Below are positions 1 through 64,000 of a stretch of DNA of 64,000 nt, in pieces (within the stretch, counting starts at the first letter, position 1; the number at the start of each line of letters is the position of its first letter). The DNA is from an uncultured Phycisphaerales bacterium (GTDB lineage: Bacteria > Planctomycetota > Phycisphaerae > Tepidisphaerales > Tepidisphaeraceae), in assembly GCA_963844715.1 (NCBI GenBank), contig CAWJPJ010000006.1:608001-672000 (forward strand), written 5' to 3'. The translations under genes were made by a program, and so were the position numbers. Under the pieces are notes generated by a model, which did not search any database, was not told where the DNA came from, and saw nothing but the letters and a program-made list of their open reading frames with translations.

Positions 1-1613
1 GTGACCGCCAGCGACCCATCCCCCACCGCGAACCCCACGCGCTTCGTCGATCCCGACCGGATATCTCCCGCTGCCAGAATGCCCGGCGTCGTCGTCTCCA
101 GCGGAAGCGGGTCGCGATCCTTCGCCGGCCAGACTCCCGAACGCATCGCGTCCACCCCCGTCAACAAATACCCAAGTTTATCCCGCGCAACATTCTCCGG
201 CAGCCACCGCGCCTCCGGCTCAGCCCCGATAAACACAAACACCGCTTCGCAATCCAGCGACCCCGCCGGTTTTCCATCCTTATCCTTCAGATCGATGCAA
301 TCGACGCGCCGCTCCCCTCTAACGCAGGATATTTCGACCCCCTCGTGAACCTCAATATTCCTGGCCGCGCGGATTCGATTCGCCAGATACGACGACATCG
401 CCGGGCCAAGCTTGCCGCGGATCAGAAGATGCACCGTGCGCTCCCGGCAGCATTCCGCCAGGTACATCGCCGCTTGCCCCGCGGAATTGCCCGCGCCCAC
501 GACAGCCACATGACACTTGTCGTAAAGCAATGCCTCGACGCTCGTGCAGGCGTAAAAGACACCCGCTCGATCAAACCGCTCAATCCCCTCGGCGTCCAAC
601 CGCCGCCAATTCACGCCCGTCGCCACCAGAATAACCGGCGCTTTCACGACCGTGCCGCAATCCAGTTGCACAGTATGGCAATCGCCTGGCCCCTGTGCCG
701 GAATCAGACGCTGCACCGAAACCGGGGCCGCCATTTTCGCTCCGAACTTAAGCATCTGGAGCACCCCGCGCGTGGCCAGTTCCGCTCCCGAAAGCCCCGA
801 CGGAAATCCGATGAAATTTTCGATCTTCGAAGACCCCCCCGCCTGTCCGCCCGGCCCGAATTTATCAAGCACCAGCGTCGCCAGTCCTTCCGACGCCGCA
901 TAAACCGCCGCCGCGATCCCCGCCGGTCCCGCCCCGACGATAATAAAATCCACCTTCTGCCCCGGGCACCCTTTCCAGATCCCCGCGGCGTGCGCCAATT
1001 CCTGAAGCGATGGATTCACCAACACCCGCCCGTCCCCAAACTGAATCGCCGGCGTCTTCTTCGGCGACCCCATCGCCTCCCAGCGCCTTTTCCCCTCCTC
1101 CTTGGCCGTATCAAACCAAGTGAACGGAACGAAATTCTTGTATAGGAATTCCCGCACGACGACGGTGTCTTTGCATCGCCCCGGCCCGACGACCCTCAGC
1201 CCCAGGACCCCATGCTCCGACAGCGCCGTGCGCCGCGCAATGGCGGCGTTGAGCAGCTTCTCACCCAGCCGCGGGACGCGCGTCAGAACTTCGCGCAACT
1301 TTCCACTGGGAACCCGCAGCACCCGTGTGCGCCCGTGCGTGACCGCGTTGACGATGACCGGCCGACCGGTGAGAAGATCGATGTCGCCGACGAATTGATT
1401 GTCCTTGTGCCCGACGATCAGCTTGTTGTCATCCGCCGGATTCAAAATGTCGATGCACCCCGATTCGCACACGTACAAGTCGATGTTCGCGTCCCCCGCG
1501 TTGAGTATGGCGGTTCCGTCGGGGTGCTCCTCGGACGTCCCCATCTTTCGCAGCGCGTCCATCTCCTCGGCGTCCAGCTTGGGAAATAGCAGTTCTTGAT
1601 CGATCGTTGCCAT
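1..1613 (-). CDS. Thioredoxin-reductase-like FAD/NAD(P)H oxidoreductase with N-terminal cNMP-binding-like domain (3' end runs off window)
   Basis: Manual translation from ATG at 1613 (MATIDQELLFPKL...). Contains GVFYACTSVE, VAVVGAGNSAGQAA and C-terminal GDIRSGSTKRVGFAVGDG, typical of TrxB-like proteins. Start and end are in the same frame; no stop inside the window. Confidence 0.85.
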   Translation of the reverse strand, partial: MATIDQELLFPKLDAEEMDALRKMGTSEEHPDGTAILNAGDANIDLYVCESGCIDILNPADDNKLIVGHKDNQFVGDIDLLTGRPVIVNAVTHGRTRVLRVPSGKLREVLTRVPRLGEKLLNAAIARRTALSEHGVLGLRVVGPGRCKDTVVVREFLYKNFVPFTWFDTAKEEGKRRWEAMGSPKKTPAIQFGDGRVLVNPSLQELAHAAGIWKGCPGQKVDFIIVGAGPAGIAAAVYAASEGLATLVLDKFGPGGQAGGSSKIENFIGFPSGLSGAELATRGVLQMLKFGAKMAAPVSVQRLIPAQGPGDCHTVQLDCGTVVKAPVILVATGVNWRRLDAEGIERFDRAGVFYACTSVEALLYDKCHVAVVGAGNSAGQAAMYLAECCRERTVHLLIRGKLGPAMSSYLANRIRAARNIEVHEGVEISCVRGERRVDCIDLKDKDGKPAGSLDCEAVFVFIGAEPEARWLPENVARDKLGYLLTGVDAMRSGVWPAKDRDPLPLETTTPGILAAGDIRSGSTKRVGFAVGDGSLAV

Positions 1614-1650
1614 CGGTGCCTCTCAATCCTATTGTTACGCCGGACATTGT

Positions 1651-2226
1651 ATGCACGCCGAGTCAAAACATCCGCAGCCCGATGAGCATCTTCTACTCGA
1701 AGTCACCGAGACCGACCACGCCATCGGCCCCGCCGACGCCCCCGTGACCCTCCTTGAATACGGCGACTACGAATGCCCCGACTGTTTCAACGCCGAGCCC
1801 GTCGTCTCGGAACTGCACCGACGCATGGGCGACCGTCTGCGTGTGGTTTTCCGCCATTTTCCCCACAGTTCCGTCCACCCCAGAGCCAGCGCTGCGGCCG
1901 CGGCGGCCGAGGCGGCGGCGGCGCAAGGCATGTTCTGGGAAATGCACCGCGCCCTCTTTAAGCACCAGCGGGAACTCGACACCCTCGATTTGGTGCACCT
2001 CGCTCTGAATCTCGGCTTGGAAATCTATCGCTTCAGCCAGGCCTTCGACTCCGACGCCATCGCCCGCCGCATTCGCAACGACTACGACGGCGCGATCCGC
2101 AACAAGCTCACCGGAACCCCCACCTTCTTCATCAACGGCCGGCGCTATCGCGGTCCGGCACAGGTCGAGCCAATGCTCGCCGCTCTCAGCGCCGCGACCC
2201 TAGAAAATCGACCAGCGCCCGGTTGA
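1651..2226 (+). CDS. DsbA/thioredoxin-fold protein
   Basis: GPADAPVTLLEYGDYECPDC, FRHFP and GTPTFFING motifs. Confidence 0.9.
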   Translation: MHAESKHPQPDEHLLLEVTETDHAIGPADAPVTLLEYGDYECPDCFNAEPVVSELHRRMGDRLRVVFRHFPHSSVHPRASAAAAAAEAAAAQGMFWEMHRALFKHQRELDTLDLVHLALNLGLEIYRFSQAFDSDAIARRIRNDYDGAIRNKLTGTPTFFINGRRYRGPAQVEPMLAALSAATLENRPAPG

Positions 2227-3025
2227 CCTCCTCCGCGTGCGTCCACGTGACGCCGTGCGGCCCATCCTTGATCACCACAAACTTCGCGTTCTTGACCATC
2301 TCCGCCGTGCGCTGCCCGGTCACCTCGATAGGCAGAATCCGATCCGCGTCGCCATGAATCACCAGCGTCGGCACGTTGATCTTCGGCAGATCCTTTCGGA
2401 AATCCGTGAGCCACGCCGAAACGCAATCAAGCGTCCCCTTGGGCGACGCGATCGCCCCGATATTCCAGCTCGCCTGCACAGCCTGCTGGCTGATTCGCTT
2501 CCCGCCCAGGACATCCACGTTGTAAAAGTTCTTCAGAAACTCAGTCAAAAAAGCCAGCCGATCCGCGACAATCGCCTGTTTGATCCCCTCGAACACGCCG
2601 CCGTCAACGCCAGTTGGATTATCCCCCGCCTTCAGCAGGAACGGCGGAATCGACGAGATAAACACCGCCCGCGTGACCCGCTCATTGACGTGCGTGCCGA
2701 GATATCGAGCCACTTCCCCGCCCCCCATCGAGAATCCGACGATCGTCGCATCGCGCAAATCAAGCTTCGTGATGAGCTGATGCAGGTCGGCCGACATCGT
2801 ATCGTACTCATACCCAAACGTCGGCTTGCTCGATTCGCCGAACCCCCGCCGGTCATAGGTAACCACGCGATACCCCGCCGACATCAGCGCCGGGATTTGC
2901 TTCTCCCAGGACTTCCCGCTCAGCGGCCATCCGTGAATGAGAACCACCGGCTTCCCTTGCCCATGGTCTTCGTAATAGAGATTGATGTTTCCCGAGTTTT
3001 CTTTTCCAACGCTGACGAATGGCAT
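2186..3025 (-). CDS. Alpha/beta hydrolase, non-heme haloperoxidase/arylesterase family
   Basis: HGWP oxyanion motif, YDRRGFG, GFSMGG nucleophile elbow, HGDAD and GPHG catalytic His. Confidence 0.92.
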   Translation of the reverse strand: MPFVSVGKENSGNINLYYEDHGQGKPVVLIHGWPLSGKSWEKQIPALMSAGYRVVTYDRRGFGESSKPTFGYEYDTMSADLHQLITKLDLRDATIVGFSMGGGEVARYLGTHVNERVTRAVFISSIPPFLLKAGDNPTGVDGGVFEGIKQAIVADRLAFLTEFLKNFYNVDVLGGKRISQQAVQASWNIGAIASPKGTLDCVSAWLTDFRKDLPKINVPTLVIHGDADRILPIEVTGQRTAEMVKNAKFVVIKDGPHGVTWTHAEEVNRALVDFLGSRR

Positions 3026-3128
3026 AAAGACGCTCCCAGTAAAACCTTCGGCCCCGAAACTGTAGGCTCGGAGCCGGGGAAATAGGTAGTGTTAATTCTT
3101 TTGAACAAATGAACACAGCGCAAACAAT

Positions 3129-3173
3129 AAACCCCTGAGGCCAGGCCGTAAGCCACGTACCTCAGGGGTTTTT
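3129..3173. terminator. Inverted repeat / probable intrinsic terminator downstream of tRNA-Asp
   Basis: AAACCCCTGAGG (3129-3140) and CCTCAGGGGTTT (3160-3171), with T-rich tails on both strands. Confidence 0.6.
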
Positions 3174-3182
3174 CCCTGTATG

Positions 3183-3256
<74 letters not shown>

Positions 3257-3357
3257 GAGTAAAAACTCGAGTCCTTTGTATCTATTCTAACCCCCGAAAA
3301 TGTCAAGCCTTGACCGAATCGCGCAATCTGAGAATGATAGCTGCCAAGGACACGCTC

Positions 3358-4050
3358 ATGCCGAAATTCTCGGTGGTTTTATTGACAGTCCCCGCCGGCG
3401 CCGGCCTCGACCCCGGCGGCGCCACCGTCAAAGTCGACGGCCGAGAGTGCCTCTTGCGCAGTGTCGAGCTATTTTTGAACCGCGACAACATCTCGCAAAT
3501 CCAATTAGCCGTCCTCCCCGCCGCCATCGAGGAATCCAAACGCAAATTCGGCGGCCACTTGGGCTTCTCCGGCGTAAAACTAGTCCCCGGCGGCCCCACC
3601 TGGCTGGACCAACTCGCCGCCGCCGGAGAAAAACTCTCCGCCGAGTGCTCCCACGTAATCATCCACGACGCCGCCCGCCCCGCAGTCGCCTACAGCGACA
3701 TCGATGCCCTCATCGCCGAATCCGAAAAGCACCCCATCGTCGCCCTGGCCACCCAATTAAAAGCCACCATCGCCCAATTAGACGATTCCGGTAAACCCCT
3801 AAGCCTCAACCCCCCGCAAAAGTTCATGCAGGTCGTCACCCCCTGGTCCATGAAGCGCGACAAATTCCTCGAAATAGCCAAAACCAAAAAAGACCCCGCC
3901 CCCGCCGACATCCATCTCCTCCGCGGCTCCAACCTAAACATCCGAGTCAACGGCTCCTCCGACGCCGCCCTGGCCAAAGTCATGATCGGAATGCTCCCCA
4001 AGCCCAAGATGCGTGCCGCCGAGAACCCCTTCGAAGAAGCGCAGTGGTAA
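3358..4050 (+). CDS. IspD/TarI-like cytidylyltransferase-fold protein (degenerate N-terminal loop)
   Basis: VIIHDAARP motif, KVDGRECLLRSVELF and C-terminal NLNIRVN resemble IspD. Confidence 0.7.
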   Translation: MPKFSVVLLTVPAGAGLDPGGATVKVDGRECLLRSVELFLNRDNISQIQLAVLPAAIEESKRKFGGHLGFSGVKLVPGGPTWLDQLAAAGEKLSAECSHVIIHDAARPAVAYSDIDALIAESEKHPIVALATQLKATIAQLDDSGKPLSLNPPQKFMQVVTPWSMKRDKFLEIAKTKKDPAPADIHLLRGSNLNIRVNGSSDAALAKVMIGMLPKPKMRAAENPFEEAQW

Positions 4051-4154
4051 TCGGCTGCATGGCGCGACAACTGGCCAGGTCAGCGGAAGGTCGATCTCAC
4101 GCAAAATTACCCGGCGAATTTCGCCACGATGGGTGAGGAGTGGGCGCGCGATCG

Positions 4155-4312
4155 AAGTGTGATCCGTAAAACCGAAAACAAATTTCCGCCCGCCGAAAAT
4201 TCTTCGGATGCGCGGAACCGCGCCGACAAAACTTGACACTTTTAATGTGAATGGCGGATTGGGCAAACCGGATGGCTTGCGGGATATATGATTTACATTG
4301 AACAAACTCTGG
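4155..4312. repeat. Dispersed non-coding repeat, homologous (inverted) to ~11010-11232
   Basis: GACAAAACTTGACACTTTTAATG and GGGATATATGATTTACATTGAACAAAC here match the reverse complements of CATCAAAAGTGTCAACTTTTGTC and GTTTGTTTAATATAAATCAGATATCCCC at ~11013-11078. Confidence 0.65.
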
Positions 4313-4462
4313 AAGAGTCACGAGCAGCCACGGGACGGCTCGCATTTTCCAGCAACTGGCACCTAGCCGCAGGGCCCCGGTTGTGGCCAACTAGCAACTC
4401 GCCCCAATCTTGATCCTAATCTCCGAAAGGAATACTTGGGAAACCGAAAAAGGAAAACTGAA

Positions 4463-5236
4463 AAAGGTGACATCCACCATTGTTGACGCGTTCCGCGGTT
4501 TGGGTTAGGTTTTTTCTATGCCTCGCACTTCTCGTGCCGCGGTGGGCGGCGTGGTTTATCACGTGCTCAACCGTGGCAACGGCCGCATGAAAATCTTCCG
4601 CAAGCCGGGCGATTATGAGGTGTTCGTGGACCTGATGATCGCCGCCAAGCAGCGGGCCGCCGTTGAGATATTCGGATTCTGTTTGATGCCCAATCATTGG
4701 CATCTGGTTTTGCGTCCGCGCCGCGATCGGGATTTGGCCTCATATCTGTCCTGGCTCACCAATACCCACGTGAAGCGTTATCGCGCTCACTACCGCCGCA
4801 CGAGCGGGCACCTTTACCAGGGGCGTTACAAGAGTTTCGCGGTGGAAGAGGACGCGTATTTGCTCACGCTGCTGCGCTACGTCGAGGCCAATCCGCTGCG
4901 CGGCAAGCTCGTCAGGGGGGCCGAAGAATGGCGCTGGTCGAGTCTGGGGTGCGACGCGAAAGTATCCAGGGCGCTGCTGGACGCTTGGCCGATCGAGCGG
5001 CCGCGGAATTGGAAATCGCTGGTGAACGAGGCGATCGCCCCAGGCGAAATGAAGCGGCTAAACCAGAGTTTCAAACGGGATCGGCCGCTGGGAAGCGCGA
5101 TGTGGACTATGCAAATGGTGCAGCGGATGGGATTGCAATACACGCTCAATCCGCGTGGGCGGCCCAGGAAGACGGGAACGAAGGCGTGATTTGATGGATG
5201 TCACCTTTTTTATCTGATTTGATGGATGTCACCTTT
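4463..5236 (+). mobile_element. RAYT element with inverted flanking motifs
   Basis: AAAGGTGACATCCA at 4463-4476; reverse-complement copies GATTTGATGGATGTCACCTTT at 5188-5208 and 5216-5236 flank the transposase. Confidence 0.7.
4518..5189 (+). CDS. REP-associated tyrosine transposase (RAYT, Y1/HUH)
   Basis: YHVLNRGN, FCLMPNHWHLVL (HUH), LYQGRYKS, YVEANP and WRWSS; C-terminal RGRPRK. Confidence 0.93.
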   Translation: MPRTSRAAVGGVVYHVLNRGNGRMKIFRKPGDYEVFVDLMIAAKQRAAVEIFGFCLMPNHWHLVLRPRRDRDLASYLSWLTNTHVKRYRAHYRRTSGHLYQGRYKSFAVEEDAYLLTLLRYVEANPLRGKLVRGAEEWRWSSLGCDAKVSRALLDAWPIERPRNWKSLVNEAIAPGEMKRLNQSFKRDRPLGSAMWTMQMVQRMGLQYTLNPRGRPRKTGTKA

Positions 5237-5304
5237 GTCCACCCCACCTTTGTCCTTTCCTTTGTCCTTTCTTTGTCCTATAGCCGAGAAATGCCATACC
5301 GATT

Positions 5305-6111
5305 ATGATTCCCCCTTTGCGGGATGCAGATAAGGCCGCCGGCATGCCTCCACTTATCCAAACCAGTTTTCAGCGAGGTGGCGTGAAGGGTGTTGCACTG
5401 CTAGGGCCGTTTGGCAGTAAGCCTGACTTGCTCGTCCAGGGCCTGAAATTATCCGTCGGCCAATGCGTATGTTTATATGAAGAAACCGAAGAGATCGACG
5501 CAAAACGCGGTCAACTGCAAGTCGATGCTGTCATCGGCGGGTGGAACGAGGAGCACCAATGCTGGTTTGCAAAATACGATTGGGACGCCTTGAAATGGGC
5601 GCCTGCGGTGCCAGGCGTGGCCAGCGATAGGCGAAAGAACGAGGTCCGACGCAAAATTGAGTTGGCAGTTGCGACTACCCCGTCGCCCGGCGACCAATTT
5701 GACGATATTTCTGCCACGAAGCAGGACGAGGGCATCGTCGATTATTTCAGGGGAACGACCTGGCAAGGGCACCGCGTTCAGGACCTCCGATATCATGAGG
5801 CAGCGCTTTCATTTTTTACGGATGAGGCTTTTCGATATTGGCTTCCAGCCTTCATGATTGCCGAACTCGAGAACCCTGAGGAGGCAGACGTCATCGCCGA
5901 GGGGATCGCCTTTCATTTGACTGATCTGCCTTCTGCGGAGGCAAGGCTTCGCCAATTTGTGCCAATGAACTCGAAGCAATCGCTGCTTTTTTGGATTTAT
6001 GCGCCGAAAGATACAATGACCGCAGGTTTCATGAGGCTAGTACCGCCGTCCATACCCGCATCCGTTAAGCAGAACCCCGTGTCGCGGGGAACGACGAAGG
6101 TGACATGGTGA
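5305..6111 (+). CDS. Hypothetical protein(s); C-terminal half DUF6714-like (possibly two ORFs joined or frameshifted)
   Basis: Segment ALSFFTDEAFRYWLPAFMIAEL resembles DUF6714-type proteins; lower GC than the flanks; ORF ends uncertain. Confidence 0.45.
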   Translation: MIPPLRDADKAAGMPPLIQTSFQRGGVKGVALLGPFGSKPDLLVQGLKLSVGQCVCLYEETEEIDAKRGQLQVDAVIGGWNEEHQCWFAKYDWDALKWAPAVPGVASDRRKNEVRRKIELAVATTPSPGDQFDDISATKQDEGIVDYFRGTTWQGHRVQDLRYHEAALSFFTDEAFRYWLPAFMIAELENPEEADVIAEGIAFHLTDLPSAEARLRQFVPMNSKQSLLFWIYAPKDTMTAGFMRLVPPSIPASVKQNPVSRGTTKVTW

Positions 6112-6225
6112 CGTCCACGCAACAAAGGTGACCCGACAAGATACTCCCGCCCAGCGCCATCCCGCAAACCGCCGCGGCGGGCCCCGAAAGGACTTACATC
6201 CCACCGCGTCACAGCCGATAATCCA

Positions 6226-7294
6226 ATGATGTATCCCGGCGTTCGATTCGATCGCTCCACGCGCCACGATCGTTGGATGGACCCCGCCGCCCGTCCGGGC
6301 CTCGCATCCATCATCATCCCAACCTTCAACCGCGCCGCTCTTCTCGATGAAGCACTCGCCTCGGCTCACGCCCAGACCTATCGCCCCATCGAAATCCTCG
6401 TCGTCGATGACGGGTCCACCGACGATACCCCCGCCGTCCTCGCTCGTTGGCAGGACAAACTTCGCGGCGATCCCGCCATTTCCCTCCGCACGTTCCGCCA
6501 GGCCAACTCCGGCGTCAGCTCCGCCCTCAACCTCGGGCTGATCGAATCCGCCGGCGAGTTCATCCAATTCCTCGACTCCGATGACATCCTCTTTCCGGAA
6601 AAACTGCGGCTACAAATCGCGTCCCTGCAACGCCATCCCGAAGCCGGTCTCGCCTTCAGCCAGTCGGCTGACCTTGTCCCGGGCAAAACCGAGCAGCCGC
6701 CCTCCCTCGACAGCGCCGTCGTGGTTCCAAGCGCCGGCTACTATTTGCAAAACGACATACTGCGAATACAGGCCGTCTATCGCCGCCAGACCTGCCTCGC
6801 CGCCGGCCCCTGGTCCGAAGATATCAAGCTCAGCGAAGACCGCGAATACAACTTTCGCATTTTGCTCATCAGCGACAGAATCGTCCACCTCCCCGGCAAG
6901 CTCGCCGCCATTCGAATCCACCCCGCCGGGCGTCTCATGGATTTGTATTACCAGCCTGAGGGATTTCGCATTCGCCTTCGCGCCCTGGACATGATGGCGG
7001 ATGTCGCCAAGTCAGGAAACTGTCTTCATAGTCCGTCGCTCATCGGCACTTTGGCGCAGCGCTACACCGGCTTCATCGACCGATGCGCTGGAACGAGGCG
7101 AGTCGGAAATGGTGACCGCCGCCATCCGATCCTGCAAAGCGCTGCCGATCTCGCCGTCGCGTCGGGCGAGACTGACCGTCTACCAGTTATTCAACGTTTT
7201 CCCGCCGGCCATTTATCGCTCCTGGGCGTCCCTCTGGCAAAACCTCCGCCGCCGACTTCTTCGCGGGCGAACAGACCATCCGAAACCCGAATGA
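6226..7294 (+). CDS. Glycosyltransferase family 2 (frameshift ~7078)
   Basis: SIIIPTFN, VVDDGSTD, FLDSDD and SEDREY motifs; C-terminus continues in the 7001..7294 frame. Confidence 0.85.
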
Positions 7295-7320
7295 CGCGAA
7301 AGGCACGCGAAACCTTTAGC

Positions 7321-8194
7321 ATGGCCACCTCCCCTTCCATTTCCATCGTCGTACCGAATTTCAACGGCGCGGCGACGCTCGACGCAACTCTGCAATGCCT
7401 CGTCGACCAGCACTATCCCGGCCTAGAAATCATCGTCGTCGACGGCGGCTCGACCGACGGCAGCGTCGACATCATCAAGAAGTTTGAGCCGCACCTCACG
7501 TGGTGGGTTAGCGAAAAAGACGGCGGCCAGAGCGAGGCCCTCAACAAGGGCCTTGCCCGCTGCACGGGCGAGATCGTCAACTGGCTCTGCAGCGACGATC
7601 TTCTAACGCCCGGGGGCATTGCAGCTCGTCGGCGAAAAGTTCGCTGCCGACCCGACCATGGACGTGCTGGTCGGGTCCTGCAAAAAAGTCTCAATCAAAG
7701 GCGACTGGTCCAGCCTGTGGAAATCCGACGCCCGCCGAATCGAACTCATGCCCTGCTGCAACCCCATCCCCCAATCAAGCTGCTTTTTCCGGCGTCAATT
7801 GTTGGTGCGCAAACCGCCGTTGGATGAATCGTTCCACTATACCATGGATTTCGAACTCTGGTGCTATTTCAAATCCCAGGGCGCCCGCTTCGGCGTGTGC
7901 GACGAAGTGCTCAGCCTCTTCCAATTCAGCGACAACAATAAAACCGCCGTCGGCGGGAAAAAGATCATCGACGAGTTTCAGCGGATCTATAAACGTTACG
8001 TCACCGAGCGCATCCCCCTCATTTTCTGGCAACGCCATTTCAAATTCCCCGTAGAACGAATTCGCCAGAAATACCGCAACCCCGTCGTTTTCTATCTCAC
8101 CCGTTGTTACACCGGACCCCTCACCCGCCTATTAGGATTGTTCTATGGCCGCCAGCGGGCAAACGCGATGAACTGGGAATGGGTGAAGCTTTAA
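7321..8194 (+). CDS. Glycosyltransferase family 2 (frameshift ~7615 in a G run)
   Basis: ISIVVPNFN, VVDGGSTDGS, GQSEALNKG, WLCSDD, then MDFELW in the 7619..8194 frame. Confidence 0.88.
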
Positions 8195-8202
8195 AATCTT
8201 AC

Positions 8203-9340
8203 CTAACCGTGTGAACTTTCCCGTTTCGTTCGCACCATTTTCTCAACCTCACCCAAAAATTCTTTAGCCCGGCAATGCCACGACTGGGAGGCGATGTAAG
8301 TTTTTCTCGCCGCAATGTCGGGCGCGTGGCCCCCGGCGAGGATTTCGCGAATAAGGCCGATCGCCTCGCCCGCGTCTTTGGCAATATGGATATGCGGCAG
8401 ATGTTCCTGAGCCTCGCGCACCGGAGTCGAGATGATCGGACGATCCGTGGTGAGGTAATCATAAAGCCGCAGCGGCGAGCGCCGGTCGCCGAACGCGTCA
8501 GCGCGAAGGAAGTTCATCAAGATGTCGAAGCTGCGCATGTAAGCGGGCATAAGCCGGTAATCGCGCCAGCCGAGCCATAGCATGTTGGGGTTGCTGCGAA
8601 ATAGGTTTGAGATTTCCCGCCGCGCCTGGGGTGCCGAATCTCCCATGCGGCCCAGAAAACAGAATCGCACCTCGGGCAGAGCCCGGGCAATCGCCTGAAT
8701 ATATTCCCAATCGTAATCCCGGTTGATGACGCCGACGCTGCCGATGAGCGGTTTATCAGCAGGCAAGTCAGCGGGGCGCGCGGAGGCATCGTCCAGAAAC
8801 CAATCGCAAAACCCGTTGGGGAGATAGAAAACCTTGGCACGGGTGCGACTCCCCAGGTCGCTGATCATCAATCGCGAAACAGCGAACACGGCGTCAACAT
8901 TCTCCAAAAGGCGGGTCTCAAAAGGCCGAATGTAGTTCGCCCCCCAGGTCCAATGCTCAAACGGATCCTTGCAGTAATAGACCCGCGTCACGTCGCAGAG
9001 TTTCTCCGCGAGATAAGCCAGTTGCGGCCACGTGAAAACAACCACATCAGGTGTCCCGGTTTGGCTAAATCGCTTCCGGCAAAACCAGTTGGAAAGAGAG
9101 GCGGATACATGATTCCACCGCCGAGGCACCAGCAGCTTGGCATGCGCAATCCCGTCCCCGTTGCGCCGACCATCGCCAGGATTTAAGAAGTTGATCGAGC
9201 CTGGGAACGCGCCGAACAGGCTCGACGTCCAGATAGGAAACCTCGGCGTACCGCGCCACTTGGCCAAAAAAGTCCCGAATACGCGGATTCTGGGTGCCAA
9301 TAACCAGAAAGGACAGCTTCTTTGAGGAATGCGGGGACAC
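8203..9340 (-). CDS. Glycosyltransferase, GT4/TuaH-like (frameshift ~9160)
   Basis: YYCKD, DAVFAVS, YLPNG, IGSVG and SPLRLYDYLTTDRPIIST; N-terminus in the 9065..9340 frame. Confidence 0.8.
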
Positions 9341-9715
9341 TGTAGTTCAAGTCGGCATGCGGAATAAGCCGCATTAGATTTTGAGGGGGATGAGGGGCAA
9401 CGCCAAACGATAACGCGGGCAGGCTGGCCGTTTTCGTTCGCCAAAAGCTCCCGGCAGGACGCTGCAAAAGTCCGGCGAGGCAAAATGTGCCCGTACATTC
9501 CGACAATTCCAGAATTTATTTGCGTCGTTCCTTCTTCGGTGAAAGAGAGCGCGAAAGTGCCCTGACGAGATCGTCATCCGGCTTTATTCGCAATCAACAT
9601 CGCCCCGCGAAATACAATTCGCACCCCAGCGCCCATCTTCCCGCCCGGAATTGCGCTACACTCGTCAAGCTGTTCATCAAAAACCCAAAACAACTTGTTT
9701 TCCGGAGAACGACTC

Positions 9716-10487
9716 ATGTCCACTGAAACCTTAAACGCCAAGCCCATCCCCGTTTCCAACCTCACCGTGTCCGAAAAGAATTCGCCGCACCTGATGCCGA
9801 CTTCGCCAAGCAGCGCCCGACAAGCCCCAGCCCGCCCACAAAACTCCGGCCGAACTCGCCGCCGCCGCCGCCCAGGCCAAACCGGAAGTCCTCCGGCTGC
9901 TCCTCGAGGATTTGGCGTCCCCCGATCGACTGCGCCGCGCCACCGCTGCCGCGGCCCTGGGCCGCATGGCAGATGTCGCCGCCGTCCCCCCGCTCATCGC
10001 CGCCCTCAGAGACCCCGACGCCGACGTCGCCCGCAACGCCGCCGCTTCCCTCGGCTCCCTAGGCAATCCCGCCGCCGTCGACCCGCTCATCGCCGTCGTG
10101 GATAACCCCGCCGGCTTTTTCCACGTCGGCGTCCGAATCGCCGCAACCCACAGTCTAGGCCAACTGCGCGACCTCCGCGCCGTCCCGCCATTGCTCGACG
10201 CCGTCAGGAACCCCATCGCCGAAGCCAGTGCCGAAGCGATCCGCGCCCTCGCCTCGATCCCCGACCCCCGAGTCCTTCCCGCTCTTCTCCAGGTCATCCG
10301 AAACGAGCAAAACTTCTTCCTCTCCACCACGCGCCGCGCCGCCATACTCGCCCTGGCCCAGGTCGGCGGCGAGCAAGCCCTCTGCGAACTCCATTTCATC
10401 GCCGCAAACCAATGGGAAGACACCGCCCTCCGCGCCGCCGCGATAGAAGTTGCCCCAAAAACCTCGATGTCCGCCGCCGGCGCCTGA
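9716..10487 (+). CDS. HEAT/PBS-lyase repeat protein (frameshift ~9790-9850)
   Basis: Repeated RxxAAxALG...AVPPLIAAL units. Confidence 0.85.
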
Positions 10488-10712
10488 TCGCGGCCCAAAT
10501 AAATCGCGAGCGCTCTGCCAACTGGTCCACTGGCGCGTTCCCGCTCCACTCTCCACCGCTCTAGTAAAACATCCGCCGAATGGGGCGGGTCTTTCAGCAG
10601 CAGGGGCGCGATATAGACCTAACCCAGTGACCGATGCAACGCGGGCTCGGATTTTGGTTTCAATTCGACGTCGCAACGTAAGGGACCATTCAGCCACTGC
10701 TTGGGAAATTTC

Positions 10713-10733
10713 AAAGGTGACATCCATCAAATC
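10713..10733. repeat. Isolated copy of the RAYT-flank motif
   Basis: AAAGGTGACATCCATCAAATC is the exact reverse complement of 5188-5208. Confidence 0.85.
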
Positions 10734-11229
10734 GGAGGAGTACAAGCTACAGAAGAAAGCTGGCACTCAACATTTCCGCCGCACCCTCAAACGAAACGGC
10801 CCCATCAAACACACCCACAAACTCCCCACATACGCAACCTCGATTCCACTCTCCCCTGAACGGCGAGGTCGGCCAATGCGGGCGCGTCTTGGGATGGTTT
10901 GAGCCCGCCGCATTGTCGGCGGAAGAATCTTCTAAGTCTTTACCGCAATTCCCCACCGGCAACTGGCAACTGGTCGCAGAGCCGCCGTGGCGGCCAACTG
11001 GCAACTAAACAGGTTTGTTTAATATAAATCAGATATCCCCCAAACAGCCGTCCCCATCAAAAGTGTCAACTTTTGTCAGACTCTGTCCCGCCCGTTCGAC
11101 TGCTCACCTGCTCACCCGATCCCCTGCCCTCGCGAAGCGCCCCCAAGCCCCCATTCACATCCAAACTGTAACCTTTTGCCCAAAAATGCCCGCCCGCCGC
11201 GAAATTAAATCCGTCTACTGCTCTACTGA

Positions 11230-11520
11230 TCAACTGCTCAATTGCTCTTGCGCAGCATCATCCCGCCACCACCACCCCACGGCCGGATCGTTCCCAATCG
11301 CCATCTTAATCCCCAGCCAGGTCGCGCACACCGCAGCCGCGTTGTGCGCCTGCTCCGGCGTGTCGAACACCTGCTCGATACTCTTATGGTTCCGGGGATT
11401 CCTCCAAGCCTTGAGGAAATGCCCGACGGTATAGAGATGCAGGACGTGTTGCAGCGGCAGAGCGATCTCCGCCCGCATGACTTCTGCTAGTGGAAGGTCG
11501 AGGACCGGGTTCTTGGCCAT
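11230..11520 (-). CDS. Hypothetical protein
   Basis: Compact ORF with protein-like composition (MAKNPVLDLPLAEVMRAEIALPLQ...). Confidence 0.6.
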   Translation of the reverse strand: MAKNPVLDLPLAEVMRAEIALPLQHVLHLYTVGHFLKAWRNPRNHKSIEQVFDTPEQAHNAAAVCATWLGIKMAIGNDPAVGWWWRDDAAQEQLSS

Positions 11521-11892
11521 CGCATCACCCAATGATTGATGTCAAGTTTGCAAACCGGAGGGCAGAACAGAGGATTGACAAATCTGCCCTTCCGTGGGCC
11601 TGTGCCGACTTCCATGCCGGCTATGGATCAGCCCGAAAGGCGCGGCCTGCGCCGACGCCGCGCGGAAGATTAGCCACAATATCGGCAATGTCAATCGACC
11701 CGGTCCACCATTACCAGTAATTAATTTTACTAAGGCACAAGGCCGCGCCCAGGACCCGCCTTTCCCTTCCTGCCCGAAGCGTGGTCGCCGCGGCGACTGC
11801 CTTCGTGCCTCGCCCCCAACTTGACACCCATGCCGATGCGTCCTAATTTTCAATGCGTTCGATCATCCCCCGCACCGAAAGGTTCAAGAGTC

Positions 11893-13288
11893 GTGCTGCC
11901 CGTTCAGACATCCAATACGTGCGTCGTCGGTCTGCAATGGGGCGACGAAGGCAAAGGCAAAATCGTCGATCTCCTCGCCGAACAGTCCGACGTCGTCGTT
12001 CGCTATTGCGGTGGCGCCAACGCCGGGCATACCGTTCGCATCGGCGCTGAGAAATATTCAACCCACCTCCTCCCCGTCGGCGTCCTTCGCGCCGGCAAAA
12101 TGAACGTGATCGGCAACGGCGTCGTCCTCGACCCCGCCGCCCTCTTCAAGGAAATCGACGACCTCGCCGCCCGCGGCATCGCCGTGACGCCGGCGAATCT
12201 GCGGATCAGTTATAAAACTCACCTGGTGATGCCGTATCACATGGAAGAGGATGCCGCCCGCGAAGCGCGCCAGCGTTTCCGGCGCCATCGGCACCACCCG
12301 CCGCGGCATCGGCCCGGCTTACGCCGACAAAATGCAGCGCGCTCAACGGCCGTTCGCGTCGCCGATCTGACCGATGAGGAACGCCTCAAACATCGAATCC
12401 ACCGCATCGTCACCGAGCGAAACCAGGTCCTGCAAATCCTCAGCGGCTGCGCCCCCCTCGATTGGCAGCCGATTTTCGAAACCTATCGCGACTTCGGCCG
12501 CCGAATGCAGCCATATGTCGATGACACGACCTTCCTGCTTCTCAATTATGCCAGGGAAGGAAAGCGCATCGTCTTCGAAGGCGCCCACGCCGCCCTTTTG
12601 GACGTGGATCATGGAACGTATCCCTACGTGACGAGCAGCAGTTGCTCGGCCTTGGGCGTTTATACCGGCTCGGGCGTGCCGCCGCAGATGGTGCAGAATT
12701 TCATCGGCGTGATCAAAGCCTACAGCACGCGCGTCGGCGGCGGACCGTTCCCCACCGAGCAGGACAATCAAACCGGAAATTACATCCGCGAGCGCGGCAA
12801 CGAATACGGCACGACCACACGCCGGCCGCGCCGTTGCGGGTGGTTCGATGCGGTCGCCGTGCGCATACTCGGCCGATCTGTGCGGCGTGAATTCAATCGC
12901 CATGACCCTGCTCGACGTCCTCGGCGGACTCGATCACCTGCAAATCTGCACGGCTTACAAATATCGCGGCGAAATCCTCCCCTATTTCCGCGCCGACGCC
13001 GAAACGCTCGCCGAGGTCGAGCCCATTTACGAAACCCATCCCGGCTGGCGCGGCGATGCCGCCAAATGCACCTCTTTCGATCAGTTACCGCGCGAGGCGC
13101 AACAATATGTAAAACGGATCGAGCATCTGGTCGGCGTGCCGATTAAAATGGTGAGCGTCGGTCCCGAGCGTTCGGCGACTTTAATGCGTGAAGATTCAAA
13201 AACTCCTGTCGAGCCAACCGCCGGGAAACCGATACGATCAACAAGTCCGACGCACGGATGCGGCCATGTCGCTCAGTTCCAATATTAG
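11893..13288 (+). CDS. purA: Adenylosuccinate synthetase (frameshifts ~12270-12345 and ~12865; 3' end approximate)
   Basis: GLQWGDEGKGK, GGANAGHT, DVDHGTYPYVTSS, TRVGGGPFPTE, EYGTTTRRPRRCGWFD and VSVGPER. Confidence 0.95.
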
Positions 13289-13913
13289 ACGCCGCCTTGA
13301 GCAGGTATTAAGCACCCTCGACGACGATGGGACGCTCGGCCCCCGTCTGCGACAAGATGCCGTCCGGCTTTGGAACCGCGGCAAAGATTCGTCGCCATGA
13401 ATTTGATCGGCCCCGACGCCGACCGCGCAAGCATGGAGCTGGCTTGCTACGCCCTCCAGCTCCCCGGCCGACAGACCGGCGGAATGATCTCCGGCAAACT
13501 CGGGCGCACCGAGTCTGCGCGATCGCGCTGAGCAGGCGGCCGAACTGCTCGTCAGCCTTGTCGGCCCCGACATCGACGAAAAACTTCTCGACCACACCAC
13601 CCGCCTGCTGCACGAAATCACGCACAGAACTCCCGTCATCGACGAAGCCAAACTGCTGGCCGACGCGCTCAACCTCGACGACTTCGGCCTCACCGGATTG
13701 ATCGTCACGACCATCCAGATGTCCCTCCAAGGCGAAGGAATCACCGACCTGATCACCGCCTGCGAAAAGCGCGAACAATACGGTTACTGGAGCGCCCGCT
13801 TGAAGGATGGATTCCATTTCGAGCCCGTCCGCGCCATCGCCCGCAAAAGACTGGAAACCGCCAGACAAGTCGTGAAGATGCTCGCGGATGAACTGGCGGA
13901 AGACCAACCTTAA
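13266..13913 (+). CDS. Hypothetical protein, degenerate HD-domain-like (frameshifted)
   Basis: Fragments MSLSSNIRRRLEQVL..., EAKLLADALNLDDFGLTG and FHFEPVRAIARKRLE resemble HD-fold C-termini. Confidence 0.5.
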
Positions 13914-13919
13914 AGACAA

Positions 13920-14003
13920 TTGAACCACGGATTTCGCGGATGGGCGCGGATAGGAACAAAAACCCGAATTTATCCGCGCCCATCCGCGAAATCCGTGGTT
14001 CAA
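13920..14003. repeat. REP-like hairpin family B (AACCACGGATTTCGCGGAT...)
   Basis: Perfect 33-bp inverted repeat (13920-13952 / 13971-14003); relatives at 27420-27552 and 40923-41004. Confidence 0.9.
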
Positions 14004-15236
14004 ACTCCGGTCCCTTACTATTGTGTGCGGCCTGGGTGGCGCCAATGGATCAAGCGCCGATCCCGGACGGCGCGATTCTCATCGCCAATGGAATCATTTC
14101 CGCCGTCGGACCGCGAAAGGACCTACGCTCGCGAGCGTCGAACGCCGAGGTCGTGGAATTGGGGCATTCGATTCTCCTCCCAGCCCTCATCAACGCCCAC
14201 ACCCACCTTGAACTCAGCGACTGTTCATGCGGAGCTCCGCCCAAATCAGGATTCGCGGATTGGCTTGTTGGAATGCTGCGGCGCACCGCGCATTTCGCCG
14301 GAAGAGATGCAGTCCGCCGTCACCAAAGCCGTCGAGATCGGCGTCGAGCAGTGTCTGAAATTCGGCGTTGCCACCGTGGGGGACATCAGCCGCCAGGTCC
14401 ATCTCACGCGGCCTTTGTTATTGAAGACGCCTCTCCGTGTGATCAGTTTCGGCGAAGTCCAGGCCATGGCCCAGCGGCGCGGATTTCTGGAAGAGCGCGT
14501 GGCCGCCGCGGCCAGCAAATCCGTCTCCTCCGACAAATTAAGAATCGGCATCTCCCCCCACGCACCATACTCCGTGGAGCCCGACGGCTATCGCCGCTGT
14601 CTGGAAGTTGCGCGGCAAAACAAAATGCCTCTCTCAACACATCTCGCTGAGACGCCCGACGAGTCGATATTCTTATCCGACCACGCCGGCCCCTTGCGAG
14701 ATCTATGGGACGCCTGGCTCACCTGGGACGAAGAGGTCCCTCAATTCGCAGGCGGCCCGATCCGCTATGCTCAATCACTAGGGCTCCTCGACTACCCCAC
14801 TCTCCTCGCCCATGTGAATTATTGCGATGACGAGGAACTGGCCATTCTTGCGGGTGGAAAAGCCGGCGTCGTATTCTGCCCGCGCACGCACGATTATTTC
14901 GGCCACCCACCCCACCGCTGGCGGGAGATGCTAGCCCGCGGCATCAACGTAGCGGTCGGAACGGACAGTTGCGCCAGCTCGCCAGATCTGAATATCGTTG
15001 ACGATCTGCGCCTACTTCACCGCCAAAACCGCGACATCCCCGCCGAGGAAATTTGGCAACTTGTTACGACCCGCGGCGCTCGGGTCCTGGGCCTGGAACG
15101 AGTCTGCGGCTCCCTCACCCCCGGCCTGCAGGCGGACATTGTCGCATTTCCTTGCGCCACCGGCGAACCGTTGAAGGAGGTCCTCGAAGGCAGCGAACTA
15201 CCGTCCCAAATCTGGATCGCGGGCACAATGATTTGA
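13940..15236 (+). CDS. Metal-dependent amidohydrolase (deaminase family; frameshift ~14290; start uncertain)
   Basis: LINAHTHLE, SPHAPYS, THLAET, AHVN, GTDS and GSLTPGLQADIV. Confidence 0.88.
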
Positions 15237-15270
15237 CCCGGTGGTCTATTTCATATATAGTTAATTCACG

Positions 15271-15628
15271 ATGCGTAGGCGACGAAGAAAGCAAACTGAA
15301 ATAAGCGATCCGAGAAAATCCGACGTCGAGTGGTTTATATCCCTTCCGGACTCCGAGAAGGAGCGGATTTTCCAGGAGATTGAGGCCGAATCACCACAAG
15401 AGCATCTCGCGCGTTCACGCCCCCTCAACGCTCGCGAGCGAAAGCAGTGGCGCCGCTTCCAAGCCAAGGCCGGCCGCCCCAAAATCGGCAAAGGCGCATA
15501 AAACCATCTCCCTGACCGTCGAGCGAGGCCTCCTAAAGCAAGCCGACGCCTTCGCCAAGAAGCACGGCATCACTCGCGCCAAGCTGATCGCCCAATGCCT
15601 CCAAGCCGTAATCGGTTCGGCAGCGTAG
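15271..15628 (+). CDS. Ribbon-helix-helix/CopG-like (BrnA-antitoxin-like) protein (frameshift ~15498)
   Basis: Joined frames give GRPKIGKGA-KTISLTVERGLLKQADAFAKKHGITRAKLIAQ. Confidence 0.6.
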
Positions 15629-15643
15629 TCAGGTCACCGCCTT

Positions 15644-16963
15644 TTATCGCCTCTGATCCTCCCGATGCGGCACAATCGCCAAAAGCACCGCCCCCAGCGC
15701 CAAAGCCACGGAGACGAATAGAAGACCCGCCGTAAAGCTCCCCGTCGATTGCTTCGTCCACCCAATCACCGTCGGTGCGACCGCGCCGGCCAGGGCGCTG
15801 AAGCAATTCACAATCGCGATCCCCCCGGCCGCCGCGTTTCCCTTCAGATATCTTGTTGGAATCGTCCAGAACGGCGCGAGCGATCCGAAGATTCCAACCG
15901 CAGTAATGCACAGCGCGGGCATTCCCCAGCCAAGCGTCGGCAAATACTTCAGCGTCAGGCAGACGATGACCATCCCAATCGATCCCGTAGCGGCACAGAT
16001 CGCCCCATAAAATTTCGGCCTCCCGGCCCGATCCGCGCGGCGGGCGATGATGACCATCGCCGCCGCCGCCAGCGCGTAGGGAATTCCCGAAACAAATCCG
16101 ATGCGCGCGTCGCTGATGGCGCTGATCGACTTCACGATCGAGGGGAGCCAATAAATGAAACCATACAAACCCGAAACGAGCATAAAGTTCGTCGCGCTGA
16201 GAATCCAAAGTCTGCCATCCCCCATCGCCTTCCAGAGATTGCCGATGTGATGGCTCTGGGCCTCCGATTCATCCAGGGCCAGTTCGCGCTCGATCCAATC
16301 TTTCTCCTCTGCCGGAAGCCACGAAGCCTTCGCAGGCCTGTCCGGCAAGATCGGAAACAGCAAGATCGAGATTCCCAACAGCGCCGGCAAAATCCCCTCG
16401 AGCAAAAAGAGCCACTGCCAGCCGTGCAACCCGCCGATGCCGTCCATTTTCATCAGCAGACCGCCGAGGGGATTCCCAACCAATCCCGACAGCGCCGTCG
16501 ACGTCAAAAACGCCGCCATCGCGCCGGTCCGATGGCTCGACGGCACCCAATACGTCAGATAAAGCACGATCCCGGGAAAGAAACCCGCCTCAGCGATACC
16601 GAGCATCAGTCTCAGAAGATAAAAGCTGGACGTCCCGCGCGTGAACATCATGCACGCCGAGATGATCCCCCACGAGATCATGATCCGCGCGATCCAACGC
16701 CGCGCCCCGACCCGCACCAGGATCAAATTGCTCGGCACCTCAAATGCGCAATACCCGAGGAAAAACAATCCCGTCCCTGTTCCATAGCTGGCGTCCGTCA
16801 GATTCGCGTCGGCGAGCATGCGCAGTTTCGCCATCGCGACATTGGTTCGATCCAGATAATTGATAAGGAACAGCAAGCAGAGGAGCGGGATGAGCCGCCG
16901 CATGACGCGGGCCATCGCCGCCGCGCCGACATCATTGGGGGCGGTGGTCGGCGCGACGTTCAT
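15644..16963 (-). CDS. MFS transporter, anion:cation symporter (TtuB-like) family
   Basis: NYLDRTN, FEVPSN, GARRWIARIM, EAGFFPG and GWQWLFLLEG; about 12 hydrophobic segments. Confidence 0.93.
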   Translation of the reverse strand: MNVAPTTAPNDVGAAAMARVMRRLIPLLCLLFLINYLDRTNVAMAKLRMLADANLTDASYGTGTGLFFLGYCAFEVPSNLILVRVGARRWIARIMISWGIISACMMFTRGTSSFYLLRLMLGIAEAGFFPGIVLYLTYWVPSSHRTGAMAAFLTSTALSGLVGNPLGGLLMKMDGIGGLHGWQWLFLLEGILPALLGISILLFPILPDRPAKASWLPAEEKDWIERELALDESEAQSHHIGNLWKAMGDGRLWILSATNFMLVSGLYGFIYWLPSIVKSISAISDARIGFVSGIPYALAAAAMVIIARRADRAGRPKFYGAICAATGSIGMVIVCLTLKYLPTLGWGMPALCITAVGIFGSLAPFWTIPTRYLKGNAAAGGIAIVNCFSALAGAVAPTVIGWTKQSTGSFTAGLLFVSVALALGAVLLAIVPHREDQRR

Positions 16964-17560
16964 TCCGCGCCGGTCCCGCTTTCGCGCGCCCGATTGATCG
17001 CCGCGATGATGCGCTTATGGACTTCCCGCGGCCGGGAGACCGTCTGCCACACAGCCGTCGGCATCGACTCGTCCCTGGGAATGATCTCAATCGACCCCAC
17101 AGCCACCATTCTCTCCCGCATGGTGGAAACTAATCGCGTCCGCACGATTTTCTCAGCGGGCAATCGAAGACATCGATGTAAAACACGCCGGCGAGGCGCA
17201 AGATGCGCTGATCAGTAAGGACGTAGAGCCGACCCATCCATTGCAGGAGCGCCCAGACCAAACGGCCGACGATGAAAACGGTAGCCAATTCGAAATCGAG
17301 CCGGTCATGGGTTCGGTGGTCGATCACGGCCGTCCCCAGGCTGATCAACATCACCGCCCCGCAAAACGTCAGCGACGACCAGGGAATGAACCACGCAGAC
17401 GGCTTCAGAAGCAGAATGATAATTTCGCCGTCGCGAAAAATGTGCGACGCGAGCAACGTCGCCAGGGACGTCGAGTGCGGCTGAATCGCCGCCGCCCCGG
17501 CTCCAGTCGCCCCCGCGCCGGCGCCGCCGGCCTCCGTCGAATGAAAACTTGGGTATTTCA
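16960..17560 (-). CDS. Membrane protein with bacterial PH (bPH_2)-like domain (frameshift ~17155; start uncertain)
   Basis: GEIIILLLKPS, two TM helices, LYVLTDQRILRLAGV, then VGSIEI and WQTVSRPREVH in the next frame. Confidence 0.6.
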
Positions 17561-18115
17561 GACCAATCTCTCCATGGCCGAGGCTCGCAGCGTTACCACC
17601 TCGGGCAGGTTCCGGTAAAAATTATTGTAGTCCAATCCGTACCCAACCACGAAAACATCCGGGATTTCAAACCCAACGTAATCCACATGCATCGCCTTTG
17701 CCGTCGGCCGATCTTTGCGCAAGAGCACGCACGATTTCACGCTCGCCGCCCCCAACTCCCGCACCACCGGCAGCACGGTCGCGAGCGTGCCGCCGCTGTC
17801 GAGAATATCGTCCACAACGACCACGTGCCTTCCCCGGATTTCCCCAAGCTGGCTGGCCAGCAACTCCGGTCCCTGCGACCGAACCGACCTTCCCGGATAG
17901 CTGCTGACCCCCATAAGTCCGAGTTTCATCGCGATGGGGATATTCCGCATCAGATCAGCGCAAAAAATCATCGCGCCCGTAAGGATCGGTACAAGGGTGA
18001 TTCCCCCATCCTTATCGGCCGAGGCATGATCGGCGGTAATTTGCGCCGCCAGCTCCCGGACGCGCCGGGCCAACTCGGTTTGAGGGATCAGAACCCGTTC
18101 GATATCCCCTTGCAT
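17558..18115 (-). CDS. hpt: Hypoxanthine phosphoribosyltransferase
   Basis: VVVVDDILDSGGTL PRPP motif, VSSY and FVVGYGLDY. Confidence 0.95.
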   Translation of the reverse strand: MQGDIERVLIPQTELARRVRELAAQITADHASADKDGGITLVPILTGAMIFCADLMRNIPIAMKLGLMGVSSYPGRSVRSQGPELLASQLGEIRGRHVVVVDDILDSGGTLATVLPVVRELGAASVKSCVLLRKDRPTAKAMHVDYVGFEIPDVFVVGYGLDYNNFYRNLPEVVTLRASAMERLV

Positions 18116-18203
18116 GGCGGCACATCTTACCCGATGACCTGCAAACTTTGGGAAAGAGATTGCGGAGGGCTTACAATATCAATTGGAGGGGAGAACTTTG
18201 GGG

Positions 18204-18333
18204 AAAACCAGAATTCCGAAACCCGAAATCCGAATCAAACCCGAATGACCAAATGACCCAATCGGCGGAACGGCCCTTCGGTCATTCGGATTTCGGATTT
18301 GACTCTGGTTTCGGATTTCTGGTTTCGGGTTTC
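18204..18333. repeat. Inverted array of ~7-nt units (CCGAAAT/CCGAATG), REP-like
   Basis: GAAACCCGAAATCCGAATCAAACCCGAATGACC ... GGTCATTCGGATTTCGGATTTGA...GGTTTCGGGTTTC, downstream of pckG. Confidence 0.75.
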
Positions 18334-18335
18334 GC

Positions 18336-20171
18336 CTATAGCCTGCTCACCAGAAGCTCGCGCTGAAAAATCATTTCCTTAGGCAAATCCCCCGCCAACT
18401 TAAGGAACAGTTCTTCCTGGCTAAGCAGCTCCGCCTTGATCTCGTCGAGACTGATGTCCTGTAGCTTATCGAATTTCTCGAGCGTAATCGGCAATCCCTC
18501 GAGATCAATGTCGCTCCCGCGCGGCATCCAGCCAATCGGCGTCTCCCTCGCATACGCCCGGCCCTTGCATCGGTCGATGATCCACTTCAGCACGCGCATA
18601 TTCTCCCCATACCCCGGCCACATGAATTTCCCATTGCTGTCCGTGCGGAACCAATTGACGTGGAAGATGCGCGGGCAATCGGTCATCTTCTTTCGCATGC
18701 GGAACCAGTGAACGATATAGTCGCGGATGTTGTAGCCAATGAAGGGGAGCATGGCCATCGGATCGCGCCGGACGATGCCGACTTGCCCGGACGCTGCCGC
18801 CGTCGTTTCGCTGCCAAGCGTGGCGCCCAGATAAACGCCGTGCATCCAATTGAAGGCCTGGAAGACGAGCGGGATGGTGCGCGATCTTCGCCCGCCGAAG
18901 ATGAGCGCTGAGACGGGCACACCCGCAGGATCATCCGCCGCGGGATCAAGCGCGGGATTATTCGTCATCGGGGCCGTGAATCGGCTGTTCGGATGCGCCA
19001 CCTTCGTGCCCGATTGCGGCGCCCATTCCTTGCCCATCCAGTCGATGCACTTCGCCGGCGGCTCGGAAGTTTTCCCCTCCCACCAGACATCGCCATCCGG
19101 AAGCAGTCCCACATTGGTGTAGATCGTATCGTGAGACATCGCAGCCATGGCGTTGGGATTGGTTTGATGATTGGTGCCGGGGACGACGCCGAAATAACCC
19201 GCCTCGGGATTGATCGCCCGCAAGCGCCCCGATTCGTCCACCCACATCCAGACAATATCGTCCCCCACCGTGGTGACTTTCCATCCCGCATCCTGATATT
19301 TTTTCGGCGGGATGAGCATCGCAAAATTGGTTTTGCCGCACGCGCTAGGGAAAGCCGCCGCGACGTACGTCTTTTCTCCCTGCGGGCTGGTCGCTCCGGT
19401 GAGGAGCATGTGCTCGGCCATCCAGTCCTGCTGATTTCCAAGATAACTGGCGATGCGCAGCGCGAGACATTTCTTTCCCAATAACGCATTGCCGCCGTAT
19501 CCGGAACCGATGCTCCAGATCGTGTTGTCGGTTGGGAAATGGCAGATGTAGCGCCGCTCGGGGTTGCAATCGGCTACCGAATGGAGGCAGCGCGTGAATT
19601 CGATCTCCCCATCCGGCCCGGCCGTGGACGCCAATTGCTTCCAGGCCACCTGCCCCATGCGGGTCATGATCCCCATGCTTACGGCCACGTAGACCGAATC
19701 TGTCAGCTCCACCCCCACTTTCGCCAGCGGCGATCCAATCGGCCCCATCACGAAGGGCACGACATACATCGTCCGCCCGGCCATAGAGCCGCTAAAGAGC
19801 CCGCGCAGTTTCGCGTAAGCCGCGCGCGTCTCCATCCAATTGTTCGTCGGGCCGGCCATGTCCTGGCTTGGCGTGCAGATGAAGGTGCACTGCTCGCTCC
19901 GAGCCACGTCGTTTGGATTGCTCCGATGCAGATAACACCCCGGCAACTTCTGCTGATTCAGAGGAATGAACACCCCTTCCTTGACGCCCCGGGCGAGCAA
20001 ACTTGCCCTCTCGTTCCCCGACCCGTCGCACCAGTAAACGTCTCGGGGCTGGCAGAGCTTCACGCATTCCTCTACCCAGTGTTTGACCGTTACAGGCATC
20101 CCCGCGGGCGCCTGCCCCGCCGATCCCTGCGAAGTTCCCGACCCCGTCTGCTCCATCTCGGTGATGCTCAT
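18336..20171 (-). CDS. pckG: Phosphoenolpyruvate carboxykinase (GTP)
   Basis: [46 protein letters not shown] and WPGYGEN. Confidence 0.97.
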
Positions 20172-20267
20172 CTTAAACTCCCGGTTGTGCCTGGCGGCGT
20201 ACTGTCACCTAACCTCGACCACCCCGCAAGCTGGAAACAGCGATTTCCGCCCATTTCCTCAAACTTA

Positions 20268-20295
20268 TTGACGCTCTCGTCGCCGCCGATATGAT
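20268..20295 (+). promoter_or_regulatory. Putative sigma70 promoter for cimA leader
   Basis: TTGACG (20268-20273), 16-nt spacer, TATGAT (20290-20295). Confidence 0.55.
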
Positions 20296-20304
20296 ATGGT
20301 TCTC

Positions 20305-20361
20305 ATGCAGCAAATTCCCGCGATCGCCCGCATCATTATTAGCCCCGGAAATCTCGGGTAG
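20305..20361 (+). CDS. Ile-rich attenuator leader peptide MQQIPAIARIIISPGNLG
   Basis: 18-codon ORF with 5 Ile including ATC-ATT-ATT, upstream of citramalate synthase and of a terminator. Confidence 0.8.
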   Translation: MQQIPAIARIIISPGNLG

Positions 20362-20389
20362 GGCAGATCGTGTAGCCGATACAACTTTC

Positions 20390-20423
20390 AAAGCCCTGCC
20401 CGATGGCAGGGCTTTTTTGTTTT
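20390..20423 (+). terminator. Attenuator intrinsic terminator
   Basis: AAAGCCCTGCC-CGAT-GGCAGGGCTTT followed by TTTGTTTT; upstream GGGCAG (20361-20366) can pair with CTGCCC in the 5' arm (antiterminator). Confidence 0.85.
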
Positions 20424-20439
20424 AGACTTGGCGGACTCC

Positions 20440-22040
20440 ATGGAACCACGACGCATCGAAATCTACGACACCACCCTCCGCGACGGCACCCAGGGCGAGG
20501 GATTCAATCTCTCCCTCCAGGACAAGGTCATGATCGCCCAACGGCTCGATGAACTCGGGCGTGGATTACATCGAAGGCGGCTTCCCCCTCTCCAACCCCA
20601 AGGACGCCGCCTTCTTTCAGGAAGTCAAAGCCCTCAAGTTTTCCAGCGCGCGCATCTCCGCCTTTGGCATGACCCGCCGCCGCGGCGTCAAACCGGAAGA
20701 AGACCCGGGCATGCGATCGCTCCTCGAGGCGGAGACGCCGGTGGTCACCCTCGTCGGCAAAACCAGTGAACTCCAGGCAACCAAAGTTCTCGGCGTCTCC
20801 CCTGAAGAAAACTGCGCCATGATCGCCGATTCCGTCCGCTTCATCCGCCAGGCGGGACGCATGGTGATCTATGACGCCGAGCATTTCTTCGACACGTATC
20901 GCGACAATCCCGAGTATGCCCTCAAGACTCTCCTAGCCGCCCAGGAAGCGGGCGCCAGCGTTCTGGTGCTCTGCGACACCAACGGCGGCACGATGCCCGA
21001 ATTTGTCGCCCAGGCCGTTGCCGATGTGAAAAAGCAGACTTCCGTAAAAATCGGCATCCATACGCACAACGACGCGGCCCTCGCCGTCGCCAACGCCCTG
21101 GCCGCCGTCCATTCCGGCGCCGATCACGCCCAGGGAACCATCAACGGCGTCGGCGAACGCTGCGGAAACATGGACCTCGTCCCGCTCATCGCTAATCTCC
21201 AGCTCAAATATAACCTCGACTGCCTGCGCCCCGGCACGCTGCGCCATCTCACCGAAGTCAGCCGCTACGTTTACGAAACTGCGAATCTCAACCCCGTGAA
21301 CGGCCAGCCCTACGTCGGCTCCAGCGCCTTCGCTCACAAGGGCGGCATGCACGTCCATGCCGTGCAGAAAGACGCGACCACCTACGAACACATCGCCCCC
21401 GAAGCCGTCGGCAACAATCGCAAAATCCTCGTCAGCGAACTCTCCGGCGCCAGCAACATCGCCGCCAAGGCGGGCCGAAAATTTGACAATCGAAAATGAC
21501 AAGCTGGTTCTGCGCCGCGTTCTGGATAAAGTCCAGAATTTGGAAAACGCGGGTTATCACTTCGAGGTCGCCGAGGCCAGCTTCGAACTGCTCGTCCGCA
21601 AGGAAATCGGCAAGCGCAAGAAATTCTTCGACTTGGACGGCTATCGCGTCTCCGTCGTCAAACGAGACGGCGGCAAGCCCAATTCCGAAGCGGATGTGAA
21701 ACTCCGCGTCGGCGACCACACCGAGCATCGCATCGCCGAAGGCGACGGCCCGGTGAACGCCTTGGATAACGCCTTGCGGGAAGCATTACGCCTACACTAT
21801 CCCCAAATCGCCCAGGTGCATCTGACGGACTACAAGGTGCGGGTCATCAATTCCCGCGACGAGACGGCCGCCACGGTCCGCGTCGTCATCGAATGCCGCC
21901 GCGACCGCGCCAACGGCACCAAGGAAACCTTCGGTACCATCGGAGTCAGCGGCAATATCATCGACGCCAGTTGGCAGGCCCTCGTAGACGCCTACGATTA
22001 CCATTTGATCCACGTAACCGAGGAATCCCCCACCCATTGA
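20440..22040 (+). CDS. cimA: Citramalate synthase (frameshifts ~20560 and ~21495)
   Basis: [62 protein letters not shown] and [10 protein letters not shown]; this combination is typical of bacterial CimA rather than LeuA. Confidence 0.92.
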
Positions 22041-22154
22041 CCCAAAAGCGAAGCCGGGGGAACTCGTTCCCCCGGATCGATGCGACGAAATACCCCGATT
22101 GAAAACTCCACCGCCCCCATAGAATCCCCCCCAATCACTTCATACACTAAAGGC

Positions 22155-22918
22155 ATGTCCGCCGCGCCCGACCTGGCCAACATCCCCATGCCCCGCCACA
22201 TCGCCGTCATCATGGACGGCAACGGCCGCTGGGCCGTCCAACGCGGCCTGCCGCGCGTCAAGGGCCACCAGGAAGGAGCCAAGACGGTTCGCAATATCGT
22301 CACCGAATGCGCCCGTCTCCATAAGGAGCATGGCGGCCCCGATTTCCTGACCCTCTATTCCTTCAGCCTGGAAAACTGGAAGCGCCCATCGACGAAGTTT
22401 CGTTCCTCATGCAGATGTACATCGAATATCTCCGCTCGGAACGAAAGACGATGATGGACAACAACATCCGCTTCCAGCAGATCGGCCGATTGGAAAACCT
22501 CCCCGATCTGGTTCTTGAGGAAGTGAACCGCACGCTGGAAATGACTGCCGGAAACGACGGCCTGCAAATGATCCTGGCCCTCAATTACGGCAGCCGTGCC
22601 GAGATCACCGACGCCGTCAGAGCCATCGCCGAAAAGGTTGCCGCCGGCTCGATTGACCCGCAGGACATCCAGGAGCAGACTATCAGCGATCATCTCTACA
22701 CGGCCGGCATGCCCGACCCCGACATCCTCATCCGCACCGCCGGCGAAATGCGCGTGAGCAATTATCTCCTCTGGCAAATCAGCTACGCCGAATTAGTGGT
22801 CAGCCCCGTCCTCTGGCCCGATTTCACAATCGAGGATCTACACAAAGCAATCAAAGAATACGCCAGCCGCCATCGGCGGTTTGGGGCGCTGGATCAAACC
22901 AATACGCTTCAGGTTTAA
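22155..22918 (+). CDS. uppS: Undecaprenyl diphosphate synthase (frameshift ~22388)
   Basis: [31 protein letters not shown] and [20 protein letters not shown]. Confidence 0.95.
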
Positions 22919-23036
22919 CGGCACATCTCGCGGGCGGGAACGCGGTATTTGTTTTGCGGGGTCAGGCTGCCGGACTTGGTTTGAGCCAGCCGAACCGGTT
23001 TTGCGCAAGTGCCATGAGTTGTTAATATGCACCCGC

Positions 23037-25422
23037 ATGAGTGACGAAACCGTGGACCCCGGGGGCGACTCTTTGCCTGCGCCGGCGCGCCAGAATGCCG
23101 ACGCAACTTTGCCGATGGGGTCACTTGCCGAAGCCGAGCAGACGGTGATCGGGCGGTTTCGATTGCTCGAGAAGATCGGGGAAGGCGGCTTCGGCGCGGT
23201 GTTCGTCGCGGAGCAAAAGCATCCCATCAAGCGGCGGGTAGCGCTCAAGATCATCAAGCTGGGAATGGACACGCGCGCGGTGGTCGCGCGCTTCGAAGCC
23301 GAGCGCCAGGCGCTGGCGATGATGGATCATCCCAACATCGCCGAGGTTTACGACGCCGGCACGACCGATACGGGACGCCCGTATTTTGTGATGGAATTGG
23401 TGCGCGGGATCTCCATCACCGAGTATTGCGATCAGAGCAATCTTCCGCCCGTCGAGCGACTGAATCTGTTCGTGGATGTTTGCCACGCCATCCAGCATGC
23501 GCACCAGAAGGGGATCATTCATCGGGATATCAAACCCTCAAATATTCTGGTCACGCTTCACGACGGCGTACCCGTGCCGAAGGTGATCGACTTCGGAATC
23601 GCCAAGGCGACGCAGGGCGATCTGACCGACAAAACGATTTACACCCAGCTTCTGCAATTCGTGGGAACGCCGGCGTATATGAGCCCCGAACAGGCGCAGC
23701 TCAGCGGGATGGATATCGATACGCGGAGCGACATATACAGCCTTGGGGTGCTCTTGTACGAGTTGCTGACCGGAACGACGCCGTTCGACGCCACCGAGCT
23801 GATGAAGGCGGGGATGGACGAGATGCGGCGGCAGATTCGAGAGACCGATCCGGTGCGCCCGTCAAACCGCCTCAGCGGCATGACCCGCGCGGATTCGACG
23901 ACAACCGCCAAACGCCGCGGAATCGATGCGCACCGGCTGATCAGTCTGCTCCGCGGCGATCTCGACTGGATCGTCATGAAATGCCTCGAGAAGGACCGCA
24001 CGCGGCGTTTCGATACGGCCAACGCGCTGGCAGAGGACATCCAGCGGCATCTGAATAACGAGGCGATCAAGGCCCGTCCGCCCAGCAACGCCTACCGACT
24101 TCAAAAGATGGTGCGCCGAAACAAACTGCTCTTCGGCGCGGCATTCGCGGTCGCGATCGCCCTGCTATTCGGGATTCTGGCAAGCACCTGGCAGGCCGTG
24201 CGCGCACCCGCGCCCAGCGCGAGGCGACCGCGGCGCAGCAGCAGGCGGACGCGGCCAGAAATATCGAGGCGGCCCTGCGCATCCAAGCCGAGGCCGACGA
24301 AAGCAACGCGCAAATCGCGGCGGCGCGCAGCGCGGCCGTGGCGCACTTCATGGAGGACATGCTCAAAGGAGTCGGCCCTTCGGTGGCGCTGGGGCGCGAT
24401 ACGACGTTGCTGCGCGAAATCCTCGATAAGACCGCCAAGCAGCTCGACGAGTTGACCGACCAGCCGGAAGTCGAGGCCGAGCTGAGAAACACCATCGGCG
24501 AGATATATCTGGCGCATGGGCAATTCCGTCAAGGCCGAGGCAATGCAGCGCGAGGCGCTGGCGCTCCAGCGAAAAAGCGAGGGGAACGACACCCTGGACG
24601 TGGCCACGACGGAATACGATCTGGCCAGGGCTCTTCTGGAGCGGAACAACCCCGAGTCCGAATCATTGCACCGCGACGCGCTGGCGATCCGCAGAAAGAT
24701 GTTGGGAAGCGACAGTCCGGAAGTGGCCGAATCCCTGGACAATCTCGCTCGAACGCTGCGCTCGGAGGGCAAATTCGCCGAAGCCGAATCCATGCAAAGG
24801 GAAGCCCTGGCGATTCGAAGAAAACTGAATGGCGACGAGAACGCCGATGTCGCGACCTCGCTGCACAATCTGGCGAATCTTCTGAGCGACCAGAACAAAC
24901 TGGATGAATCGGAAAGCATGCACCGCGAAGCTCTGGCGATTCGCCGCAGGCTCTATGGCGAGGAACAGCCGGACGTCGCGTCGTCCCTCTACGACCTGGC
25001 CCGGGTGCTCCGTGATGAAGGGAAACTGGAGGAGTCCGAGACGTTGCAACGCGAGGCGCTGGCGATTCGCCGAAAGCTGCTCGGGAACGAGCATCGGCGG
25101 GTCGGGGATTCGCTCGAGGAGTTGTCGCGCACGCTGCTTGAAGAAAAGAAATTCCCCGAGGCTGAGTCGGCGGCGCCGCGAGTCCCTGGCGATCTGGCAG
25201 ACGAAGTACCCGGACGCTTATTCCGTATTTGTGGGTCAGAGTCTGCTGGGGGGCTGCCTTCTGGGTGAGAAGAGATACGCTGAAGCCGAGCCGCTGCTGC
25301 TTTCCGGGTACGGGGGGCTCACGCAGCGTGAGGGAACGATGCCCGCGCAGAACAGGGCGAGATTGAAAGAAGCGGTCAAGTGGCTCGCGGAGTTTTACGA
25401 ACAGACCGGGCGCCGGCTCTAA
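23037..25422 (+). CDS. Hanks-type Ser/Thr kinase with TM segment and C-terminal TPR repeats (several frameshifts 24200-25180)
   Basis: [37 protein letters not shown] and [13 protein letters not shown]; repeats of the form '[12 protein letters not shown]..DVAxSL..LA'. Confidence 0.92.
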
Positions 25423-25507
25423 TGCAGGGGGCGGGAGGAAAGAATCAATGATGCGGAATAAATCGAGAGTCTCGGTCGGACGGGCTGGATCAGGCTTGGC
25501 CGTGCAA

Positions 25508-25807
25508 TCAGACGGTCGCGTCAACTAGATCGCCGTCTTCCACCCTATTGGCGTGGCTCATGTAATACTCCCACAGCACTTCAGGGTCCCAAATTTCGCG
25601 ATTATAGAACTCGGAACAGAAATAGCGGTTATCGTCCCCCATCGCCTCTTCAAAGCGCCGGGCAAAATCCGCGGCTCCCCCGCTTTTTACGTAATAACAC
25701 ACCAGCACTTCCGGATCATGCACCGGCCGCCTATGCGCCTGGGAGCAAAACCACCGATTCAGAGACCCCAACGCCTCATCCAGTTGCAGCCGAACCCGCA
25801 CGTCCAT
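25508..25807 (-). CDS. Hypothetical protein (two similar 'FCS...DPEVL..YY' halves)
   Basis: Plausible ORF with upstream GGAGG; internal duplication NRWFCS...DPEVLVCYY / NRYFCS...DPEVLWEYY. Confidence 0.6.
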   Translation of the reverse strand: MDVRVRLQLDEALGSLNRWFCSQAHRRPVHDPEVLVCYYVKSGGAADFARRFEEAMGDDNRYFCSEFYNREIWDPEVLWEYYMSHANRVEDGDLVDATV

Positions 25808-25954
25808 GTTCAGTCGTCCTCCATGGGCCGGAAATTCTAATGACCGACCTCAGGAATAAAAGAGAATTTTGCGCACCGCCACATCTTTTTTTACGATTTT
25901 GTTAGCCGGGTGTTCATTTGTTATGTGCCCGCGCCAATATATCATACGCGGAAA

Positions 25955-26365
25955 ATGGTCCAGATCGGCGGCAAGATCGTGCGCGGGTATGGCTGGGCCA
26001 CCAAATACCTCAAACTTCAAATCCCTGTCATAGCAAGGGAATTTCCGGAAATCGAGATCTGCCATCGCGGGTCGATTAATGTGCTGCTCGATAGGCCATT
26101 GCGCATCGAGCATCCCGATCACATCACCCGGCGGATCAATTGGAAGATCATGAAGGAGGTCTTTCATTTCACACGAATTGAGTTTCAACTTGCAGGCCGC
26201 CCCACCTGGCACCGCGCCTGGATCTACGGCCCCCAGAATTCGCCGCACCGGGTGAATCCGTTTTATATCGAGGTGATTTGCCCCAAAATTGCCCTTGGCC
26301 GATCGCGCCGCTGCCACATCCGAATTCATCGTCGGGCCAAAACGGTCCCAATGACGATAATCTGA
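25955..26365 (+). CDS. Hypothetical protein resembling CTP-dependent riboflavin kinase (RibK) fold
   Basis: GKIVRGYGWA, GSINVLL and PQNSPH...IEVICP echo RibK motifs GxVxSGxG, GTLN and PxxTxH...IEIIAP. Confidence 0.45.
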   Translation: MVQIGGKIVRGYGWATKYLKLQIPVIAREFPEIEICHRGSINVLLDRPLRIEHPDHITRRINWKIMKEVFHFTRIEFQLAGRPTWHRAWIYGPQNSPHRVNPFYIEVICPKIALGRSRRCHIRIHRRAKTVPMTII

Positions 26366-26380
26366 CAAGTCCCAATCTTA

Positions 26381-26424
26381 TCCCCTCTCCCCGGTATGCC
26401 GGGGAGAGGGTCAGGGTGAGGGGC
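26381..26424. repeat. REP-like family A (CCCCTCTCCC...GGGAGAGGGxxAGGGTGAGGGG)
   Basis: Hairpin plus GGGTGAGGGG tail; related doublets at 39037-39151 and 43811-43930. Confidence 0.85.
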
Positions 26425-26487
26425 AAAACGGCAACATGCTCGAGTCTGCAGTTTCGCGCGATAATGTCGATAATCTAAACACCGCCT

Positions 26488-27420
26488 ATGCAAGAATCCC
26501 TCCGCAATCGACTCACCTACGGCCCCATCATGCTGGCGGCGCTGCTCGGCCTCCTCTATTTCGATTACTGGGTCGAAAAAACCACCGCCGGCCGACTGGA
26601 TCATTCCATCCTCCACCCCGCCCCCGGCCAGGGACTCGCCGGCGCGGGCGTCGCCATCTTGCTCCTGGTTCTGCTGCCCCTGGCAACCGTTGAAATGGCC
26701 CAACTTCTGACCGCCGAGCGAGTGCGCCCCTATCGCACACTCGCCGCCTTCGGCTCCGGCATGCTCGTCATCCACGGCTTCCTCACCCAATTCCCCTGGT
26801 TCCAGCACATCGCCGCCTCGACCCTCGCCTTCATCATCGTCCTGACCATGGTTTTCGCCGCCGCCCGCCGCGCCGGCGCCGGCCACACCCAGGAAGCCAT
26901 CACCCGCATGGCCGGCACCGTCTCGTCGATGCTCTACCTCGGCGGCCTGGGCTGGTTCCTAATGGCCTTGCGCGTCAAACATTCTTCCGACGTCGTCCAC
27001 GGCTACCAGGGTTCCACCCAAGCCGTAGTCATGATCCTCCTGGTCGTAAAATTCACAGACATCGGCGCCTACTTCGGCGGCCGATCCCTCGGAAAACGAA
27101 AACTCATCCCCTGGCTCAGCCCCGGAAAAACCTGGGAAGGCCTAGCCTGCGGCCTGGCCACCGCGGCAATCGTCGGACTGATTTGCGCTTTGGTCTGGCG
27201 ACATGCACTCAGCACCCTCAAGTGGGACAAAGCCCTCCTCTTCGGCGTCATCATCGGCGGCGTAGGCCAACTCGGCGACCTCCTCGAAAGCCTCTTCAAG
27301 CGCGACGCCGAGGTAAAAGACAGCGGCAACTTCATCCCAGGCTTCGGCGGACTGCTGGATGTGATCGACAGCCCCCTACTCGCCGCCCCGGCGGCTTATC
27401 TTTTATTCAGTCTTTTTTGA
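26488..27420 (+). CDS. cdsA: Phosphatidate cytidylyltransferase
   Basis: DIGAYFGG, SPGKTWEG and GDLLESLFKRDAEVKDSG...PGFGGLLDVIDS. Confidence 0.95.
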   Translation: MQESLRNRLTYGPIMLAALLGLLYFDYWVEKTTAGRLDHSILHPAPGQGLAGAGVAILLLVLLPLATVEMAQLLTAERVRPYRTLAAFGSGMLVIHGFLTQFPWFQHIAASTLAFIIVLTMVFAAARRAGAGHTQEAITRMAGTVSSMLYLGGLGWFLMALRVKHSSDVVHGYQGSTQAVVMILLVVKFTDIGAYFGGRSLGKRKLIPWLSPGKTWEGLACGLATAAIVGLICALVWRHALSTLKWDKALLFGVIIGGVGQLGDLLESLFKRDAEVKDSGNFIPGFGGLLDVIDSPLLAAPAAYLLFSLF

Positions 27421-27552
27421 ACCGCGGATTTCGCGGATGCGCACGGATGAAGAGAAAACCGCCTCGGACTCACTCCGTCTCCAAGTCTCTTCGTTTCTTT
27501 GTCTCTACGAGAATTGAATTCTTATCCGCGCCATCCGCGAAATCCGCGGTTA
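27420..27552. repeat. REP-like hairpin family B
   Basis: AACCGCGGATTTCGCGGATG ... CATCCGCGAAATCCGCGGTT between convergent genes. Confidence 0.85.
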
Positions 27553-27556
27553 AAAT

Positions 27557-29014
27557 TTATTTTTTCAGTTTTCGAAGTTCCTCAATTACATCCGCCATCG
27601 GTTTGGACCAATCTCCGGGCTTGCTCTGTCGAAAGAGTCTGACCCTCGGATACCAGGGGCTTTCCTCGCCGTTCATCATCCACCTCCAATCCGGCAAAAA
27701 TGGCAGGAGCACCCAAACCGGTTTGCCCATCGCCGCCGCCAGATGAACGACGGACGTGTCGACCGAAATAACCAAATCCAAATTCGCAACTAGCGCCGCC
27801 GTGTCGGCGAAATCGAGAAGTTCATCCGCCCAATCGATCAATCGCATGCCGCCCGGCGGTTCCGCCGCTTGTTTCGCAGCTTCACCTTTTTGAAGACTAT
27901 AAAAACACGCTCCCGGAATCGTCGCGAGCGGTGCGAAATCCGCCAACGCCATCGAACGATTCCGATCGTTCCTATGCGAAGGGCTCCCCGCCCAAGCGAT
28001 TCCCACATTCACCGCAGGCCCGCTTCGCTGCACGCGGCCCCGCCACTTTTCGACCGCCCCCTCTTCCGCAACCAATGGAGTCTGAGTTGGAATGTTCTGA
28101 AGCGTGGTTTTGAACAGCCCCGGCAAGCTAAGAATCGGACAAGAAACATCGAACGCGGGCACCGGATCCTCGTCTGAGACCCAGGCATCGGCCCCGGGCA
28201 ATTGCCGGAGCAATCGAAGCAGACTCGCCGGAACTTGCACCAACACGCGCCCGCCGCGCTGCGCAACCAGCGGCAAGTACCGAATGAACTGAATCACATC
28301 CCCTGCCCCCTGCTCCGAATGCAAAAGAATCGTCCGCCCCTTCAATTCGCTGCCATCCCAGCGAGACTGCGAAAACATCCCCGTTCCTGAACCAAACGCC
28401 CGGTCTTTCCAACGCCATTCATACTCGCGCCAGCCGGCGGAAAAATCCCCGCTTAGGAGCAAAGCCATCGCCAGCTGCCCGTGAATTTCCGCATCGTCCG
28501 GCCGCAGAACGATCGCCCGCCGATACTCCGCGATCCCCTCAACGAGTCGCCCAATCGCCGTCAGCTCGCTCCCCAGATAGTAATGCGCCTCGCCATACTC
28601 CGGCCGCAGCAAAATCGCCCGCCGGTATTCTTCGATCGCCTCCTCGACCCGCCCCTGATCTCGAAGCACATTCCCCAGATTGCTGTGCGCCTCCGGTATG
28701 TTGGGATTGAGTTCGATCGCTTTTCGGTAAGTCGCGGCCGCCTCATCAAGCCGGCCAAGGTCCTTCAAGGCGTTCCCAAGATTGCTGTGTGCCCCCGCGG
28801 CGTTCGGTTGGAGGGCGATCGCTTGCCCAATCAACTCGACGGATGCCTCTTTCTGCCCCGCCTGGTAAGCGATGACTCCAAGATAATGCAAAGCCCCCGC
28901 ATGCCGCGGATTCCGCGCCAGAATCATTCTGTAGATTTGCTCCGCTTCGCGCAGGCGTCCCCCCTGATGGTGTTGCAAAGCCAGGGTGAACATTTGTTGG
29001 CTGTCCGCAGTCAT
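27557..29014 (-). CDS. TPR repeat protein with C-terminal GT9-like glycosyltransferase domain
   Basis: TPRs (AHSNLGNAL), GWREYEWRW, EQGAGDVIQF, VISVDTSVVHLAAAMG and SPWYP. Confidence 0.9.
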   Translation of the reverse strand: MTADSQQMFTLALQHHQGGRLREAEQIYRMILARNPRHAGALHYLGVIAYQAGQKEASVELIGQAIALQPNAAGAHSNLGNALKDLGRLDEAAATYRKAIELNPNIPEAHSNLGNVLRDQGRVEEAIEEYRRAILLRPEYGEAHYYLGSELTAIGRLVEGIAEYRRAIVLRPDDAEIHGQLAMALLLSGDFSAGWREYEWRWKDRAFGSGTGMFSQSRWDGSELKGRTILLHSEQGAGDVIQFIRYLPLVAQRGGRVLVQVPASLLRLLRQLPGADAWVSDEDPVPAFDVSCPILSLPGLFKTTLQNIPTQTPLVAEEGAVEKWRGRVQRSGPAVNVGIAWAGSPSHRNDRNRSMALADFAPLATIPGACFYSLQKGEAAKQAAEPPGGMRLIDWADELLDFADTAALVANLDLVISVDTSVVHLAAAMGKPVWVLLPFLPDWRWMMNGEESPWYPRVRLFRQSKPGDWSKPMADVIEELRKLKK

Positions 29015-29218
29015 TTGAGCAGTCCAATTCTTTTAACCGGAACGGTCCTCCGCCGAGCCGGATCGTAGACCCGTCCCGGACACCTATGAGTATAATTTGA
29101 TGCGTAACTCCGGCCAGCCAAGCCAATTGCGTAATGGGGTGCTCCTATCGCTTTTTCTGCCTGATTTAAGGACAATAATACTGGATAGCCGGAATAAACC
29201 GGCCGAAGCCATATAGCT

Positions 29219-30202
29219 GTGCAACTCAACATCGCCCTCGAACAACCTGAAAAGAAGCTCGCCCTTTTTGGCACGGCGGATCGCCATCTGCGCATGATCC
29301 GCCAGACCTTCGGCGTCCAGGTCGTCGGCCACGACGACCGCATCACGCTCAGCGGCGACCGCCAGCAACTCGACAAAGTCGCCGGCGTTTTGGACCACCT
29401 CCAAAAAGCTCTGCGCCGCCAGGATTGGCTCAGCGCGGAAGAAGTCGGCCGAGCCATCGGCCAAGCCGCCCAGGAATCCGCGGAGCATTCGCCCGACGAA
29501 ATTGACGTATATGCACGCGGACATTTCGTCCAGCCGCGCACCGCCGGCCAGCGCCTCTACATCGACGCGATCCAGAATCACGACCTGACCTTCTGCATCG
29601 GCCCCGCCGGCACGGGCAAAACGTATCTCGCCGTCGCGGTGGCCGCCAGTTTGCTTAAGCACGGGAAGGTGAAGCGCATCGTCCTGGCCCGCCCGGCAGT
29701 TGAAGCCGGCGAACGCCTCGGGTTCCTGCCCGGCGACCTCCAGGCAAAGGTAAATCCCTACCTTCGCCCGCTTTTTGACGCGTTGCACGACATGATGGAT
29801 TTCGAGCAGGTGAAACGGTTTATGGTCAATGACGTCATCGAGGTCATCCCTCTGGCGTTTATGCGCGGGCGAACCTTGAACGAAAGTGTTATAATCCTGG
29901 ACGAGGCTCAGAACACAACAGCCGCGCAAATGCTGATGTTCCTGACTCGACTTGGACACGATTCAAGGATGATCGTCACAGGGGATACCACGCAGGTCGA
30001 CCTACCGGCCGACGTGCGCAGTGGATTGGTTGACGCCATGGAGCGTCTTTCTGGCATTCGGGGAATCGCCACGGTACAGCTTCAGCGTTCCGACATCGTT
30101 CGTCACCGCCTCGTTCAGAACATCGTCAACGCCTATGAACGAAACGGAAACGCACGGCACGATTCAGGGGCGAAGAACGCCTCGGAGAGGGAGGAAGTCT
30201 AA
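29219..30202 (+). CDS. phoH: PhoH family ATPase
   Basis: GPAGTGKT, RPAVEAGERLGFLPGD, AFMRGRT, LDEAQN and DIVRH. Confidence 0.95.
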   Translation: MQLNIALEQPEKKLALFGTADRHLRMIRQTFGVQVVGHDDRITLSGDRQQLDKVAGVLDHLQKALRRQDWLSAEEVGRAIGQAAQESAEHSPDEIDVYARGHFVQPRTAGQRLYIDAIQNHDLTFCIGPAGTGKTYLAVAVAASLLKHGKVKRIVLARPAVEAGERLGFLPGDLQAKVNPYLRPLFDALHDMMDFEQVKRFMVNDVIEVIPLAFMRGRTLNESVIILDEAQNTTAAQMLMFLTRLGHDSRMIVTGDTTQVDLPADVRSGLVDAMERLSGIRGIATVQLQRSDIVRHRLVQNIVNAYERNGNARHDSGAKNASEREEV

Positions 30203-32564
30203 GTGTTCGGTCTGGACCGAAGATTTTCGGGCCCGCGACGCAGGCAGGTCGCCCGCGACGGGCGAACCATGTACTCCCCGCCGTCGGCGTGGCACATCCT
30301 GCGCGAGCGCGGCGGCATGGGTTCCCTCGGCATCGCCGCCGTCTTCTGCGTCGTCCTCATCGGCCTCTTCATGCTCCGCCAGGAAGTCGTCCCCTTCCGG
30401 CCAGGGCAATACGTTCCGCACGACATCACCGCCCGCGTCGATTTCACATTCTTCGATCAGGATGAAGACACCCGGCTCATCGATCTGGCCCGCAAAGAGG
30501 CGCCGCACGTTTACCATCCCGTGGCAGCCGACGTTTGGGATGCGATTCAATCCGATCTGCTTTCCCTTCCCGACAAGGTTCACGGCCTGACGCCGCAGGA
30601 ACTTGATCCGCCTCTTCGTGACATTCTGGACAGCGGGTCGATCACGCAGCTTGACCAGGATCGCACCGGCCCGGACCGCCGCCGATACGAAGACAACGTT
30701 CATAGCTTCATCGCCTATGCCGAGTTGCACATTCCGGGCGACGGGCGGCCGCTGGTCGTCCTGCCGCAGGACGATTGGGCGCGAGACGCAGCTTTCTGAT
30801 GCCGGGGAGCACGGCAAGATCATCCTTCGGACCCCGCCAAGCCCCACTTCCGCGGCCGTGCCGCCCGAGCAGGTGATCGATCCGCTTCAGGATGCGTATT
30901 CGACCAATCTTCCCGGCTCGGTGCTCACCCGCCTGCAGGACTACGCCGCGGGATTTTGATCTGGGCCTCGGCGCCAAGATCGCGCATATCACCTTTGCCG
31001 AGTTGGAAGCGCATCCAACTTATGAATTGGACGAAATCGCGACGGCCGAGGAGAAAAATACCGCCGGAGACCATGTCGACCGGAGTCTGGCGAACTTCGA
31101 GTTCCCGCGCAACGGCGTAATCGTCCAACAGGGAATTATCACCGAACGCGATTGGCGAGTGCTGGTCGCCGAAAACCAGGCCTACTACCGGTCGCTCACG
31201 GCGGACGCGCTGGCAATGTGGCGCTATCGCCTGGGATTGGCCCTGATTGGCATCATCGTCACCATTATTTTGTCCGCCTACGTGGTGCGCTATCAGCCGC
31301 GCGTCGTGCGAAATCACACCCGCGGGACCGCCTTGGCGGGGCTCCTGCTGTCCATGCTTCTGGTGTCGCAATTGGCGGGGATTGGCAGCAACTCTCTGTT
31401 CATCTTCGCCACGGCCCCGACGATTCTGGCGGCAATGATCCTCACCATCGCCTACGACCAGCGCTTCGCGATCGGCGTAGCCACAATCCATGCAATGGTG
31501 GTCACCGCCGCCCTCGACCAGAACCTCGGCTTCTTCTTCATCCTGTGGGCAGGCGTGCTGACGGCGTGTTATCTACTCGACGACATCCGCACCCGCAGCA
31601 AACTAATTGAAGTCGGCGGGGCCGCAGCCCTGGCGATGATCCTCGTCACCGCCGCCGTCGGCGCGATGCAGATGGAGCCGGTGAATTTTATCGCCTCAAA
31701 CGCGCTCTATGTCGGAGCGGGCGGATTATTCGCGGGATTCATCGTGCTCGGCATTCTGCCGTTTATTGAAAAGGCGTTCCGCATCACGACGAGCATGACC
31801 TTCCTCGAGCTGGCGGACGCCAGCCAACCCTTGCTGCGCCGGCTGGCGCTGGAAGCGCCGGGTACTTACAACCACAGTCTACAGGTGGCGACGCTCGCCG
31901 AAGCCGCGGCTGATGCCATCGGGGCGAACTCGCTCCTTTGCCGCGTGGGGAGCTATTACCACGACATCGGAAAGATCAACAAGCCGGACTATTTCGTTGA
32001 AAATCAGATGGACGGAGAAAATCGCCACATCAATCTCAGCCCCAGCCTGTCGCTTCGAATTATTCTCTCCCACGTGAAAGACGGCGTGGAGATGGCGCGC
32101 GAATACGCGCTGCCGACCAGTCTGCTGCCGATCATTCAGCAGCATCACGGCACGACTCTGGTGGAATATTTCTATCACCAGGCGGTGACCCAGCAGGATC
32201 AGCAGGCGGATATTTCGCCGGAAGTTAGCGACGCGGAATACCGATACCCCGGCCCCAAGCCCAAGAGCAAGGAATCCGCCATTGTGATGGTTGCCGACGC
32301 CGTCGAGAGCTGCGCCGGGCAACGCGCGAGCCCACGCCGGCGAGAATCGAAACCCTGATCCATGAGCTTGCCATGAAGCGGCTCCACGACGGCCAATTCG
32401 ATGAATGCGATCTGACCATGCGAGATCTGGAACGCATCGAGCGCTCGCTGGCCAAAACGCTTCAGGGCATTTATCACGGTCGAATCGCCTACCCCACCAC
32501 AAGTTCGGCCGCCCCGGTTACCGCGACCCCCGCACCCGGACCGGCAGCGACCAAATCCGCGTGA
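30203..32564 (+). CDS. 7TM-HD phosphohydrolase (PgpH-like; frameshifted)
   Basis: Extracellular domain, TM block, APGTYNHS, YYHDIGK, QHHGT, YPGPKP and MVADAVE; sits in phoH-HD-ybeY context. Confidence 0.88.
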
Positions 32565-33073
32565 AAAACAACCTAAATTTGACCATCGCGGCTCTTGTCG
32601 GCAGCCGTTGGGCTGGATTTCTGGAACAGCACCTGCGCCGCGCTCACGAATTGTTGCGATCTCCGCTGGAGGATATGGCGGTCACTATCGCGGGCGATGC
32701 GCTGATGCGCAAACTTCACCATCGCTACCTGGGCGATTCCGCTTCCACGGATGTGCTCACGTTCGAGCTGGACAAGAACAATTCCGGAGCGGTGGTTTCG
32801 GGACAGATTGTAATATGTCTTCCCGTGGCCCGCCGAGCTGCAAAGATTCGTGGCATTCCCATCGAAAAAGAATTGCTCCTTTACGCTTTGCATGGCATGT
32901 TGCACCTCGCCGGGTTCGACGATAGAACCGTCGCGGGTTTCAACGCCATGCACAAGAAGGAAGACCAAATTCTGATCCAAATGGGGATCGGCCCGGTCTT
33001 TCGTCCAAAGAATCCGCAAATTGCCGGGCGAAGAAGATCGCGCGGCGCGGTAAAATCGGGAACAGCGCGATGA
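32561..33073 (+). CDS. ybeY: rRNA maturation RNase YbeY
   Basis: TDVLTF and HGMLHLAGFDD. Confidence 0.9.
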   Translation: MKNNLNLTIAALVGSRWAGFLEQHLRRAHELLRSPLEDMAVTIAGDALMRKLHHRYLGDSASTDVLTFELDKNNSGAVVSGQIVICLPVARRAAKIRGIPIEKELLLYALHGMLHLAGFDDRTVAGFNAMHKKEDQILIQMGIGPVFRPKNPQIAGRRRSRGAVKSGTAR

Positions 33074-34354
33074 AACTCTATCTCACCATCGCCGGCGTCG
33101 CCGCTGCCTCGCTCCTCTCGTTTATCTTCTCATCCCTGACCTATTCCCTGCGCGAATTTTCCCGCCAGCGCCTGGCCGAACTTCTGGGCAAGCGCGACGC
33201 CGACCACTGGTTCGAAACGCTCACCGAGCAGACCGCCGACCTTGTTTTCCTTACCGCGGTCGCACGGCAGGTTTGCAACGTGACAATCTGGGCGTTCACG
33301 TTCGCGGCGTTTGAACAGACGGATTTGAGCCGCATTTTTTCGCTACGGAATGACGATTGTCGTGGCCGTGATCATCGCGGTTTTCTGCTCCATCGCCGTG
33401 CCTTACGCGGCGGCGCGCTACGCCTCGGCGGAAATCGTCGGAACCGCCGCCCCGCTGCTTGGCGGGCTCTATTGGCTCTTCGCTCCGATGACGAAGCTGA
33501 TGCACAAGATCGATCACACCGTCCGTCGCGCCCTGGGAGCCGATCAAACCAGGACGGATCACCAGCACATCGAGGATGATATTCTTTCGGCCGTCGAGGA
33601 AGGCGAAAAGGAAGGCGTCGTCAAGCCGCAGGAACGCGAGATGATCGAATCGATCATGGAATTCGCCCAGGCGACCGTCGGCCAGATCATGACCCCCCGG
33701 CAGGAATTCTCCGCCATCAGCGCCAAAGCGACCCTTGACGACGCCAAGCGCGCCATTGAATCGAGCGGGCATTCGCGCATCCCCCTGTATGACGGAACCC
33801 TCGATCACGTCATCGGCTTCCTTCACGCGCGCGATCTCATCAAATATCTAGGGTCCGCCACCGAGCCTTTCGACGCGCGGCGGGCCATGCGCCCGGTGGT
33901 CTTCGTCCCCGAGACCAAACCTCTGCGCGATCTGCTAAACGATTTTCGCGCTCAGAAGGTACACATCGCCATTGTGCTCGACGAATACGGAAGCACCGCG
34001 GGGCTGGTCACGATCGAAGACATCCTGGAAGAACTGGTCGGCGAAATATCCGACGAGCACGAACCGGCGGAGCCCCCGATGTTCAAAAAGATCGACGAGA
34101 AATCCGCGGATGCCGATGCGCGCATCACCATCGAGCAGCTCAATCGCCTGCTGGGGATTTCGCTGCCTGAAGACGCGGGCTACGAAACTCTGGGCGGATT
34201 CCTGACGACCGTGCTGGCCAAGATCCCGGAAAAGGGCGCGACGTTCGATCAAAACGGGGTCCGCTACACGGTGCTCGACGCCGAGCCGCAGCGGATCAAG
34301 CGCGTGAAGATCGAAATGTTGCCCGCCACGGCGGACGTCCGCCGCGCCGGGTAA
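33070..34354 (+). CDS. CNNM/hemolysin-family CBS-CorC membrane protein (frameshift ~33340)
   Basis: IMTPR, HSRIPLY, VLDEYGSTAGLVTIEDILEELVGEI and YETLGG. Confidence 0.9.
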
Positions 34355-34546
34355 CGAGTTTTTGCGCAGATTCGCAGCCAAATCGGCGGTTTTACCGAAA
34401 CACGCGCCGATCAGAACCTGCGCTGCCAGCGGTCATCCGCATCTCCATGCCCCATAAGACTTTGCAACCGATTCGAGTCTTCACGGGTTGTAACAGGCGT
34501 CTTTAACCACTAAACTACCCGACTTTCCCCAACGGGCAGGTTTTTC

Positions 34547-35601
34547 TTGATCATTGTCATGCAATCCAACGCACCCCAGGCGGCCATCGACCGGGTGGTT
34601 CGTGAAATCGAGAAGATGGGGTGCCAGCCGCACCTTTCCCAGGGTCGATTCCGAACCGTCATCGGCGCCGTCGGCGAAGAAGCCAACATCGATCAAAACC
34701 ATCTGGCGACTCTGGACGGCGTGGAAAAAGTCGTCCCCATCATGAAGCCTTACAAACTCGCCAGCCGCGAGTTTCATGAGGAGGATTCGATCGTCGAGGT
34801 GGGCGGCGGAACTGTGCCGAAAGTAAAGGTCGGCGGCCTCCACACGGTCTGCATCGCCGGGCCTTGCGCGGTCGAAAATGAAACCATGCTGCGCACCATC
34901 GCCCGCCAAGTGCGAGACCGCGGCGCGACGATTTTCGCGGGGGCGTCTACAAGCCGCGCACAAGTCCCTATTCGTTCCAGGGATTGGGCGAATCGGCCCT
35001 GAAGTTAATGCGCCAAACCGGCGACGAACTGGGGATGCCCATCTGCGTCGAAGTCATGGACACCCGGCAGGTCGAGCCGATGGAAAAGTTCGTCGACTGC
35101 TTTCAGATCGGCGCGCGGAACATGCAGAATTTCGATCTCCTCCGCGAAGTCGGAAAAACCCGAAAAGCCGTGCTCCTCAAGCGCGGGCTGGCCGCCAGCG
35201 TGAAGGATTGGCTTCTTTCCGCGGAATATATTTTGAGCATGGGGAATCGCTCCCTCATCCTCTGCGAGCGCGGAATCAAAACTTTTGAAGACAGCATTCG
35301 CTACACGCTGGACGTAACCAGCTTCCCGGTTTTGCGGAAGCTGACCCATTTGCCCGTGATCATCGATCCGAGCCATGCCGCGGGCGTTCGGGATTACGTT
35401 CCGGCGATCGCCGCGGCGGGAATCGCCGCCGGAGCCAACGGCTTGATCGTAGAAGTTCATTACTGCCCCTCCGAAGCCCAGTGCGACGGGCCGCAGGCGC
35501 TCTTGCCCGAGGTTTTCGGGGATTTAATGTCCCAATTGAGGAAGATCGCCGCCGTCTTCGGGCGCGAATTCGCCGAGGTCGGCGAGCCGGTCCACAACTA
35601 G
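34547..35601 (+). CDS. aroF: DAHP synthase type I-beta with N-terminal ferredoxin-like regulatory domain (frameshift ~34940)
   Basis: IAGPCAVE, KPRTSPYSFQG (after the shift), QIGARNMQNF, LCERGI and DPSH. Confidence 0.93.
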
Positions 35602-35612
35602 GGAATGCCAAA

Positions 35613-36368
35613 ATGAAACGCGTATCGTTCGTTGCCGGCAACTGGAAGATGAATACGACCAAAGCGACCGCCGTCGAATTGGCGAAATCCGTCGCCAAGG
35701 GTTTGCCCGCCCATGCGACGGTCGGGGTCGCCCCGCCGTTCGTCTATCTCGACGCCGTCGGCGCCGCCATCACCGGTTCGAAACTGCTGCTCGGGGCGCA
35801 GGATGTTTATTTTGAAAAGAATGGGGCGTTTACGGGCGAGATTTCAATTGAAATGCTGAAGGACCTGGCCGTGAAATTCGTGCTGACGGGGCACAGCGAG
35901 CGCCGGCATGTCATCCTTGAGCCGCCGGCGCTGATCGCCAAGAAGGCCGCGGCGGTATATGCCGGCGGACTGACCCTCGTGCATTGCGTGGGGGAAAAAC
36001 TCGAGCAGCGCGATGCCGGAAAGACCTTTGAGGTCGTACAATCACAATTGGATGAACTGTCGGCCCCGGCAATGCTTGACCCGGAACGGCTGGTGATCGC
36101 CTACGAGCCGGTTTGGGCCATCGGCACCGGGCGGACGGCGACCGATGCGCAGGCGGAGGAAGTTCATCAGTACATTCGCCAGTCGCTTGCGAAAAAATGG
36201 AACAAGGATTACGCGGATCACGTGCGAATCCAATATGGCGGCAGCGTCAAGCCGGAAAACGCCCGCGGTTTGCTCGCCCAGCCGGACATTGACGGAGCCC
36301 TGGTCGGCGGCGCATCGCTCAAGCCTGACGGGTTCCTGGGAATCGCCGCCGCGGCGCCGGCTCGATGA
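35613..36368 (+). CDS. tpiA: Triosephosphate isomerase
   Basis: AGNWKMN, GHSERR, AYEPVWAIGTG, YGGSV and LVGGASL. Confidence 0.98.
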   Translation: MKRVSFVAGNWKMNTTKATAVELAKSVAKGLPAHATVGVAPPFVYLDAVGAAITGSKLLLGAQDVYFEKNGAFTGEISIEMLKDLAVKFVLTGHSERRHVILEPPALIAKKAAAVYAGGLTLVHCVGEKLEQRDAGKTFEVVQSQLDELSAPAMLDPERLVIAYEPVWAIGTGRTATDAQAEEVHQYIRQSLAKKWNKDYADHVRIQYGGSVKPENARGLLAQPDIDGALVGGASLKPDGFLGIAAAAPAR

Positions 36369-36387
36369 TTTATTGATCGGAGTTTCG

Positions 36388-36708
36388 ATGCTTCTCACTT
36401 TCTATTACGGGATCACCGGGCTGTTTCTGGTGCTCTGCGTCGTGTTGGTCCTGATCGTGCTCATTCAAAAAGGGCGCGGCGGAGGGATTTCCAGCGCCTT
36501 CGGGGGCTCGGGCGGAAATACCGCATTCGGTGCCAAGACCGGCGACGTGCTCACCTGGGCGACCAGCATCATATTCGGGCTCTTTATGCTTCTGGCGATC
36601 GCGCTGAATCTGATCGCCGACAAGATGGACCAGCCGCAGCAACCCACGCAACAGGCCACCCCAGCCGCGCCCGCCGCGCCCAGTGCGCCAATGCCCCCAT
36701 CCCAATAA
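36388..36708 (+). CDS. secG: Preprotein translocase subunit SecG
   Basis: VLIQKGRGGGISSAFGG, two TM helices, follows tpiA. Confidence 0.93.
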   Translation: MLLTFYYGITGLFLVLCVVLVLIVLIQKGRGGGISSAFGGSGGNTAFGAKTGDVLTWATSIIFGLFMLLAIALNLIADKMDQPQQPTQQATPAAPAAPSAPMPPSQ

Positions 36709-36730
36709 AACCCACCCTGGATCGACACGC

Positions 36731-37612
36731 ATGATTGTCAGCATGACCGGATTTGGAGACGCCACCGCCGAACGCGACGGCACCCATTACTCCGTGGAAA
36801 TCCGGTCGCTCAACAACCGGTACTTCAAGCCGATCATCAAGCTCCCGGATAATCTGAGCGGCCTGGAACCGGAGATCGAAACCCTGCTCCGGCAGAAGCT
36901 CGGACGGGGATCAATCACCTTCATCCTGAAAATGCGCCTCAATAGCGCCGAGGCGGCCTATCACATCAATGGGCAGGCGCTGAGGGCTTATCTGGACCAG
37001 TTGCAGGAAATTGAGGGACTGGAAAATTTCGTGCGGATCGATCTGGCGAGCCTTGTGAGTCTGCCGGGCGTGTGCCAGGAGCCGCGGGACGAATCGGACG
37101 AAATCGAAAAGCATGGCCCGGTCGTGCGCGACCTGGCCGAGGCGGCGATCACGCGATTGTCCGCCATGCGGGCGCGCGAGGGGCAGGCGATGCTGGTCGA
37201 TCTGCTGAAGCACACAAAGCAGATCACCGCGCATTTATCTGAAATTCAGACCCGCGCGCCGTTCGTCGTCGAGGATTATCACAAAAGATTGGCGATGCGC
37301 GTGAACCAGCTTGTCGCGCGAGCCGAGTTAAATATTGATCAGCGCGATCTGATCAAGGAAGTGGCGCTCTTCGCCGAGCGCGCGGACATCAGCGAGGAGA
37401 TCGCCCGCCTGCGCAGCCATCTCGAGGCGTTCGAGCAGGCGTGCAACGACAGCGAGCATTCGGGGCGAAAGCTGGACTTCATCGCCCAGGAAATGCTGAG
37501 GGAAGCGAACACGATCGCCTCCAAGGCCAACGATGCGTCCATCGCCACCCATATCGTGGACATCAAGGGCGCCATCGACCGGCTCAAGGAGCAGGTTCAG
37601 AACATCGAATAA
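36731..37612 (+). CDS. yicC: YicC/YloC family endoribonuclease
   Basis: SMTGFG, EIRSLNNRY, DISEEIARL, GRKLDFIAQEMLREANT and KEQVQNIE. Confidence 0.95.
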   Translation: MIVSMTGFGDATAERDGTHYSVEIRSLNNRYFKPIIKLPDNLSGLEPEIETLLRQKLGRGSITFILKMRLNSAEAAYHINGQALRAYLDQLQEIEGLENFVRIDLASLVSLPGVCQEPRDESDEIEKHGPVVRDLAEAAITRLSAMRAREGQAMLVDLLKHTKQITAHLSEIQTRAPFVVEDYHKRLAMRVNQLVARAELNIDQRDLIKEVALFAERADISEEIARLRSHLEAFEQACNDSEHSGRKLDFIAQEMLREANTIASKANDASIATHIVDIKGAIDRLKEQVQNIE

Positions 37613-37613
37613 C

Positions 37614-38207
37614 ATGGAACGCCGAAAAAACCCTCCATCCGGTCTATTGGTCGTGCTCTGCGGACCCTCGGGCGTCGGCAAAAGCACCATCGCGCGCGAA
37701 CTCGCCGAAAAATACGGGCTGCATTACATCGTCAGCGCGACCACGCGGGCCAACGCACCGGGTGATGATCAGGGGAAAATCTACCAGCACATTACCGCCG
37801 ACGAATTTTTCAATCGGCTCGACAAGGATGAGTTCCTGGAATATGCCCAGGTTTATGGCGACTATTACGGAACGCCCAAGCACCCGACCCTCGAGGACCT
37901 GGCCACGGGAAAGGACGTTTTGCTGGAAATCGACGTCCAGGGGGCCTTGCAGGTGCGGTTTCAGTATCCCAATGCATTGATGATCTTCATTTTGCCGCCC
38001 GATGAGCCTACACTGTTGCAACGATTGCAAACCCGAGGCCGCGACAGCGCGGACGAAATCGCCAAACGGTTCCGGGCCGCGAAGCGTGAAATTCATATGG
38101 CCAAGGGAAGCCGGGCTTTCGATTACATGGTGATCAACGACGACCTGGACCGCGCGGTTCAGGAGATTCTCAAGATTATTCGGCACAAACGAGCCGGAGG
38201 AATTTAA
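37614..38207 (+). CDS. gmk: Guanylate kinase
   Basis: GPSGVGKST, SATTR, YYGTP and EIDVQGA. Confidence 0.96.
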   Translation: MERRKNPPSGLLVVLCGPSGVGKSTIARELAEKYGLHYIVSATTRANAPGDDQGKIYQHITADEFFNRLDKDEFLEYAQVYGDYYGTPKHPTLEDLATGKDVLLEIDVQGALQVRFQYPNALMIFILPPDEPTLLQRLQTRGRDSADEIAKRFRAAKREIHMAKGSRAFDYMVINDDLDRAVQEILKIIRHKRAGGI

Positions 38208-38212
38208 CGACA

Positions 38213-38437
38213 ATGATTGAAGCACTGAAAAGCGACGAGATCGTGACCAAGGTTGGCGGCCGATTCAAACTCACCGCCCTGATTCAGAAGCGCCTGCTAG
38301 AGCTGATGGACGGCGCTCGCCCCCTCGTCGAACGGGAAAACATGACCGATCTCGAGGTGGTGGTCCAGGAGATTCTCCAGGACAAGATCGCCATCGACTA
38401 CGAAGCCAGCGGGCTCGATGCGCCGGTCGTGAAATAA
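38213..38437 (+). CDS. rpoZ: RNA polymerase omega subunit
   Basis: KVGGRFKLTALIQKR...EILQDKI; located between gmk and coaC. Confidence 0.88.
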   Translation: MIEALKSDEIVTKVGGRFKLTALIQKRLLELMDGARPLVERENMTDLEVVVQEILQDKIAIDYEASGLDAPVVK

Positions 38438-38441
38438 AGTC

Positions 38442-39032
38442 ATGGCAGCCGAATCCCTCAAAGGGCGAGAGATCGTCATCGCGGTTTGCGGCGGTATCGC
38501 CGCCTACAAAACCGCGGACATCGTCAGCAAGCTTGTCCAGACCGGGGCGGGCGTGACGGTCGCCATGACTGAAGACGCCCGGAAGTTCGTCGCCCCGCTG
38601 ACGTTCGAGGCGCTGTCCGGCCGAGCCGTGCATACGCATACGTTCGACCTGAAGGACAGCTCCGACCCGCAGCATATCTCCCTGACGGAACAGGCGGATG
38701 TGATGCTAGTCGCCCCGGCCACGGCGAACATCCTCGCCAAAACCGCGTGCGGCCTGACGGACGACCTCGTCAGCCTGCTCATCTGCGCCGCAGCGTGCCC
38801 GGTCGTCTTCGCGCCATCGATGAATAACCGAATGTGGGAAAACGCCATCACGCAACAGAATGTCGAGAAGCTGAAATCGCTCGGCTATCGGTTTTTGGGA
38901 CCGGACTCCGGATGGCTGGCCTGCCGGAACGTAGGGGCCGGGAGAATGGCCGAGCCTCAGCATATCGTTCAAGAAATGACCAAACTCCTCGGCGAATCGG
39001 AATCTCGTCCGCGCACCAAAAAGAAAGTTTGA
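38442..39032 (+). CDS. coaC: Phosphopantothenoylcysteine decarboxylase (stand-alone CoaC flavoprotein domain)
   Basis: GGIAAYK, VAPATAN, APSMN and GWLACRNVGAGRM; no CoaB domain follows. Confidence 0.88.
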   Translation: MAAESLKGREIVIAVCGGIAAYKTADIVSKLVQTGAGVTVAMTEDARKFVAPLTFEALSGRAVHTHTFDLKDSSDPQHISLTEQADVMLVAPATANILAKTACGLTDDLVSLLICAAACPVVFAPSMNNRMWENAITQQNVEKLKSLGYRFLGPDSGWLACRNVGAGRMAEPQHIVQEMTKLLGESESRPRTKKKV

Positions 39033-39036
39033 TTTA

Positions 39037-39151
39037 TCCCCTCTCCCATTCGTGCAGTTCCGGCACGGTGGGATAGGGTGAGGGGCGATTCTCGAACCTC
39101 GAAAACCGCCCCTCACCCCGACCCTCTCCCCGTGAGTACACAGGGAGAGGG
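39037..39151. repeat. REP-like family A doublet
   Basis: CCCCTCTCCC...GGGTGAGGGGCG ... CGCCCCTCACCCCGACCCTCTCCC...GGGAGAGGG. Confidence 0.85.
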
Positions 39152-39159
39152 AAACACAA

Positions 39160-40873
39160 ATGCCCACGATCCTCCACCAACTCGACCAGAAATTCCGCTC
39201 CGCCATCAAAGCGGCGTTCGCCATCGATTCCGACCCCCAACTCGCGGCCAGTCAAAACGACAAATTCGGCGATTACCAATCCAACGCGGCCATGGGATTG
39301 GCCAAAATCCTGGGCGAAAAGGAAGGCAAGAAGCTCAATCCCCGGGCGATTGCCGAACAGGTAAAAAGCAAACTGGAATTGGGGGAGATGGCGTCGGAGG
39401 TTTCGATCGCCGGCCCGGGTTTTATCAACGTGCGGCTGGCGCCGGCATGGTTGGCCAAAGAGCTTGCCGAGCCGCTAATTGAAAAAACCGCCAACCCGCA
39501 AACGATTGTCGTGGACTATTCGGGGCCGAATATCGCCAAGGAAATGCACGTCGGCCATTTGCGGAGCACGATTATTGGCGATGCGATCAGCCGGATTCTG
39601 GAAGACCAGGGACACAAAGTCATTCGGCAAAATCATATCGGCGATTGGGGGACGCAGTTTGGGATGCTGATCGCCTATCTCAAGGAAGCCCACCCTGAAA
39701 TCCAATCAAACCCTGAGGCGGTGTTTCTGGCTGACCTCGAAGAATTTTATCGAAGCGCCAAGCAAAGGTTTGATGGCGATCCGCAGTTTGCGAACAAAGC
39801 CCGCAAAGATGTTACCGAGTTGCAGGGAGGCGGACAGGCGGAATTAAACTGGTGGAAATTCATCGTTCAACAGACTCGCGCACTATACAAAGATATATCG
39901 TGAGCTGGAGGTAAAGCTCGGACCCAACGACGAACGGGGTGAATCATCCTACAACGATCAGCTTTCGTCCGTCGTCGCTGAGCTAAAACAGAAGAATATC
40001 GCGATCGATTCCGAAGGCGCCGTCGTCGTCAAAGCACCCGGCTACGAATCCCCCCTGATTATTCAAAAATCCGACGGCGGATATCTCTACGGCACGACTG
40101 ATCTCGCCGCCATTCGGTTTCGAATCAAGGACCTGCACGCCGATAAGATCATTTACACCCACGACAGTCGCCAGCAGCAGCACTTCAATCAGGTCTTTTG
40201 GACCGCCGAGCAGGCCGGCTGGGCCAAACCCGGAATGCTGATTTACGCCCCCTTCGGCTCCATGCTGGGCGAAGACGGCAAGCCCTTCAAAACCCGCACC
40301 GGCGGAACGGTGAAGCTCAAGGAATTACTCGACGAAGCCGAGCAGCGGGCCCTGGCCGTGGTAACGGAGAAGAATCCCGAGTTGCCAGGAGAGAAGCGGG
40401 AGCAGATTGCCCATGCCGTCGGGATCGGGGCGGTGAAGTATGCCGATCTGGCCAAGGATCGGATCAGCGATTATGTCTTCTCCTTCGACAAGATGCTGGC
40501 CCTGGATGGGAATACCGCGCCGTACCTTCAATACGCCCACGCCCGAATTCGCTCCATCGGCCGCAAGGCCGTCGAAAGCGGCGTAAAACCCGGAAACGTG
40601 ACCCTCCAATCGCCTTACGAATTGGCCCTGGCGAAACATATTCTGCGCTTTACAGAGGTGGTGGAATTGGCGGCTCGCGAATTGAAGCCGCATTATCTGT
40701 GCACCTACCTTTACGAATTGGCAACACGTTTCAGCGGGTTTTACGAGAATTGCCCGGTGCTGCAAAGCGAACCAGAGATTCGCGCAAGCCGATTGGCGTT
40801 ATGCGAATTTACCGCCAAGGCCTTGGAGACGGGGTTGGATCTGCTCGGAATCGAACACCCGAATCAGATGTAA
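39160..40873 (+). CDS. argS: Arginine--tRNA ligase (one frameshift ~39895)
   Basis: GDYQSN, AGPGFIN, PNIAKEMHVGHLRS, GDWGTQFG, KTRTG and GNTAPYLQY. Confidence 0.97.
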
Positions 40874-40922
40874 ATTCGTTTTACCGCGAAGCCGCGACGA
40901 GCGCGAAGAAACAACAAAATCT

Positions 40923-41004
40923 AACCACGGATTTCACGGATGGCACGGATAAGAGAAATACAAATTTCTTCTCTTCATCCGTGTCATCCGTGAAATCCGT
41001 GGTT
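40923..41004. repeat. REP-like hairpin family B
   Basis: AACCACGGATTTCACGGATGGCACGGAT ... ATCCGTGTCATCCGTGAAATCCGTGGTT between convergent argS and GH44. Confidence 0.88.
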
Positions 41005-41067
41005 TAACAGTTCTTCCTTTTCTTCTTCGCGATCGGAGTCTAGCCGCCGTGGCGGGCGTCTTAGCGG

Positions 41068-42684
41068 CTAATTCTTTATCGTGAGTCTGATCGTGCTGAC
41101 GCTGTCGGGGGGCAGTTCAATCTGTAATTTGTTGGAGTTGGCAATCTTAGTATCCGAGACCGGTTGCGGCATCTTGCCGGCTGATGTCAGGGAGAAAATC
41201 TCCATCCGCGTATAAGTCTTCGCGTTCGACAGATTGAATTCCGTGGCCAGCGGCCGGGTCGATTTGTTGATCGCGACCAGGATCATTTCGCCCGGACGAT
41301 CGGATTGAAGGCTGGCATAGATGGACGTATCGGCGGGGTCGTTCGTGGTGGCGCGGATGCTCGTATCGCCAAACGCGCCATCCTGCCCGTCGAAATCGCG
41401 GAACATACGGAACGCCGCGGCGATAAAGGGCTCATGATCAGCCAGCGGCCACTCGCACGCGGCAAACACGCCTTCGTGGCCGAAGATTCCCAGGCAATCA
41501 GCTTCAGCGATCGCGCCGGAGATTTCGTCCCACCCACCGAAGTTGTATTCGCTGATGGAGAGGCGCGTGCCCGGGTAATTGCGATTGATTTTGCCCAAGA
41601 GCCGGTGGATCAGATCGATCGGGCCGGACCCGTTCTTGGTGATCCAGCTATTTTCGACGTAGGTCGGGTCCCAAAGCGAGCGGGTGTCCTGCACGCGGGC
41701 GGCCGCCACATCCGGCGAGGAATCTTTTTCGGTAATTCGAATTTTGCGGACTCGCACCGAGGGATACCAATGGACGTCGAACACGTCGAGCAATCTGCGC
41801 CCCGCTTTTGTCCCGGCGTCTTTCATCGCCCGCAAATAAACTTCCTGAAAATCGCGCCCACCGGCGTCGGGCGCGCCTTGCAGATTCACGAACGCATGCC
41901 ACCCGTAATTTGCTGGGCCGAAGACGAGCGTGTTCGGATCGATATGCTTCACGGCCATCGCATACTGAATGCTTTTATCGATCAGTTCCGCGTAGGTCGT
42001 TTTTTCCGCATGCACCTCCGCATGAGTCTGACTCCACAGGCTCGGCTCATTATCCAACATGAACCAGATGGGGGACTTCGCATCCGTCGAGCCGTATGGA
42101 TAGCGTATCTGAACCCAATTGACGAACTCATCCTGATAAATGACGGGTGAATTCAGGTCGGGCGTCAAGGTAAATGGCGCATTCTTGAACGGCTGCTCCG
42201 GTCGAAACCGCTTACTCAGATAATCCGGGTCGCCGCGCAGGTCGCCGTCCCCTTTTTTGTCGGCCGAGACGTAACCGACCATGGGGACGGTGAGGATAAT
42301 GGCGGCGCGATTTTGCGGCGCATTTTCGATTCCCGGGATCATCGCCCCGCCGGGAAGGTCGCCCCCGCCGAGGAAATTATCATTCTGGTAATGCCAGTCA
42401 TTTCCGGCGTTGGAGGCGTTGTTGGTCCAGTTATACGCCGACCAGCGATTGCCGCCGAGGCGCGTCAGAGTGATGTTGGGATAATCCCGATCGATGGGGT
42501 GATTGACTCCGTAGATAAAGCGCGAGATCGGTTTGACGTCGGCTGTGGCGTCGATCGTGAACTGAATCGGCTCGGAAATCGACCCGGCCTGAGCTACCGC
42601 GAAGGCGCGAAGCACGCTAAGAAGAACAACCAGGGCAAATATCCAATGCTTTTTCTTGGCGTCTTCGCGCCTTGGCGGTTTCAT
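41068..42684 (-). CDS. Glycoside hydrolase family 44 (endoglucanase/xyloglucanase)
   Basis: ISRFIYGVN, RLGGNRWSAYNW..NASNAGNDW, LDNEP, DVHWYP, RSLWDPTY and ISEYNFGG. Confidence 0.9.
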   Translation of the reverse strand: MKPPRREDAKKKHWIFALVVLLSVLRAFAVAQAGSISEPIQFTIDATADVKPISRFIYGVNHPIDRDYPNITLTRLGGNRWSAYNWTNNASNAGNDWHYQNDNFLGGGDLPGGAMIPGIENAPQNRAAIILTVPMVGYVSADKKGDGDLRGDPDYLSKRFRPEQPFKNAPFTLTPDLNSPVIYQDEFVNWVQIRYPYGSTDAKSPIWFMLDNEPSLWSQTHAEVHAEKTTYAELIDKSIQYAMAVKHIDPNTLVFGPANYGWHAFVNLQGAPDAGGRDFQEVYLRAMKDAGTKAGRRLLDVFDVHWYPSVRVRKIRITEKDSSPDVAAARVQDTRSLWDPTYVENSWITKNGSGPIDLIHRLLGKINRNYPGTRLSISEYNFGGWDEISGAIAEADCLGIFGHEGVFAACEWPLADHEPFIAAAFRMFRDFDGQDGAFGDTSIRATTNDPADTSIYASLQSDRPGEMILVAINKSTRPLATEFNLSNAKTYTRMEIFSLTSAGKMPQPVSDTKIANSNKLQIELPPDSVSTIRLTIKN

Positions 42685-42690
42685 CCGTAT

Positions 42691-43743
42691 TTAGTGATTG
42701 GCAGTCGGATCCCAGCCGCCGAGGACCTCCGTGATGGTCGTCGCGGCGGCTTCTTCATCCGTCAATTGCCTGGACCACGGAACGCGTTTGTCCGGGTTTG
42801 CGCCGGGGCCGATGCTTTTATATTCGGCGTATCTGACGGTGTGAATTCTTTGCGGAACGCTCTTCCACGGTGACCAGCCGGCGGGGTTGATCTGCGGGCC
42901 CATCCAGCAATTCATATAAATCGCCGCGGCAAAGTCGCGCCAAGGGCGGCCCAGATAAACTGAGCCGTCTTTCACGTCGTCGGCAGCCGTGAGCTTGCAG
43001 TTCATGAAGACGTACCCGTATTCGGCGGTCTTCAGTGTTGAACCCGCGGTGAGATAGCCCGCGTGTTTGGAGTGAATTTCGCAGTCTTGGAAGACGGCCG
43101 TCGAATTTCCGAAGATGAAATCTACCGTTCCCTCGATGTAGCAATTTTCGAAGTAGAGGCGGTTGGTCCATGAAGCCGTGGGGGCCACGGTGGTCGCGGG
43201 GCCGTGGGTGCCGGGGATAGAGGGCCGGGTATCGCCCTGCGTGAGAGGGGGCGGCCCGCCGTTGGTGAAGAGAGTGTCCACCAAGCCGACGAATCGGCAC
43301 CGGCGGAAAATGTCGCGATCCCCTTCGGCCGCAATCGCCACGGCCTGCGAAGAATTTGGCGGCGTGGAATTCGCGAAGGTCAGATCATCCGCTTCAAATT
43401 CCGCCGAGCGAATGGTCGTGCTCGCGCTCCGCGCCGTACCGATGGGAATGCCATTGGGGCCGGCGGTGTTGTGCTGGAGATTGAAGACCAGCACGGTCGC
43501 GGCGGCGTCATCCCCGTACATTCGAATCGGCGGCTTGTCGTAAGCGACGGTAATGTGCTCCGTGTAGGTGCCCGGCTTCACGTGAATCACCACCGGCTTG
43601 GGCCCGGCGGGGATGGAATCGATTGCCTGTTGAATGGATGTGAATTTTCCAGTGCCGTCCGCGGCGACTGTGATGGTTTCAGTCGACGAACAGGCCGAGA
43701 GAAAAAGAAAAAGCAAAGCCGAGAGCCCGCCCAGGCGTTTCAT
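42691..43743 (-). CDS. Pectinesterase family (CE8) lipoprotein
   Basis: Lipobox LSAC; VAADGTGKFTSIQQAID, QAVA, DFIFG and YLGRPW. Confidence 0.9.
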   Translation of the reverse strand: MKRLGGLSALLFLFLSACSSTETITVAADGTGKFTSIQQAIDSIPAGPKPVVIHVKPGTYTEHITVAYDKPPIRMYGDDAAATVLVFNLQHNTAGPNGIPIGTARSASTTIRSAEFEADDLTFANSTPPNSSQAVAIAAEGDRDIFRRCRFVGLVDTLFTNGGPPPLTQGDTRPSIPGTHGPATTVAPTASWTNRLYFENCYIEGTVDFIFGNSTAVFQDCEIHSKHAGYLTAGSTLKTAEYGYVFMNCKLTAADDVKDGSVYLGRPWRDFAAAIYMNCWMGPQINPAGWSPWKSVPQRIHTVRYAEYKSIGPGANPDKRVPWSRQLTDEEAAATTITEVLGGWDPTANH

Positions 43744-43810
43744 CGATACAGCGCGCGACGCTGTCTCGAGGGCGTACCGCCGCGTGTTGCCCCGCGGCTC
43801 CCGGTTTTTT

Positions 43811-43930
43811 TCCCCTCTCCCCATGTACTCATGGGGAGAGGGCCAGGGTGAGGGGCGATTTTTTTTGGAGCGTCGAATCCCGCCCCTCACCCCAACCCGC
43901 CGTGCCGGAACTAAAGGAGTGGGCGAGGGG
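43811..43930. repeat. REP-like family A doublet between the pectinesterase genes
   Basis: CCCCTCTCCCC...GGGGAGAGGGCCAGGGTGAGGGG ... CCCCTCACCCCAACCC. Confidence 0.85.
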
Positions 43931-43973
43931 ATTAATGCTGTGCATCCATTAACGATTTCCCGTCCGGATAGAC

Positions 43974-45110
43974 TCATTGCGCACTCGCACCCGACGGACT
44001 TGAGGAGGGATTCCAATGGTCCTCGCCGCCGAGCACCGCGGGAATGGTGATCGCCGCCGCCTCATCGGCAGTCAGCTGCTTCGACCATTTCACGCGCTTG
44101 TCCGGGATTGCGCCCGGGCCGGTGCTGCCATACTCGGCGTAGCGAACCGTATAAATGCGATTCGGTGCGGACTTCCAGGGGAACCAGCCGTCGGGGCTGA
44201 TTTGCGGGCCCATCCAGCAATTCAAATAAACGACGTTGGCATATTGGCGCCACGGGCGCCCGAGATAGACGGAGCCGTCCTTCACATCGGGCGAGGCGGT
44301 CAATTTGCAGTCTATGAAAACGTACCCGAAGGGCACGCCGCGCACCGTGGAGGCCGCCGTGAGATAGCCGTGGCGCTTGCTGTGGATCTCGCAGCGGTTG
44401 AAGACGGCAGTCGAGTTGCCGAAGATGAAATCGACCCCGCCCTCGATGTAGGAATCTTCGAAATAGAGACGATTGGCGGGGGCAGCCGGTGCAACGGGAG
44501 CCGTGGCGGCCGGCGCACCCCCGGCCGGGATGGGGGCCTCGGCGCCGGGCGACGATCTGCCGTTGGTGTAGATCGTGTCCTGCCACCCCAGGAATCGGCA
44601 GCGGCGATAAATCTGCCTGTCGCCCAGACACGAAATCGCCAGGGCCTGTGAAATGTCCCGAGGAGTGGAATTGGCGAAGGTGACTTCATCCGCCTCGAAA
44701 TCATCGGCATAAGCCACGACGCTGGCGGTTTTAAAGGTTCCGATTTTCTTTCCATCCGGCCCGAGCTTATTCGCCTGGAGATCGAAGGTCAGGATCGTCG
44801 TCTGCGCGTCGTCGCCGTAAACGCGAATCGGCGGTTTATCGCGCGTGATGGTGATGTGCTCGGTGTAGGTGCCGGGCTTGACGTGAATCGTCGCCGGAGC
44901 GGAGCCGGGCATGATGGAATCGATCGCGGCCTGGACCGTCTTAAATTGTCCGGTCCCGTCGGCGGCAACGACGATTTCCGGCGCCGGCTTGGGCACGTTG
45001 CTCACGTTGCTATTGCTGGCGCCGGTGCTGTTGCTGTTGCTGGCACACCCGACCGCGCCAACGATCCAAATCGCGGCGACGCTGCAAACGGCAAGGGTTC
45101 TACCTCTCAT
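43974..45110 (-). CDS. Pectinesterase family (CE8) lipoprotein
   Basis: Lipobox AVGC; QALA, GWQDT, DFIFG and YLGRPW; true start at MRGRTL inside the long 43974..46550 ORF. Confidence 0.9.
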   Translation of the reverse strand: MRGRTLAVCSVAAIWIVGAVGCASNSNSTGASNSNVSNVPKPAPEIVVAADGTGQFKTVQAAIDSIMPGSAPATIHVKPGTYTEHITITRDKPPIRVYGDDAQTTILTFDLQANKLGPDGKKIGTFKTASVVAYADDFEADEVTFANSTPRDISQALAISCLGDRQIYRRCRFLGWQDTIYTNGRSSPGAEAPIPAGGAPAATAPVAPAAPANRLYFEDSYIEGGVDFIFGNSTAVFNRCEIHSKRHGYLTAASTVRGVPFGYVFIDCKLTASPDVKDGSVYLGRPWRQYANVVYLNCWMGPQISPDGWFPWKSAPNRIYTVRYAEYGSTGPGAIPDKRVKWSKQLTADEAAAITIPAVLGGEDHWNPSSSPSGASAQ

Positions 45111-45227
45111 CAATCGATCCTCCTCGTGGGAGGAATGATAGCTTTGACGGGCGTGAGCCGGTAGGCCTGATGTCGATGATCCTCTTGCACTTTTGGCCGG
45201 GAGGATTGCAACAGTAAGATACCCCCC

Positions 45228-47417
45228 ATGCCTCGAACCGCGACCGCGTTTGCTCTCATCCTGCTGTTTCCCGTCTTTGCCCTGGCCGATGTGAATTCGA
45301 TCGGAATGAACTTGACCCAGGTTCCGGCGGACACATTTCTGATGGGCTCGGACAAACCCGGGACATTCTGGGACGAACAGCCGGTGCATCGGGTGACGAT
45401 CTCCCAAAGCTTCTATGTTTCCGATCTGGTGACGATTGACCAATATCGGAAATTCAAGCCGGACGCGGCGCTCAATAACGCCTGCGCGCCCTACGCGGCG
45501 GGGATGAGCTGGTACGACGCGACGGCGTTTTGCGCGTGGCTTTCGAAAGTGGAGAAGAAACCTTATCGGCTGCCGACCGAAGCGGAATGGGAATACGCTT
45601 GCCGCGCGAACCCCGGGATGATCGGGTTTTCGCAGTGGTGCCAGGATGGGTACGGTCCCTATCCCTACGAGGATCAGATCGACCCGGTGGGTTATGCGGA
45701 CGGGCGCGTGAAAGTGATCCGCGGGGCGTATCTGGATGAGCCGAGCAAGTACAGCAATCCCAAGGATTATTTGAATCCGTTTTCGCGGGAAGGGATGCCG
45801 CCAAATTTTGGGCCGATTGGGCCGTTCGGATTGCATCGCATCGGGTTCCGCGTGGTCCAGGCTGATCCACCGGCGGGAAATCCTCTCCCTTTTATTCCCC
45901 CCTACGCCCGGCAAGGGGTGAAGCAGACCGCGGACTTCGTCGCGCTCGGGCCCGACCCCAGTAAACCTTACTTCCGCAAACGGCGGATGCTGCCTATCCC
46001 GCCGGAGGACAGTTCGGATGAACTGATTCGTCACGCGGGGCTCGATCCATCGTTTCGGCATCACAATCACAGCCCAGGCTTGGAGATTCTTCCCAATGGG
46101 GACGTTCTCCTGATCATTTACACCTCTCACAACGAATACGAACCGGAGGTGAGCCTGATCGCATCCCGGCTGCGCTTCGGGGCCGACGAATGGGACTTCC
46201 CCAGTCCCATGTTCGACACGCCCGGCGCCAACGATCACGCCCCGCTGCTCTATAACGATCGCGGCACGCTCTATCTGTTTTGGGGCAATCCATACGCCTG
46301 GGGACATTTCCCGTTTAATTTTGTCACCAGCGTGGATAACGGCGCGGATTGGTCGGGCGTGAAATATCCCGAGGTTGTAGGGCCGATCGGGAACCTCGGG
46401 CGGCCGCAGCCGATTAATACGGTGATTCGCGATTCGATCGGCACGATGTATGTCCCGTCGGATAACGAAGGGGCGCACGCGCTTCTCTGGGCAACCGACG
46501 ATAACGGAAAAACCTCGCGCGATACGGAGGGCAGAACCGGCGGACGGCATACGACGTTCGTCATGCTCAAAGACGGCACGATTCTGGGACTCGGCGGAAA
46601 GGACTCGGATATCAACGGCTATATGCCGGAGTCGGTGTCACATGATGGCGGGAAGAACTACGAGATTTCCGCATCGCCGTTCCACGCCCTGCGGAGCGCG
46701 CAGCGGCCCTGCGTGATTCGGCTTCACAGTGGACGCATTCTCATGGCCGGAGATTGGCGGGCCAGCAAAGGCCCGGCGGCCACGCGATTTTCCGAAAACG
46801 GCTGCTACGTCGCCCTCTCCGACGACGAAGGAAAAACCTGGCATTTCAAAACCCTCCCCGGCACCCAGGCCGGCAAGCATGGCTCGGACACACTCGGCTA
46901 CTGCGTGGCCCGCCAAGCCCCAAATGGGGACATTCACCTTATTACAACTCTCACCCACCCGGCACTCGATCTCGAATTCAACGAGGCATGGATTCTCAGC
47001 GACGATACGGAGACGGACGAATCGAAAATCACGGCCAACTCAGCTACGGCAATTCACGACGTCCGCGATTACCGCGAGGATTACCCCGACGGGTCGCCAC
47101 GAATTACCTGGAGCGCGGGGATCGGGAACGATGGCAGATATCTGCTGGAGGGACCGGAAACGTGGTATTACCCCTCCGGCGTCTTCCAGCGGCAAGCCGC
47201 CTATCACCTCGGCAAAAAAGTCGACACCGAAAATTACTTTTCGCCTGACGGCATCCCCGTCTGGCAATGGGAATACAACGCGGACGGCACGGCCGATTAT
47301 TCGACTTGGTATCCCAACGGAAACCTGCGATCGCAATCAAAGTGGAAGGATATGGAAATGATTCCCAAGAGCGATCGGTTTTATGAATACCCCGGAAAGT
47401 TGTCCGTGGAGCCGTAG
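45228..47417 (+). CDS. Secreted protein: FGE-sulfatase (SUMF1) domain + BNR/sialidase-like propeller + MORN-like repeats
   Basis: Signal peptide; FLMGS, RLPTEAEWEYACRA and IGFRVV; Asp-box-like SVDNGADW, TDDNGKTS, SHDGGKNY and SDDEGKTW; WYPNGNL repeats. Confidence 0.82.
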   Translation: MPRTATAFALILLFPVFALADVNSIGMNLTQVPADTFLMGSDKPGTFWDEQPVHRVTISQSFYVSDLVTIDQYRKFKPDAALNNACAPYAAGMSWYDATAFCAWLSKVEKKPYRLPTEAEWEYACRANPGMIGFSQWCQDGYGPYPYEDQIDPVGYADGRVKVIRGAYLDEPSKYSNPKDYLNPFSREGMPPNFGPIGPFGLHRIGFRVVQADPPAGNPLPFIPPYARQGVKQTADFVALGPDPSKPYFRKRRMLPIPPEDSSDELIRHAGLDPSFRHHNHSPGLEILPNGDVLLIIYTSHNEYEPEVSLIASRLRFGADEWDFPSPMFDTPGANDHAPLLYNDRGTLYLFWGNPYAWGHFPFNFVTSVDNGADWSGVKYPEVVGPIGNLGRPQPINTVIRDSIGTMYVPSDNEGAHALLWATDDNGKTSRDTEGRTGGRHTTFVMLKDGTILGLGGKDSDINGYMPESVSHDGGKNYEISASPFHALRSAQRPCVIRLHSGRILMAGDWRASKGPAATRFSENGCYVALSDDEGKTWHFKTLPGTQAGKHGSDTLGYCVARQAPNGDIHLITTLTHPALDLEFNEAWILSDDTETDESKITANSATAIHDVRDYREDYPDGSPRITWSAGIGNDGRYLLEGPETWYYPSGVFQRQAAYHLGKKVDTENYFSPDGIPVWQWEYNADGTADYSTWYPNGNLRSQSKWKDMEMIPKSDRFYEYPGKLSVEP

Positions 47418-47422
47418 CCATC

Positions 47423-47785
47423 TCAAATGTTCTGGATCGCAGCGAAACAAGCGCCGACCAGCAATATTCCGGCGAACAATCCCGCAAATAGGCCCAGAAC
47501 GAATGGAACCATACCGCGGCGATTAGCGCTAATAGCCAGGAGGAGCAAAACTATCACCAGGGACCCAAAGAAGACGAGGACAAGCGCCCCCGGAACGGAA
47601 TTGGTGGCCGATGCCATAAACAGCACCGCGACGCCGACCACTATCGCGCCGACGACCAATCCAGCCATAAACTGCGCTGCGAGTCGACAGCCGCCGGGCG
47701 GTGCGCCTTCCTCGCCCACGTTGGACCGTTTCGTCCCGTAGCCTAAGAGAATCGGCTGGCGATGTTCGGGCGGCTTTTCGTCCAT
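47423..47785 (-). CDS. Small 3-TM membrane protein, paralog 3, C-terminal LLVGACF
   Basis: MDEKPP start, three hydrophobic segments, Cys codon at 47447-47449. Confidence 0.8.
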   Translation of the reverse strand: MDEKPPEHRQPILLGYGTKRSNVGEEGAPPGGCRLAAQFMAGLVVGAIVVGVAVLFMASATNSVPGALVLVFFGSLVIVLLLLAISANRRGMVPFVLGLFAGLFAGILLVGACFAAIQNI

Positions 47786-47809
47786 GTCTCGGCCTTGGGG
47801 GCTAGCGCG

Positions 47810-48133
47810 TCACCGTCCAATCCTCAGAGGTGCGATGAAGCAGACTCCTTGAAGCAGGAGCCCCAGACACATTCCGCAAAGCAGGCCTTGAGTAAACGGT
47901 GCAATCTTGCGGCGCGACCGGACCATCCAGACGATGAAACCCACGACGGCGACCCCAATTAATCCGAGTACAATCCAACCGACCAGGAGCGAGCCGGTTC
48001 CCCCGGCGGAGAAGCTGGCTACGCAGATGACCGCCACGAACCCGCAAAAGACGCCGCCAAGGCCCGTCGCAAGGGAGAGGCATCCGCTCGGGTCAGGCAT
48101 GCCATAATCGAGAACCGGCGGTTTTTCGTCCAT
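47810..48133 (-). CDS. Small 3-TM membrane protein, paralog 2, C-terminal LLQGVCF
   Basis: MDEKPPVLDYG start, three hydrophobic segments, Cys codon at 47840-47842. Confidence 0.8.
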   Translation of the reverse strand: MDEKPPVLDYGMPDPSGCLSLATGLGGVFCGFVAVICVASFSAGGTGSLLVGWIVLGLIGVAVVGFIVWMVRSRRKIAPFTQGLLCGMCLGLLLQGVCFIAPLRIGR

Positions 48134-48150
48134 GAGTTTTCCCCAGCGCC

Positions 48151-48484
48151 TTAAATATTACTGTTGGAAAGAGCGACGAAGCAGACACCTATCAAAAGAA
48201 TCGGGACGAAAACCGCTCCCGTCAAAAGGCCCAAATAGAAAGGTCCGAGTCGCCGGCGCGCTGCGCGTGATCCAGAAATTAATCAGAATCGCCGCGGCCA
48301 GTACCGGAACAAGAACCCACAGCGGATTGCCTACCACCCCAGCAAGGATGAAGAACGCACCGGCTATCCCGCCGGCTCCCAGGAAGGCGCCCGCGAAGAA
48401 AGGACCAACCGCGCCGCCCTGCCGCGGCACCGGAACGACCGCATAATCAAGCGTGGGCGGTAGCGGCGGCTCTTCGTCATCCAC
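48151..48484 (-). CDS. Small 3-TM membrane protein, paralog 1, C-terminal LLIGVCF (after correcting an extra base at ~48230)
   Basis: MDDEEPP...LDYA start; removing one base in ggccc (48228-48232) gives FLFGLLTGAVFVPILLIGVCFVALSNSNI*. Confidence 0.75.
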
Positions 48485-49926
48485 GATTCTCTCCCCCGAT
48501 CGAAATCGGCGTCAGCCGATCCCGCATTCCATCGTGCATGGCCTGCAATTCCGCGAGACGGCCGCTCTTTCCGTCGCGGTAAAACAAATTGTACGTGTCA
48601 AAGGGGATGATCCGCCCGTCCGGGTGGGCGATGTGGACGCAGGTTTTCTTGACGCCTGCGCACATCAAAATTCCAGGCGTCCAGAAACTGCATGATGATG
48701 ATCCGAAAAATGTTGTCGTAAGTAACGGCCGAGGGAGCGGCGACCTGAGGGAGGCAGCACAAAAGCTGGCGCAACGACAATTCCGAACTCTGCGGGGAGG
48801 CGGCAGTGGAAAACAATTTGAAAAGTTCGGCGCGAAGGCGCGGATCGCGCTCGTAGACGATGGTGTTGCCTTCCCCGTGAAGCAGGACTTTGGGATCGAT
48901 CAGACCGGTGAGGGGAACCACCGAGCCGTTGATCTTCAGAGCGTAAGCCATAGCCAGACAATCGGGGTGGCACGGAACCGGGATCACGTCGGCGGGCTTG
49001 AAGACTGAGGATTGGGAGAGGATGTTCTGGCGAATTTCGCCGAGAGTGAGGCGGTCTTTTTCGGGGTCGAAAGCTTCCAACCGGCCGGCGATTTGAATCG
49101 GCTGAAACGTGATGCCACGGACGCACTTTTGCTTCAGGGCGAAGTCGATGAGGTCGCCGATCTCGTCGTCGTTCAATCCCTTTTTTAGAGTGACGACGAG
49201 GGTGGTGGAAATATTGTGCTCATTGAGGCGATCGAGGGCGCGGCGGCGGACGTCGGACAAATCGCTTCCGCGCAGAACGCGCAATGGGTCCGGGCGCTGG
49301 GAATCCCACTGCAAATAAACCTCGAAACCCGGCATGTAATCCTTCAGGCGGCGCGCGAAATCCGCATCGGAGGCGATCTTCACGCCGTTCGTGTTCACCA
49401 TCAGATGCTTGATGGGGCGGGCCCTTGCGGCATCGAGGACGGCAAAAAAGTCCGGATGAATCGTCGGCTCCCCGCCGCTGATTTGGACAACGTCGGGCTT
49501 GCCTTCGTTACGCACGACGCAATCAAGCATGAACTCGATCTGTTGCATGCTCCGATGCTCAAGCCGATGCGGCGAGGATTCGCTGTAGCAGACGGGGCAG
49601 GTGAGATTGCACTGGTCGGTGATCTCAACGAGCGTGAGGCAGCTGTGCTGCTCGTGATCGGGGCACAATCCGCAATCGTACGGGCAGCCATAGCGGATCG
49701 GGGTGTTGAACTTGAGCGGCATCTGTCCGGGTTTGAGAGTCTGGCGCGAGAGCTTGTAATATTCCGCATCGGTTGAAATCAGCACCCGCTGATATTTGTG
49801 CTGGGGGCACCATTTCTGGAGATAGACCCGGTCGTCCTGAATGATGACCTTGGCCTCGACGCGCCGCAGGCAGGTCGAGCAAATGCTGTTGGTCAATTCG
49901 TAAAAGAGATAGGGGCGATCAGGCAT
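48477..49926 (-). CDS. Radical SAM protein, tetraether synthase (Tes/GDGT-MAS, MJ0619)-like family (frameshift ~48655)
   Basis: N-terminal CSTC...KWCPQH, GCPYDCGLCPDH, radical SAM CNLTCPVC, SGGEPT, NTNG and PCHPDC; C-terminal FLDAWNFDV..VKKTCVHIAHPDGRIIPFDTYN. Confidence 0.85.
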
Positions 49927-50680
49927 GAACCACCTCGGCGGGCTGACCGGCGGGCTTCCGTAAAAGATTACGCACAGCGCACGCAGCGGCGATGAAGCTG
50001 ACCATCTGAATCGGGCTTAACCCGAAGTATGTTTCGCGCGGCTTGATGAACTCAATCAGGAACCGCCAGGTGAAATAGGAGAAGACAAACCACTGAAACA
50101 TCCGGCCCGGGGTGCGCGGCTTTTGGAGGTAGAACAGAAACACGGCCATCATGACGATGCAGTAGCCGATTTCGTAAAGCTGAGTCGGGTGGCGTGGGAT
50201 GCCGTCGCCGAAATCGACGCCCCAGGGGAGAGACGTGGCAATGCCGTAGGTGTGATCGGGTAACCCCTCGAGAAAACAGCCGACCCGCCCGATGGCCAGG
50301 CCCAGCAGGATGGGGAAGACGAAGCGGTCGCCGGTGGATTGTTTGATGCCGGTAAAGTGTTTTGCGATTTCGACGCCGAGCCAACCGCCGGCGAGGCCGC
50401 CGACGATGGTTTTTCCGCCGAGCAAAAGTCGCGGCTGGTTATAGACGGGCCAGTAGGCGTGAATCGACTCGACAATGGCCAGGATCTTCGAGCCCAGCGC
50501 CGCTCCGGCAAGGCAGCCGACGATGATCCAGAGCCCGGTTTCATTGTTCAACCGCGGGCCGGGGAATTTTTTTCGCGTGATCGAAAAAAGAATCCCCCCG
50601 GCGATGTACCCGGCGGTTTCCATTACCTGATGCGCCTCGATGGCCACGCCGAACGGATGGAAGACAACCGGAAAAGTCAC
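49919..50680 (-). CDS. Prolipoprotein diacylglyceryl transferase (Lgt)-like protein, divergent
   Basis: IGRVGCFLEG...YG, LPWGVDFGDG, RHPTQLYE and WRFLIEF; multi-TM. Confidence 0.85.
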   Translation of the reverse strand: MTFPVVFHPFGVAIEAHQVMETAGYIAGGILFSITRKKFPGPRLNNETGLWIIVGCLAGAALGSKILAIVESIHAYWPVYNQPRLLLGGKTIVGGLAGGWLGVEIAKHFTGIKQSTGDRFVFPILLGLAIGRVGCFLEGLPDHTYGIATSLPWGVDFGDGIPRHPTQLYEIGYCIVMMAVFLFYLQKPRTPGRMFQWFVFSYFTWRFLIEFIKPRETYFGLSPIQMVSFIAAACAVRNLLRKPAGQPAEVVHA

Positions 50681-50739
50681 CTTTACCTCCCCGCAAGTTA
50701 GAATACTCTAACCGAAACGGGTTTGATATTCATTTTTAG

Positions 50740-52812
50740 ATGAGCGCCATACCCTCGATCGATCGAAAGACACTCGTTCAAAGGCTCAACCCCGTCGTTC
50801 ATCGAGCCGATCCCTTTTCGGCGGCTCTCCGTCGGGAACGGCGAATTCGCATTTACATCGGACATCACCGGGCTGCAAACCTTTCCAGACGAATATCACA
50901 CGGATTTCCCACTTTGCACGGCCTCGCATTGGGGCTGGCATACAACCCCCCCGCCGCCAGGCGTCGATCCAATGAATTTCCGGTATGAGATTTACGACAC
51001 CTACGGGCGCAAAGTCGGCTATGCGACCAGCTCGCGCGGCCAGGAAACACTCTTCAACTGGATGCGGCAGAACCCGCATCGATTGCATCTGGGGCGAATC
51101 GGGCTCGAGTTGCTCAAGCCGGACGGTTCGGTGGTCACATCTTCTGACGATTTGACCCACGTTGAGCAAACGCTTGATCTCTGGTCGGGGTTGCTGCAAA
51201 GCAAATTCTCGCTCGGCGATTCTCGGCTCAGCGTTCTGTCGTGTGTTCATCCTGATTTGGATTTGCTCGCGGTTCGAGTTGAGTCGCCGCTGCTGCACGC
51301 GGGCGATTGCGCGTGATCGTTCACTTTCCTTACGCTTCGCCGGAAACGGATATGGCCGATTGGATGAGCCCGGATCGGCATACCACGACGCTGATCCTGG
51401 CCGCGAATTGGGCTCAGTTTCCGCGCAAGCTGGACATGGACGCCTATGGCGCCACGCTCGCGTGGTCCTCCGGCGGCCTGGGCCAAACCGATCCGCATCG
51501 GTTCGTGCTGATCTGTAATGATGCCGATGCGCTGGAATTTGCGATCCATTTTCAGCAACGGCCGACTAATCTGGATCTCCCCTCGTTTGGGGCGACGCGA
51601 GCCGCGGCGGCCGATCATTGGCAGAAATTCTGGAGCAGCGGCGCGGCCATCGATCTGACCAGCAGCACCGCCAAGGAAGCCCCGGAACTTCAGCGGCGAA
51701 TCATCCTCTCGCAATACGTCACGGCGCTGAACTGCGCCGGCTCTCTCCCCCCTGCCGAAACCGGACTGCTTTTCAATTCCTGGTACGGCAAGTTCCATTT
51801 GGAAATGCACTGGTGGCACTCCGTTCATTTCACCGCGTGGAATCGCCCCGAACTATTCGAGCGAAGCTTGGATTATTACCGGCGAATTCTGGGCGTTGCC
51901 TACGAGAATGCGCATCGTCAGGGATACGACGGCTGCCGGTGGCCGAAGATGGTCGGCCCGGACGGGCAGGAATCACCCTCTCCAATCGGCCCGGTGTTGA
52001 TTTGGCAGCAGCCTCATCTGATCTATTACGCGGAACTTTGCTATCGGCGAAAACCGACGGCCGAAACGTTGGATCGATGGAAAGAAATCGTCCTGGAGAC
52101 GGGGGAGTTTTTGTCGCAATACGCCTACCTCGACAAATCGCGAAATCAATATGTACTGGGTCCGCCGCTAAAAACGGTTTCGGAAAACACGGATGCGCAC
52201 ACGAATAAGAATCCCACGTTTGAACTGGCTTATTGGCGCTGGGGTTTGCAAACGGCGATCCAATGGCGGCAGAGATTGAATCTTCCGATTCCACCGCGCT
52301 GGACCGACGTGGTGGCAAAATTGTCCCCCTTGCCGCAGAACAACGGATTGTATCTTCTGCAAGAAGGGCTGCTGGACACATTCGACCGCTGGAACGTCGA
52401 TCACCCCGCGATGCTCGGAGCATTGGGAATGCAGCCGGGAGATGGCGTCGATCCGCAAATCATGGGGGCCACCCTCCGGAAAGTGCTGGACAAGTGGCAA
52501 TGGGATAAAGCATGGGGCTGGGACTTCCCCATGGCGGCGATGTCAGCCGCGAGAACCGGCCAACCGGAACTGGCGATCCAGGCCCTGTTCATCAACAGCC
52601 CGAAAAATCGGTTTCACCCCAACGGACACAATTACCAGCGGCCAAGCCTGACCGCTTATCTGCCAGGCAATGGAGCCCTGCTGGCCGCCATTTCACTGAT
52701 GGCGTGCGGTCTAGAGAAAGACCCGGCCAACGAGGCTTCAGGGTTCCCGAAAAATGGGAAATGGTCCGTTCGGGCGGAGGGGTTTCAGCGGTGGATGGCG
52801 CCTGAATCCTAA
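50740..52812 (+). CDS. Six-hairpin glycosidase, GH65-like (frameshifts ~50825-50870 and ~51305)
   Basis: RQNPHRLHLG, ETGLLFNSWYGKFHLEMHWWH, WPKMVGP, IWQQPH, NPTFELAYW, WGWDFP and YLPGNG. Confidence 0.8.
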
Positions 52813-52941
52813 TCTTTCTCTTAATCCTCTTCCTACTCTTAATCCTACTCTTAATCATAATCTCAAAACGAGAGCAAGATTAAGATGAAGATTAAGAGTA
52901 GGAAGATGATTAAGAGCAGGATTAAGAGTAAGAGTAGGAGA
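52805..52941. repeat. Inverted hexamer array (CTCTTA/TAATCC vs GATTAA/TAAGAG)
   Basis: CTCTTAATCCTCTTCCTACTCTTAATC ... GATTAAGAGTAGGAAGATGATTAAGAG between convergent genes. Confidence 0.8.
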
Positions 52942-52959
52942 AGATGGAGAGAAAAAGAA

Positions 52960-52991
52960 ACGAGCCCTGGGTTGGGTGACTCCAGGGCTCG
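52960..52991 (-). terminator. Probable terminator of the PEP-CTERM gene
   Basis: CGAGCCCTGG...CCAGGGCTCG stem followed on the - strand by TTTCTTTTTTC. Confidence 0.6.
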
Positions 52992-53052
52992 CTAGGGTGA
53001 TCGGCCGCACCGAAGGAGTGGCACGGCCGTCATTGAGAGCGCCATGTGAACG

Positions 53053-56000
53053 CTATTTCGCAATCGTTCGGCGGCGGCGCCGTTTCAAAAGCACTCCCAT
53101 CGCACCCAAGGACAGCATCATACTGGTCGCCGGTTCCGGCAAAGCATCGATGCTAGTGGCTGCCACGCCGCTCACGGTTGGGTCGCCGTAAGCGGGATTG
53201 CTGAAGTCGAAATCCAGAACCGGATCGTTCGGCACGGAGGGAACTACGATTTCAAGCTGATACGCCGCCATCGCGCTCAGGTCGCCGGTATTTCCATTGC
53301 CTTCCTGTCCGTTCCCGGCCGAGTAATTTCCGGATGCGTCGTACCACGTGTAATCGAACGCGGTCAGATCGCTTTCCAAGCCCGTGAGGCTCTCTCCGCT
53401 GTCGAAGCTGAAGAAGAGGTCGATCGGATTGGACCCGAAGCTCGACGGATTGCCGTTCTGATCGTCAACCTGCATATACAGATAACCGGCTTCCGCGTTC
53501 AGATTCGTCAACGGCGCGGTCGTAAAGGTTCCGTTGCCGTTGTTGGTGACGTACATGGTGTAATTGTTCGTCGTTCCGCCGGCTTCGGGATTGGTGCCGC
53601 CCTGCGTTCCCTGAAGGAGTTGCCGCCCATAGGCAATGGCGTTGCTGTTGGTCGGAACAAGTTCGACCAGAGGGGCAACCGTCGGGGCGACAGTGACGGT
53701 GGCGGTCTGATTGTTGTTGTTATAGCCCTGGTAAGTGTCCTGGTCGCCGTAGGTGAAGCTGTACACTTGGCTCGCCGCAGCCGTGGAGCTGGCGGTGAAT
53801 GAACCGGTATACGTGGGGCTTGAAGCGCCCGCGGTGATCGTCGGCGTTCCGCTGAACCCACTGGTATATCCATTCCCATCCGCCGAGACACCCGACACCG
53901 CCGCGCCGTCGCGGAGCGCCGAGCCGTTCAGCGGGTTGCTGAGCGAATAGTTAAAGTCAACCGTCTGGCCCTGGGTGACGACCGGGTTGAGGATCTGATT
54001 GGGAATCGCGGCGTGATCGAATACCGATCCGGTGATCGTCGCCGTGACATTTGCGTTGCCAACCGCGCTGGCCCCGGGGAGCGACTGATCGTCGCCGGTA
54101 TTGAAGCTCACGTTGACGTTCTGCGTCCCGGCCGTGGAAGCCGCGTTAAAGGCGGCGGAGTAATCGCTGGAAGAGCCCGCGGAAATCACGCCGATGGTTC
54201 CGCCGCTGAGATTCGCGCTGGTCCCGCCGACCTGGAGGCCGGCGCGAGCCGCCCCACCGCCGTCGGTCGCGGCTGCGGCAAGGTTCACGTTCGCCGCCAG
54301 GGCGCCGGAGTTCACGAAGGCGTCAAAGTTGTTGCCCGCGGTAACCGTCGCCGAGGCCAAGGCATGGTCGAGGACGTTGACGGTGACGGTGCCAGTCTGC
54401 GAGCCACTAGTTGAGTTGGAGTCGATGACCGAGAAGGTACCCGTCTGACTCGCGCCGACAGCGGTGCCGTCGAATGACAATCCGGAATAGGGATTGCTAG
54501 TTTGCCCCGCCACGACCGAGCCATTGACCTGGCTGCCGACTACGTTGGAGACATTGGAAGTGTTGAACGTGACCGGGTCCGAGCCGGTCGGAGCAGTGTT
54601 CTGGATCGTGAAACTGAACGGATCGGTCCCGCCGGTGATAATCGAGCTATAGGTCGGCGTCGCGGTGATCGTGCCGATCGTTTCCCTGTGGACCAGATCG
54701 GTTTCACCGGTGTTCAACTCCAAGTGATACGCGGGGTTCGAGACGCCGGTAAGATTAAGTGTGGCAAACCCCCCGTTCGCCGCGAGGTTCGTGCCATGGC
54801 TGAGGGTCGTATAGGTCATCAGGGTGTATTTGCCCTGATCGAGCGAGCCGAGATTCAAGGCCAGGATGTCGCTCGTGCTGGAGGTGTTGAGTGTGCCGAC
54901 GACGGCGAGTTCGTCGTTATTCCCCGCGCCGACGCCGAGAGACAATTCGCTGTCCGCGCCGAAGGTTACGGTGTTGTTATGGCCGGTGGTGCCGACGCTC
55001 AACGTCGCCATCGACGTATTGGTATCGCCGGGCGAGAGAATTGCCAGGACGGTCCCGGATTTACCGGTGAGGGTCAACGTGTCATTGGTCGCCAGGCCGA
55101 TGGTTCCGGTGCCACCCAGCGTCGTGCTGGCGGTGATGCTGTTGGGAATGGAAACGTTGCCCAGACCAGAATCCGTCCCGTCAATATAGAGGGTTCCGGC
55201 GTCAATCGTGGTGGTCCCGGTGTAGGAGTCATTGCCGGACAGGAGCAGGACACCGCCGCCCTTTACGGTCACCGACTCGATGGTGTTGTTGAAGGGGATG
55301 AGGTTGGACGTGACGGCGAGGTTTACGCCGGGATAAAGGCCGCCGGAAACCGTCGCGGTGGCGATGTTAAAGGTCGTCGCCGACTGAATGCTGACGCTTC
55401 CGCCGCTGATCATCGCGGTCGTCGACGCGGCGTCGGTCGTAACGGCGGCGGCGTCGCTGGTGCCGAAGAGAGAGTAGTTCCCGCCCTGGGAGTCGCCGTT
55501 GTTTCCCAAAGCGGCGACCAGGGAGCCGCCGGTGAACGTCAGATTGGGCAGTGTGATGCGGTAGCTGGATGTCCCCAGATCGGTGACCGTTCCGCCGCTA
55601 ATGGCGATCGTTCCCGGGGCCGTGTCGTTCCAATAGCCGAACGCATCCGTTTCTCCGCCGATCAAAGTGCCGCCGGACTCAACCGTGGTGGTACCCGAAC
55701 CGAGGGCGGTATCGCCGGTGTTGAGGCTGCCGGCAACTTCAACCGTTCCATTAATAGTCAAACCGCCGGTGTAGGAGTTATTGCCGGTCAGCAGCAGCGT
55801 TCCTGCACCGGACTCGCTGATGCTGTGGCTGCCGGAGATTATGCCCCCGACGGTGAGCGTGCTTCCCGAGACGGTGACCGTCGGGTTAGTTCCAAGCGTG
55901 ACGGCGCCCGTGCCGAGATTCAGGCTGCTGGTCCCGCCGAAGGTGAAGCTGCTGTTCCAGTTCTGAGTGACGTTGTGGCTGAGGGTGATGGGGTTGCTGG

Positions 56001-59000
56001 TCGTGTTATCGAAGTTTCCGCCCGCGATCGTGAAGTTGCCCGTGCCGATCGCGGAGGCGCTATTGATATCGAGCGTGCCGGCGTCGAGGACAGTGCCACC
56101 GCTATAAGTATTCGTGTTGGAGAGAACCAGGGTGCCGGTGCCGGTTGCCATGGTCAGTATAGCGCCGGTGCCCCCGCTGAAGAGGCCGGTCTCGGCGAAA
56201 GTCATTCCGCTGGCGATGTTAAAGGTATCGGTGCCGGTGTTCAGTGTAACCGCTCGGCTGCCGGAAACGTTGCCCGTCGCGTTCAATGTGCCGCTGGCCA
56301 GTGTGATCCCGCCGGACGCGCCGAGGTTGCTGTCGCTGGAGATGCTGAGCGTGCCGGCATCAATGATCGTCCCGCCGGTGTAGGTATTGAGCCCGGAGAG
56401 AACCAGGGTGCCGGTGCCGGTCGCCATGGTCAGCGCGCCGCTCTGGCCAGTGACGTTGGCGATGACGCCGCCGTAATTCAGGGTCTGACCGCTGGCGACG
56501 TTGATCGTCCCGCCGGACGTTCCAAGCTGAATTCCGCGATCGCTGTCGAGGGTCAGGCTGGCGGTGTCCTTCAAGGTGCCGCCGGAGAACGTCAGGAAGT
56601 TCGCAACGGGAGTGCCGGCCGGCAGCGGTTGGGGGCCTAAATCGAGATCGTTGCTGATACTGAGCGTGCCGCTGGAGAGGTTCCATAAGCCGGAGTAGGG
56701 GTTGCTGCCGCCGAGGACGACCGTGCCCGCGCCGGCGATATTCATCGTGTCATTCGACGCGCCGGCGGAAAGATCGCCAGCGTCGATCGTGAAGTGTCCT
56801 GTCCATGCTGCTGGTTTTCAAAGTGAAAGTATCGCCCGCGGTTGCGTCCAGATTGATCGCGGCGTTTTCGACCGCCGTTGTTCCGCTGCCTTCCACCGCG
56901 CCGCCGCTGTTGAGGGTCGACCTGGGCAGTCGAGGTGATTCCGCCAAACTGAAGGGTGCCGCCCGTTTTCGACGACGGGAATCGCTGATCCGAGTGCGCC
57001 ATCTGGCGGTGACATTCCACAATTCCACTGTTGACGGTGACGCCGCCCGGTGAAAGAGTTGGATCCATCGGAGAGAGTGACTGTTCCGCTTCCGCTCATC
57101 GCCAGGCTGCCGCCGGTGCCGCTGATCAAGCCGGAAATATTCGGCGTGGTCTTGCTGTTATTCAAAGTCAGGGCGTTGCCGCCCAGGTTGACCGCGCCGG
57201 CGCCGGTGAGAGAGAGCAGGCTTTGATTCGGCGCCAAGGGCGAGCGTGCCGGGTGTTGGTGACATCCGCGGTGCCGCTGCCGAGCGCGCCGGTCGTATTA
57301 AGGTTTAGCGTTGAGCCGGGCTAACGGTGACGCGCGGTCCCGGTGACAAGAGAAGAGGCCGCTGTTCCCAATGTGGAAGAGCCGCTGCCGGAGAAGGTGA
57401 TCGTTCGCCCGTGCCGCCGTCGGCCAGCGCGCCGAGGGTGAGGGCTGTGCCGGTCGCGCGCGATGAAGGTGGCGTTGCCGGTCAGGGTGGTTGTGCCGAA
57501 GGTCAGACGCGGCCGTTCCGCTGGCGACGTTGGTCCCTTTTGCGAGGCTCAGGGTGTTGTGCGCCGATGGAGAGGGTGCCGAGGGTGTAGTTGACGCCCG
57601 CGCCGCTGCCGGCGAGGTCGGACGTAAGTGTCGAGGTCCGCCGAATGGTCGTGTTGTAGGCGGTGAGGGCTCCGCCGGTTTGAAGATCGAGGGTTCCGCC
57701 GTTCAAAACCACTGCGCCGGTTCCGAGAGAGGCGGAGTTTTGAGCCGCCAGTGTTCCGGCCGACACGGTAGTGTTGCCTGAATAGGTGTTGGCGGTGGTC
57801 AGGAAAAGCGTACCGGCGCCGGTGGCCAGGGTGAGGCCCCCGGTTTGCCCGGAGACGTTGGCGATCGTTCCGCCATAGGTGAGTGTTTTGGTACTGGCTG
57901 ACGTCGAACGTGCCGCCGGCGGTGCCGAGCTGTATTCCGCGATACTGGCTTAGGGCAAAGCTCGCGGTGGCGTCGAGGGTTCCGCCGCTAAAGGTGAGAT
58001 AGTTAGCCACGCCAGGGGAAGTCGGCGCGGCACCGAGATCGGTGTCAGCACCGATGCTCAGGGTGCCGGAACTCAGATTCCACAAACCAGCATAGGTATT
58101 GGCTCCGCCCAGGGTGATGGTTCCAGCGCCTGCGACGGTGATAGTGGAGGTGGACGCCCCGCCGCTCAGATCACCCGAATCGATGGTGAATGAATCGGAG
58201 GCGGTGCTGCTGGTTTCGAGGGTGAATGTGCCACTGGCCGTATTGGCGAGGATCATGGCCGCGTTTTGAACGGACGTTCCGCTGCCTTCAAGCAGCAGTG
58301 TCCGCGTCAAAAGTCAAAGCCTTGGTCGAAGTGATTCCGGCCAACTGCAACGTGCCGCCGTTGATGGTGGCGGTGCCGGTGCCCATCGCGCCAGCCGCGG
58401 TGATTTCAAGGGTTCCCCCGTCGACGTTTACGCCGCCGCTGAAGGAGTTCGACCCGTCGGACAGGATGTAGGTGCTAGATCCGGTCTCGGTGACAGCGAC
58501 CGTACGCAGCCCCGTGCCGTTGCTGATGGCGCCACTCAGGGTAACGACTCCGGCTCCAGTGCCAGTGAGGTTGAGCGTGGCGCCGGTGTTACTTCCGTTA
58601 TTTGTAAACGCGTTGGCGATGCTTTCATTGCTGGCGGAGCTTTGAGTGATGGTGGGATTGGCCTCGATATCAAAGGAATCGCCACCGAGGAAGAATGCGC
58701 CGCCGCCACTGCTGAAGGTCAGTGCTGGTGAAGATAAAGTCGTTGGCGATGTTGTTATCAAGGGGGATGGTGTTAGTACCAAGATTTTTTGTTCCCGCAA
58801 AGATGAGCGCCGTGGCCGTATTGGACGTGGGGGCAGTGCCGCCCCAGTTGCCGGTATTGCTCCAGTCGCTGGCAGTTCCACCAGTTCCGCCCCCGTTCCA
58901 GGTAAACGTCGCGGCCGATGCCGCGGCAGCGTTGGCATTGCCACCACACCCGCGATCGCCAGCGCCATAACCCCGGCGGCTTTGGCCTTACCTCTAAATG

Positions 59001-59046
59001 CACCTATAGAACGGCTGCTGTACCCTAGGTCTTTCCACAATCTCAT
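53053..59046 (-). CDS. Giant (~2000 aa) secreted autotransporter-associated beta-strand repeat protein with PEP-CTERM sorting signal (multiple frameshifts 56700-58950)
   Basis: RBS AGAAGGAG and signal-like N-terminus; many 'GTGTLVLSGxNTYTGGTxIxAGTL' repeats; C-terminal LPEPATSMMLSLGAMGVLLKRRRRR. Confidence 0.88.
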
Positions 59047-59556
59047 CTGAGGCTCCTTCTCGATCGACTTCTCTCACTGGCGGCAAACTGCACCTACCGA
59101 GTGAGCGCCTCTGGACCCTATGTGCCACCCGACCAGACTGAGGTATCCCAAGAACGGCGACCCAACGCCGGTTACGGCGAGATACCTCTGACGAGCCGGA
59201 TGATTCCCACTTCAGCGACCGCCCTGACGGCCGCATTCGAAGAAGACAATGTCGCAAAAACCCCCAAAGACAAATCTGCCAAGCCCCGATTTTTCGGATT
59301 AGCGCTTTCTTATTCGCACGTTCTGCCGCTTTATGCCGGTGAATCCCCGTTAGGCGATACAGACGTCATAACCGGTCAAACGACCTGCACAATTCCCGAA
59401 ATCTGTTCCGTTTATGCAGGCAAAATGGATGGAACCGCCAATCCGCCAGAGGACCCCAAGATCAAGGCGCGAAGAAAACCAATAATTGGCCCTTTGCATT
59501 TCCCTGCGCGGTTTTACCTTGGCGTCCTCGGCGGCTTGGCGGTTTAATCATCTTCA

Positions 59557-60372
59557 ATGATTCGAAGAGACGCCCCCAACGAGATCTGGCTGATCGCCCA
59601 GCACGATCATGCGCTATTGGCCGGGGAGCTGCTGAACAACGTCGGAAACGCCCTTTTTTCGCCGCCGACCCCGTTCCAGGCGGTCATTTCCGCCACCAGT
59701 CATCATGATGTGGGCTGGCAATCGCGGGATGCGTACCCCTCCCTGAACTTCCAGAATCGGCCTGCCCATGTATTTGAAATAAACATCGAAATCGCCCTCG
59801 CAGCCTGGCAGGATTCGGTCTCGGCGGCGCTTTTGGAGGACCCGTATTCGGCCCTTTTGGTGAGCTTGCACGCCATGAATCTGGCCGCCGGCGCAACGGC
59901 CAAAACTCCGCCCGATGCCTTCCGCCTCCAGCAATTCTTCCAGCGCCAAGCCGAGTTGCAGGAATCGCTGCGAAAGAAACTGGGCATGCGGACAGACCTT
60001 CCGCTGACTGGCGGTCTGCGCGGCTCCGAGCGGTCGGACGATGAAGAACTTCTCGCCTCCAATTTCCATTTGCTTCAGTTATTCGATCAACTGAGCCTGG
60101 TCCTGTGCTTCGATCGGCTGGTATTTAAGCGCATTGGGGACGTCTATCCGCGGCCGATGGAAGCGCCGGTGACGATTCGTCTCGATCGGACGGCTCCGGG
60201 GGTGATTCGAATCGATCCCTGGCCCTTTGCCGTACCCCGATTGAATCTGCAAATTCCCGCCAAAAGATTGCCGGATAGGCGGTACCCCAGCGAATCCGCG
60301 CTGGCCGATGCGTACGCAAAAGCCAAAACGGAATTGCTCCATGTACAGTTGAAAACCTGGCAAGAAATCTGA
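59557..60372 (+). CDS. DUF3891-like protein
   Basis: LIAQHDHALLAG, HHDVGW, ALLVSLH, LQLFDQLSL and IDPWPF. Confidence 0.75.
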   Translation: MIRRDAPNEIWLIAQHDHALLAGELLNNVGNALFSPPTPFQAVISATSHHDVGWQSRDAYPSLNFQNRPAHVFEINIEIALAAWQDSVSAALLEDPYSALLVSLHAMNLAAGATAKTPPDAFRLQQFFQRQAELQESLRKKLGMRTDLPLTGGLRGSERSDDEELLASNFHLLQLFDQLSLVLCFDRLVFKRIGDVYPRPMEAPVTIRLDRTAPGVIRIDPWPFAVPRLNLQIPAKRLPDRRYPSESALADAYAKAKTELLHVQLKTWQEI

Positions 60373-60415
60373 AATCTGAGATTGAAGATCTCAAAATTCC
60401 CCTATACTCGCCCGC

Positions 60416-61387
60416 ATGATTCTAGCCGGTGTGGATGAGGCGGGTTACGGCCCGGTTCTGGGGCCTCTGGTGATCGGCTGCTGCGCGTTTGAGATCGCAG
60501 GCGATTTCCCGCCGGAAGAACTCCCCTGCCTTTGGAAAAAACTGAGCAAGATCGTCAGCAAGAAGAAATCCGCCAAGGGGAAAAAGCTTCACATCAACGA
60601 CAGCAAACAGGTTTACAGCCCGAGCGCGGGATTGAAGGAACTGGAGCGGTCCGTGGTGGCCATGGTTCTGGCGATGGGACAGGAGCCGAAGAGTTTATGT
60701 GATTTTGTGAACTGCACGGCCTCGCACGTGACCGAGGAACTAACCCAATATTCCTGGTATCAAGGATATGACGAGGAGCGATTCCCCATCGAGCAACCGA
60801 TGCTCCCGCTGCAAATATTCGCCAGTGCCCTTCGCAGGCAAATGGAGACCTCGGCCGCGCGATGCGTGCATCTGGCGGCGCGAGTTGTACTCGAGCGGCA
60901 GCTTAACGAGCGCTTCGCCGCCACGCGCAACAAGAGCGCGGTGCTGGGTTCGGTCACGTCGATTCATCTCGATTTTCTTTTGCGAACATGGGGGACACAG
61001 CCCCTGGTGATTTTCTGCGACCGCCAGGGTGGGAAGGAACACTACGGCAGCGACCTGCGCCTCTGGTTTGGCGAATGGGATTTGGAAGTCCTCAACGAAA
61101 AGGACGGCCGAAGCGATTACCGGCTAAAGCGAGACGCGAACACGGTCCACATCTTCTTCCGCGAAAAGGCCGAGTCGCAATGCCTCCCCGTCGCCATGGC
61201 AAGTATGCTGAGCAAATATCTGCGCGAATGCCTCATGCGACGCTTCAACGCCTTCTGGTCGCAACAACTACCGGAGGTCACGCCTACGGCGGGGTATTAC
61301 AATGACGGGCTGCGGTTTTTACGGGATATTGAGGTGAAGAGAAGGGAGCTGGGCATTCGGGATGAGGAGATGATACGGTCTCGGTAG
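60416..61387 (+). CDS. RNase HII-like protein
   Basis: AGVDEAGYGPVLGPLV, NDSK, CDRQGG, KAES...VAMASMLSKYLRE and TAGY. Confidence 0.8.
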   Translation: MILAGVDEAGYGPVLGPLVIGCCAFEIAGDFPPEELPCLWKKLSKIVSKKKSAKGKKLHINDSKQVYSPSAGLKELERSVVAMVLAMGQEPKSLCDFVNCTASHVTEELTQYSWYQGYDEERFPIEQPMLPLQIFASALRRQMETSAARCVHLAARVVLERQLNERFAATRNKSAVLGSVTSIHLDFLLRTWGTQPLVIFCDRQGGKEHYGSDLRLWFGEWDLEVLNEKDGRSDYRLKRDANTVHIFFREKAESQCLPVAMASMLSKYLRECLMRRFNAFWSQQLPEVTPTAGYYNDGLRFLRDIEVKRRELGIRDEEMIRSR

Positions 61388-61574
61388 AGACGGAGAGACG
61401 GAGGGAGGTTCGGCGCGGGGAGACGTCTCAAGCTGCGCTAGAGCGGGCGAGCCGTGGAACAGTTGAGCAGTGGAGGGCGAGGCGGGCCGTTCGGGCAGAG
61501 GGAGGTTCGCGAGGCATCTTTTGCGTTCAATAAATACGGGGGGGGTATAGCACATACGTAGATATTGATGAATA

Positions 61575-61626
61575 AATAGCTGCGTCCCCGTTTCATGTTC
61601 CGTTTCATGTTCCCCGTTTCATGTTC
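61575..61626 (+). repeat. AATAGCTGCGTCCCC motif followed by 3x CGTTTCATGTTC tandem at the RHS cassette junction
   Basis: Directly visible: aatagctgcgtcccc-gtttcatgttc-cgtttcatgttc-cccgtttcatgttc. Confidence 0.7.
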
Positions 61627-62863
61627 GGCAACATCGTCAGCCAGACCAGTCCTTCGAACCAGCCGCGCTTTGCGTATTCTGGAATGCAGCTCGACCCTGC
61701 AACGGGTCTCTACTACGACAGCGCGCGTTACTACGACGCCGGCACGGGCACATTCATCAGCCAGGACCCCACAGGCTTTGGCGGCGGGACAGCCGATCTC
61801 TATGACTACGTCGGCAATGACCCGGTGAATATGACCGATCCGTCGGGAGAGCGCGGATTCGCCGCCGAAGCGGTGCAGAATAAGCCGTCCATCCAACTGA
61901 TGTTCGCGCCTCCGACTGGAGGCGGCGGTGGAGACGTAGCTGCTGCCAGACCTCTCCGACCTGGAACAGCTATTGGCACTTGACCCGCTAGCAGCATTTG
62001 CCGGCCCCCCCGACGAGTTCACCCAGCTCCACCCCAAGCGGCGGCGGAGGGCCTGGCGAAACCATCAATTGGCCGGATTTTGGGGTGGGCGGCCCGGCCA
62101 TTGGTCCGGGATTCTCGTATAACGCAGACTTCTCGGATGTCATGGTTAATCCGGCGGCTTATGGGTACTCACCGCAATTTGACCCATCGACTCAGCTGCA
62201 AAACCTTACAGACGGCCTAAATCAGCTTCTCGATGACCCAGCCGCCGATATGGAAAACGAGCAAATCAATTCCTACGTCCAAGCGCAGAACAAGATACAG
62301 AATGCTAACATCGAATACGGCGGGTTTGACTACCTCACCGGCGGGGGACAAACAGTGCCCATTTATACCACGCCAGCGTCGATCGACTACATTTCCGGTG
62401 GATTCAACCTAACAGGCCAGGCCTTACTCGCAATAGGCACAGACGGCGCGTCTCTAGAAGAGGAGTCGATAATTGACACTGCGGTGGTCGGTGCAGAGGA
62501 TAGCGCCGCAGATGCAGTCCAGGATACTGTTCCAGTCTATCGGGCCGTTTCTCAAGCCGAGTGGGACCAGATTGCTCAGGACGGCGAGTTCTACTCGCCT
62601 CCGAACGCATCAACGCCGACGGGCAATGCGGGCAAGTGGTTCTACGGCGACCAAACTTCGGCGGAACAATTTGCAAGCACCATATCTCAGCTCAGCTTGA
62701 AAACACTCCATACGGGGTGGTGCAGGCCCAGGTGCCGAGAAGCTCAATCACATTTATGCAATCTGGGATTGACAGTGGCTATGGAGTGACTAACGGCACG
62801 GGCCTATTCTCCGAATTCCCCGGGCTTAGCGGGGTTCCAATCGCACCGGTGACTCCTCCATAG
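61621..62863 (+). CDS. Orphan (5'-truncated) RHS core + C-terminal toxin domain (frameshifts ~61975 and ~62690)
   Basis: FGN...RFAYSG..LDPATGLYY..ARYYD..TGTFISQDP...LYDYVGNDPVNMTDPSG; C-terminal VYRAVSQAE...GKWF domain. Confidence 0.8.
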
Positions 62864-62870
62864 GAGTTTT

Positions 62871-63297
62871 ATGGCAGATCAAATACTTGAAAAAAATGCC
62901 CCTCGCGTCCTCTTCGATATACGAAACGACGCGGACAAACTTGCAAGGATGCAAAAAGCCTCGACATCCGCTGGGCCGTGGGGGGTCGCGATACAGCATG
63001 GCTTTGTTGGCTCGCCGGAATGGTGGTCAGCTCTTGAATCACGCGAAATAAAACTCGAAACTTTTGAGGGCACGATCAGCGGCACAGACTTTGGTCCCAT
63101 GGGCGACACACTGGAAGTGCACATCACAGGACCGGAGGGAAAGCAAGATTGGATCGCATGGACGGGATTTGATGTGGCGCTTGTCGGAACCAAGGTTCGC
63201 ACCCGTTACGTGCGGCTGCTGCCCAAGCAGCCTTCAATTCATCGACCAGGCTAGCTATTTGGTTCCCGTGCTGTTACAAGTCGAAGTTGTGGATTAA
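62871..63297 (+). CDS. Putative immunity protein (frameshift ~63250)
   Basis: Starts 7 nt after the toxin stop with RBS AGGAG; small, lower-GC ORF. Confidence 0.55.
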
Positions 63298-63621
63298 CCC
63301 ACTCAGTGGGAACCCGCCACACGGCGACAGAGAGCGAGGGAGCGTTGGTCAATTCGAGGCACAAAGCCCCTTCGGAATTTTGATGCCCAGCGATACCGTC
63401 GGTGCCGCCGCCGACTTCAAAAACTTCTGGTGATATAATTCGCTCGGCAATCATGAGCGAAGTGAGCTTGAACCACACGAAGGCCGGAAAATCATCAATC
63501 AAACGAAAGCGAACAGGTCTGAATTAAGGTCAACGCGGTGGCATCTTTAAAAGAACTGAGCGGGTTGATGGCATTCGGATAGGCTTTACACGCCGATCGT
63601 GCAACCGTCTAATTCGTGGTG

Positions 63622-64000
63622 ATGTACCATGATTCGCCAGGTTCTGTGGTCGTGGTCACTTCCGCCGACGCGGGGCATTTTGAGCTGGCAAACGAATTGA
63701 TGGATTCCGTGCGGAGTCATCCCGGCCTCGCGCCCATCAAACTCGGCATGCTGGACTGCGGCCTCACAGACGCGCAGCGAGAATTGCTTATCGCGAAAGA
63801 TGTGTTGATCGTGCGCGCCCGATGGGAATTCGAGGAGGGTTTTCCGCCGGAAATGCCGACGGCGTGGCTCGCGTTGTGGTCGCGTCCATTTCTCCCGAGA
63901 TATTTCCGCGACTTCGACGTAATCGTCTACCTCGACAGCGATACTTGGGTGCAAATGGCCGATGGGATAGTGGACCTCGTTAACGGCGCCGAGCGCGCAG
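63622..64000 (+). CDS. Glycosyltransferase (GT8-like nucleotide-diphospho-sugar transferase), 3' end off window
   Basis: Manual translation: VVVTSADAGHF...LDCGL...SRPFLPRYF...IVYLDSDTWV (DxD). Confidence 0.7.
   Translation, partial: MYHDSPGSVVVVTSADAGHFELANELMDSVRSHPGLAPIKLGMLDCGLTDAQRELLIAKDVLIVRARWEFEEGFPPEMPTAWLALWSRPFLPRYFRDFDVIVYLDSDTWVQMADGIVDLVNGAERA

Follow-up and report, generated by a model that had tools for sequence, protein, structure and literature searches.

A widespread gene module that pairs an Lgt-like transferase with a Tes-like radical SAM enzyme and may attach lipid to small membrane proteins

Gene layout

Positions 47423 to 50680 of the window (the whole stretch of 64,000 nucleotides analysed here) carry a gene module that is widespread and uncharacterised, and that may well equip small membrane proteins with an unusual lipid. 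Gene linkage, protein folds, residue patterns and the position of one cysteine together make it quite possible, if a little short of probable, that the module serves specifically for S-lipidation with a lipid modified by radical chemistry. Its genes are the following:

49919..50680, minus strand: Lgt-like 7-helix membrane transferase of a divergent subfamily (253 aa, GTG start)
48477..49926, minus strand: Tes/GDGT-MAS-like radical SAM enzyme, with a one-base frameshift near 48655
48151..48484, minus strand: small membrane protein, paralog 1 (LLIGVC followed by 9 residues), with a one-base frameshift near 48261
47810..48133, minus strand: paralog 2, a small membrane protein of 107 aa with three helices (a basic patch and a hydrophobic helix, then LLQGVC and 9 further residues)
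47423..47785, minus strand: paralog 3, a small membrane protein of 120 aa with three helices (a basic patch and a hydrophobic helix, then LLVGAC and 7 further residues)

As an earlier note on this DNA had proposed, the five genes are co-oriented in one operon, and the Lgt-like and radical SAM genes overlap by 8 nt (ATGCCTGA). The 24-nt gap that it described is also present, but the 8-nt overlap of the radical SAM gene with paralog 1 (GTGGATGA) and the 17-nt gap exist only if the frameshifts are read through. The motif LLxG[AV]CF occurs in all three small proteins, in paralog 1 again only with read-through, but it is not terminal as had been thought: 9, 9 and 7 residues follow the cysteine. Contigs from public runs, all of low depth and from a single study, have one base fewer at both sites (48261 in runs X1 and X3; 48655 in run X3), and since these independent contigs lack the frame changes, both are probably assembly errors and true pseudogenes are unlikely. 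The C-terminus of the radical SAM enzyme is in frame in relatives, and the tail ORF (48477-48668) matches the Tes and TrsS models at their C-terminal end. Scans for promoters and terminators yielded no useful excess over shuffles (1 vs 1.2; 10 vs 5.3 +/- 2.6).

Conservation of the module

The three-part association is conserved in other genomes, and its two enzyme genes were linked in 69/80 loci in both search directions. When loci were picked by the radical SAM gene, an Lgt-like gene lay beside it in 69/80 (60/64 of those with 3 kb upstream), and when they were picked by the Lgt-like gene, a radical SAM gene lay downstream on the same strand in 69/80 (50/57 of those with 3 kb on each side). 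These loci span about ten phyla. Sampling 121 genomes evenly across the phylum gave a similar picture: 12/12 Lgt-like matches adjoin a Tes-like gene, and 13/14 close radical SAM orthologues have an Lgt-like neighbour. Among genomes in which the two genes stand apart, 4/5 and 3/3 had the missing one at another place, and in one locus (L089) the two enzymes are fused.

These counts bear on the plainest explanation, by which a spare housekeeping lgt, an unrelated radical SAM gene and orphan membrane genes are ordinary neighbours. The databases do label the subfamily simply as prolipoprotein diacylglyceryl transferase, and second lgt copies exist, for example MSMEG_5408, as given in the available text of two preprints (bioRxiv 10.1101/2025.03.27.645668; 10.1101/2025.01.07.631728). 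However, the reciprocal linkage, the fusion, the overlapping frames and the controls argue against such a coincidence, and the linkage counts largely refute it, leaving it highly improbable.

The radical SAM enzyme

The radical SAM gene contains domains PF04055 and PF23545 and matches the Tes structure 7TOL with E 1.2e-54. The suggestion that it is Tes-like was borne out: it scores 289 bits for Tes against 57 and 39 for MoaA/NirJ, which rules out the latter identity, and a model of an intact relative (L008) matches 7TOL with TM 0.80 and E 4.6e-35, keeping the four-domain fold. With Tes/GDGT-MAS (M. jannaschii MJ0619; 7TOL, 7TOM; NF045702) it shares the full-length fold, the rubredoxin-like CxxC...CxxH, the N-terminal cluster of 3Cys and 1His, and the CX3CX2C motif of the SAM cluster, the last in 61/61 sequences. 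The N-terminal and rubredoxin metal ligands named for Tes (PMC9433317) are retained, with Cys at 16, 19, 40, 81, 85 and 88 in 33/33, His 43 in 59/61 and His 91 in 61/61.

The C-terminal cluster of Tes, which the accessible part of PMC13459092 gives as 3Cys and 1Met, is not retained. Judging from that description and from their conservation, its ligands would include three C-terminal cysteines that are invariant in 12/12 archaeal Tes. The equivalent positions are Cys in 22, 0 and 0 of 33 family members, the two absent cysteines being S/T and D/E in all 33. The Met is found in 23/33, Tyr459 of Tes is replaced by Ile, and five new cysteines (positions 96, 319, 390, 391 and 429) are invariant across the family. 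Because two of the three Tes C-terminal cysteines are missing in 33/33 members, the tail-to-tail cross-linking of lipids envisaged by the earlier note is weakened and now appears doubtful; that the substrate is a lipid is itself assumed from the fold only.

By score and by phylogeny the family stands apart from its relatives. Three intact members reach 289, 293 and 263 bits with the Tes model NF045702 (cut-off 450), and 330, 335 and 313 bits with NF045646 (TrsS), the best-scoring NCBIfam model, which aligns over the full length at 330 bits but below its cut-off of 490; TrsS is thus a related, separate family. In a quick tree of 23 rows, the only kind of phylogeny used here, the family forms a separate clade outside Tes (SH-aLRT 100), and unlike the family, 12 archaeal Tes loci carry no Lgt-like gene within flanks of roughly 1.5 kb.

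An enzyme of this kind could in principle act as Tes does and be the missing bacterial enzyme behind membrane-spanning lipids (branched GDGT or iso-diabolic acid). The Tes fold and the retained cysteines of the rubredoxin, N-terminal and SAM clusters are consistent with this role, for which bacterial Tes homologues have been proposed (PMC8941075, in the text available). The Tes C-terminal cysteine set is lost, however, and two Acidobacteria examined contain a second Tes-like gene (L184, L185) that is a better candidate: it has all three C-terminal cysteines as well as the Met and the Tyr, and a quick tree places it with archaeal Tes (SH-aLRT 100, on a long branch). The module also occurs in cyanobacteria, Chryseobacterium and Paenibacillus, which to our knowledge are not producers of branched GDGT or iso-diabolic lipids. 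Further, the accessible part of PMC13159169 reports Tes homologues in only 3/14 Acidobacteria that produce iso-diabolic acid. We consider this role very unlikely.

The Lgt-like protein

The Lgt-like protein contains the Pfam LGT domain (PF01790, 94.6 bits vs a cut-off of 24.9) and misses all NCBIfam lgt cut-offs (best 65.5 vs 334; TIGR00544 40.8 vs 118.9). Its predicted structure (pLDDT 92.9) has the seven-helix Lgt fold; among 48,161 chains compared, E. coli Lgt (5azc) is the best match and alone reaches Z >= 8 (Z 13.7, rmsd 4.7, 234 aligned). Residues R143, G154, H196, Y235, R239 and E243 (E. coli Lgt numbering) are retained, while Y26H, H103V and N146C are changed. Comparison of the subfamily with E. 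coli Lgt (5AZB, 5AZC) gives the same picture: R143, G154, Y235 and R239 are invariant in 66/66 and 78/78 members and G142, G145, H196 and E/D243 are also shared, whereas Y26 is His in 64/66, H103 is Val in 62/66, M100 is Lys, and N146 is replaced by a new invariant Cys (66/66 and 78/78). At E151 the alignment is ambiguous, an invariant Asp/Glu standing one column off. The subfamily therefore departs from the published Lgt motif at Y26, H103 (or Y/W/F) and N146. In the available text of bioRxiv 10.1101/2025.03.27.645668 these three residues are essential in E. coli Lgt and a Y26H/N146C homologue is presumed to be of low activity; their replacement here counts against S-lipidation.

The second mycobacterial Lgt homologue MSMEG_5408 and the 'CD/CC' Lgt variants (10.1101/2025.03.27.645668; bioRxiv 10.1101/2025.01.07.631728) are the nearest described parallel: Y26H and N146C are also reported for MSMEG_5408, and a different lipid preference has been speculated for it. 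As described in the accessible text, neither a radical SAM partner nor a small-protein acceptor is given. The genome here does have a separate canonical lgt elsewhere, as the earlier note's reading needed, leaving the Lgt-like copy free to specialise. In a search for the subfamily, 7380/8000 candidates matched at E 1e-30 or better, a figure in which other Lgt types may be counted.

The same residues suit another pathway, in which both enzymes make a modified free membrane lipid, with the small proteins serving as transient carriers, scaffolds or regulators; the Lgt-like protein would then move diacylglyceryl to a non-protein acceptor, perhaps via its own invariant Cys135. Loss of the acceptor-side His and the new Cys at the N146 position fit this idea, as do the enzyme pair being the most constant unit of the module, fused in L089, and a sister locus (L170) in which the pair has no adjacent small gene, which also counts against S-lipidation. 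A free-lipid product alone, however, explains neither a cysteine at fixed depth in otherwise unrelated sequences nor the expansion to arrays of up to six small genes, and we regard it as unlikely.

The small membrane proteins

A phmmer search of 83,782 six-frame stretches of the genome confirmed that the three small proteins are true paralogs (paralog 2 vs paralog 3, E 9e-06 and 3e-07; the tail of paralog 1 vs paralog 3, E 2e-04) and found no further paralogs above the inclusion threshold elsewhere. Paralog 2 is one of two Cys-anchored matches among 9 genome-wide profile matches. Family searches were uninformative: paralog 3 has no Pfam or NCBIfam family, Pfam gave scattered matches only for 100 small proteins (<=3 members per family), NCBIfam gave none for 4, and an Atlas search returned unnamed clusters only (recognition 2234, below the Atlas mark).

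Across module loci, the small three-helix proteins share almost no sequence except the last helix (mean column identity 13%) and have a single Cys at its outer end. A Cys behind a hydrophobic helix is found in 121/147 module candidates vs 53/552 genome controls, with 3/25 and 4/36 in further controls; in 120/121 it stands behind the third helix, 1-13 residues from the C-terminus. A profile blind to the cysteine placed it at a Cys in 15/19 held-out matches, all on the operon strand and near the operon. The precursor array of the RiPP-like layout proposed earlier is a local feature, many loci having a single small gene; the small proteins have no conserved leader, and there is no peptidase among the five genes of the locus.

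The order of basic patch, some 20 hydrophobic residues and Cys resembles that of a prolipoprotein. The small proteins are not prolipoproteins with an N-terminal signal peptide and a mature protein after the Cys, and the canonical lipobox [LVI][ASTVI][GAS]C (consensus from the available part of PMC4728403) occurs at 0/120 sites, which counts against S-lipidation; the residue is small at -2 in 98/120 and bulky at -1 in 92/120. K or R is found at -25..-18 from the Cys in 114/120, and K, R or D within the helix in only 7/120; K/R frequency is 0.34 in the loop preceding the last helix vs about 0.05 in the first loop. By the positive-inside rule, basic residues mark the cytoplasmic side of a membrane helix, and with the basic patch 18-25 residues before it the Cys is predicted to lie on the outer face. 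Lgt meets its acceptor at that face (PMC4728403, in the text available), and the position of the Cys makes its lipidation plausible.

Other observations count against S-lipidation. A strict small-protein profile finds a match in only 15/74 distant loci (a looser small-ORF filter, at 53/80, lets in spurious frames and is set aside), and the small gene is absent from 7/75 loci of set 1. In displaced loci it stays with the radical SAM gene in 3/4 and is present in 0/8 Lgt-only loci; this ties it more closely to the radical SAM enzyme than to the Lgt-like one, a bias that gene order by itself could produce. A complex prediction for the Lgt-like protein and paralog 3 (residues 34-120) scored 0.00 and counts neither way.

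This tie would fit a direct partnership with the radical SAM enzyme, in which the small-protein Cys replaces the Tes cluster sulfur or ligand and traps the lipid-tail radical as a C-S bond, the Lgt-like protein serving to present, flip or release the lipid. Tes itself places its first radical on a C-terminal cluster sulfur (PMC13459092 section 2.1, in the part available), and at that cluster the family lacks two of three cysteines. However, the K/R bias places the Cys at the outer face, across the membrane from the cytoplasmic enzyme, and the family's five invariant cysteines could build a complete site of their own, so a direct trap seems quite unlikely.

Discussion

If the module is an S-lipidation system, the cytoplasmic radical SAM enzyme would take phospholipid into its Tes-like pockets and alter an acyl tail by H-abstraction; because its C-terminal cluster is rewired, the enzyme might yield something other than the tail-to-tail C-C bond made by Tes. 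The Lgt paralogue would bind the altered lipid through its R143/R239 pocket and pass the diacylglyceryl unit to the invariant Cys that caps the last helix on its outer side, an internal, C-terminal, non-lipobox acceptor unlike that of Lgt. On the acceptor side, Y26H, H103V and N146C may fit such a Cys, which the housekeeping Lgt would ignore, and the bulky -1 residue would block cleavage by signal peptidase II, so that the product would stay a three-helix inner-membrane protein carrying an unusual lipid. A bolder version, in which a radical-coupled macrocyclic or membrane-spanning lipid on the C-terminal Cys makes covalent protein-bolalipid rivets in about ten phyla, is doubtful.

Among described systems the lipoprotein-derived RiPP DybA/DybH comes close, with a small ribosomal product, diacylglycerol on Cys and a cytoplasmic metalloenzyme. 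It differs, in the accessible text of PMC13056109, in its canonical N-terminal lipobox, its use of the housekeeping Lgt/LspA/Lnt and an enzyme that modifies the peptide, whereas the module encodes an Lgt paralogue alongside a radical SAM enzyme of the lipid type. A literature search, mostly outside subscription journals and supplements, turned up no account of the module; the subfamily could be listed in Suppl. Fig. 5 and Table S7 of 10.1101/2025.03.27.645668.

The module offers a testable job for two orphan groups, a large set of bacterial Tes homologues left unexplained in the literature and a divergent Lgt subfamily annotated as ordinary lgt. For geochemistry it carries a warning, as its radical SAM clade is a poor marker for producers of branched GDGT, unlike the second acidobacterial Tes-like gene. 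Hosts such as Paenibacillus, Chryseobacterium and Nostoc are in culture, so a direct test is possible, and if the S-lipidation reading is true, Lgt chemistry would not be confined to lipobox signal peptides but would also reach multi-pass proteins and modified lipids.

A five-gene operon in the window

The window (G000:C6:608001-672000) contains five genes running in one direction, from 50680 to 47423 on the minus strand:

49919..50680, minus strand, Lgt-like gene
48477..49926, minus strand, radical SAM gene resembling archaeal tetraether synthase (Tes, or GDGT-MAS)
48151..48484, minus strand, small membrane protein, paralog 1
47810..48133, minus strand, small membrane protein, paralog 2
47423..47785, minus strand, small membrane protein, paralog 3

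On re-reading the window we recovered the tight operon first described, with two 8-nt overlaps and gaps of 17 and 24 nt. The motif that the earlier note had placed at the end of the three small proteins (LLxG[AV]CF) is present but not terminal, being followed by 6-8 further residues. Compared with 83,782 six-frame stretches of the genome, these proteins match only one another. The nearest relatives are Tepidisphaeraceae MAGs. Both in the window (47423-48484) and in Tepidisphaeraceae loci, the N-terminus of the small proteins, ahead of helix 1, is often acidic and rich in proline and closes with L-[DE]-Y or a similar sequence.

Two genes carry frame changes, near 48655 in the radical SAM gene and near 48261 in paralog 1. 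Public sequencing runs give contigs that are mostly ≥99% like the window and have one base fewer at 48261 (runs X1 and X3) and at 48655 (X3); these contigs are of low depth and all come from a single study, possibly the source campaign. Since, in addition, the radical SAM tail is in frame among relatives, we read both breaks as probable assembly errors.

Around the operon, a 729-aa protein with FGE-sulfatase, BNR and MORN-like parts (45228-47417, plus strand) is convergent with paralog 3, their stop codons lying 5 nt apart. A divergent gene at 50972-52812 (plus strand), with a faint match to glycoside hydrolase family 65 (E 0.07), is apparently split into ORFs of 114 and 501 aa, possibly by another assembly frameshift. 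A very long Gly/Thr-rich repeat protein (53053-58310, minus strand), whose tail we take to be PEP-CTERM-like, is broken into several ORFs, and two adjoining ORFs of similar sequence, presumably both pectinesterase-like, occupy 42691-46550 (minus strand).

Conservation of the module

Among the best 80 of 407 loci found through the radical SAM, 69 had an Lgt-like gene, lying upstream in the same orientation in 68 and on the opposite strand in one. Of the 64 loci with 3 kb or more of upstream DNA, 60 had it. Picking in reverse with an Lgt-like profile (best 80 of at least 557) placed a radical SAM gene downstream on the same strand in 69 of 80, and in 50 of 57 with 3 kb on each side; the two sets have 6 contigs in common. 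In the set picked by the radical SAM, 68 of the 75 loci with enough downstream DNA had, in the operon zone, a small membrane ORF whose last 25 residues include Cys. The proposed three-component association is thus conserved in other genomes and in both directions, these figures being counts rather than statistics because kin are not independent. Of 121 genomes drawn evenly from the phylum, 12 had the Lgt-like gene at E 1e-40, all with a Tes-like gene alongside, and 13 of 14 close radical SAM orthologues had an Lgt-like neighbour, the 14th lying near a contig start. One locus (L089) encodes a 753-aa fusion of both proteins. Split pairs do occur; the missing radical SAM gene was then found elsewhere in 4 of 5 genomes checked, and the missing Lgt-like gene in all 3. 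That the genes are neighbours merely by chance seems to us scarcely credible.

By record titles, the module occurs in Planctomycetota, Verrucomicrobiota, Acidobacteriota, Bacillota, Bacteroidota, Cyanobacteriota, Pseudomonadota, Gemmatimonadota, Chloroflexota, Eisenbacteria and Melainabacteria. Three archaeal bins (L111, L132, L134) also have it, with no Tes over cut-off in those bins. Lgt is reported absent from archaea in the accessible part of a preprint (bioRxiv 10.1101/2025.03.27.645668). These bins may be mis-binned, transfer being the alternative.

Several Phycisphaerae loci (L011:3531-4259, L016:2841-3506, L018, L021, L023 and L039) encode a membrane protein of 220-260 aa, weakly matching PF25323 (PilS-like TM), whose gene separates the Lgt-like gene from the radical SAM gene. 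P0046 has this protein joined to the Lgt-like one in a single fusion, and the Lgt-like frame of L009, at 485 aa, is similar in length.

A cysteine behind the last helix of the small proteins

Cys directly follows a hydrophobic helix near the C-terminus in 121 of 147 small membrane ORFs of the operon zone; the same filter gave 53/552 across the whole genome, 3/25 far from the operon and 4/36 on the opposite strand. A profile built from the first set with Cys unscored, which is insensitive (15 of 74 loci), made 19 matches in 74 held-out loci, all on the operon strand and near the operon, 15 of them with Cys at the position. This Cys is the sole invariant column among 100 aligned proteins, in rows picked for having it. 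In a set of 120 (one protein with a 29-residue tail was left out), we found a basic patch ahead of the helix in 114, a small residue at -2 in 98 and a bulky one at -1 in 92, and a canonical lipobox in none.

Mean hydropathy outlines three helices, and K/R are concentrated in the loop preceding the third. By the positive-inside rule, the Cys should therefore face outward, and with the basic patch and the flanking residues the last helix resembles a lipoprotein signal lying inside the protein, its box displaced by one residue. Where operons are split, 3 of 4 loci have the small gene beside the radical SAM gene, and none of 8 Lgt-only loci has one. A mechanism of direct capture, with a C-S bond formed on the small protein, we consider distinctly unlikely.

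The Lgt-like protein

The genome has a separate canonical lgt, as the idea of a dedicated enzyme had presupposed: PF01790 matched it with 249 bits and the window gene with 94 bits; a second paralogue, which is split, also matched on contig C7. The window gene is therefore not the housekeeping copy. The C7 gene (G000:C7:794002-794735; L003, L004), split by a frame change, is a third Lgt-family gene of a 'GCC' type, distinct from canonical lgt and from the window subfamily.

The predicted model of the Lgt-like protein (pLDDT 92.9) matched only E. coli Lgt (Z 13.7). In a residue map of 66 sequences (78 of 80 in a second set), R143, G154, H196, Y235, R239 and E/D243 (E. coli numbering) are kept, and Y26H, M100K, H103V and N146C are changed. 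According to the available text of PMC4728403, phosphatidylglycerol is activated in a pocket formed by R143 and R239, and H103 is on the peptide side. The 2025 preprint, in its accessible part, finds Y26, H103, R143, N146, G154 and R239 essential in E. coli and notes that Y, W or F may stand in place of H103. It also speaks of 'CD or CC' variants and gives Y26H/N146C, both shared by our subfamily, for MSMEG_5408 (bioRxiv 10.1101/2025.03.27.645668). From these residues, the donor side is predicted to be intact and the acceptor side altered, which would fit a different acceptor and also low or different activity. A free-lipid pathway, in which the small protein would not be the acceptor, we hold to be unlikely, if less so than direct capture.

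The radical SAM protein compared with Tes

The module radical SAMs fall short of the cut-offs for both Tes and TrsS; their scores are far above those for MoaA and NirJ, which rules out the latter identities. An intact relative (L008, 84% identical) is predicted to fold like GDGT-MAS (TM 0.80), residues 352-393 being poorly predicted, so the placement nearer Tes holds. We compared cysteines between 12 of the 19 archaeal Tes over cut-off and 33 hand-picked module members. Every N-terminal and SAM-cluster Cys is common to both. The C-terminal domain of the 12 Tes has three invariant Cys and one invariant Met, in agreement with the published 3Cys/1Met cluster, which takes up the first lipid radical on its sulfur (PMC13459092; PMC9433317; parts available). 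In contrast, module members have Cys at these columns in 22/33, 0/33 and 0/33, the last two being S/T and D/E; they keep the Met in 23/33, replace Tyr459 by Ile and have five invariant Cys of their own. Since Met439 and Tyr459 are dispensable in Tes, as the accessible part of PMC9433317 states, the cysteines bear the weight of the argument. The C-terminal metal site is probably still present but rebuilt. Of the proposal that this enzyme joins lipid tails, the Tes-like fold and shared clusters stand, but with two of three C-terminal Cys gone Tes-type coupling cannot be assumed, and a Tes-like synthase of membrane-spanning lipids is in our view very improbable.

Two Acidobacteria carry the module plus a second Tes-like gene (L184 in G125, L185 in G124) that keeps the three C-terminal Cys, Met and Tyr and clusters with archaeal Tes, its N-terminal cysteines aligning poorly; no Lgt-like gene was found in the 1.5-kb flanks. 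On these residues it is a better candidate than the module radical SAM for membrane-spanning lipids, and a candidate for branched GDGT synthesis. A sister system (L170:2141-4548, genome G003) pairs a radical SAM bearing Tes-type C-terminal Cys with a following 'GCC'-type Lgt-like gene and no adjacent small Cys protein, which may mean that the link to Lgt predates the rewired cluster. Another locus (L183, G043:C15:9000-24000) has three divergent Tes-like radical SAM genes in 15 kb, without an Lgt-like neighbour.

A putative lipidation system

The radical SAM should be cytoplasmic, since it lacks a signal peptide and L089 has it joined to the C-terminal end of the Lgt-like protein. With a Cys predicted to face outward, to the side where Lgt acts, the simplest order would be modification inside followed by transfer outside. 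The radical SAM would modify a lipid on the cytoplasmic side, the Lgt-like protein would transfer it to the outward Cys, and the lipidated protein would be left uncleaved. We infer every chemical step of this dedicated S-lipidation, which we favour tentatively; some probability is set aside for mechanisms not yet conceived.

A search of accessible main texts found no description of the module; related work drawn on, in its available parts, was PMC8941075, bioRxiv 10.1101/2025.01.07.631728 and PMC13159169. The nearest precedent in concept is DybA, a lipoprotein-derived RiPP that, by the accessible text, uses the housekeeping pathway (PMC13056109). The parts are variants of known families, no known system combines them, and the function of the module is putative.
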